This document shows, in pieces, positions 1 to 64,000 of a stretch of 64,000 nucleotides of DNA (its first letter is position 1; the number at the start of each line of letters is the position of its first letter). The DNA lies in contig CATNEN010000003.1 of NCBI GenBank assembly GCA_950097015.1, forward strand, positions 6,200,001 to 6,264,000, in the 5' to 3' direction. Under the pieces are notes generated by a model. That model saw only the letters and a program-made list of their open reading frames with translations, had not been told where the DNA came from and made no database searches. The position numbers and the translations under genes are program-made. Origin of the DNA: Macrostomum hystrix (taxonomy: Eukaryota > Animalia > Platyhelminthes).

Positions 1-95
1 ATTCTAGCTAGCTGTCATTCGAGCTTCGATTCTAGCTTCGATTCCAGCTTGATTCCAGCTGCCATTCTTTGGCTACATCTAGCAGTTGCTCTCAC

Positions 96-3000
96 CTCAT
101 TTGATGCTTGTGCAGTCTCGACACATCGTCGTAGTGATGATAAAAGTCCTGATAGAGCAGATGCGAATGCAACCACTCGATCTGGGCTGTCAGGTAGCCA
201 GTTTCCCGCTCGGTGTAGCCTCCGGAATTGTCGCAGATCTGGGGGTCAGAAAAACCATAGATTTTTTTAACGACTATTTCATGGGCTTGCAGCTCGCACT
301 GAGAGTTAAAAAATTGTTATATAGCGTTAACTGTGTTAAGCGGGAAATTTAGAAAGATTACGAATATCTTTATTGGATATAGCTCGTACAAGAAGCCCAT
401 GTGTATTGAAAAGTTGACTGTAGCTCAACCGAAATGTATTGAAAAGCATACTTTACCAAGCCGATGTGTATCGAAAGATTATTTTACCACGCTGATATGC
501 ATTGAAAAAAAACACATTTTAGCCAGCCTATATGTATCGAAAAAACTGATTTTACCATAACTATATATGCATTGAAAAGCATTAAAGCCAAAAATGTTAC
601 TCAGTCGAAATGTATTGATAAAGTATATATAAGTCCACGGAGTTTAGAAATAAAATTTAATGTAATCTGTACAGCCATACAGGCAGGTGACGTTTGTATG
701 TACACAGATGAAGCGAAGACTGTATTAGCTTCATCATCGAGAGAAAAGAAAATTATGCAAAGAAGAAACTGTAAATAGACGATGCACAAACAAGAAATTT
801 TTACCAAATATTTACTAAACGCCGGTTCGTGATTTTCTCTTAAATTTTTTTGGAAAAATCTCATTATAAAAATAACATTTGACTCGACAAGATTTCCGAC
901 TGTATAAAATACATTGTAGAAACAATTTTTTGTTTAAATTAATTGTTTCGTTACGTTTTTTACAAAAAAATGAAATTAAACTAATTCAATTAAGATTAAA
1001 AAGTATTATCCTACTTATGAATATTTCTGCATACATAAAATAGTAGCGACTAACGCTAGTATTTATAATATCGTTACATAATCAATTTAGACTTTATAAG
1101 TCATAATAGTTTGCACTATTGCGGGATGTGACTCTGACATAGCCTCAGTTTACTTTCCAGTTCAGCCTAACACTCTCCCAACAGCTGAAATCAGTCACTC
1201 TGCTTTTGTCAAATATTTGCGCGAAGCAGCAGCAGCAGCAGCAGCAGCAGCAGTGCTGCATGCTCGCTCAATACAGCTATATAAATCGTTGCTTCCACTA
1301 GAGATCGATCCAGATTTTTCTGTTTGGCAGGTAGCTAAAGGCAGAATTTGAGCTGAGAAGGTTGAAATCTGATAATCACACGTTTGTCAGTTTTTTTACT
1401 TAACTTTGATCTTTCTCTCGCGTGATTCGATTCCAAACAGTATTTGTTAGTAACTACTGTTCTGCGGTGTAGTGTTCATTGGATTTCGAACTTCTGTGGT
1501 TTTAGTGTCTATGGCTTCATTAGGTATAGTGTGTGACTCCAGTGGGTAGTGTCTATGGATGCAGTTGGCAGTGTCTATGGCTTCATTAGGTATCATCGAG
1601 GTATCATGGTAGCTTCTATGGCTTGAGTGGATTGTCTGGACACTAGAAAAAACTATCATCGCAAATATATATCGGTAAATGAAAGTTCATTTCAGCGCCA
1701 CTAAGGATACGCTCGTATTTCTAAGTATAATAATCAAATTAACTCCCCAAGTATCTCAAATCTCGATTCATAGAATAAGTCCTCACCTAAAAGCTACTGT
1801 ACTAATAGTATTCAAGTAAGTAACTCGATCAGCAATATATATTAGTTTATCGTTTTCTAATTAAAAAATTGGATAAATTCAAAAGAATGAAAGAGAAATG
1901 ATAATTATTTAGATAACGACTTGAGTGAGTGAGGATGACCGAAGGATAGATTAATAGGTGTGAAATATAAGTAAAACTATAATTATAGTTAACTTTCCAA
2001 ATAAATAAATCTACATTAAATAAACATACGTTTTCTGATGTACATTAGCAATGCCTAATCAAATATAACAACCGATGTACATTAGCTATGCCTAATCAAC
2101 GATAGGAACTGATGTACATTAGCTATGCCTAATCAACGATAGGAACTGATGTACATTAGCTATGCCTAATCAACGATAGGAACTGATGTACATTAGCTAT
2201 ATAATCAACGATAGGAACTGATGTACATTAGCTATGCCTAATCAACGATAGGAACTGATGTACATTAGCTATGCCTAATCAACGATAGGAACTGATGTAC
2301 ATTAGCTATGCCTAATCAACGATAGGAACTGATATACATTAGCTATGCCTAATCAACGATAGGAACTGATGTACATTAGCTATATAATCAACGATAGGAA
2401 CTGATGTACATTAGCTATGCCTAATCAACGATAGGAACTGATGTACATTAGCTATGCCTAATCAACGATAGGAACTGATGTACATTAGCTATGCCTAATC
2501 AACGATAGGAACTGATATACATTAGCTATGCCTAATCAACGATAGGAACTGATGTACATTAGCTATGCCTAATCAACGATAGGAACTGATGTACATTAGC
2601 TATGCCTAATCAACGATAGGAACTGATGTACATTAGCTATGCCTAATCAACGATAGGAACTGATATACATTAGCTATGCCTAATCAACGATAGGAACTGA
2701 TGTACATTAGCTATGTCTGATCAAAGATAAGAAGTGATGCACTTGAAGGATTTTCAATCCCCTAAAAAGTGTTTTAGGCGCTTCTAAAACTGCACAATAT
2801 CCGTTCAGTAACAATTTTTTGCAAAAATGTTTTCCCACTGAGTGACATGCAAATGACAGCGTCAGTATGAGACGCCAGTTTAACACTTTGTCTCTAACAG
2901 ATATCTTTTCGAAGGATATGGAAGAATGCTTTTTTCAGTCTATCATTCTCTACATTGCCGAAACGATATCTCCAAACACAGTGGTTGGGTTTGAATTATT

Positions 3001-6000
3001 AATCACTTGTATGGGATAAAAGTACATTTCAAATACTGTGTTGGTATCAGTGCTCAGTAAATGTGCTATGTAATGATGTAGCTGAGAATTTGTTTGCTCT
3101 ATTCCTCACTCCATCCGTCATTGGATATGGCATATCTGTCATGCAGGCCCGGCACCTTTTTTAAAGGATTTGCTGTCTTGTCATTTTTATGTGCACTTTG
3201 TCAGCGGTGCGGGCCACACTCTACTGTCGCTTTGGATGATTATTTTTCCAATAATAATATTTTAAAAGAATAAAAGGATAGAACAGTTAGAATAGAACAG
3301 TAGAATAGAACAGTTTGAATAGAACAGTAGAATAGAACAGTTTGAATAGAACAGTTTGAATAGAACAGTTTGAATAGAACAGTTTGAATAGAACAGTTTG
3401 AATAGAACAGTTTGAATAGAACAGTTTGAATAGAACAGTTTGAATAGAACAGTTAGAATAGAACAGTTTGAATAGAACAGTTTGAATAGAACAGTTTGAA
3501 TAGAACAGTTTGAATAGAACAGTTTGAATAGAACAGTTTGAATAGAACAGTTTGAATAGAACAGTTTGAATAGAACAGTAGAATAGAACAGTAGAATAGA
3601 AAAGTTTGAATAGAACAGTAGAATAGAACAGTAGAATAGAACAGTTTGAATAGAACAGTTTGAATAGAACAGTTTGAATAGAACAGTAGAATAGAACAGT
3701 TTGAATAGAACAATTTGAATAGAACAGTTTGAATAGAACAGTTTGAATAGAACAGTTTGAATAAAACAGTTTGAATAGAACAGTTTGAATAGAACAGTTT
3801 GAATAGAACAGTTTGAATAGAACAGTTGGAATAGAACAGTTTGAATAGAACAGTTTGAATAGAACAGTTTGAATAGAACAGTAGAATAGAACAGTTTGAA
3901 TAGAACAGTTTGAATAGAACAGTTTGAATAGAACAGTTTGAATAGAACAGTTTGAATAGAACAGTTTGAATAGAACAGTTTGAATAGAACAGTTTAAATA
4001 GAACAGTTTGAATAGAACAGTTTGAATAGAACAGTTTGAATAGAACAGTTTAAATAGAACAGTTTGAATAGAACATTTTGAATAGAACAGTTAGAATAGA
4101 ACAGTTTAAATAGAACAGTTTGAATAGAACAGTTTGAATAGAACAGTTTGAATAGAACAGTTTGAATAGAACAGTTTGAATAGAACAGTAGAATAGAACA
4201 GTTTGAATAGAACAGTTTGAATAGAACAGTTTGAACAGAACCGGCAGAATATAACAGTTAAAATAGAAAATATACAATAGAATAGAATTGACCTGCACCT
4301 ACATGTCAATCATGCTTTATTTTCTGTACGCCAATTAAGCGTCATTGTCTCCAGTTCTTCCTAAGTGACTGGTTGAGTCGTTTCTTGACCTCATCAAGCT
4401 GATGTCGCTAGTAGATTCAGAAAATTGATTAATTAAGCACCCAATGTGCTTGCAATAGTACAAAGTTATCCTCATAATTACTATGCCAAGTAAATGCCTG
4501 AAGTATAATCCCTATAAAATGAGTTTCTGATGCGTGAAATTAATTTATCATTGTCTTTTTGGTCTTGAACTCAGAAATTAGGTGAAAAAATCTGATTTAT
4601 GATACCTAAAGTTAATTCGCTCAGAAAAATCTTACTTTATGTTCTTACAAAACTCACTCTAAGAGTTGGTTGAAATCACTCCGAAATCTCACAGAATCTC
4701 TATTCGAAATCTCGCTGCCCGCTGCCACGATGCCCGCAGCCCTGCAGCAATTAATATTATTATTTAATATCCGAAATCTCACAGAATCTCAATCTAAAAT
4801 CTTATAGACTCTCTATCTGAAATTTCTCGCAATCTCAAGAATCTCACAAAAAATCTAAAAAACAATCTATCAGAATCTCATTTTGAAATCTTAAAGAATC
4901 TCTTTTTTAATTCTTAGAATTTTTTTCTTAGAATATTCTTTTCTTATAATCTTATTTTTAATTTCTTAGAAAATGGTTTCGAAATTTCTTAGAATCTCTT
5001 TTGTAATTTCTTAGAATCGCATTCCGATATTTCTTAGAATCGCATTCCAAAGTTACTTCCGAAGATAACTAGCCATACTGCTAAATTACCATATTAATTA
5101 CCATAAATACCATATTGCAATCAATTACCATTATAACAAAGGCTGAAATGACTTTCCTTTTTATTCGCATTTTTTCCGTGAGTCTAGCGAGAAGTCATAA
5201 TTATTATTTTCGGGCTAGGTTCCCAAGAACTTATAAACCTACTAGTAAATGAATATTCGCGTCTCAATTTTTCTCCTGAAGTATCGATGAGAAAATCTTA
5301 CTCAAAGGCACGAGCTCGATTCGATAAAATGAACCGAAAAAGACAGCCACTTTTAAACCAAATTATTTATCCAATACGATTAGAAGACTGTCCCTTTATT
5401 AGCACGTCTAATAACCGAATGAAGAATTTCTACTGACTTTGAACACCGAAGCCATTTAATTCTAGATATGAACATCAAGTAATAAGTCAGCTTTTGCTGT
5501 CAGGGTATTGGATAATAAAACTTTGCTAACTGCTCTCAAACTCCTTCTTACCCTCCCCTCTCTCCCCTCTCTCCCCTCTCTCCCCTCTCTCCCCTCTCTC
5601 CCCTCTCTCCCCTCTCTCCTCTGTCTCCCCTCTTTCCCCTCTCTCCCTTCTCTCTCTCCTCTCTCTCCCCTCTCTCCCCTCTTTCCCTTCTCTATCTCCT
5701 CTCTCTCCCCTCTCTCCCCTCTCTCCCCTCTCTCCACTCTCTCTCCCCTCTCTCCCCTCTCTCCCCTCTCTCCCCTCTCTCCCCTCTCTCCCCTCTCTCC
5801 CCTCTCTCCTCTGTCTCCCCTCTTTCCCCTCTCTCCCTTCTCTCTCTCCTCTCTCTCCCCTCTCTCCCCTCTCTCCCCTCTCTCCCCTCTCTCCACTCTC
5901 TCTCCCCTCTCTCCCCTCTTTCCTCTCTCCCTTCTCTCCCCTCTCTCCCCTCTCTCTCCTCTCTCTTCCCTCTCTCCTCTCTCTCCTCTCTCCCCTCTCT

Positions 6001-6789
6001 CCCCTCTCTCTCCCCTCTCTCCCCTCTTCCCCTCTCTCCCCTCTCTCTCCCCTCTCTCCCCTCTCTCCCCTCTCTCCCCTCTCTCTCCTCTCTCTCTCAT
6101 CTCTCCACTCTCTCCCCTTTCTCCTCTCTTCCCCTATCTTCTCTCTCACTTCCTCCTACAACTGAGTGTTTAATAGACTATTTATTTCTATAAAAACATT
6201 CTTTACAATCAACAGCTGGTCTTCATTCTATCATCAGGCATTCCTTCTCTCGATGCCCATTTACTCTCTGATTAATAAATTTAGCCTAACAAAATTTCTG
6301 CTAATACTAAAATTGAAAATAATTAACTTCTGAATCTAAATAATAAAAAAGGTTGAATTTCATTGCAACTAGGGAAGTCTCAAAGGCAGGATAAATACAT
6401 TTGTCCTCACACGCCTCAAATGCTGCATAAATCTCTAGCATGAATGGAGTTGCATGTTAGTTGGACTTGAAAAGTCACCATATACTCGTATTTCCCAGAC
6501 AAGCGGACTAGGCAATGCCAGTAAAGTACAGTTGCAATAAGATTGATCAGCAACTCTGTGTGTGTGTGCCTCTGGGAGGGGGTCGCTCAAAGTTCCCAAA
6601 TTTCAGACTCCGCATTTATCGCCGAATCCGAAAGCTTTCTCCTATGTAGTCTCTTCCCTGTCTCTCTCTCTCTTTCTTCATTTCCCTAGTGACCCGGCAA
6701 CACTTGGACCTATTAGGAACCTATTTCAGCAATTCCTTAACCCTATTTACTCATCGTTTAACTGAAAATTTGAAGAGAAAAGCCGATAC

Positions 6790-6824
<35 letters not shown>

Positions 6825-9800
6825 ATGCCGCCGCTGATGTTTTAGGACAGGTCCTTTTAACTAAATCAATTTTTGCTTTAATAAATTTCTCTTAAAAAAA
6901 AAGTTAAGAGTCGAAAAATTTTCACTTCTGTTTCCTTTTTCCCTCACCCCCTTTGTCTTCCTTTCCTACCGTCTCTCTTTCTATCTCTCTCCATCTCTCT
7001 CCATCTCTCTCCATCTCTCTCCATCTCTCTCCATCTCTCTACATCTCTCTCCATCTCTCTACATCTCTCTCCATCTCTCTCCATCTCTCTCCATCTCTCT
7101 CCATCTCTCTACATCTCTCTCCATCTCTCTACATCTCTCTACATCTCTCTCCATCTCTCTCCATCTCTCTCCATCTCTCTCCATCTCTCTCCATCTCTCT
7201 TCATCTCTCTCCATCTCTCTCCATCTCTCTCCATCTCTCTCCATCTCTCTCCATCTCTCTACATCTCTCTCTATCTCTCTCCATCTCTCTCCATCTCTCT
7301 CCATCTCTCTACATCTCTACGCTACATCTCTCTACGCCTTTTACATCTCTCTCAATCTCTCTAAATATCTCTACATCTCTCTCTACATCTCTACGTCTCT
7401 CTAAGCGATCTCTCCCACTCCTTCGTTTCCCAAAATGCCAAAGTGTCAAATTCTTTCAGTTGTCGAGCATTTGATCTGAGTGCGCACTAGAGAATTTTGT
7501 GTTAGTACACTAGCCGGCTTATTCTGATGTTAGATGCCTTCAGGCTATGCTATCCAAGTCAGGCTTGTGAGTAATTGGAATAATTTGCAATTTCTGACGC
7601 ACGTGAATTACCAGCGGCTAGTAGTGTATATAAAGTATACTCAGCATTAACATTACTCAAGCTCAATTTGTGATAGGATAGCGTTTCACTCGCGATTCTC
7701 ACAAATTCGTCATTATATCCTTCAAGAAGCAATCGACTTGTTATCATTATCAGCGGCAAGGAAACAAAGACAGACATTATATTGTAGATTCTGAAGAGCG
7801 TTATCAGGACTAGAACACAGCAAACTTCCCTTTCATTACACTGATGTTCATCAGTGGTATTTCAAGATCACGGGGGGTATTTCACATCTCTCTCTCTTTG
7901 TATTTCACATACAAAAGGATTTTATTGGGAATCGAACTCACGACGTACTATATTGATCGGAACGAACTTGGCTAGTTAGGCACAGAAAGGAGAAATAATT
8001 TTTTTTGGGACGAACGTGGCGACTGAGGGTGAAAAGTCGACGATAGTTTTTCTCCAGCAGCAGTAGATCGTATCCGGGACTCCGGCATCTCCCTAATTTT
8101 TTCTCGCCGACATAAAACTCCTTCCCCGACTGTCATGGGGGGATGAGAAGGGATAAAACTAGAGTACATTTAAGGCTCAATTTTAAGCAAACACACAGCA
8201 ATGAGACACTGTGACTTTGTCATCTTTTACAACTGTAACTCTACATCTCTTTACATCATCTGCTAGTTCCTTTTCCATGTCGAAGCCTTCAACATCTGAG
8301 GCTAACGCCATGCTTAACTGGCACTGTAAACGCCGCTTTTCAAATCATTAATTTCACGAATAGAACAGAAAAGATAGATGTGAATAGTTAAAAAAGAACA
8401 GTAATAATAACATTGGGAATAGAAAAATATATAATAGAACAGCTAGAATAGAACAGTTTGAGTAAAACAGTTAGGATAGAACAGTTAAAATAGAACAGTT
8501 AGAATAGAACAGTTAGAATAAAACAGGTAGAGTAGAACAGTTAGGATAGGACAGTTAAAATAGAACAGTTAGAATAGAACAGTTAGAATAAAACAGTTAG
8601 GATAGAACAGTTAGAATAGAACAGTTAGAATAGAACAGTTAGAGTAGAACATTTAGAATAGAACAGTTAGGGTATAACAGTTAGAATAGAACAGATAGAA
8701 TAGAACAGATAGAATAGAACAGTTAGAATAGACCACTTAGAATAGAACAGTTAGAATAGAACAGTTAGAGTTGAACATTTAGAATAGAACAGATAATATA
8801 GAACAGATAATATAGAACAGTTAGAATAGAGCAGTTAGAATAGAACAGTTAGAATAGAACAGTTAGAATAGAACATTTAGAATAGAACAGATAATATAGA
8901 ACAGTTAGAATAGAACAGTTAGAATAGAACAGTTAGAATAGAAAATTTAGTATAGAACAGTTAGAGTAGAACAGTTAGAATAGAACAGATAGAATAGAAC
9001 AGTTAGAATAGAACAGTTAGAATAGAACAGTTAGAATAGAAAATTTAGTATAGAACAGTTAGAGTAGAACAGTTAGAATAGAACAGATAGAATAGAACAG
9101 ATAGAATAGAACATTAACTGACAAATCTCATACCTCTTCCACCGCTAGTTCCATTTCCACATCGAAGCCTTCGTCCTGTTCCTTCTGCGAATAATAATTA
9201 GTAAACGGCCCGCTGATGGCTTTGATGACAGGCTTGTCACTCTCGCAGGGCACCACATAGGCGTTCCAGCTAACCTGTCTTGTGAAGTGCCTTGGCACAT
9301 TTTTTATGTCGCTATAGAATACTCGCAGTTTCAATTGTCGGCCAAGGATGTCAGTTTCAACCACCCACTGCTGCTTATCAGTGTCGTAGCATCTGGCCGC
9401 GCTTTTGTGACGCGAAGTTGGAATCAGGTCAACTGTTGTCACCGGCCACATTGACAGCAGGTTGATGCTCACCTGTTTGCGGTTTTGTTTTAGAATGAAA
9501 ACTTTTAACAGTGCGGTTAAAATCGCTTGAAATGGGGGCTGTCGCTACAATCGAATGGGGTTGTCGCTAGATTCAGGAGGTTGTTGCTAGAATTAGGGGG
9601 CTGTCGCTAGAATTAGGGGGTTGTCGCTAGAATTAGGGGGTTGTCGCTAGAATTAGGGGGTTGTCGCTAGAATTAGGGGGTTGTCGCTAGAATTAGGGGG
9701 TTGTCGCTAGAATTAGGGGGTTGTCGCTAGAATTAGGGGGTTGTCGCTAGAATTAGGGGGTTGTCGCTAGAATTAGGGGGTTGTCGCTAGAATTAGGGGG

Positions 9801-11886
9801 TTGTCGCTAGAATTAGGGGGTTGTCGCTAGAATTAGGGGGTTGTCGCTAGAATTAGGGGGTTGTCGCTAGAATTAGGGGGTTGTCGCTAGAATCGGAGTG
9901 GGTTGTCGCTAGAATTAGGGGGTTGTCGCTAGAATTAGGGGGTTGTCGCTAGAATTAGGGGGTTGTCGCTAGAATCGGAGTGGGTTGTCGCTAGAATTAG
10001 GGGGTTGTCGCTAGAATTAGGGGGTTGTCGCTAGAATTAGGGGGTTGTCGCTAGAATTAGGGGGTTGTCGCTAGAATTAGGGGGTTGTCGCTAGAATTAG
10101 GGGGTTGTCGCTAGAATTAGGGGGTTGTCGCTAGAATTAGGGGGTTGTCGCTAGAATTATGGGGGTTGTCGCTAGAATTAGGGGGTTGTCGCTAGAATCG
10201 GAGTGGGTTGTCGCTAGAATTAGGGGGTTGTCGCTAGAATCGGAGTGGGTTGTCGCTAGAATTAGGGGGTTGTCGCTAGAATTAGGGGGTTGTCGCTAGA
10301 ATCGGGTTTTATCGTTAAAATAGGAGGGTTGTTAATGTAATTTCGGGGTTGTCGCTAGAATCAGGGGTTCACCCCTAAAATCTGAGGGTTGTCTTTTAAA
10401 GCTTTGTAATTCCCTGTAGACAAACATTGCAGTTGTGCATGCTTTCTAGGTAGCCTTCTACTTCACTGAACAAAAAGCACATTTGTTGGATGCTGATCCT
10501 CGCTACAATTCTAGACTTTTAATTAACTTTCGATTTTTCAGCTGTCCTAACTATTTCACTTGCTTTTTAGCATTTAAAATAGTTTTCCAGACAGCTCGCT
10601 GTTGTATAGACTTCTTTAAATACTTTTGTCATCTTGTTTTATGCATCGTGGATTTCCTGTTTCTGTGAAAAAGCAACCTCGTTTGATGGCATTGTGCTAA
10701 AAATACGGCTGTATCTGCGATGATGACAATTGAGACATTGGGATACATACGTTCAATGGTCGGGTTGTCGCTAGAACCGGAGGGGTTGTCCCTAGAATCG
10801 GAGGGGTTGTCGCTAGAATCGGAGGGGTTGTCCCTAGAATCGGAGGGGTTGTCGCTAGAATCGGAGGGGTTGTCCCTAGAATCGGAGGGGTTGTCGCTAG
10901 AATCGGAGGGGTTGTCGCTAGAATCGGAGGGGCTATCGCTAGAATTGGAGGGGTTGTCACTAGAATCGGAGGGGTTGTCGCTAGAATCGGAGGGGCTATC
11001 GCTAGAATTGGAGGGTTTGTTCCTAAAATAGGAGGAGGTTTGTCGCGGGCTAAGGCATTAGGAAACGAACCTTCAATGGAAAGCGAGACGTCAAATGCGA
11101 GAACAGGCTACTCTGTCCCACATTATAGCTGTCGCCGTATCCTTTAGCGTCGAGCATCTGGTCGATGACGTCACTCTGGTAGGTGCTGTCGCCAAGCTGG
11201 AAGGTGACCTTGTAGCGCACTCGGCACCAATGATCGAAGCTGCTATGCCTATAGATTTGGATGCTGGGTTGAGCGCTCTGGCGGAGGCTACCGAACTCGT
11301 CCGCCTCGCGCAGATGTACCGCCAGGTTCCAGTCGCAGCCGGCGAAGGCAAAGTAGGACGTCTCGATTCGTTCCAAAGATTGCATCTCTCTCGGCTCCCT
11401 TGGCAGTTGGAGCTCTTCGCGAAACTCGGTGCATGCCGACCGAAGCTCGACTTCAACCAGAGCCTTCTGATCCGGGAACATGAAGCCGCGACGCTCCAGA
11501 TCCGTGACGCAGAGAAAATTTGATCGGCCGAAGCGTTGTCGAGCCTGGTCGAATACAACGCCCCGCTCCTGATAGGTCTCATTGCCGGTGAAGTGACTTC
11601 GGTTCAGAATGGTGAAACTGAAATCCAGGGTCACCTCGGTGCGATCGGCTTGACTTCTGAGCGACAGGTAGCAGCCCAGGTGTTTGTCGTCGCGTGTAAA
11701 AGCGACTCGCCATTTCTGATAAGCGTAGGTAAAATCTTTCGACGAGCACTCGCTCAGGTAGCCCTTGACCAGGTGAGGCGGCAGGATAAATGTCAAAACT
11801 TGAGTCGAGTGTCGATCGTTTAGGGCGACGCATCTGTGCAAAAAGGCAGCTTGAGTAGGCTTCTGTTGAGCAGTTGTGGACGCCAT
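96..11886 (-). CDS. MATH/TRAF-domain protein, multi-exon, 3' end beyond window left edge
   Basis: Exons 11886-11071 (ATG; MATH-like FTYAYQKWRV...HLGCYLSL...LDFSFTILN...FGRSNF; donor AAG|GTTCGT), 9472-9134 (cag|GTG; GAG|GTATGA) and 238-96 (cag|ATC; ICDNSGGYTERETGYLTAQIEWLHSHLLYQDFYHHYDDVSRLHKHQM; AG|GTGAGA). Splice phases are compatible. Confidence 0.8.
2036..2735. repeat. 37-bp minisatellite (TGATGTACATTAGCTATGCCTAATCAACGATAGGAAC), ~18 copies
   Basis: Unit starts at 2110 and 2147 (37 bp apart); lies in the MATH gene intron. Confidence 0.95.
3279..4290. repeat. 14-bp minisatellite (GAATAGAACAGTTT)n
   Basis: Direct tandem repetition; source of spurious ORFs. Confidence 0.95.
5550..6150. repeat. 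Polypyrimidine 9-bp repeat (CTCTCTCCC)n
   Basis: Direct reading; produces the spurious ERG/PLS ORFs. Confidence 0.95.
6970..7400. repeat. 10-bp repeat (CCATCTCTCT)n
   Basis: Direct reading. Confidence 0.95.
8430..9115. repeat. 14-bp minisatellite (AGAATAGAACAGTT)n, same family as 3279-4290
   Basis: Direct reading; more degenerate than the first array. Confidence 0.93.
9588..10303. repeat. 20-bp minisatellite (CTAGAATTAGGGGGTTGTCG)n
   Basis: About 35 near-identical copies; occasional 22-bp variant with AATCGGAGTGGG. Confidence 0.95.
10762..11010. repeat. 21-bp variant array (CTAGAATCGGAGGGGTTGTCG)n
   Basis: Related to the 9588-10303 unit. Confidence 0.92.
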
Positions 11887-13309
11887 AATGGGATTAATGT
11901 CTGAATGGGTCGGGGAAAAGTCTACTCGAAGCGCTCACACAGACTTATAGGAACATTGTCTAGATATAGTCGTGAAACCTGAAGGTGCGTCAATCCAGTT
12001 GGACTAATTCTATTACGATTTTTTCCTACTCTTTGGAGAACAGTTTCAGTGTGAGAGTGTCTCGCTATGAGAGTTTTACAGCCAAGGTTTCCTCCCATCC
12101 CAAACCAACGATTTGCCAAGCGAAATCATTGGCCAGTTGCGATGGTGGTGGAACTGCAGATTCCCAAACTGTGAGTAGGGTAGGGGGGAGATGTTCCCCA
12201 AGCCCTGGCCAATAGGTCTCCACCTCCAGTCTACCCGTTTCCTAACTCATGGAGCTCTGCATCTAGAAACTAGAGAGACAACTGCCCGCCAGATCCCCAT
12301 TTCCCAGTCATTAATATACACTGGGCAGGTTGTGAAGCACTGCTTGGAGAAAAGCACTGGTAGTTGCCAACTCAGGCACCGTATTTTCAAAATGTTTGTT
12401 GTTTCTGAGAGAAAATCTGAATTAAAACTCTACATTTTAATTAAATGTATTAGTTCGTTCGATAGGTATTGATGTTTTCTACAATTCAAAGTTAAAGTTA
12501 TTTATTTAAACGAAAGTTATTAGCGTTTTTCTCCACGTGGTTCATCAGAATTTCCTATCTGCCCATTGTATTTTCGGCACGGTCCGGAGAATGGGGGTTT
12601 GGCGGGGAGTTGGTCTCTAGAGCCTCTGAGCCTAGCTTTAAAAAAGGGGTTGGTATTGTTCTAGTACGCCCGGGAACAGAAGCAAGTTCAGCATGCTGAT
12701 TTGGCTGTGCTTGGTTGGTGTCTGTGAAACTGGGCATAAAACCCTACTCTAAGGCCTATAGCGTGTAATGGATGGAACAGTGCCAGGTATGGGGAAATGC
12801 TGTCTCAACGAAAAAAACCTGGTCGCTATAAGCCCATACCGACGACTATTTTGAAGTGACTGGACAGTGGGTAGGCATAGGGATGCATAGGATTATGGGA
12901 AGTACGAGCGAAGTGACTGCAGGGCAAAATGCTCAGTCTTATTTCCTATTTTTTTTTCTCGATTTGCTCACGCAAACACAGTTAAGAGTAATAATATGAA
13001 CTCAAGCTGTGATGTAGGCTCACGATATAGAGTTGTCCTCTAGAGCTTGGCATTGTGAAGGATTTTTGGCACGCAAAGTGCCAGCAAAAAGTAATCTCAG
13101 TTGCTTATTTTTAATTGGTTTCACATTTCACTCGCATGGCTAGAGCTTGTTGACAGGTGGTAACTAATGAGACGGAAATAATGATCTATTCGGGCCTATT
13201 CCAGATCTATTCCAAACTCTACCTAATATATTTATTTAAAATAGATTATATCTATGCTTCATTAGGACTGACTGACAGAAGCAAACTAGAGAAAGAAGTA
13301 CAGAAGGCG

Positions 13310-13870
13310 AGTAGACAGGCAGAGAGTAGACAGGGAGAGTAGACAGAGAGAAGACAGGGAGAGTAGACAGAGAGAAGACAGGGAGAGTAGACAGAGAGAA
13401 GACAGGGAGAGTAGACAGAGAGAAGACAGGGAGAGTAGACAGAGAGAAGACAGGGAGAGTAGACAGAGAGAAGACAAAGAGTAGACAGAGAGTTGACAGG
13501 AAGAGAGGAGAGAGAGAGAGTAGACAGAGAGAAGACAGGGAGAGTAGACAGAGAGAAGACAAAGAGTAGACAGAGAGTTGACAGGAAGAGAGGAAAGAGA
13601 GAGAGTAGACAAAGAGAGTAGACAGAGCACAGAGAGTAGAGAGAGAGTAGACAGAGAGAGTAGACAGAGAGAGTAGACAGAGAGAGTAGACAGAGAGAGT
13701 AGATAGAGAGGGTAGACAGGGAGAGTAGATAGAGGCTAGACAGAGAGAGTAAACAGAGAACAGACAGAGAGTAGACAGAGAGTAGACAGAGAGAGTAGAC
13801 AGAGAGAGTAGACAGAGAGAGAGTAGACAGTGAGAGTAGATAGAGAGGGTAGACAGGGAGAGTAGATTTA
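13310..13870. repeat. Purine-rich compound repeat (GAGAGTAGACAG-type)
   Basis: Direct reading. Confidence 0.9.
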
Positions 13871-14589
13871 GTTGACTATTTTAAACAGAGTAGATTAAGT
13901 AAGAGTAGACAGGACAGGAGCAAGATTCCTAACAATGTCTAGTACTCATTTTGAAAAATAAATAAAAAACCCAATTTGCCTAACCAGTAATAAAACTAAG
14001 CTCGGGTTGGCAAGGGACAAGAGTTTTGGTAGGCATTTTTACGCATACAATACAGTTTGACCATTTTTGGTTCTGCAACAAAAGAGAAAGAAAATATATA
14101 GTTAAGTAGAGAAAGTAGAGCTCAGGTACACAAGGCAATAATAGCATTTGGGGCAGTGTTAATGGTGTAGGTATGTAAAGGTATGCAATGTAAAGCCACA
14201 CAAACACACACACACACAAATGCCATATATATAGAACGAGGAAATGGTTCTATACACGGTGATTGATTGACGCATATATTTGCGTGTGTGCAATTTGAGT
14301 ACCCTTAATACATTTTTGTAGTGTGGCGCTAATTCTATTCACATGGACATGTATACGCTTGAGCTTGATAGTGAAACAGTATTCTGAGCACAGTCACAAA
14401 TTGAATTGATGAACTGGTCATCATATCGTCATAATTTCTTATTTTAATTTATAATAACCATGTTCCTACACTGGTCCTCACTAGGTCCTTTACACCCTAG
14501 GTTCATTCTTGGTCCTACCATGATTTTTTCTGGTCTTTACCTAGTTTTCCCTGGTTTTCACAGTGGCTTATATTCTTTTTCCTTTATTG

Positions 14590-14915
14590 ATAATAATTAT
14601 TGCAGGAGGGCTGCGGCCAATGGCGCATCATTTGGTGACACTAGACCCGCAGCCAGCGAGGAGGCAATTCTGCCCATTTCGCTGACTCCTGAGCACACAC
14701 GCACACAGATACTGTACGCAGGCATACACACACACAGGTGTGTACATCTGGCCTGACTTTCTCATCGTCAGGCAGTGTACACTCTCACTGTGCCTTGGAG
14801 GCTGGCCCTTAAGGGTGTAAATTGCACCCCAAATGAATGTGGCCTCGCCGCGGAATCGAGCTCGGGACATTGAAGCGAGAGACTAACGCGTTTACCGCTC
14901 TGCCACTAACCCGCC
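14590..14915 (-). mobile_element. tRNA-derived SINE family B copy (internally deleted)
   Basis: Homologous to 47440-47787, 50640-50978 and 61732-62086; minus-strand head has A box TGGCAGAGCGG and B-box-like GAGCTCGATTCC; AT-rich tail. Confidence 0.8.
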
Positions 14916-15234
14916 ACTATAATCCTCCTTTATAATCAGGATTATTCGCTATCGCTCATTGATCAATGCAGATTATTCACTACAAAACCCAGCTTATCTA
15001 CAATGTAGCTTGAGTACTACAAGTAGGATAGGCCAGAATTATTTATCGAATCGCGCGCTGCTACATTCTACCCCGTCTTCAGTTTGGAAATTTAAGACTA
15101 TTCCGGATTAACTATCGATTTTTAAGGCCCTACCTTTTGCAGCACAAACTATAGTTATTGAAGACATCTTAGATTTCTGAAATGCCTAGAACTTCGATCA
15201 GTTGAAATTGTCTTCATGATTTTATCGATTTGTT

Positions 15235-15670
15235 CTCAAACTCTAGTAAATCACTCACCACTGATATCTCTAACTCTAGTCCATGACTCTCCACTGATAT
15301 CTCTAACTCTAGTCCATGACTCTCCACTGATATCTCTAACTCTAGTCCATGACTCTCCACTGATATCTCTAACTCTAGTCCATCACTCTCCACTGATATC
15401 TCTAACTCTAGTCCATGACTCTCCACTGATATCTCTAACTCTAGTCCATGACTCTCCACTGATATCTCTAACTCTAGTCCATCACTCTCCACTGATATCT
15501 CTAACTCTAGTCCATCACTCTCCACTGATATCTCTAACTCTAGTCCATGACTCTCCACTGATATCTCTAACTCTAGTCCATGACTCTCCACTGATATCTC
15601 TAACTCTAGTCCATGACTCTCCACTGATATCTCTAACTCTAGTCCATGACTCTCCACTGATATCTCTCTA
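15235..15670. repeat. 33-bp minisatellite, ~13 copies
   Basis: Unit CTCTCCACTGATATCTCTAACTCTAGTCCATGA. Confidence 0.95.
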
Positions 15671-16168
15671 ATCTTTCTAATTTCTACTTCTCTGGCTAAG
15701 TCAGAATCTAGTGTCACAGAATGTAGTAATATCTTTCTAATTTCGCCAGAGACAGCCTAAAACGAACCAGAAAGAACCAGAACCAGAGAGAAAACAGAAG
15801 GTAGGTCGTAAATTGTCAAACCTTTTAGAAACTTTCCAATTTTTTAATATCTCGTGTTTTTAATTTAATAAATACTCGTAATTATAATCAACTGAGCTAA
15901 AGAACAAGTCGAGGGTTGAGTACGATTCGCACTAAAGTCCCGGAGTTCGATTACGCGGCGAAGCCATATTTTCCTAGGAGGTGCAGCCGTGGAGAGAAGG
16001 CTTGAGGGCTTCTTGTTCAATTTGAGGGCCAACGACCGAACTAATGTCCCAGTGAGAGGTTTGACACTACCTGATAAAAACTACTCAGGAGTCAGCCTCA
16101 TGTGCCAGTACGCTACCCTCCAGGAAATATCAACGATAAATAACAATAACACCAACATTTTATTGTCT

Positions 16169-19100
16169 TTAGTCAACAGGTGGCAATGTCATTGTGGCCG
16201 CCGGATTAATTTGCATCATCCAACGCTCGAAACCAACCAGGATCAAGCGACCAAGGCTGGCAGCTAATAATTTTACAGCAATCAAAGCCAAAACTACTCC
16301 GATAGTTATCATACCAATGCCGGGTAGGAAGACTTTGTTGTACCAGTCTCGCATGTGCCTCAGGGCATCAGTCTCCGGTGGCACTGGATCCAGACACTTG
16401 GGAACGCCCTGACAGATTTCAAATTCTGTCTCAGGCCCGTAGCAGTCCTCCGGCGGGCCCATGCAGACTCGCCGACGCTTGCGAGTGACGTCATCGTGAC
16501 TACTAGCGCAGTCGGGGCTACAGCCGGTCCAAGCTGACCATTGTGACCAGAGACCAAGCAGGGTTTCGCAGTTTTCCCCGTGGAATCCTTGCTCACATTG
16601 GCATAATGTCCTACCGTGATCTTCAGTTTCAATACAGGCCCCGTACAAACAGACGCGCTTAGTGCACGGTGTCGCCAATTTGAGGCAGTTGCTAAATGGC
16701 TGATCGTTACTAGGCAGGTAGTTTGAGCTGCAATTGCAGGTGTACAAACTGCTGCCCAACCTGGGGATGCATTTGTTGCCGGAGTGACCACTCACTCTGC
16801 AGGCCTCGTTGCCAGTCATCAGATACGGATGATGCCGCCTTAGTGTTCAGCAGGAGGAGAGACAAAAATGCTTTAAATTCTGTTCTACCTGCTTCACGTT
16901 TGAAAATATGCTGATTTTGACATACGTTTTAAAAAACGTATTGTCTAACGATGACGTTATACAACTTGCCTCAATGCGTATCAAATGATGAGATCGAGAA
17001 ATGTCTCAGTGAGTATCAAATGATGAGGTTGAGAAACGTCTCAGTGAGTATCAAATGATGAGGTTGAGAAACGTCTCAGTGAGTATCAAATGATGAGATC
17101 GAGAAATGTCTCAGTGAGTATCAAATGATGAGGTTGAGAAATGTCTCAGTGAGTGTCTAATGATGAGATCGAGAAATGTCTCAGTGAGTATCAAATGATG
17201 AGGTTGAGAAATGTCTCAGTGAGTGTTTAATGATGAGGTTGAGAAACGTCTCAGTGAGTATCAAATGATGAGGTTGAGAAACGTCTCAGTGAGTATCTAA
17301 TGATGAGATCGAGAAATGTCTCAGTAAGTATCAAATGATGAGGTTGAGAAACGTCTCAGTGAGTATCAAATGATGAGGTTGAGAAATGTCTCAGTGGGTA
17401 TCAAATGATGAGGTTGAGAAATGTCTCAGTGAGTATCAAATGATGAGATCGAGAAATGTCTCAGTGAGTATCAAATGATGAGATCGAGAAATGTCTCAGT
17501 AAGTATCAAATGATGAGGTTGAGAAACGTCTCAGTGAGTATCAAATGATGAGGTTGAGAAATGTCTCAGTGAGTGTCAAATGCTGAGGTTGAGAAATGTC
17601 TCAGTGAGTATCAAATGATGAGGTTGAGAAATGTCTCAGTGAGTATCAAATGATGAGATCGAGAAATGTCTCAGTGAGTATCAAATGATGAGATCGAGAA
17701 GTGTCTCAGTAAGTATCAAATGATGAGGTTGAGAAATGTCTCAGTGAGTATCAAATGCTGAGGTTGAGAAATGTCTCAGTGAGTATCAAATGATGAGGTT
17801 GAGAAATGTCTCAGTGAGTATCAAATGATGAGGTTGAGAAATGTCTCAGTGAGTATCAAATGCTGAGGTTGAGAAATGTCTCAGTGAGTATCAAATGCTG
17901 AGGTTGAGAAATGTCTCAGTGAGTGTCTAATGATGAGGTTGAGAAATGTCTCAGTGAGTATCAAATGATGAGGTTGAGAAATGTCTCAGTAAGTATCAAA
18001 TGATGAGGTTGAGAAACGTCTCAGTGAGTATCAAATGATGAGATCGAGAAATGTCTCAGTGAGTATCAAATGATGAGATCGAGAAATGTCTCAGTGAGTA
18101 TCAAATGATGAGATCGAGAAATGTCTCAGTGAGTATCAAATGATGAGATCGAGAAATGTCTCAGTAAGTATCAAATGATGAGGTTGAGAAACGTCTCAGT
18201 GAGTATCAAATGATGAGGTTGAGAAATGTCTCAGTGAGTGTCAAATGCTGAGGTTGAGAAATGTCTCAGTGAGTATCAAATGATGAGGTTGAGAAATGTC
18301 TCAGTGAGTATCAAATGATGAGATCGAGAAATGTCTCAGTGAGTATCAAATGATGAGGTTGAGAAATGTCTCAGTGAGTATCAAATGATGAGGTTGACAA
18401 ACGTCTCAGTGAGTATCAAATGATGAGGTTGAGAAATGTCTCAGTGAGTATCAAATGATGAGGTTGAGAAATGTCTCAGTGAGTATCAAATGCTGAGGTT
18501 GAGAAATGTCTCAGTGAGTATCAAATGCTGAGGTTGAGAAATGTCTCAGTGAGTGTCTAATGATGAGGTTGAGAAATGTCTCAGTGAGTATCAAATGATG
18601 AGGTTGAGAAATGTCTCAGTGAGTATCAAATGATGAGGTTGAGAAATGTCTCAGTGAGTATCAAATGCTGAGGTTGAGAAATGTCTCAGTGAGTATCAAA
18701 TGCTGAGGTTGAGAAATGTCTCAGTGAGTATCAAATGCTGAGGTTGAGAAATGTCTCAGTGAGTATCAAATGCTGAGGTTGAGAAATGTCTCAGTGAGTA
18801 TCAAATGCTGAGGTTGAGAAATGTCTCAGTGAGTATCAAATGCTGAGGTTGAGAAATGTCTCAGTGAGTGTCTAATGATGAGGTTGAGAAATGTCTCAGT
18901 GAGTATCAAATGCTGAGGTTGAGAAACGTCTCAGTGAGTATCAAATGATGAGGTTGAGAAACGTCTCAGTGAGTATCAAATGATGAGGTTGAGAAATGTC
19001 TCAGTGAGTATCAAATGATGAGGTTGAGAAATGTCTCAGTGAGTATCAAATGATGAGGTTGAGAAATGTCTCAGTGAGTATCAAATGATGAGGTTGAGAA

Positions 19101-22100
19101 ATGTCTCAGTGAGTATCAAATGATGAGGTTGAGAAATGTCTCAGTGAGTATCAAATGATGAGGTTGAGAAATGTCTCAGTGAGTATCAAATGATGAGGTT
19201 GAGAAATGTCTCAGTGAGAATCAAATGATGAGGTTGAGAAACGTCTCAGTGAGTATCAAATGCTGAGGTTGAGAAACGTCTCAGTGAGTATCAAATGCTG
19301 AAGTTGAGAAATTTTTTATTGAGTGTCTTATGCGGCTATTGTGGAATGTCTCAGTCGGGCTTTTAACAAACACCAGTCGATACCTGTTGACGCAAGCATT
19401 GTTGGGCTGGTCGCATCTTCGGCCCATGTAGGCCGCCGAGCAGACGCAAGTCGCTTGACTAGATGTGACGTTGAAATGGCACGACATGGTTCCATTCTCG
19501 GAGCAGAACTGGTTCTTGTTGCACAGATCTTTTGGCTTGCATTGGCCCGTAAGCGAGTCGAATTGGAAATTATGCCGACATTTGCAGTGGAATTCATTGC
19601 TGAGGAAGCCCTTCACGATGCAGCTGCCGGTGGCAAAGTTGACCTTGGCGCAAGGATTTCCCAGACAGGGATTTGGGCACAGAGTTACCTGTTTCTGGGC
19701 CAAGATGTCTTTTTTGTCTAGCAGGCGATCTGTTAACGGTAGAGAGACCACGGAGGGTTATTTAAAATACCGACATTTTTGTTTGAATATCCTAAATTTT
19801 TCTCTCTTTTCAATTAATAAACTTCCAGAGTCGCAAAACATCGGCATCGTCGAGGTATTCAGCGGTTCTCGTCGGAGCGTCAAGTGGCAAGAACTACAAA
19901 TATAGGCATCTATCTATCTCTATCTATTTGCAGGGGGGCCCGGGGCACTTGTCGCACAAGTGACGGAGCGGCACGCCCCCAGACCGGCGAACTAGGCGCT
20001 TTTGCGCCCATCGCGCCGCCTCCCCTGAGCAGGCCCCACACACAGCAGCACAGAACAGCCGGGGAGGGCAGGAGGCACCCAGAATAGGCAGCAGTGCCCC
20101 CCACCCCAGCCCCACACGCACAGAGCAGACCAAGCCGGGGCGGGGCGGAAGGCTGATAAGAAATCAGTCCTCAGGGGGGGGCCGGGTGATGAGTGTACAC
20201 TTATCCAATCACGCTGACGGAAATCCAGAAAGCGCGCGGCGGTGTACACCCGCCCTCCAGCCACCCCCCGCAAGGCCTCACGCCCCAGCGCCAACGCACG
20301 CAACTCACACAACGCAGAACAGGCACACAGAATTGGTAGGAGCGAAGCTATTATTTCAAGCTTTGATTGCACGAAATATGGTGCAACTCCGCCGGTCGCT
20401 ACTGTCCAAACCCCCCAACAAGTCCCGAAATTAATCGTGACTTAAAGGTTGAATCGAACTAGCGTCCTTTGGAGTGCGAGGCAGCGACGTTAGCCGCTGA
20501 CCCACTCGCCCCTCACAAATATAGGCATATTTTTTCATCAGAAAATGTCATCATAGAATCATGTCGGCTATCATTTTTAACTGTATTTTGGATTGATAAA
20601 TTTTCTTTCTTTCATTTTGAACTGGATTCGCCATAGAAGTTTATGCTGAGGAATGTTACTTGTTCTTGTCAACAGGGTCTTTGACAAGAATCGCTGAATC
20701 GATTATGCTGACGTCGAACAGCCTTGAAAGTTTGTTCATCGTAAAGGGCCAAAAAATTTGATCCCAATGGCGGACATTCACAAATGTGAAGCTTGAAAAA
20801 AAACAATTGTGAAGCTTACGCTTGTATCTGGAGCAGAAGGTGTTGATGTACACAGCAGAAAGTGTGTCAATATCACGAATCGGATAGCACTCTTTCTCTT
20901 TATAAGGCAGGTAGAAAATTGGCCCAAAAGAAGTTGAACTCCCAATTGTTTTCCAACCACTTATCATGCCTAGATCTAACTGCGAGTAATAGTCGATGGT
21001 GTATGGATCAAGAAGGCCTAGAAACTTGTGCCATGAACAACGCGGTCTGGCTAGTTCGTCGCAAGTGTCCATCAGCTTAGTCCAGTCCATCTGATGAATC
21101 ATCGTGTTGAACGTATGCGCCTGGAGGTACCATTGAAGCGCCAGGAAGCAATTAGGAAGATTCAGGAACATTTTAAAGGACTACTCAAATCTAAGAAAGT
21201 TCACAGCGATTCTCGCAATCTCACGAATGCTTAAGTGTCAGTAATGGGAAGGGATTCCTCAAGTCTCAGGAATGGGGAAGGGAGTCCTCAAGTATCAGGA
21301 ATGGGGAAGGGATTCCTCAAGTCTCAGGAATGGGGAAGGGATTCCTCAAGTCTCAGGAATGGGGAAGGGATTCCTCAAGTCTCAGGAATGGGGAAGGGAG
21401 TCCTCAAGTATCAGGAATGGGGAAGGGATTCCTTAAAACTCAGGAATGGGGAAGGGATTCCTCAAGTCTCAGGAATGGGGAAGGGATTCCTCAAGTCTCA
21501 GGAATGGGGAAGGGATTCCTCAAGTCTCAGGAATGGGGAAGGGATTCCTCAAGTCTCAGGAATGGGGAAGGGATTCCTCAAGTCTCATTAATGGGGAAGG
21601 GATTCCTCAAGTCTCATTAATGGGGAAGGGATTCCTCAAGTCTCAGGAATGGGGAAGGGATTCCTCAAGTCTCAGGAATGGGGAAGGGATTCCTCAAGTC
21701 TCATTAATGGGGAAGGGATTCCTCAAGTCTCAGGAATGGGGAAGGGATTCCTCAAGTCTCAGGAATGGGGAAGGGATTCCTCAAGTCTCAGGAATGGGGA
21801 AGGGATTCCTCAAGTCTCATTAATGGGGAAGGGATTCCTCAAGTCTCAGGAATGGGGAAGGGATTCCTCAAGTCTCAGGAATGGGGAAGGGATTCCTCAA
21901 GTCTCAGGAATGGGGAAGGGATTCTTGAAGTCTTAAGTCACTGGGATATAAAAGGGGTTCCTGAGTGGAGAGTAATACCAGAACAAAATATAATGACACG
22001 AAATGTATCAAAACGCACATGAAACAAAAAGTAGCAGTTTGGAGCGTCCAAAAAGACACGACAGCCGTCTCTCTGTATGTGCGTTGGACTTCCGTCTTCT

Positions 22101-22456
22101 ATGCAGAATGATCCCTGAATTCGAACCCAAGAGAAAAGCACTGGAAGTATGCCGCTGCCTTTAGCTGTGCCGGGAAAGCCAAATTGCATGCTTTTCAATG
22201 CTGGATTAGTCATGAAGTCAAAGGTTCTTAAGCCGAGCATCCTGTAGTCGTTGCTGATTCTTGATCGCATAGCGCCCGCGTTTCGATCTCTAGCGCGTAT
22301 TAGCTCCAACTCGCCAATTAGATCGGCCTTCCATGCTATATTGCGCTTATCTGATGCCGGATTTTTCAGCTGTAAATTGCATAGCACGGATCTGTATGCG
22401 ATGGCCAGAAGTATGGCGCTAGAAAGTAGACATTTCGAGCCAAATTGCATTAGCAT
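16169..22456 (-). CDS. Type I membrane protein: signal peptide, unique N-terminal region, ~4 EGF-like domains, TSP1 repeat, TM helix, short tail
   Basis: Exons 22456-22019 (CAT|GTGCGT), 21120-20820 (AAG C|GTAAGC), 19729-19384 (AAC AG|GTATCG) and 16838-16169 (AAG acceptor, frame-consistent). EGF CxCxxGFxGxxC motifs, WSQWSAWTGCS...RKRRRVC TSP1 motif, TM FLPGIGMITIGVVLALIAV. Confidence 0.8.
16975..19312. repeat. 35-bp minisatellite (GAGAAATGTCTCAGTGAGTATCAAATGATGAGGTT)n, ~65 copies, fills an intron
   Basis: Period of 35 bp verified (17101 to 17136). Confidence 0.95.
19747..20790 (+). mobile_element. Diverged copy of MITE-like family A, interrupted by a SINE
   Basis: 19747-19900 and 20663-20775 align by eye with 48710-48890 and 49078-49203 (e.g. 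GACAAGAATCGCTGAAT, TTCATCGTAAAGGGC). Confidence 0.6.
19910..20514 (-). mobile_element. tRNA-derived SINE family A, full length
   Basis: 14-bp TSD ACAAATATAGGCAT (19896-19909 / 20515-20528); A box TGGGTCAGCGG, B box GTTCGATTC; (AGAT)n tail; second copy at 49604-50197. Confidence 0.9.
21240..21930. repeat. 29-bp minisatellite (AATGGGGAAGGGATTCCTCAAGTCTCAGG)n, ~24 copies
   Basis: Direct reading; intronic. Confidence 0.95.
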
Positions 22457-22654
22457 TTTTTGTATAAAAGTATTCGTAAATAGTTGATTCGTAAATTCGC
22501 TTTATGCTTTGAGGACTGAAATGGTACTTGAAATGAAACTGACTGATACTTTCATGCCTGCCGTAAAGATGGTCTTGTGACTCTTGCCCATAGACTATAC
22601 GAGACATTTATCTACCAAAGCGAGCATTAAACAACCAAGGACTACATGTATATG

Positions 22655-22870
22655 CACTAGAAGATGAAGGACGGGACACTTTGTTCCTGAGAAAATTTAT
22701 TAAAGGCAGATTTTCACGAAAAAGGCACTAGCGAGATAGGAGATTTTCATTTTTACCTTTAAATGTTGATAACTTTTTATCGTAATGTTAAAAAAGAGAT
22801 TTTTCCACTGAAAATCTGTCTTTATAAAATTTTCCAAGAAACGAAGTGTCTCGTCCTTCTTCTTCTAGTG
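22655..22870. mobile_element. 216-bp MITE with 27-bp TIRs starting CACTA
   Basis: CACTAGAAGATGAAGGACGGGACACTT (22655-22681) matches the reverse complement of 22844-22870 at 25/27; no clear TSD; related partial inverted copy at ~27360-27495. Confidence 0.7.
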
Positions 22871-23215
22871 GTCCTAGTAAAGAACTCGGGAGGGTAGCTC
22901 ATTGTAGAGGTGTGCTTTTTGTACTTTTTAGTTATTTTATATTCAACTTGGTCTTTGCACTGACTTTGCGCGTTTGAAAATATCTGAAATTTAGCTGAAT
23001 CTATATGTATAACAAAAATAATATATAAACAAGAATCGAAAAAAGAGACATTAAACTTTTCCGTCTTAACTATGTCTTTGACAGTTAAAATGTATATTGG
23101 CAATAAAACATTATTTAAGAATTAATGCCGCTACGAATATATACTTTTTCAATCGTGCTTCGCACAGTTTAGGTTTTTTCGAATCTCGCATTGAATAGTG
23201 ATTTGAAAGTTCGCA

Positions 23216-26200
23216 TCAAACCCCACTCTGATTGGGTGCAGTTGTTTCGATATTTGTTGCGCTTTGAACAGTAGCGACTCGTCCTTGTCCAGTCACTCGC
23301 CTCTTAAGCCGCTTTACGTTGCGTCGGATCAATTCCAGGTCGCGAGAGAGAGTTGACAGATCCAGGATCACGATAAATACGCCGAAAATGACGCAAACAA
23401 TGATAGCGATGGCGCCAATCGAGTCAGCACCTTGAGCTTCGACGCTTGGTGGCACGTAGTGCTTGCCTTTGGCCACTACAGCCTCCGATGTCTCTGTGTG
23501 TGTTTTATATTGGTTCGAATGATATTGTAATTCAGCGTTCATCAATTTACCTTCTGTTGAAATTTTCACTGCTTGATTGTTTTTATAACACTAATAAAGA
23601 GTGTAAGGATTGTAAATAATTATTTTAAATTATTATCTATCTTCCTGAAGAGGATTTGGCATGGCAAATTGGTTACTAAAAATAGCAAGTGAAAAAAATA
23701 TGAGAAGAAATACGCAGTCGTTAACGACTCCTTGAAAATCAAAACCTACTCGTTGCTTTTTATAAGGGATAGAGGGGACTGTTGCTCGGGGTAGCGAAGT
23801 TTAATGCTTTGAACCTTTTGAATCTTCGTTTCTGCTGAAGGCAATCATCGAGAACTCACTAACGCATGTTGGCAGTCGGCTCAGATTCCAGAAGCCAGTG
23901 TCTGTGCACAGCACCACGGGCTGCCCAATGCCGGTGCTAGATCCCGCCTGACAGCTGAATCGCATCACAGTGCCGTAGGTGTAGAACTCCACAGTGTTGA
24001 CAGCGTCTGTAGACAGCGTCAGACTGGTGCCATTGATGAACTCGATGCTAGTCAGGTTGTTGTAGGTCAGACTAGCTAGGAATTGGTCTCCGGCAGAATT
24101 TTTCTCGATGAGGCGATCTGACAGGCAGCTCACAGCTTTTTAGTCGTAAGTGGTTGTTTTCGTTCGTTTTATTTACTACGTTTGGTTGAGAAAGATATTT
24201 AAACTCCCAAGTTTACAGTACTCTACAGTAGAACTACCGAGGGGAATTCCCTCGACAAATTTTTGTGCTGCACCTGAACAGAGAAAAGCAAGCACACGAA
24301 ACTCAAGAAAACGGGTCAACTTTTTGTTGCGCATCTTTTGAAACAAAAATCAAGTCGCCATATCTTTAGAACGTCGAGATATTCAATGTTTCTGGTCAAA
24401 GGTCAGATTTTTCCCGTAAGCGCTTTGGAATATTTCATACACCCCTATTCACGAATTAGCACTGCGCCTCAGTGCAGCCTTGCCAGGCCTTCAAAATTTA
24501 TCAGCATGTCACCCGAATGTGCCTGCATCATCTCCGACTTCGGTGATGACCTAGCTGTCACGACGCGGACACCCTGACGCGAATTACTCAAATTTCACTG
24601 CTCAAGCCTAAATATTAGGCGCAGCTCAGCCACAGGACACCATCGCCTAGTCTGTCAACCATTCAGTCACCACCCAACGCTGTTAGCATTCAGGTGCCGC
24701 TAAAAAATAATTATCAGGGGAACTCCCCCTGCAATAAAAACAGGCCGCAAAATGGGTTGGTAGTCCTTCTATTAATAATTACAACAGACGTCAGGAGCAG
24801 AGCGCAACTCACGAACGCAGGCCGTTGTGCGCAGTCGACTCAGGGAAGTTCCGAGAGCGCCAAACCAGGCGCCCTCTATCAAGCTGCCGTTGTTTAATTC
24901 GCAAGACACCACCTTTGTAAAGGTGCGATCTTCAAAGAATTCTCCGATTTTGGCGCACTTAATGTACACACGGTTGGGATAATATGGATAGCTCGACAGT
25001 TGAAATTCATTGTATTCCTTCTCGTGAATTCGATCCGTGGCCTTGTAAGCTGTCATGTAGCTTGGTAAAATGGTTTGAATTGATGGACAGGCGACAGCTG
25101 AAATGGATCAATACAGCTGAAGTTTTTATTCTTAACTTTATACAGAGTATCCAGAGAGTATCCACAGCTGTTAAACCGTTGTAATTCGTTTCTCAATCGA
25201 TTTTCTAGCTAATCTTGAAGTAGGCAGGGGGCATTTGAAATACGACCGTGGTCGTTCCCTATTCAGAAGGAAAAACGTCATTTTTTACTTTTAAGACCTA
25301 AATTAAAAACCTTTTTGAGATAAGTCATTAACGCACACAGATGATCCAGACCATAATGACGACACTAAAAATGAGAAACAATAAAGTTCGTTTCAATAAA
25401 ATCAGTAAAACGAACTATAGGCAATCTATGTGCTCTCGTTTATGTGGTGCATCATAATCCTATATCTCTGTCGGTACTCGGGTTTATGCAAACCTCCATA
25501 AAAGTTCCCACACTGTTCACTGCTTACTGTTCATTCTGCCCTGTTTTCCTCTGGCCTACTAGCTCGCACTTGATTCTAAAAATAGCTCACACTCTGTCTC
25601 CCTCCATTTGTGCGCACCCCCACTTCCCTTCTAGAACACTCTATGGGATTTTTCGCGCAACTACGCTCGTAAGTTGTTTACTCTTGTTTCACGATCTTCA
25701 ACCTTCTGGAATATTCTTCCAGAAGTTTCCGGAAAACCTTAGCAGCTTGTTTAAGTGTTGCAGCTACCCGCGCTATTCAAGACCTTCTCTCTCACTCAAA
25801 CGCAACTTCTGATCTATTGCTCAATTGGGCAAAATATAGCCAGCTGTGCGGCGTAATTGACAGCCGCCCTTAACTAACTTAAGCATTTGAGTTCGCTCAC
25901 TTACTTGTCCATCTAGCTCATAGCTAACGAAGTCGACAATCTCTCTGCATTCTGAAAACATGGCTCTTTAGGTAGGCCGTCTAAAGCCTGTTAATAAACA
26001 CTATACGAGTACATATCTAGCTGAGTATGGACTCACGCTGGCATGCATTCAAATCGGGCGGTATCCATTCGTAACGAGTTCGATCGTTGCTACTGTAGCC
26101 ACAGATCAACTGGCTATTGATCGATGATTGGTTCATGTAGGACACGTAGCCTTGGGTGCAGTTCACTGGGAAGGATTCCCCATATTGATAATATTGCTTT

Positions 26201-29200
26201 GTTAGAGTGTCCACGTAAGGTTCCACGTTTGGTATCGTGACAGTGGTCTTTAGATGAGCAGTTGGGCACGATGTTACTGAAACAGAACAAGTTGAAAAAA
26301 TTTTCTCGTTGCAAAATGAAAAAGATAGACTCTGACTTTTTAACTTACTCTGACAGATTTCAATAGTTGCTGACTTCATCACCGGAGCAGAACTATTTTG
26401 CGCGCCTGGAAAGCACTCAACTTGATTCACAGCCAAGCCATCCAATGTCAATGGTGGAGTCGGTATGGATATGTAAGGCGAGTCTCTCTGTCTATAATAG
26501 CCCATTTTGCACTGAACGTCCAGTCGAATGCCAATGTGAAATAGGTTTGTCAAAGTGGTGCCATAGCCGATATTCACGGCTGTCATTTTCGACAGATCGA
26601 CTACAGAGGGCAGGTCAGTTGGCTGGCACTGAGTCACTGCAAGACGACGGTATCACAGAAGCGATTATAAAAACGGTTATAAGGGCAAATTGGTGATAAG
26701 GCAAGTCTCCAATATATCACAGAAACCACTTTAATACCATTCTTGTAGCAGACAGTTGCCTGAAGACTGCTGCAACTGACTGGCTTCAGGCCCATTGTGC
26801 GATACCAGGCACCGTCTCCACGCGGGGTCACCCAGGAAGTGTAGACAACACATGTGTGCGTAGTCAGGTCGCCAGTTGGAGTGCTTCCGTTCAGCCAGAG
26901 AGCCGGTGGTACCCGTATGCCGCTGTCCAAGTAGTAGAAGTCACTAACGTTGTTAACTGAAATCATACACATTCAAATCATATCTTTCTCCAAAACTTCG
27001 GCCTCCAAAAAGCTTAAACAAGCCCACAAATTCCAATAGTAACTATTTGAATCTATCACTACCGAAGACCACTAGGAGTAGAAGGGTGGAAACTACGTTT
27101 CCTAAATTTCAGAAGCCGAAAAATACATGACGCTATATGAGGAAATTTTCCATTTTCCTGCAGTAATTTAGTTAATTTCTTTGATTGAGGCGGGTGTGAG
27201 CGGTTAACGCGTTTGCCTCTCGCACCAAGGTCCCTGAGCTCGATTCCCCGGCGAGGCCACATTCATTTCTCAAAAAATATACTTTTCAGGAAATAAATCA
27301 GTAAAATTAATTTGAGCAACACGTCAGGTTAGTAAAGAGCTTAGGATCTGGTTTATTTTGACAATTTAAACGTGAAAAAAGAAAATTTCCTATCTCCGTA
27401 GTGTATTTTTCGCAGAAAAATGTATCCTAAACATTTTCTAAGAAACGTGTTTTTTTCGTTTTCTTGGAAACTTAGTGTTCCGTCCTTCCTCTTCAAGCGT
27501 GATCCCTGCTCAGTACAATAATAAATGAACTGAATGATATTTAGACACCTGAGAACTGCTGCTTACCAGTTGCTCTTTCAATAGCTGTCCACACATCGGC
27601 AGCTAAGCCATTAATTGTTAAAAATCTCTGCATCCCAAAAAGATCGTCCACTGTCATTGGAGATGGCAGATTAGACACTAGACGAGTGCATTTGCTCAGG
27701 CCGTCAGCATTTGTAATCAACTGGGTGGTGTTGGCGATTACATTCGAGGGTAGAGTCCAGCACTTGCCGGACACTGGCTCGTAAGTCCACGGCAGGTCTG
27801 CGCCACACAGCTCGGCGTTGGACCAAGCGCTGACTGGCGAGAGTGGGGGAGACGATGATCATTGGAGGTGGATTTTTAGTAATTAAAAAATAGAAAAATT
27901 AAATTTAAGTAATTAAAAAATCTGATTGCGAGATCGAGATCAGTAGAGGGTAGAGGTGTTCGGGGTTCGGGGACGGGTCGGGTTTCGGGTCGGGTTTTGG
28001 TACCGGGTTCGGGGTTCGGGGGTAGGTATCCGGGTCGGGTTCGAGGTTCGGGGTAGGGTGTTCGGGTTCGGGTTTCCGGGTCGGGTTTTGGCACCGGGTT
28101 CGGGGTTTCCGGATTTTTTAATTTTATTTCAGTTTTACTTAATTAGTATTGCCTTATAAATAAAGCGTCGTTCAGAATCGCGCCAATTCAAAAAAATTAC
28201 CTCGTGAACTAAACTGGCGTACGCATAATGCACTGCACTAAGGAAGGACTTAATAATCGTGATTCAGTAATCATTCTAATGTAAATATATATCATTCTAC
28301 GGATTTTCGGCCCTGCATTATAATATTCCATAGTGAAAGGAATATGATCTATATATCTAAAGTCTAAACTGCATTATGTCTTATGTCTTTAATTATGTTT
28401 TATTTTTACCTAGCCAGCTAGTTAAGTTGGTAATCCCACATCCAGGCTAACAGAGAACTTGTAGACCTTTACTAAACAGAGCAAATCATATTAATGATGA
28501 TCTATTCTCTATATAGCAGGTTCGTTTACTGTCATACATTCATTAAAGCTTTTTAGCGGTTTATTTTTCTAGCATATTAGCTCTAGCCTTAGCCCTGCTT
28601 TTAGCCTTAGCTTATAATTTATGTATTAGGGGCTAGGGCTACACTGTTGCTGACTACTGACTAGCAGCATGTCTGAGACTATAAGAGCAGATAAATATGA
28701 ACACAGTCAGGTAGGTCAGAGTCTACCTGGCCTACTTGACCTACATAAAAACCTGCCTGAGGCCTTGAGGAGCTGAGGGTGAAGTGAAGAGTACGACTGA
28801 GGAGTTGTAAAGTGTAGTCATAGTGGGGAGAAGAGTTAACAATTGAAAAGTAGAAAGAGGAAAAGGCGGAATACTGGTATTTTAAGACAAGCATACTGTC
28901 CTCAACCATGACTCCAAGTCCAGGAGATAGTCGGGTAAAGTTCGGGGTCAGGTCGGGTTTGAAGTCCGGGTCGGGTTCCGGGTTCGGGGTTAAGGAATCG
29001 GGTCGGGTTCCGGGTTCCGCGTCAGTGTACCGGGTTCGGGGTATACCCTGAACCCCGGAAAAATGGAAACCCGAACACCCCTAGTAGAGGGAAATTAGGA
29101 GGTTATAAGTTAAAGTAGAACATTTGTCATATTTGTCATTTGTAGTATTCGCTCACCTGTACAGGTAGGTGCTGCAATAATAAAACATAATAAATAAAAT

Positions 29201-29214
29201 TGAAGCTGTTCCAT
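23216..29214 (-). CDS. Type I membrane protein: signal peptide, C-type lectin-like domain, ~4 CCP/sushi-like modules, TM, basic tail
   Basis: Phase-1 exon chain 29214-29157 (MEQLQFYLLCFIIAAPTCT), 27833-27567, 26956-26738, 26636-26349, 26276-26037, 25097-24813, 24134-23860, small uncertain exon(s), last exon ~23590-23216. CTL start CGADLPWTYEPVSGKCW; sushi YGTVMRFSCQAG...CTDTGFWNLSRLPTC; TM IGAIAIIVCVIFGVFIVIL. Confidence 0.75.
27190..27268 (+). mobile_element. SINE family B head fragment
   Basis: GAGCGGTTAACGCG...GAGCTCGATTCCCCGGCGAGGCCACATTCATTT matches the tRNA-like head of family B. Confidence 0.65.
27951..29083. mobile_element. Non-autonomous hAT-type DNA transposon (1133 bp)
   Basis: 8-bp TSD GTAGAGGG (27943-27950 / 29084-29091); TIR TAGAGGTGTTCGGG vs TAGGGGTGTTCGGG; subterminal GGGTTC/GGGTCG repeats at both ends; no transposase ORF. 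Confidence 0.85.
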
Positions 29215-30750
29215 GATCAAGCAGCTCTATGTTTTCTCTCTCTTCCTGCCAGAACAGAATTTTCTCTCGAGTATTACCTGACATTGGCGGGTGTCGATTG
29301 TTTTATACTAGTTTTAGTTACTATGGCAACCCCTAAATCCCTAAAAAATCCACCGGCGTAGCTTCTATACTCGATTAATAAAGTGAGATCGGCGCTGCCC
29401 GTCAGTTTCAGGGGCAATTGTTTTAAAATCTCGTTTCTGCAGCATTTTTTCATTTCCTTTTTTTGTTTTCCAGCTCCATTGTGTGGCATCACGAGTTCCG
29501 TTTGTGATGCTTTTTGTGCAGATGAGAATCAATAGATTGAAACTTGACTACTTTTAGAAAAATCTCAGTGCTTTTTTGCATTTCCGATTTCCCCCAACAA
29601 GCCATGCGAGCTCTTTGTGTTTTAACTTTCTCTTCATTTGTCTCGACGTTTTATTATTTGATTAGCTTTTTAAGTTTAAAAACGATCGTAAGTACGAAAG
29701 AAATCTGAAAATGAATCCTATAATACAGTAGCACAAACGGACAGCAAACCAGTCTTTGTTCTCCCGGATGTGCATTCAAGGCAAAGAATCAAGACCCAGC
29801 TCAACTTAGTAATGACTAATCAATTTGAAGCACCCGGTTTCTGAAATTTAGATTTTACGACCATATTGTTAGTTGAAGGCTGCACATTCGTATGCATTTT
29901 TAGTGGTACAGTGTACATACAGAATTGGCAGAACCACCGCTTAGTACCTTTACTAATTTAACAACTATTCTCATTCAGATTTGCTCTAGGTCCATCTTTA
30001 TATAGTCAAGCGTAGATTAATGGGTGTCTGAATGGCTGCATTACACCACGCTTTCTTACCCTAGACATTTGAATAAATGCAGTGTTAACTGTGTATTTAT
30101 AAGTTTTAACTGGGATCGTTGTCCCGCGACTGCCATGATATCGACGAGCTGGTATATTAAGCCTTTTGTAGACTCTGAGCTAGTTCTGTTTTCTCTTCTC
30201 TCTCCACCCTTACTCACCCTTCCATCAACATGAACGTTTCGTCTATGTCCAAACCTTCCATCAAAGCCATTCCTTCTCGTCCCTTCCACAAATCCTACAC
30301 CGAATCCAGTCTGATTCTGTTCCAGCGATCGTAGTCTATGGCCTTATCGTTCAGCAGCGTCACTTAATGGCGTTGCTAAATGCCGTGGCTTAATGATCGC
30401 TCGCCATGTTTTGACTAAAAGACAATGCAATCATATATACGATATGTAATAGGCATAATGATCGCAACCACGAGTGGCGAAGCCACAGTGTGCTTGGGTG
30501 TCTATAACAAACAAAACTGAACTGAAGCTTTGCGAATATTTATTTGTTTAAAAAATAATTTAGGCTAGATTGAAAGTCGCAATCAATTTTTAGCTTGCTA
30601 GTTTTAGTTATTAAACAATTCCTAACTAACAAATAGGTAATTTCCACCTCTCTCGTTCTCTCATTGGCTGTAGCGATACAGCCTAACAATTTATAAAAAC
30701 TATTCAAGTGGAGCTCTAGAGGACACAACCGAGTCCATCGCACAACAGAC

Positions 30751-31835
30751 ATGCTGACAAATATCGCAGCTAAACTTTTAGTTCTCTTCGGAGTCGGTCT
30801 GCAGCTGGTCGATTGTGTCGGTGAGAATTTTTACCTCGAAAAAGTTGATATTCACCTCAGAAGCGCCGGTAACAAACGCACATTTTCCAACTTGCCTCAG
30901 GCATACGAAACATTCAAGTACCAAAGAACAATCCCGCAAAGATGTCGACACTGTACACGTGGAATGAAAACGCCACGCTGGGAAATGACGGAAACACGAA
31001 TGGAACCCAAGTGGCTGGCAGGCAGTGCTTTCATACACACCCAGATAACAATATGGCGTGGTGGATGGTCGACATGAAACAAGAGTACATTGTCACTGAT
31101 GCCCGGTTGTGGAACAGAGCTGGTGCCACTGCGTTTCAAGCGACCAGGCTTACTATTTGTGAGTGTCATGTTCTATGGTATTTCAGATTTCCCCCTTTGC
31201 ACTCACCTGTGTGCCGCATGATGGCCTCATATTCACTGAAATGGAAAACCCGAATTGCAGTGCTATCGGTAAATTCCTCCGTGTGGACGAACTTCAGCCT
31301 CAGTCTGTTCAATTTCTGTGCCTACTACGGCAACGTTCCCACCGATGCAGACAACCCAATAAATATTACCTGTGTGGAGCCGATTGAGGCCAGGTACTTT
31401 GCCATCTACAAAACCAGCAGTTCCGAAAATGTACTGTACACTTTTATCCACCTGTGCGAGATCGACATCTTTGCTAGTGAGTTGAATTTCACGTGCTTTA
31501 TGTGTTTTTCGTTTCATCGGTGAGCTAGCTATTGCGTCATATATAGAATGTGCGACCAACTTGCAGTTCAGTACGATGAAGTTTAGAAGCCATTCACTTC
31601 CATTGCGGCACAGCCCCCCATCAGTTCTGCTGCAATCAGTCGAGTCCAGTTGAGCTCAGCCAAGACCGCCAGATCCCTGATCGAGTGCGCTGCACTCTGC
31701 CAGGAGAGCATCAACTGCCACTACTATTTGTTTGCTCGAGTGAGCGGCTGCTGGCTGTTTGTGCTGCCCTACATTCCAGCCAGTTTTGTGGACATTCTCA
31801 ACGGTGGAGACGCTGTGTTTCACAGGATTTACTGA
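30751..31835 (+). CDS. Secreted F-type lectin (fucolectin/FTP) domain protein with a downstream PAN/apple-like segment behind an in-frame stop
   Basis: Exons 30751-30820 (signal peptide), 30901-31158, 31261-31476 and 31567-. FTL motifs CFHT...AWWMVDM, LWNR, ITCVEPIEARY, IHLCEIDIF; PAN-like SLIECAALCQESINC...C; TAG at 31584-31586. Confidence 0.75.
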
Positions 31836-32749
31836 GTATAGTGAGACTAGCAACTTGAAGTGATTCAATGGAAAAAATGATAACTGATCGACCAGCTTGG
31901 GGTTTTAACTTATTTCGATGCACTTTTGCGTGTATTTTCTTTTCGTGTTTTCCTGTTCACGAAGGGGGCGAAAATTGCTAGTCTATATACTAAACTAGCT
32001 GAGAAAGAATTGTTAGATGTGATGTCCCCTATTAACTATTCCCATGTCAAAAACACATTTTTTTGCACATTTTAATTGTCCTTTTCTAATCAAAATCGTG
32101 ATTTAAAGTGCCTGTCTTGAACTTTTATTTCGTGAAATTTTATGATTTCCTGGTTCTTCGTGGTTTGTTTACGAAGAATGATATATTACTAATGGTACGC
32201 TGTATTTCGCACAATTTGGTCCGTTTTGTAAACAACAACTGAGAACGCTTTCTTCGGAATATTTAAAGAATGATATCTACTATATATATATACAAAGTAC
32301 GCATCGTTTTTTAATATCCTTTACAAGTAGTAACTCTTTTTATGTACTTACACAATGTACTTTTTGCTAAGGTTCATTACTGGTGTTTTCGTTTTAAAAC
32401 TTAGTCAATGTCTTTGACTATATAGTGCAGGTATCTACTATGAATCAAGCACTTTTTTATGCGACATTAAAATCATTTTAGTTGAATATGAGATGATATG
32501 AGACAATAATTCACATTCTTTTGTTAATTTTATTGAGACGCCTTAAAAATATTCTAAAATTGGTGCTAATTTGTGTTCTCTAAACGAAAGAGGCTCGTTG
32601 ATCATCACAATCTCAAACCCCGTGTTGCACAAGATTAAATTATTCTACAATTGTTAGTTCAATGTGTAGTCATTAATTTTGATCACTGATAATTTATTCA
32701 GGAAATTCTAATTTGAATAAGTAGTACCTACGACGACTCAAGGAAATCC

Positions 32750-35700
32750 TCATCCCTTACACCGATGCTCCATCCTTACACAAATAACCACCCTTACACT
32801 AATCCTTACCCCTTACACTTATCCTCACCCTTTACACCAATACTCAACCATCAGACTAATCCTCACCCTTACACTAATCCTCACCCATCAGATTAATCCT
32901 CACCCATCAAACTAATCCTCACCCATCAGACTAATCCTCACCCATCAGACTAATCCTCACCCATCAGACTAATCCTCACCCATCTGTCTAATCCTCACCC
33001 ATCAGACTAATCCTCACCCATCAGACTAGTCCTCAACCATCTGATTAATCCTCACCCATCAGACTAATCCTCACCCATCAGACTAGTCCTCAACCATCTG
33101 ATTAATCCTCACCCATCAGACTAATCCTCGCCCATCAGATTAATCCTCACCCATCAAACTAATCCTCACCCATCAGACTAATCCTCACCCATCAGACTAA
33201 TCCTCACCCATCAGATTAATCCTCACCCATCAAACTAATCCTCACCCATCAGACTAATCCTCACCCATCAGATTAATCCTCACCCATCTGTCTAATCCTC
33301 ACCCATCAGATTAATCGTCACCCACCAGACTAATCCTCACCCATCAGATTAATCCTCACCCATCAGACTAATCCTCACCCACCAGACTAATCCTCACCCA
33401 TCAAACTAATCCTCACCCATCAGATTAATCCTCACCCATCAGACTAATCCTCACCCATCAGACTAATCCCCACCCATCAGATTAATCCTCACCCATCAGA
33501 CTAATCCTCACCCATCAGATTAATCCTCACCCATCAAACTAATCCTCACTCATCAGATTAATCCTCACCCATCAGACTAATCCTCACCCATCAGACTAAT
33601 CCTCACCCACCAGACTAATCCTCACCCATCAAACTAATCCTCACCCATCAGATTAATCCTCACCCATCAGACTAATCCTCACCCATCAGACTAATCCTCA
33701 CCCATCAGAGTAATCCTCACCCATCAGACTAATCCTCATCCATCAGACTAATCCTCACCCATCAGATTAATCTTCACCCCTCACACTAATCCTCACCCAT
33801 CAAACTAATCCTCAACCATCTGATTAATCCTCACCCATCAGACTAATCCTCACCCATCAGATTAATCCTCACCCATCAAACTAATCCTCACCCATCAGAT
33901 TAATCCTCACCCATCAGACTAATCCTCACCCATCAGACTAATCCTCACCCATCAGACCAATCCCCACCCATCAGATTAATCCTCACCCATCAGACTAATC
34001 CTCACCCATCAGACTAATCCTCACCCATCAGACTAATCCTCACCCATCAGACTAATCCTCACCCATCAGATTAATCCTCACCCATCAAACTAATCCTCAC
34101 TCATCAGATTAATCCTCACCCATCAGACTAATCCTCACCCATCAGACTAATCCTCACCCACCAGACTAATCCTCACCCACCAGACTAATCCTCACCCATC
34201 AGACTAATCCTCACCCATCAAACTAATCCTCACCCATCAGACTAATCCTCACCCATCAGACTAATCCTCACCCATCAGACTAATCCTCATCCATCAGACT
34301 AATCCTCACCCATCAGACTAATCGTCACCCCTCACACTAATCCTCACCCATCAAACTAATCCTCAACCATCTGATTAATCCTCACCCATCAGACTAATCC
34401 TCACCCATCAGATTAATCCTCACCCATCAAACTAATCCTCACCCATCAGATTAATCCTCACCCATCAGACTAATCCTCACCCACCAGACTAATCCTCACC
34501 CATCAGACTAATCCTCACCCATCAGACTAATCCTCACCCATCAGACTAATCCTGACCCATCAGACTAATCCTCACCCATCAGACTAATCCTCACCCATCA
34601 GACTAATCCTCACCCATCAGACTAATCCTCACCCATCAGACTAATCCTCACCCATCAGACTAATCCTCACCCATCAGACTAATCCTCACCCATCAGACTA
34701 ATCCTCACCCATCAGATAAATCCTCACCCATCAGATAAATCCTCACCCATCAGATTAATCCTCACCCATCAGACTAATCCTCACCCATCAGACTAATCCC
34801 CACCCATCAGAGTAATCCTCACCCATCAGACTAATCCTCACCCATCAGACTAATCCTCACCCATCAGATAAATCCTCACCCACCAGACTAATCCTCACCC
34901 ATCAGACTAATCCTCACCCATCAGACTAATCCTCACCCATCAGATAAATCCTCACCCATCAGATTAATCCTCACCCATCAGACTAATCCTCACCCATCAG
35001 ACTAATCCCCACCCATCAGACTAATCCTCACCCATCAGACTAATCCTCACCCATCAGACTAATCCTCACCCATCAAACTAATCCTCACCCATCAGATTAA
35101 TCCTCACCCATCAGACTAATCCCCACCCATCAGAGTAATCCTCACCCATCAGACTAATCCTCACCCATCAGACTAATCCTCACCCATCAAACTAATCCTC
35201 ACCCATCAGATTAATCCTCACCCATCAGACTAATCCTCACTCATCAGACTAATCCTCACCCATCAGACTAATCCTCACCCATCAGACTAATCCTCACCCA
35301 TCAGACTAATCCTCACCCATCAGATAAATCCTCACCCATCAGATAAATCCTCACCCATCAGATTAATCCTCACCCATCAGATTAATCCTCATCCATCAGA
35401 CTAATCCTCACCCATCAGACTAATCCTCACCCATCAGACTAATCCCCACCCATCAGATTAATCCTCACCCATCAGACTAATCCTCACCCATCAGATTAAT
35501 CCTCACCCATCAAACTAATCCTCACTCATCAGATTAATCCTCACCCATCAGACTAATCCTCACCCACCAGACTAATCCTCACCCACCAGACTAATCCTCA
35601 CCCATCAGACTAATCCTCACCCATCAAACTAATCCTCACCCATCAAACTAATCCTCACCCATCAGACTAATCCTCACCCATCAGACTAATCCTCACCCAT

Positions 35701-38700
35701 CAGACTAATCCTCATCCATCAGACTAATCCTCACCCATCAGACTAATCGTCACCCCTCACACTAATCCTCACCCATCAAACTAATCCTCAACCATCTGAT
35801 TAATCCTCACCCATCAGACTAATCCTCACCCATCAGATTAATCCTCACCCATCAAACTAATCCTCACCCATCAGATTAATCCTCACCCATCAGACTAATC
35901 CTCACCCACCAGACTAATCCTCACCCATCAGACTAATCCTCACCCATCAGACTAATCCTCACCCATCAGACTAATCCTCACCCATCAAACTAATCCTCAC
36001 CCATCAGATTAATCCTCACCCATCAGACTAATCCTCACTCATCAGACTAATCCTCACCCATCAGACTAATCCTCACCCATCAGACTAATCCTCACCCATC
36101 AGATAAATCCTCACCCATCAGATAAATCCTCACCCATCAGATTAATCCTCACCCATCAGATTAATCCTCATCCATCAGACTAATCCTCACCCATCAGACT
36201 AATCCTCAACCATCAGACTAATCCCCACCCATCAGATTAATCCTCACCCATCAGACTAATCCTCACCCATCAGATTAATCCTCACCCATCAAACTAATCC
36301 TCACCCATCAGACTAATCCTCACCCATCAGACTAATCCTCACCCATCAGATAAATCCTCACCCATCAGATAAATCCTCACCCATCAGATTAATCCTCACC
36401 CATCAGACTAATCCTCACCCATCAGACTAATCCCCACCCATCAGACTAATCCTCACCCATCAGACTAATCCTCACCCATCAGACTAATCCTCACCCATCA
36501 GACTAATCCTCACCCATCAGACTAATCCTCACCCATCAGACTAATCCTCACCCATCAGACTAATCCTCACCCATCAGACTAATCCTCACCCATCAGATAA
36601 ATCCTCACCCATCAGATAAATCCTCACCCATCAGATTAATCCTCACCCATCTGATTAATCCTCACCCATCAGACTAATCCCCACCCATCAGAGTAATCCT
36701 CACCCATCAGACTAATCCTCACCCATCAGACTAATCCTCACCCATCAAACTAATCCTCACCCATCAGATTAATCCTCACCCATCAGACTAATCCTCACTC
36801 ATCAGACTAATCCTCACCCATCAGACTAATCCTCACCCATCAGACTAATCCTCACCCATCAGACTAATCCTCACCCATCAGATAAATCCTCACCCATCAG
36901 ATAAATCCTCACCCATCAGATTAATCCTCACCCATCAGATTAATCCTCATCCATCAGACTAATCCTCACCCATCAGACTAATCCTCACCCATCAGACTAA
37001 TCCCCACCCATCAGATTAATCCTCACCCATCAGACTAATCCTCACCCATCAGATTAATCCTCACCCATCAAACTAATCCTCACTCATCAGATTAATCCTC
37101 ACCCATCAGACTAATCCTCACCCATCAGACTAATCCTCACCCACCAGACTAATCCTCACCCACCAGACTAATCCTCACCCATCAGACTAATCCTCACCCA
37201 TCAAACTAATCCTCACCCATCAGACTAATCCTCACCCATCAGACTAATCCTCACCCATCAGACTAATCCTCATCCATCAGACTAATCCTCACCCATCAGA
37301 CTAATCGTCACCCCTCACACTAATCCTCACCCATCAAACTAATCCTCAACCATCTGATTAATCCTCACCCATCAGACTAATCCTCACCCATCAGATTAAT
37401 CCTCACCCATCAAACTAATCCTCACCCATCAGATTAATCCTCACCCATCAGACTAATCCTCACCCACCAGACTAATCCTCACCCATCAGACTAATCCTCA
37501 CCCATCAAACTAATCCTCACCCATCAGACTAATCCTGACCCATCAGACTAATCCTCACCCATCAGACTAATCCTCACCCATCAGACTAATCCTCACCCAT
37601 CAGACTAATCCTCACCCATCAGACTAATCCTCACCCATCAGACTAATCCTCACCCATCAGACTAATCCTCACCCATCAGACTAATCCTCACCCATCAGAT
37701 AAATCCTCACCCATCAGATAAATCCTCACCCATCAGATTAATCCTCACCCATCAGACTAATCCTCACCCATCAGACTAATCCCCACCCATCAGACTAATC
37801 CTCACCCATCAGACTAATCCTCACCCATCAGACTAATCCTCACCCATCAAACTAATCCTCACCCATCAGATTAATCCTCACCCATCAGACTAATCCCCAC
37901 CCATCAGAGTAATCCTCACCCATCAGACTAATCCTCACCCATCAGACTAATCCTCACCCATCAAACTAATCCTCACCCATCAGATTAATCCTCACCCATC
38001 AGACTAATCCTCACTCATCAGACTAATCCTCACCCATCAGACTAATCCTCACCCATCAGACTAATCCTCACCCATCAGACTAATCCTCACCCATCAGATA
38101 AATCCTCACCCATCAGATAAATCCTCACCCATCAGATTAATCCTCACCCATCAGATTAATCCTCATCCATCAGACTAATCCTCACCCATCAGACTAATCC
38201 TCACCCATCAGACTAATCCCCACCCATCAGATTAATCCTCACCCATCAGACTAATCCTCACCCATCAGATTAATCCTCACCCATCAAACTAATCCTCACT
38301 CATCAGATTAATCCTCACCCATCAGACTAATCCTCACCCATCAGACTAATCCTCACCCACCAGACTAATCCTCACCCACCAGACTAATCCTCACCCATCA
38401 GACTAATCCTCACCCATCAAACTAATCCTCACCCATCAGACTAATCCTCACCCATCAGACTAATCCTCACCCATCAGACTAATCCTCATCCATCAGACTA
38501 ATCCTCACCCATCAGACTAATCGTCACCCCTCACACTAATCCTCACCCATCAAACTAATCCTCAACCATCTGATTAATCCTCACCCATCAGACTAATCCT
38601 CACCCATCAGATTAATCCTCACCCATCAAACTAATCCTCACCCATCAGATTAATCCTCACCCATCAGACTAATCCTCACCCACCAGACTAATCCTCACCC

Positions 38701-39735
38701 ATCAGACTAATCCTCACCCATCAAACTAATCCTCACCCATCAGACTAATCCTGACCCATCAGACTAATCCTCACCCATCAGACTAATCCTCACCCATCAG
38801 ACTAATCCTCACCCATCAGACTAATCCTCACCCATCAGACTAATCCTCACCCATCAGACTAATCCTCACCCATCAGACTAATCCTCACCCATCAGACTAA
38901 TCCTCACCCATCAGATAAATCCTCACCCATCAGATAAATCCTCACCCATCAGATTAATCCTCACCCATCAGACTAATCCTCACCCATCAGACTAATCCCC
39001 ACCCATCAGACTAATCCTCACCCATCAGACTAATCCTCACCCATCAGACTAATCCTCACCCATCAAACTAATCCTCACCCATCAGATTAATCCTCACCCA
39101 TCAGACTAATCCTCACCCATCAGACTAATCCTCACCCATCAGACTAATCCTCACCCATCAGACTAATCCTCACCCATCAGACTAATCCTCACCCATCAGA
39201 TAAATCCTCACCCATTAGATAAATCCTCACCCATCAGATTAATCCTCACCCATCAGACTAATCCTCACCCATCAGACTAATCCCCACCCATCAGACTAAT
39301 CCTCACCCATCAAACTAATCCTCACCCATCAGACTAATCCTCACCCATCAGACTAATCCTCACCCATCAGACTAATCCTCACCCATCAGACTAATCCTCA
39401 CCCATCAAACTAATCCTCACCCATCAGACTAATCCTCACCCATCAGACTAATCCTCACCCATCAGACTAATCCTCACCCATCAAACTAATCCTCACCCAT
39501 CAGATTAATCCTCACCCATCAGACTAATCCTCACCCATCAGACTAATCCTCACCCATCAGACTAATCCTCACCCATCAAACTAATCCTCACCCATCAGAT
39601 TAATCCTCACCCATCAGACTAATCCTCACCCATCAGACTAATCCTCACCCCTCACACTAATCCTCACCCATCAGACTCATCCTCACCCATCTAATGGTGA
39701 GGATCACCCAGACTAATGCTCACCCCTTAGACTAA
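32750..39735. repeat. ~7-kb 19-bp satellite (CTAATCCTCACCCATCAGA)n with higher-order structure
   Basis: Direct reading; diagnostic variants recur at multiples of 19 bp. Confidence 0.97.
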
Positions 39736-40006
39736 TCTACATTTAGTTACAAATGCAAATGCAAAGTCTCGTTATCACCACGGGGCTTAAAATAATCCTT
39801 AGATTTTTTAGAAAGGCTACGGTACAAAAGCGCATTTTTCAGGAAAAAATTTTATAATCAAAACAGAAAACATTAAATTCTGAACTCATCTCACGCCAAA
39901 AATGTTTTAATGCAAGCTGAAGTTGACCTGACGACCGTAGCTATATATGAACAGGCTTTTTTATAAATTTGAGTTCAACAAACGCTTGTGCAATTAAATA
40001 TTTATT

Positions 40007-40415
40007 CACAGAATTAACAGAATCCCGATTCACAGAATCCCGATTCACAGAATCCCGATTCACAGAATCCCGATTCACAGAATCCCGATTCACAGAATCC
40101 CGATTCACAGAATCCCGATTCACAGAATCCAGATTCACAGAATCCCGATTCACAGAATCCCGATTCACAGAATCCCGATTCACAGAATCCCGATTCACAG
40201 AATCCCGATTCACAGAATCCCGATTCACAGAATCCCGACTCACAGAATCCCGATTCACAGAATCCCAATTCACAGAATCCCGATTCACAGAATCCCGATT
40301 CACAGAATCCCGATTCACAGAATCCCGATTCACAGAATCCCGATTCACAGAATCCCGATTCACAGAATCCCGATTCACAGAATCCCGATTCACAGAATCC
40401 CGACTCACAGAATCA
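40007..40415. repeat. 15-bp minisatellite (CACAGAATCCCGATT)n
   Basis: About 27 copies. Confidence 0.95.
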
Positions 40416-40900
40416 CGAGTCAGATATTGCTTTCATTCAATTTGAAGGAGTACAGGCTGTCAAAACACAGCAGCCATCGGCCTAACGGCCTAAAACACAA
40501 CGGCCTAACGGTCAACGGACGGTCACTAAGGTGATCAGGTCATCAGTAGATTATCTGATAATGGGAAGCAGAAACTAACGCAGCATTGTTTGCAACGGGT
40601 CATGAAATTTTTCTTCTCAATACCCACCAGAATAATGTCCTTTTGGCTTTTAACAAAACTGTTGGCGCTTTTTCATCACAATTTCTACTGTAAGTAGTTT
40701 AGTGTAGAAGCAAGAAAATTTTTTTATTGGATGTCATTTTGTTGGCCAATAAAAGCATGGTAAGCAGTCACTGCGACAGATCATTGTGCGTTGCCATCAC
40801 ATGTTATTTTGGCACTCTTGAGAAAGTCTCAAAACGTTACTTTGAGAGTTCTCCAGTATAAAGAGACTATTTCAAAGCAACACGCAAAAGCAACTGGAGC

Positions 40901-51310
<10,410 letters not shown>

Positions 51311-51516
51311 TTTTACTTGAATTTCCATTCGACTACAAAACAAAAACAATTTTTATTCGAACCCTATAATCATTTTCCGACACAATAAATATAGTGTTGT
51401 ACAGATAATTTTTATGTCGTTTGAAGTAGTCTTTTAGATTAAATGTACAGTCTGGTGTGCGTGCGTTTTGGACTCCGAACAAATTCCAATGGAATGCTTG
51501 CAAGGAGGCGATCAAA

Positions 51517-51720
51517 ATTGAAAAACTTTAGTTCGGTTTGGTTAGTGGTCCGAAAATACTAGCAGGTTAAAAACTAATTTTAAATCTGTCAAATAAAATA
51601 TCATCACACCCACCTCACTCCCTGTCACCCACCTCACTCCATGTCACCCACCTCACTCCATGTCACCCACCTCACTCCATGTCAACCACCTCACTCCATG
51701 TCACCCACCTCACTCCATAT
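51517..51720 (+). repeat. Direct repeat copy 2 plus 19-bp (TCACCCACCTCACTCCATG)n tail
   Basis: Matches 43882-44028. Confidence 0.85.
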
Positions 51721-52476
51721 TTTGCTTGGTGTAAATATTTAGGTAGTGAATCAATATCATAGTTTTTTGCTGTTGTAATTAAAGCTTTGCAAATTTAATG
51801 CGTTTATCGTCCACCACACGTATTCTCATCAAAGTAAATGTTTTACTTATTTATTGGTGTATTTATCAAAAAATTATCCGTTCCGAAAGATAATTGCTGC
51901 AAAAGTTTCAATGAGCACTACTGTCTACTAAAAGTTAGCCATTAAGTAATACGTATAAGTGTTTTTTTCTATTTTTACATCCATAAAAAGAAATCATGCA
52001 CGACTTAAAAAATTGAATTTTGAGACTAAACTTTTTTGTCGCTCTTAAACGCATAATTATAAGCTTCAACGTTGTTTTGTTTAATATTATTTCATTATTG
52101 ACCAAAGTGATTTGTATCGTGTTTTCTGAGAGAAAAAAATTGGACCACATTTGCAGCCAGCTATTGTGGAGGCTGCTTCACCCACACAAATCTCTACCCA
52201 TTACATATTTTACAGCTGAGTCATCCATAGGACACAATTCGTCTCCCTTGTGTTGTGAATCAATCGAACTCTCTACCTATAAATAATATATATAATGGTA
52301 CATGGTTCTGCATTGTATTTTTACGATTATATCTTGAGTAAAACTTCATGGACACAAGAGTGCTTAATGTATTTTCTTCTTCGTCATTAGACTATTAGAG
52401 TGTCTGAGTATATAATTGCCAGACTTTGATTGACTTGACCAATCGAAAGATAAAACGTAAACCGACACAGTTTACT

Positions 52477-55400
52477 TCAATATATCGCGCACTCTTGAGG
52501 CTGTTTATTGCCAACCTTAGTCCAGACTAGCTCAATCAGAAGGATGAACAGTCCAATGCAGTACAGACTGCCTGTGACAATGAAACAACCACCAACGCCC
52601 TCCATGTCGATGGAGTCGGCCTCCGTTGATCTTCCGCCGCCGCTTTTGCCACAATCGGTGAAATTCTCCGCAGACCAGTAGTGATTGAATAGACGCTGCA
52701 TCAGACCGGACTCGTGCATTTTCTGCAGACTGGAGAAACAAATGGCGCAATGATATTTGAGCCAATATGACCTATTCGGGCTTCCGGGAAGACCGGCAGT
52801 GGTCACTTTTTATGGATACTGGAGACCAAGTACTTAACACTCCATTACTTGGAGATCTCAAGCTTAAAATATCGCCTTTAAGTCCTACGAGGCACCCGCA
52901 CATGAATACTCACACAGGTGTGTACATCTGACCTGAATTTCCCATCGTCAGGCAGTGTACACTCTGACTCTATAGATTTTCGCGCTAAAGGGAAAATTGG
53001 CACCGCGACCTTACGCATTTAAGTGCTACACTAGAAGGGCCTACCTTCAAGTCGGGATTATTTTAGCAGTGGAAATACCAAGCTATTCCCCCCATATGGT
53101 ACGTTCTGACTGTTCATGCGAAATATGACGCTGACTGTTTCGTCACAAGCAATTTTTTTTCATCTGCGTCATAAATCGTAGTCACCAAAAATGACTCAAG
53201 CATATTTCTTTGTCCAAAGAAAGTATGTCAATTAGCGTTGCACTTGTAGCATTGTGCTGCAAAGATAAGTCAGTTTATTGTACTAAACACGATAATAATG
53301 AGATGTTTAAATGTGACGAAAGTTGAGAATAATTGCGCAGTGATAAAAATCTGACTTCGTGTGACGTGAAAAATTACTGCTGTTACGCAAAAATAATAAC
53401 AAAGCTACATGAGAGATTCAGCACAAACTGAAACATGGGAAATAATCACAAAAATGTAATCAAAATAGCCATTTTTATTTTCTTCTTCTGTTAAGAACTA
53501 ATTTCTACATCATGGTTTTAACAGATTTAAAAACTATTATTAATTAATTCGTTTATGAATTAGAGCAGTTGATCATTCGGTGCGGTAATTTAGTAACGTA
53601 GTTTTACGTTAATTCGAATTGTTATAAATCTGCTTTGTGTATCTAGTGTGTCTTGCATGAAAAGTTAACAATGTAAACTTATGCATCAAATTTTACTCTT
53701 GTACTGTAAAAAGAACAATAGCAGCAAGGCTTAGAGACTATCAGATTTCTATATTTATAATGCTAGCTAGTGCCACTAGTTGTATTGCATTATAGCTTTT
53801 GTCTTCTTTTTATGTATATGTAGTATGTTTTTTATGTTTAAATAAAATATGCCCTTTTGTTTTGTCTCCATATGCACTATAAATCACACTTGGGGACACT
53901 TTAGAGTGGTGAACCATGGCATTAGATCAATTTAGCTAATTAGATTACCTAGCTATTAAAATTAACTACATACATTTACAAAACTATGATTATGTTTTTA
54001 TACATAGCTGCTATTGAAAGTGAACTTCAAATAGCAAAATTAATTATATTTTTGTATGACATTGATTAAAACAACTATTTTTTTATTGCTTTTGTAGTAT
54101 ATAATTTTAACATGTAGCTAGCTATGTAATTGCCTATTTTCCTTTTCTTATTTCCTATCTCCATTTTGTTAGATGGACATAAGTTAGACCAACAAAGTAT
54201 TATATTATATTTATTTTATAGTCAATATAGAAATATCAACTTTTGTAATATAATTATACAAATTAAATATTATATATATATATTATATAGGACAGATACT
54301 TAGCTACTTATATATCTACTATTGCCTAAAATTGTGAAATATGAAGATAGAAGGAACCTTGGGTTATTATAAAAAAATTTTATAGTAAAAAAACCTTATA
54401 AACACTTAATTTATGCATTTTAGCATAACCACATGATATAAATAGCAATATTTAAACAATTATCAAGAGCAAATAATATGTTAGTAGCTTGTTTTAGCTA
54501 GCTTAGTAAAAATGCTAAATGGTTTTCTTTTCTGTTTTTTAAAGTCTGCTTAAACACTAAAGCTTCATAAGTAAATGGTTATACAGTATGATATTTAATT
54601 TGTTTGTTTTGTTAGTATTAGTTTTTTATCTTCATTTCAGATGGCAGCATCAAATAAAAAATCAAAAATAAGTCCAAAGAAAAAACCACCAGATAATAGA
54701 AGTCTTCTTGTAGAGGAGAACTTATCAGTTAATGATATGCTCTCCTTACTTTATGATGGCATGCAACATACTGATGGTTCACCAATCTCAGCTTGTAGTG
54801 CCAGTGCTGCCAGCCTGGACACTATGATCAGTTCAGCTGCTCCAACCATGGCTATCGACAAAGCAGCTGATAGTGCAGCCATCTCAGCTTGCAGTGCCAG
54901 TGCTGCCAGCCTGGACACTATGATCAGTTCAGCTGCTCCAACCATGGCTGTCGACAAAGCAGCTGATAGTGCAGCCATCTCAGCTTGCAGTGCCAGTGCT
55001 GCCAGCCTGGACACTATGATCAGTTCAGCTGCTCCAACCATGGCTGTCGACAAAGCAGCTGATAGTGCAGCCATCTCAGCTTGCAGTGCCAGTGCTGCCA
55101 GCCTAGACACTATGATCAGTTCAGCTGCTCCAACCATGGCTGTCGAAAAAGCAGCTGATAGTGCAGCCATCTCAGCTTGCAGTGCCAGTGCTGCCAGCCT
55201 GGACACTATGATCAGTTCAGCTGCTCCAATCATGGCTGTCGACAAAGCAGCTGATAGTGCAGCCATCTCAGCTTGCAGTGCCAGTGCTGCCAGCCTGGAC
55301 ACTATGATCAGTTCAGCTGCTCCAACCATGGCTGTCGACAAAGCAGCTGATAGTGCAGCCATCTCAGCTTGCAGTGCCAGTGCTGCCAGCCTGGACACTA

Positions 55401-58400
55401 TGATCAGTTCAGCTGCTCCAACCATGGCTGTCGACAAAGCAGCTGATAGTCCAGCTTGCAGTGGTGTCTCAGCGTCTGAGCGTCTCATCACTACCACTAG
55501 TGGGTCGTCTCGTAATAGCTCTCATCGTAGACTCTTATTTCCTCCAGTGGATCTAGATGCCTCTGACAATGATGAGGATGTTTGTTGCATAGAGGACACA
55601 GAAGACAAGCGAGCTAGTTCCGAGGCTTTTAAAGACTTAAGTAACTCAAGCAGTTTGAAATCGCCATCAGATAAGCGACGAGGAATAAGTTATGTATGTC
55701 ATTTGGACAATACTCATCTAATTGTCGGTTCTCGAATTTCCGAGCATTTTAATCGACATCATCTTGCAGAAATTTTAGTTGCTGACTCCTTTGAGTCTAT
55801 TAAGGTGGCCTTGTTTACTTTTAATGAGACAAAGTTTGGCCCTGTGCCGAAAAAACGAAAGAAAGATCTTAAGTCAAGTTCCAGGCAAGGAAAGGATTTT
55901 ATCTGTCATTTGGACAACAGTCACAAGATTAGAAGCTCTAGATTCTCTGAGCATTTCAAGCGATTCCACTCTAAAGATTTGGAGGGCATGAGTATTAAAA
56001 AACTTATAGAAGCCACCAAGCAGCACACGTTTAGCAAAGTAGCCAACGAAAGCAATAAGAATCAGCAGTGTCCACTCTGCAATGTTCCGATATTTAGTTC
56101 GCTAACTAGCCACCTGGAGCATTGGCACAAATTGTCGAAGGATGAAGCTCTTTCAGCTGAAAAGGAAAAGAAGGCCAAAAATGTGGAAGAAGCTGTCCGT
56201 CATTCGTGGGCCCAAAAGAACGACGGCTCAGAAAAGCAAAAAACAACACCAACAGAGCCCTCTCTTGACGACTTTCAAGATTTTTTACAAACAGTTGCAG
56301 GTGGCAAGCTTGCCTTATCGACGTCACTGGCGTCCCGCCGTGCCATTGCAGCGATCCTAGCAGTATTGGGATCATCCAACCTCATGGACATTATTGCAGA
56401 AAAAAATCGTGCAACGGTCACCGACTTCCTGACACATAAAAGCTCCACTACATCGGATGGCACAAAGAGCTACGTGGAAGGTCTCAAGCGGTTTGGTGTG
56501 TACTTGAAAAGCACATTTTCGAGCCTTATTAAGCAGATGAAAGCAATGAACGAGCTAGACTCATTCCTCTACACTTGCAACAACTACGGACGTTCGAGGC
56601 TGCAAGACAAAAAAGAAGCAGAGGCCGCGCGTCGCCGAAAGCTTGATAAAAACTGCCTCTCTACAGAAGACCTTCAAGTTGTTAGTAAGATGCTAGATGA
56701 GCTTCGCAAGTCCCTATTCGACGAGCCTGTTGGATCCGAAGTATCTGTTCTATTCATCGGACTTCATTTCGTTTTCGGTAAGGGCAATTGTCATCGAGCT
56801 GATGCAGTATCAAATGCCAAAATAGTAGAATTTACTACTTGGAAACATGATCTGCAAGACGACCCTGAAGCCATGTTTGAAGTGGAAAACCACAAGACTA
56901 AAAAACAAGGTGCGGTGATGGTATCCGTGATGGAGATAAGGGATATCCTCATTGCTTACGGCGATTATCGCATGCAAAGTGGTGGCGCTCCTGACGATTA
57001 TTTGTTCGATTACGGTTACAATATTAAGGACCACTCTTTTTCCACTTTTCTGCGAAACTGCAAGAAAAAATACTCTATTTTAAGCCAACTCAATCGAGTT
57101 AACGTCCGAACATTTCGTCACTTCTTTGCTACAAAGTGCCGTGAAGGACTTCCAGAAAAAGAACAAATTCTTCTGAACAAGCGGATGCTCCACACCAAAG
57201 AAGTTGCTCTGCAAAGCTATATGGCGACAACTTCAACGATGGCCAAGGCTGGAAGAATCATTACAGAGAAGCTGTATGACGACACACATTCTACGGAGGA
57301 GAAGCAAAGGGAGGGAGGTGTACTGCAGAGTTCATCAGGAGTGATTCAGAGTCCGCCAGATGTCATGCAAGGTCCGCCAGGAGTGATGCAGAGTCCGCGA
57401 GGAGTGATGCAGAGTTCGCCAGGAGTGATGCAGAGTTCGCCAGGAGTGATGCAGAGTTCGCCAGGAGTGATGCAGAGTCCGCCAGGAGTGATGCAGAGTT
57501 CGCCAGGAGTGATGCAGAGTCCGCGAGGAGTGATGCAGAGTTCGCCAGAAGTGATGCAGAGTTCGCCAGGAAAGAAACGTAAAGGGCCGGAAGAGATGCA
57601 GAGCGATGAAGAAGCAAAAAAGAAAAATAAAGCTAAAACGATCCAGATAGCATCAAACAATATGGTCGAAGGTGACATCGTTTGGGCGAAGTTTAAAACC
57701 TATCCTTGGTGGCCAGCAATGATAGCAAATGACGCTACTCTCGGACAGCATTTACGCCAGACAAAGGCGGGGCAAACGCAAATTTACGTCCAATTTTTTG
57801 AAAAACCGCCCACAGCGTCATGGTTATCCGCCAAGAACATCAAGATGTTTGACGTTAATCAGCTGGAATCGCTCCGGCCTTCGGCTAGTGGTGACCTGTT
57901 GGATGGAATCAATACTGCATGTGAAGCAGTTGTCCTTAATAATTCTGAGCGGCTTGAGAAGTATTTGATTTGAACTACAACTAACATTTACATTTCACTT
58001 TGTTTTTTGTCTCAATAACTAAAAGCTAGTTCTCAGTTCCGTTATATTTTTGCGAAATCAATTGCAATTAAAACATTTTTCACAACATCTTTTGATTGGG
58101 AATCAAATCTGACGGTCACCTGCTAGTTAAAAATCTGACGGTCACCAACTAGTTAAGAATCTGACGAGCCTCCAAATCTGACGGGCACTTCACAATTAGA
58201 AGTCTTTTGATGGGGAATCAATTCTGACGATCACCTGCTAGTTAAAAATCTGACGGTCACCAACTAGTTAAGAATCTGACGAGCCTCCAAATCTGACGGG
58301 CACTTCACAATTAGAAGTCTGTTGATGGGGAATCAAATCTGACAATCACCTGCTAGTTAAAAATCTGACGGTCACCAACTAGTTAAGAATCTGACGAGCC

Positions 58401-61400
58401 TCCAAATCTGACGGGCACTTCACAATTAGAAGTCTGTTGATGGGGAATCAATTCTGACGATCACCTGCTAGTTAAAAATCTGACGGTCACCAACTAGTTA
58501 AGAATCTGACGAGCCTCCAAATCTGACGGGCACTTCACAATTAGAAGTCTTTTGATGGGGAATCAAATCTGACTGACACAAATGGGAATTTTAAATCGTA
58601 GAGTTAGATCAAATCAAAAATTGCACTTCCTAAGAAAATAAAGCACTTCCTAAAAACTTTATGATACAGACCGTTACAAAAAAATATCAAATATGCAATT
58701 TCGTTTTTTGTCTCGATAATCGAAAGCCAGTTTTTAGTTCAGTTATAATTTTTGTGAAATCAATTGCAATGGGAACAATTTGTTCCACGTTATTATGCAT
58801 TTTCTTTTCTGCCTACTCATTTTCGATCTGCTCATTTTCTGCGTACTCATTTTCGATCTGCTCATATTTTTGTTTTTTGTGCTTCGCTCTAAATTAGTTT
58901 TTCGTGTTTCACACTTTGAAGTTCATTTTATAAGCTGCTATTACCGAGGCAATGTAAGCTTTCGAATTTTTTGCTTAGTTGTGCCATGATACCGTTAAAA
59001 ATGACTGTGCCTCATGTAAAAAAATCTGACGGTCACCAACTAGTTAAGAATCTGACGAGCCTCTAAATCTGACGGGCGACTTCACAATTAGAAGTCTTTT
59101 GATGGGGAATCAATTCTGACGATCACCTGCTAGTTAAAAATCTGACGGTCACCAACTAGTTAAGAATCTGACGAGCCTCCAAATCTGACGGGCACTTCAC
59201 AATTAGAAGTCTGTTGATGGGGAATCAAATCTGACAATCACCTGCTAGTTAAAAATCTGACGGTCACCAACTAGTTAAGAATCTGACGAGCCTCCAAATC
59301 TGACGGGCACTTCACAATTAGAAGTCTTTTGATGGGGAATCAATTCTGACGATCACCTGCTAGTTAAAAATCTGACGGTCACCAACTAGTTAAGAATCTG
59401 ACGAGCCTCCAAATCTGACGGGCACTTCACAATTAGAAGTCTGTTGATGGGGAATCAAATCTGACAATCACCTGCTAGTTAAAAATCTGACGGTCACCAA
59501 CTAGTTAAGAATCTGACGAGCCTCCAAATCTGACGGGCACTTCACAATTAGAAGTCTTTTGATGGGGAATCAAATCTGACGATCACCTGCTAGTTAAAAA
59601 TCTGACGGTCACCAACTAGTTAAGAATCTGACGAGCCTCCAAATCTGACGGGCACTTCACAATTAGAAGTCTTTTGATGGGGAATCAAATCTGACGATCA
59701 CCTGCTAGTTAAAAATCTGACGGGCACTCCACAATTAGAAGTCTTTTGATGGGGAATCAAATCTGACTGACACAAATGGGAATTTTAAATCGTAGAGTTA
59801 GATCAAATCAAAAATTGCACTTCCTAAGAAAATAAAGCACTTCCTAAAAACTTCATGATACAGACCATTACAAAAAATATCAAATATGCAATTTCGTTTT
59901 TTGTCTCGATAATCGAAAGCCAGTTTTCAGTTCAGTTATAATTTTTGTGAAATCAATTGCAATGGGAACAATTTGTTCCACGTTATTATGCATTTTCTTT
60001 TCTGCCTACTCATTTTCGATCTGCTCATTTTCTGCGTACTCATTCTGCGAATCAAATTTTTAAGTTTGTTCTAAAGAAACAAATATACATTTTAATTCTC
60101 TGCAATTAATCGTTTGTTTCTTTCCGCTTTCCTTTCGGTACAAAGTTTTGCTACTTAATTTTGTGTTTCTGTTTCGTTCTTTTATATACAGCATGGCTAT
60201 ATTAGAATTGAGTGCAATTCATGGTTTGTGTAGTTCATTTAGGTCATACAAAAGCACATATAAGGAGTGATTCAATCTTTATGCAGAAAATGACCTACTC
60301 AGTAAAAATAGACGGGCATTACTATTGATTGCTAAGATAAAGTCATGGAATTGTTAAGATCAGAAGCATGGAAAACTACATATGGATGCAGTACGAGTAC
60401 TTAACAGATTATTTTGATAAAATGAAAAAGTCACATTCGTCACATTTGTAAATCTTTATTTTTTCTTGCGTAACTGGTTCAATACTGGCGTCATGCTTTA
60501 TTTATAACTGCTTTTCTACTTGGGTATCATTGAAGTCATTTTTAATTACCAGTGGCATCGTCATTTTTTTTTAATTCGTCATAAAGTACCCCTGTGGATA
60601 GCTACGATGGTATTTTAAATAACCACTACCTAATTCACGATAGCTCCCAAACCGAATGACCGATTTTCGTGAAATTCCCACGTTCAAATGTTCAAATTTT
60701 CTGCTTTTTCCGATGAATAATGAACTAAATTTAAAAGCCCACCCGATGTCAGCGATAAAGAAAAAAGAACAAAGGTATTCGAAATACCGCTGGTTTTTCT
60801 ACTGTTAAGATGGACAACTCACTAGAAGTCAAACAGGCCGGCATAGGCGGCGTCATCCGGATACACAAACGCTACTGTTGCCGGGTTAAAAGTCTCGGAG
60901 AGCATGTAAAACAGTGAGCAGTTCCTAATAGCCCTAGCCAATAGAAAGGTGTAGTCGTTGATGCAGGCGGCGTCCTTTTTGGGAGGCTGAAAGCAAGCGA
61001 GAGGTGACAAAAATCGTTAAATGGAGTTTTCTTGCATCTGTCTGGTAAATTCTAGATGAAACCATCAGTCATTATGAAAGCAGCTAAATTTATGCTCGAA
61101 AAGTAGCTAAAAATATTAATTGCTGCAAAATCAGTAAAGTTACACATAAAGGAGCTTTCATTGATGACATTCAATCAACCATAAAGCTTTTGTCTAACGC
61201 TGGCAAAATACAAGTTGTAGTTTTATCAGCAGATTGCGCAAATCGAAACAGAATGTCTTTCTTTAATTACCAATGGTCAATAGCAGACTCGATAGAATGC
61301 AATCACTATGACATTGTGAAAGGAAATCGATACAATACGCAAATTATGAGACTTATGAGACTTTGCCAGCCGTAAGATAAGCAACTGAAGCAAAATGCTC

Positions 61401-64000
61401 TTAATTCTAAGTCGGTATTAAATGACACCAAAATTAGTACCCAGTGCTACTCACATCGTGCGGGCACTCTTCAGGAGGAGGCATGACAACCATGGAATCC
61501 GCAAGCTCTTTGTAAATTCCAGACTGGGCCATAGTCAGCAGGGTGTACACGTTGGTGTCGCCAGGAATGTAAGGCTTTACGGTACTCTGAGAAACCAGGT
61601 CTGACAGAGTTTTTATGGGATGCTCCGTGACGGTAACCGTGAGGTGAGCAGTTAAGTCACCTAAAATGAAGAATCAAAAGCTTTTAGCTTTCTCAGACGC
61701 ACACAATTTAAGCCAATATTTGTACCCGTAATAATGATAATTGCAGGAGGGCTGCGGGCAATGGCACATCATTTGGTAACACTAGACCCGCAGCCAGCGA
61801 GCAGGCAATACTAACCATTTCACTGACTCCTGGGCAAACACGCATACAGATACTGTACGCAGGCACACGCTCACACTGGTGTGTACATCTGCCCTGACTT
61901 TCTCATCGTCAGGCAGTGTGTACTCTCACTGTGCCTTAAGAGTTTTCCCTCAAGGGTGAAAATTGCACGACAAGCCCCCAAGCCCCCAAGCCTTATCTCC
62001 GCGGCTGCGCCCCAAATGAATAAGGCCTCGCCGCAGAATCGAGCTCAGGGACCTCGGTGCGAGAGGTGCTCTGCCACTTGACCCCTTTTGTACCCGTAAA
62101 AGCTCCGAATATGACGACGGTAAACATCCACCAGAATGCCATGACAGTCCGGGGCGACATTGCGAATGGATAAAAGTCCTGGCCCTGCTGCAAGAAGCTG
62201 CCAATGATACTCCAGATGTACTCTTGAAGCCAGATCTCGTCCGCTACAGCGTACTCAAGGCGTAGATTGTAAGCTGAGAAGGGAGAGTATCTAGCCAGAA
62301 TCCACATGAACAATGAGCCGAAGGCAACCGTACCAAGCAGTAGGAACCAGACTGAGGGGCTGAGCGGCGTGAACACATTCCAGATCTTCGTGTCTCGCGG
62401 AGGCTTCGGTACTAGAACAGCGGTTGATTGGTCAAACAGTGGCGTCGAGAAATCAACAACTGAATCACGAATGGATGTCTTCGTAAAAGGACCGCAGCCT
62501 AGATCTGAAATCTAAAGGCGATTTTATTAATACAAAATAAGGTATCAAGCAAAAACAATATTTTTGCTGTTCCTCAGAATTCAAGTTTACCAACCCCTCT
62601 CTGGACCTCTCCGACACATCCGGAAAAATAAGGCTTGCCAGGTTGTGGAGCTCCCCAGTTTCCATCGTCGGGAGCTTTTGTTACGAAACTGAAGCGGTGG
62701 TCGGCAACACGCATAATTAAATTCTTGAAACATTTAGTAAAAACAGAGAAACAAAAAAGACATCTCTCGTCATCCCAAAACCCACCGAAAGTCCATTTTT
62801 GCGGCAACGATTTCCAAAATGTCACGAGTCATGCCGTGAATGATGACGGTTTTGTTTGGAAATTGTGCTACATAGTCAGTCATTGGAGATGTCTGTAAAA
62901 AATGCGACAAAATAAAATACGAGCACGATCTAGTAAATATTTAAAAAATCCCTACTGGGGGAGCGCAGACAATGAGTGTCTCGTTCTTGAAGCCCATGAA
63001 GGTGTTGGGAAAGGCCAGGCTCACTCCCTTGTAGCGAAACTGCTTGCTCAGAGAGCCGCTCGACACATCGAACTCAGCGGACTTCAGCATCGAGATCGGA
63101 GACCATCGCAGCTCATTGTAGGACGCGACCACTTCGACACCTTGTGAGCTCAAGTGTCTGCTTGAGCTGTTGTACGAGATGAGGCCACGCTGAGTGTCAT
63201 AGTTGCTCATCTGCAGCATCGAGTGGGTTCATGGCAGGTGAGTGAGTAAGTGAGTGAGTGCAGCGACTCACTGGACTCTGACATCATGTCTAAATGTGAG
63301 CAGCTCACGCTGAGCAGTTTGCTGAGCACAGTCGATCCCGATGTCCAGTGCTGCAGCGGAAAGCACGAGGCGTTGCTCGGAGAGAATCCCGGATCCATCA
63401 GCGAGTCGTTCAGCGCCTTGGCCACGGCTTCCACCGCATCCACGAACCGAGCGTCCAGACTCTGCTCAATGTGGTGCGGTGCGGTGCGGTGCGGTGATTG
63501 AGCTGTGACTCACTCACTCACGCTGATGACAGACGTGAGCAAGGCAGCACTGCAGTGTGACAGTCTCACCCGAATTGAGTCCAGCTGGCACTGAGGAAAC
63601 ACATCCATCACTGCTGCTGTGCAGTGAGTGAACACGCTGCCTCTCAGCAAAGCAACGTTCGCGTTCGCTGGCGTCACGCTGAGCACATCCGCCTTGGACA
63701 GTCCAGTGTCGAGAATGAGCCAGAAGTAGTTCTGCTGCATGACTGCAGCTTCACTGGCCAGCCTCAGGACTGAGAGCGCATTGCGAGGACTGGCCAGCAG
63801 CAGCAGCTTGAACAGTCTCTTCTTCACCAGACGCTTGAGGTGCTGCACCAGGCTCGGAGTGACAGAGGCGTTGGCAGTGTTGTCCACTTGGAATGTGAGA
63901 CTGCTCACTCCGGCAGCGGTGAGGCCGCTCTGCAGGCTCTGCACAACGGTGCTGCCTGCAGGCATTGGTGTGTTTGAATCGTCACAACTTGTACATCAGG
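52477..64000 (-). CDS. Ionotropic glutamate receptor-family subunit (divergent, with ATD), 5' end beyond window
   Basis: Exons >63965-63570, 63461-63309, 63210-62956, 62892-62786, 62688-62591, 62504-62094, 61660-61455, 60986-60823 and 52729-52477; phases consistent. Motifs DGNWG, FTKTSIRDSVVDFSTP, PLSPSVW, GSFLQQG, FWWMFTVVIFGAFTGDLTAHLTV, LQKMHESGLMQRLFNHYW, M4 GVGGCFIV. Confidence 0.9.
54641..57973 (+). CDS. 1110-aa zinc finger - tyrosine recombinase - PWWP fusion protein
   Basis: Catalytic set R719 (CHRADAV), K752 (NHKT), R823-x-x-R826-H (RTFRH), H851 (MLH), Y860; helical core-binding-like region (LDDFQDFLQTVAGGK...); three Zn-finger-like motifs; PWWP GDIVWAKFKTYPWWPAMI...YVQFF...SW; uninterrupted 3.3-kb ORF. 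Confidence 0.88.
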   Translation: MAASNKKSKISPKKKPPDNRSLLVEENLSVNDMLSLLYDGMQHTDGSPISACSASAASLDTMISSAAPTMAIDKAADSAAISACSASAASLDTMISSAAPTMAVDKAADSAAISACSASAASLDTMISSAAPTMAVDKAADSAAISACSASAASLDTMISSAAPTMAVEKAADSAAISACSASAASLDTMISSAAPIMAVDKAADSAAISACSASAASLDTMISSAAPTMAVDKAADSAAISACSASAASLDTMISSAAPTMAVDKAADSPACSGVSASERLITTTSGSSRNSSHRRLLFPPVDLDASDNDEDVCCIEDTEDKRASSEAFKDLSNSSSLKSPSDKRRGISYVCHLDNTHLIVGSRISEHFNRHHLAEILVADSFESIKVALFTFNETKFGPVPKKRKKDLKSSSRQGKDFICHLDNSHKIRSSRFSEHFKRFHSKDLEGMSIKKLIEATKQHTFSKVANESNKNQQCPLCNVPIFSSLTSHLEHWHKLSKDEALSAEKEKKAKNVEEAVRHSWAQKNDGSEKQKTTPTEPSLDDFQDFLQTVAGGKLALSTSLASRRAIAAILAVLGSSNLMDIIAEKNRATVTDFLTHKSSTTSDGTKSYVEGLKRFGVYLKSTFSSLIKQMKAMNELDSFLYTCNNYGRSRLQDKKEAEAARRRKLDKNCLSTEDLQVVSKMLDELRKSLFDEPVGSEVSVLFIGLHFVFGKGNCHRADAVSNAKIVEFTTWKHDLQDDPEAMFEVENHKTKKQGAVMVSVMEIRDILIAYGDYRMQSGGAPDDYLFDYGYNIKDHSFSTFLRNCKKKYSILSQLNRVNVRTFRHFFATKCREGLPEKEQILLNKRMLHTKEVALQSYMATTSTMAKAGRIITEKLYDDTHSTEEKQREGGVLQSSSGVIQSPPDVMQGPPGVMQSPRGVMQSSPGVMQSSPGVMQSSPGVMQSPPGVMQSSPGVMQSPRGVMQSSPEVMQSSPGKKRKGPEEMQSDEEAKKKNKAKTIQIASNNMVEGDIVWAKFKTYPWWPAMIANDATLGQHLRQTKAGQTQIYVQFFEKPPTASWLSAKNIKMFDVNQLESLRPSASGDLLDGINTACEAVVLNNSERLEKYLI
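54785..55450 (+). repeat. Coding 96-bp (32-aa) tandem repeat, 7 copies
   Basis: Units start at 54785, 54881 ... 55361. Confidence 0.95.
57316..57570 (+). repeat. Coding 21-bp heptad repeat (GVMQSSP), 12 copies
   Basis: Translation of the YR-PWWP linker. Confidence 0.93.
58088..58573. repeat. 115-bp tandem array 1 (~4 units)
   Basis: GATGGGG anchors at 58209, 58324, 58439 and 58554 (GATTGGG variant at 58094). Confidence 0.95.
59020..59766. repeat. 115-bp tandem array 2 (~6.5 units)
   Basis: Anchors at 59101, 59216, 59331, 59446, 59561, 59676, then a shortened unit at 59748. Confidence 0.95.
60602..60805 (-). mobile_element. Internally deleted MITE-like family A copy
   Basis: Reverse complement matches both 48700-48752 and 49128-49272 (GGTCATTCGGTT..GCTAT.GTGAA.TA.G.AGTGG.TATTT.AAATA). 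Confidence 0.7.
61732..62086 (-). mobile_element. SINE family B copy inserted at an iGluR exon/intron junction
   Basis: 13-bp TSD TTTGTACCCGTAA (61719-61731 / 62087-62099). Confidence 0.88.

Follow-up and report, generated by a model that had tools for sequence, protein, structure and literature searches.

A Crypton-like element of a flatworm encoding a tyrosine recombinase fused to a PWWP domain

The locus and its encoded protein

The sequence analysed here (hereafter the window) is a stretch of 64,000 nucleotides from the flatworm Macrostomum hystrix. It contains an element (53090-60592) bounded on both sides by the tetranucleotide CCCC, in which, opposite-strand repeat artefacts aside, a 1110-aa open reading frame (ORF) is the sole long ORF. 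The following features were delineated, all on the + strand.

53090..60592 (+): complete element of 7,503 bp, both flanking CCCC included; its ends align with those of a sister subfamily
53090..53093 (+): left junction CCCC, a short terminal direct repeat and putative crossover site
53094..53112 (+): left spacer (ATAT) and left inverted arm GGTACGTTCTGACTG, conserved with the left end of the sister subfamily
54641..57973 (+): single intact ORF of 1110 aa, no introns, from open-reading-frame translation
54771..55455 (+): tandem array of 7.1 in-frame 96-nt units (low-complexity 32-aa repeats), from tandem-repeat analysis
55697..56128 (+): three zinc-finger-like motifs, read from the translation
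56258..57295 (+): tyrosine recombinase, aa 540-885, with a helical core-binding domain and a catalytic domain, from profiles and structure
57324..57603 (+): about 12 in-frame copies of a 21-nt repeat, which encode a linker of 7-aa repeats, then a basic stretch, from tandem-repeat analysis and translation
57671..57919 (+): PWWP domain, aa 1011-1093, with cage residues Y1021, W1024 and F1052, from Pfam, PDB and a structure model
58088..58573 (+): first 115-bp tandem array with TCTGACGR motifs, from tandem-repeat analysis
59020..59850 (+): another 115-bp tandem array that also carries TCTGACGR, belonging to an internal duplication of 1.19 kb
60575..60592 (+): right inverted arm TTCGTCATAAAGTA, followed by the right junction CCCC at 60589-60592, from end comparison with the sister subfamily and a genome motif search

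Translation, alignments and structure bear out the initial annotation, according to which the ORF is intact and carries recombinase residues followed by a C-terminal PWWP domain. No RVT domain or other transposase was found in the element, and a Pfam search with the ORF protein gives the PWWP domain only. Outside the two main domains, the zinc-finger-like motifs correspond to C353/H359/H369/H373 and C422/H428/H438/H443 (both CHHC-like) and to C477/C480/H491/H494 (C2H2-like). Paralogues match the Pfam family zf-U11-48K (E=6e-6), and the same positions are also kept in the M. lignano homologue. For M. lignano, the homologous gene models PAA84835.1 and PAA66829.1 are incomplete and end in the repeat linker, short of the position of the PWWP domain. 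Contigs of the sequencing runs X1 and X3, whose library type is not on record, cover positions 55421-57404 and 57519-58039 without a single difference. Their depth is 12-17 over the ORF and zero across the 800 bp upstream, a segment that is covered by the DNA run X6. Such a coverage pattern is transcript-like, and the ORF is probably expressed. Downstream of the ORF, the TCTGACGR motif is concentrated in the repeat arrays: its 38 copies in the window (3.7 expected by chance) are all on the + strand and all lie within 58108-59723.

The recombinase region displays the two-domain architecture of the tyrosine recombinase superfamily (lambda Int / Cre / Xer / topoisomerase IB fold). A lambda-integrase fold had been anticipated at this place, and it was recovered by profiles and structure, on which the recognition of the domain rested, with Pfam models remaining silent. 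Indeed, no Pfam match was obtained in aa 501-900 at E<=10, neither with Phage_integrase (PF00589) nor with DUF3504 (PF12012); the distant relative P0014 scores 25.9 bits against a Pfam cut-off of 27.1, and a single-sequence PDB search with the recombinase region returned nanobody noise only. Relatives of the recombinase are rare (only 25 among 1.84 billion representative proteins). The catalytic residues R719, K752, R826, H851 and Y860 occur in the expected order and are in register with those of XerA in the alignment. No substitution of the corresponding R, K, R, H and Y is seen in five subfamilies or in any full-length relative. By contrast with these five positions, the histidine at the first position of HxxR in the R-H-R-Y tetrad is absent, as had been pointed out for the window protein, where R823 occupies this position; it is missing family-wide, with K, N or no residue in relatives. 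Type IB topoisomerases have a basic residue at this position, and the structure model of the recombinase matches them as well as it matches recombinases.

The PWWP domain is recognised by Pfam PF00855 (E=2e-17, 63.7 bits versus a cut-off of 25.6). Its closest PDB sequence matches are NSD3 (2.4e-14) and MSH6 (8.7e-14), so that its kin are PWWP1 of NSD3/NSD2 and MSH6. The structure model (pLDDT 86.8) superimposes on NSD3 PWWP1 with a TM-score of 0.82 and on MSH6 with an rmsd of 2.2 Å, in agreement with the resemblance to MSH6 and NSD PWWP1 initially noticed. In the HMMER alignment, Y1021, W1024 and F1052 face NSD2 Y233, W236 and F266, which form the aromatic cage of NSD2. Across the five subfamilies (38-49% identity), the first cage position is Y or F and the second and third are invariant W and F; the cage, described as apparently intact from the window copy, is therefore aromatic in all five. 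The domain is C-terminal in subfamilies whose recombinases share 42-58% identity, and host PWWP genes are far more distant from the PWWP domains of the elements. Because of this common position and of the distance to host domains, we conclude that a single capture of the PWWP domain took place and that it has been kept since. In the distant recombinase paralogues L023-L026 (27-30% identity), neither a PWWP domain nor any other recognised reader was found. Taken together, the data show that the window protein unites, within one polypeptide, a tyrosine recombinase and an NSD/MSH6-type PWWP domain.

Ends, copies and mobility

Both ends of the window element can be aligned to those of the sister subfamily from CCCC inward, the outer flanks being unrelated, and these ends are kept despite just 51% protein identity. 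CCCC is present at both junctions in six of six copies (the window copy and five sister copies). In the putative circle junction, the arms pair across an 8-nt spacer at 13/15 positions for the sister and 11/15 for the window element. Repeat comparison of the window revealed no long inverted or direct repeats bounding the element. The direct repeats 50669-50946 and 61781-62066 (D5/D8) were considered as element ends and rejected; they belong to a SINE-like family of about 335 bp with dozens of copies. An extent of 53920-60122, suggested by comparison with a degraded copy on C1, proved too narrow, the ends being at 53090 and 60592. It should be noted that the end motifs were found by gapped patterns; an ungapped search of the window with <=3 mismatches fails on one-base indels.

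Using these gapped patterns, exactly six left-end and six right-end motifs were found genome-wide, paired at six loci. The sister subfamily comprises five complete copies with sharp ends, 99.6-99.9% identical over about 8 kb. One of them, C39b, splits a Peptidase_M14 (carboxypeptidase) exon exactly between profile positions 146 and 147; its empty site, as reconstructed, has a single CCCC in the target and an uninterrupted reading frame. A second sister copy is inserted four codons upstream of the stop codon of a Cys-loop receptor gene, in its final exon, and a third is located inside a retrotransposon leader. Thus, coding exons received two of the five sister copies, the contexts of C10 and C33 being ambiguous; six insertions are too few for statistics, and three of the six contexts are not clearly genic. 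RVT_1 ORFs close to other copies belong to neighbouring retrotransposons. Such recent insertions in coding exons matter for host genome stability.

The sister subfamily has been recently mobile and inserted precisely at a single target CCCC. Because of the near-identical sister copies and of the precise insertions, the family can be described as recently mobile and Crypton-like, and not as a single-copy host gene. A single-copy syntenic ortholog, which had been envisaged as the finding that would point to a domesticated gene, is not what the genome contains: the element belongs to a multicopy family. The proposal of a Crypton-like transposon thus stands as regards the multicopy family, the recent mobility of the sister and the defined ends; it is weaker for the window's own subfamily, in which the genome search found, besides this intact copy, only a single degraded one on C1. 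This degraded copy shows that the window subfamily moved at least once. No empty site of the window copy was found in the genome search; C38:16233100 and C3:6536500 (paralogous repeat copies) and the local duplicate C3:6266751-6268498 were considered as empty sites but are not collinear across the junction. Overall, we are highly confident that the window holds a mobile recombinase-PWWP element.

Possible role of the PWWP domain in target choice

How transposons choose their landing sites is a central question for genome biology and for vector design. Readers fused in cis to transposon enzymes are mostly chromodomains that send retrotransposons to silent heterochromatin. To our knowledge, targeting to gene bodies by a PWWP domain is known only in trans (HIV, LEDGF).

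The reading we favour, and consider probable, is that of an apparently autonomous 7.5-kb Crypton-like transposon whose PWWP domain most likely serves as a tether to H3K36me2/3. The recombinase would join both ends into a circle, thereby bringing the subterminal arms opposite one another, about 8 bp apart, in the arrangement of a classic recombinase core site. Re-integration of the circle would then take place via a crossover at a target CCCC. The sequence specificity of this 4-bp target would be almost nil, and the remaining specificity would most likely come from the PWWP domain, by tethering of the recombinase-DNA complex to H3K36me2/3 nucleosomes. Integration would be biased in this way toward transcribed gene bodies. 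That the PWWP domain guides target choice is, in our judgment, an evenly balanced proposition, for which the conserved cage and the insertion contexts (n=5) provide circumstantial support at the level of sequence. Slightly more tentatively, the family may be one of self-aiming recombinase transposons, in which a built-in H3K36me reader would make CCCC a chromatin-defined target. A recombinase carrying its own H3K36me-type reader would offer a natural test of chromatin-guided site-specific recombination, and a simple one, involving a single protein, ends that are short and defined, and a target with hardly any sequence requirement.

Other explanations have to be weighed. The element could be a mobile recombinase transposon in which the PWWP domain has a role other than target choice. 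During cell division, the domain could retain the excised circle or the protein on chromatin; it could also provide non-specific affinity for DNA or nucleosomes, read another mark such as H4K20me or H3K79me, or favour escape from silencing. Taken as a whole, this alternative is rather unlikely. PWWP domains have affinity for DNA in addition to histone tails, members of the family differ in the mark they read, and half of the insertion contexts, as said above, are not clearly genic. It has also been proposed that reader capture by transposons may help to evade host suppression (10.1101/2021.11.30.470311). Nevertheless, the nearest kin of the domain are readers of H3K36me2/3 (NSD2/3 PWWP1 and MSH6) and the three cage residues are kept, a 4-bp target needs another source of site selection, and exons hold two of the five recent insertions.

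It can also be imagined that the window copy is stranded or domesticated, that is, an immobile single-copy host gene encoding a chromatin-bound DNA-binding or recombination factor. The single intact copy in its subfamily and an intact ORF that is probably transcribed, judging from X1/X3 coverage, agree with this idea, and domestication is well documented for Cryptons, which became the host genes ZMYM, KCTD1 and QRICH1 (PMC3212892). We nevertheless regard it as improbable: both ends are kept and shared with a clearly mobile sister in spite of the protein divergence, and the degraded C1 copy attests at least one past move. Moreover, the ORF has no introns and retains R719, K752, R826, H851 and Y860, unlike domesticated DUF3504 proteins, in which most catalytic residues were lost (PMC3212892). 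Finally, a recombinase-like domain that is catalytically dead, leaving the protein as a DNA or chromatin binder only, appears very improbable, even though the tetrad is incomplete (R823 in the window protein) and no Pfam recombinase model matches. The other catalytic residues are invariant in all full-length relatives, and type IB topoisomerases, with a basic residue at the HxxR position, match the model equally well. The histidine is likewise missing from the sister, of which five nearly identical copies with precise junctions nevertheless exist. The concern raised by the missing histidine is therefore answered indirectly, by its absence family-wide and by the recent transposition of a sister that has Lys at this position.

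Comparison with known systems

Like Cryptons (Goodwin et al. 2003; Kojima and Jurka 2011, PMC3212892), the window element has a single tyrosine-recombinase ORF and no reverse transcriptase. Both lack long terminal repeats, inverted or direct, and have a short direct repeat of 4-6 bp at each end, presumed to be the recombination substrate, and both are thought to move via a circular intermediate. Crypton ends are notoriously hard to define; the junctions are well defined here. The window recombinase differs from those of Cryptons in matching neither DUF3504 (CryptonA type) nor Phage_integrase and in missing the tetrad His. Varied accessory domains are known in Cryptons (GCR1_C, C48 peptidase, DDE transposase and HTH motifs), with no PWWP domain or histone reader among those reported (PMC3212892), and the PWWP domain is what sets the window element apart. 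The available evidence supports a Crypton-like assignment, based on ORF content, ends and mobility. The Crypton class is thereby extended to flatworms, with a new domain architecture. DIRS and Ngaro elements carry reverse transcriptase and RNase H beside the recombinase and have split or inverted terminal repeats, whereas the window element has no RVT.

No published description of a Crypton or recombinase fused to a PWWP domain was found in the searchable literature; a Magnaporthe paper mentioning PWWP and a transposon deals with a transposon inserted into a PWWP gene, not with a fusion. Transposons are already known to have acquired Chromo and PHD readers, and the survey of such fusions mentions neither PWWP fusions nor recombinase elements (Grau-Bove et al., 10.1101/2021.11.30.470311). 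In chromoviruses (Ty3/gypsy LTR retrotransposons with a chromodomain on the integrase, e.g., MAGGY) and other transposon-reader fusions (10.1101/2021.11.30.470311), the reader is fused in cis to the integrating enzyme, as here. For those systems, a role of the reader in directing integration according to chromatin state has been proposed or demonstrated; for the window element, it is a proposal. Those systems are retrotransposons or DDE transposons with Chromo or PHD domains, the best-studied case targeting H3K9me heterochromatin, whereas the window element combines a tyrosine recombinase with a PWWP domain of the type reading H3K36me (transcribed gene bodies).

The recombinases of Tn916, CTnDOT and Tn1549 tolerate heterology in the overlap, and junction sequences alone suggest a likeness in mechanism to the window element. 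These elements are prokaryotic, rely on excisionase partners and N-terminal domains that bind arm sites, and lack a chromatin reader. The role proposed here is closest to that of LEDGF/p75 for HIV-1, where an H3K36me3-reading PWWP domain directs integration into transcribed gene bodies. LEDGF is a host protein that acts in trans, through the integrase-binding domain, on a DDE-type integrase, whereas here the PWWP domain lies within the recombinase polypeptide. If the proposed role holds, the protein would represent the first case in nature of a recombinase fused to a reader of an active chromatin mark, and would provide a cis-acting counterpart to LEDGF-guided HIV integration.

The open reading frame and its recombinase domain

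The window holds a transposon that is Crypton-like, as proposed in the initial annotation; it is built on a tyrosine recombinase, and its accessory domain is new. It encodes a recombinase only, lacks long terminal repeats, has CCCC at its ends and belongs to a family that moved recently.

Features of the element and of a neighboring gene
53090-60592 (+), Crypton-like element
54641-57973 (+), single unbroken ORF encoding the 1110-aa recombinase-PWWP protein
61996-62511 (-), exon of an ionotropic glutamate receptor-type (iGluR) gene, Lig_chan, E=1.4e-12

The ORF is indeed intact, and all residue numbers first assigned to it agree with the translation. It contains two in-frame tandem repeats, one close to the N-terminus (96 nt x 7.1 copies) and one in the interval between recombinase and PWWP (21 nt x ~12 copies). 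The first two zinc-finger-like motifs (window 55697-55969, aa 353-443) have a CHHC-type spacing (C-x5-H-x9-H-x3/4-H). Paralogues match the Pfam model zf-U11-48K, and GTSF1, a piRNA-pathway factor with a zf-U11-48K-type fold, was a weak match in a PDB profile search. Contigs from sequencing runs X1 and X3 span 55421-57404 and 57519-58039 at a depth of 12-17 with zero differences; these runs leave 53600-54387 uncovered, whereas the DNA run X6 spans that stretch in one contig. For X1 and X3, whose library type is not on record, this pattern looks like that of a transcript starting at most about 250 bp from the ATG. Pieces ~99% identical occur in run X9, which is labelled as another organism.

No Pfam model matches aa 501-900, even at E<=10, and a single-sequence PDB search with the recombinase region returned noise only. 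Therefore, profiles and structure were required. The recombinase fold expected at aa ~540-870 was thus invisible to Pfam, but a profile retrieved the archaeal recombinase XerA as its sole PDB match; the E-value, 0.25, fell to 0.0017 with a deeper alignment, in register over the core-binding and catalytic parts. The five catalytic residues claimed at the outset (R719, K752, R826, H851, and Y860) are invariant in an alignment of the recombinase domains of five subfamilies from the same genome. The histidine of the HxxR motif (position 823) is replaced by arginine in the window protein, as had been noted, and the position is R, K or N among the five subfamilies. Every full-length relative retains R, HK, R, H, and Y, whereas the HxxR histidine is missing from all of them. 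The domain therefore represents a lineage of recombinases whose active site is R-K-R-H-Y. Topoisomerase IB likewise has an R-K-R-H-Y active site.

Such relatives are few. When 1.84 billion representative proteins were searched exhaustively with a profile, only 25 were recovered. The closest are hypothetical proteins from the flatworm Macrostomum lignano, with partial gene models that end before any PWWP position; this kinship hints at a related flatworm as the source of the window. No PWWP was found in the remaining relatives among these 25. One fish protein model, which ends in a SET domain (Coregonus sp., CAB1346391.1; P0021 in our set), is weakly related to the recombinase domain (E=1.7e-4); it may represent a further fusion of a recombinase with a chromatin domain, or else an artefact of the gene model.

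The PWWP domain and the family in the genome

The only Pfam match of the protein is a C-terminal PWWP (aa 1011-1093, E=2.3e-17). Its likeness to MSH6 and NSD PWWP1 was confirmed by sequence, the nearest domain being NSD3 PWWP1 (2.4e-14), followed by NSD2 PWWP1 and MSH6, and by a predicted model (pLDDT 86.8) with a TM-score of 0.82 to NSD3 PWWP1 and an rmsd of 2.2 A to MSH6. The aromatic cage also appears intact, as anticipated: in a HMMER alignment, Y1021, W1024, and F1052 correspond to Y233, W236, and F266 of NSD2, which form the aromatic cage of that domain. Across the five subfamilies, the first position is Y or F and the other two are invariably W and F. That this cage is kept while the PWWPs share only 38-49% identity suggests that the pocket of the reader has been under selection.

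A six-frame search of the 220-Mb genome gave 46 matches to the recombinase domain, and a sister subfamily, 51-53% identical to the window protein, has five ~8-kb copies with a mutual identity of 99.6-99.9%, three of which carry intact ORFs (1124-1163 aa). The element thus belongs to a transposon family and is no single-copy gene. The PWWP occupies the C-terminus in subfamilies whose recombinases are 42-58% identical. The best dozen loci of a PWWP-only genome search all adjoin recombinase matches, with host PWWP genes scoring far below; the reader was therefore acquired in a single capture and kept ever since. The genome also holds a second recombinase-like family (L024, C24:5803834-5807754; L025, C2:2890894-2892968), 27-30% identical to the window recombinase domain; its long ORFs contain neither PWWP nor any other Pfam domain.

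Element ends and insertion sites

The sister copies have sharp ends. In alignments with the window element, conservation runs inward from CCCC and the outer flanks are unrelated. Matching ends at 53090 and 60592 therefore give the window element a length of 7,503 bp.

Ends of the elements
Sister, left: flank - CCCC - TAWW - GGTACGTTTCTGACGA
Sister, right: TCGTCATAAACGAA - CCCC - flank
Window element, left (starts 53090): CCCC-ATAT-GGTACGTTCTGAC
Window element, right (finishes 60592): TTCGTCATAAAGTA-CCCC

Genome-wide, exactly six left and six right end motifs occur, paired at six loci. The six targets have only CCCC in common, usually followed by TG or GG. Landing contexts were assigned for four of the six copies, the remaining two being C10 and C33 (copies are named after their contigs).

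Landing contexts
C39b: carboxypeptidase exon (Peptidase_M14 profile)
C25: final exon of a gene for a Cys-loop receptor, four codons ahead of the stop (Neur_chan_memb positions 203-232 of 233)
C39a: LTR retrotransposon, 84 bp before its gag-pol begins
Window copy: inside an iGluR gene array, Lig_chan exon 1.4 kb away

Precise, conservative insertion is best documented by C39b, whose flanks match Peptidase_M14 positions 109-146 (left) and 147-193 (right); the reconstructed target has a single CCCC and a reading frame continuous through the site. Coding-exon insertions in two of five young copies are striking, as selection normally purges such sites; this is suggestive only, as is their possible fit, at a tiny n, to an H3K36me3-type bias toward exons and 3' gene ends.

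Several neighboring sequences may be recorded here. The 939-aa gag-pol ORF of the retrotransposon (L015:2-2818 (-), C39:278501-281317) has zf-CCHC, aspartyl protease and RVT_1 domains and a weak cold-shock match (CSD, E=3e-5). A diverged local duplicate of both flanks of the window element lies 6 kb downstream in the tandem iGluR array (L029, C3:6266751-6268498). The window also contains, unrelated to the element, a SINE-like interspersed repeat of ~335 bp (50669-50946 and 61730-62067; at least 40 genome copies, 85-88% identity). A 19-bp satellite at 51583-51734 (CACCCACCTCACTCC-like unit) has matches at >100 genome places. Strand composition is extremely biased over 32000-44000, with a GC skew of -0.57 to -0.79 across 32-40 kb reversing to +0.62 at 42-44 kb.

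Comparison with known mobile elements

On excision, the element would circularize, joining its left and right ends. When the ends are joined head to tail in silico, two inverted arms flank a spacer of ~8 nt, a layout shared with classic recombinase core sites (PMC3212892). Of the 15 arm positions, 13 match in the sister, as against 11 in the window element. The motif TCTGACGR, which matches the left-arm core, occurs 38 times in the window, always on the + strand and within 58108-59723 (3.7 expected by chance); these copies sit on the 3' side of the ORF and are spread over two 115-bp tandem arrays. The motif is also present in the sister element, inside unrelated subterminal repeats, and may serve the recombinase or the zinc fingers as an accessory binding site. 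Among the five sister copies, the outermost 92 nt on the left and 97 nt on the right differ at only two adjacent bases, in the middle of the putative crossover spacer, CCCCTA[AT/AA/TA/AT/TT]GG (left junctions L015:2893-2902, L016:3021-3030, L014:2627-2636, L030, and L031). These bases do not match the present targets of the five copies; by analogy with Tn916 or CTnDOT, they may be a carried-over "coupling sequence."

The most economical reading is that the PWWP guides integration, because a conserved H3K36me-type cage is attached to an enzyme with a 4-bp target; we hold the chances of this to be evenly balanced. No publication combining "Crypton" and "PWWP" was found, matches for tyrosine recombinase, PWWP and transposon were unrelated to such a fusion, and the architecture thus does not appear to be already catalogued in the literature searched. 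In a survey of fusions between transposons and chromatin domains (10.1101/2021.11.30.470311), the readers are mainly Chromo and PHD, carried by retrotransposons and DDE transposons. By definition, Cryptons encode just a recombinase, lack long terminal repeats and have terminal direct repeats of 4-6 bp (PMC3212892); the features of the window and sister elements fit this definition. The accessory domains known in Cryptons are GCR1_C, C48 peptidase, DDE, and HTH (PMC3212892), whereas the window element carries a PWWP.
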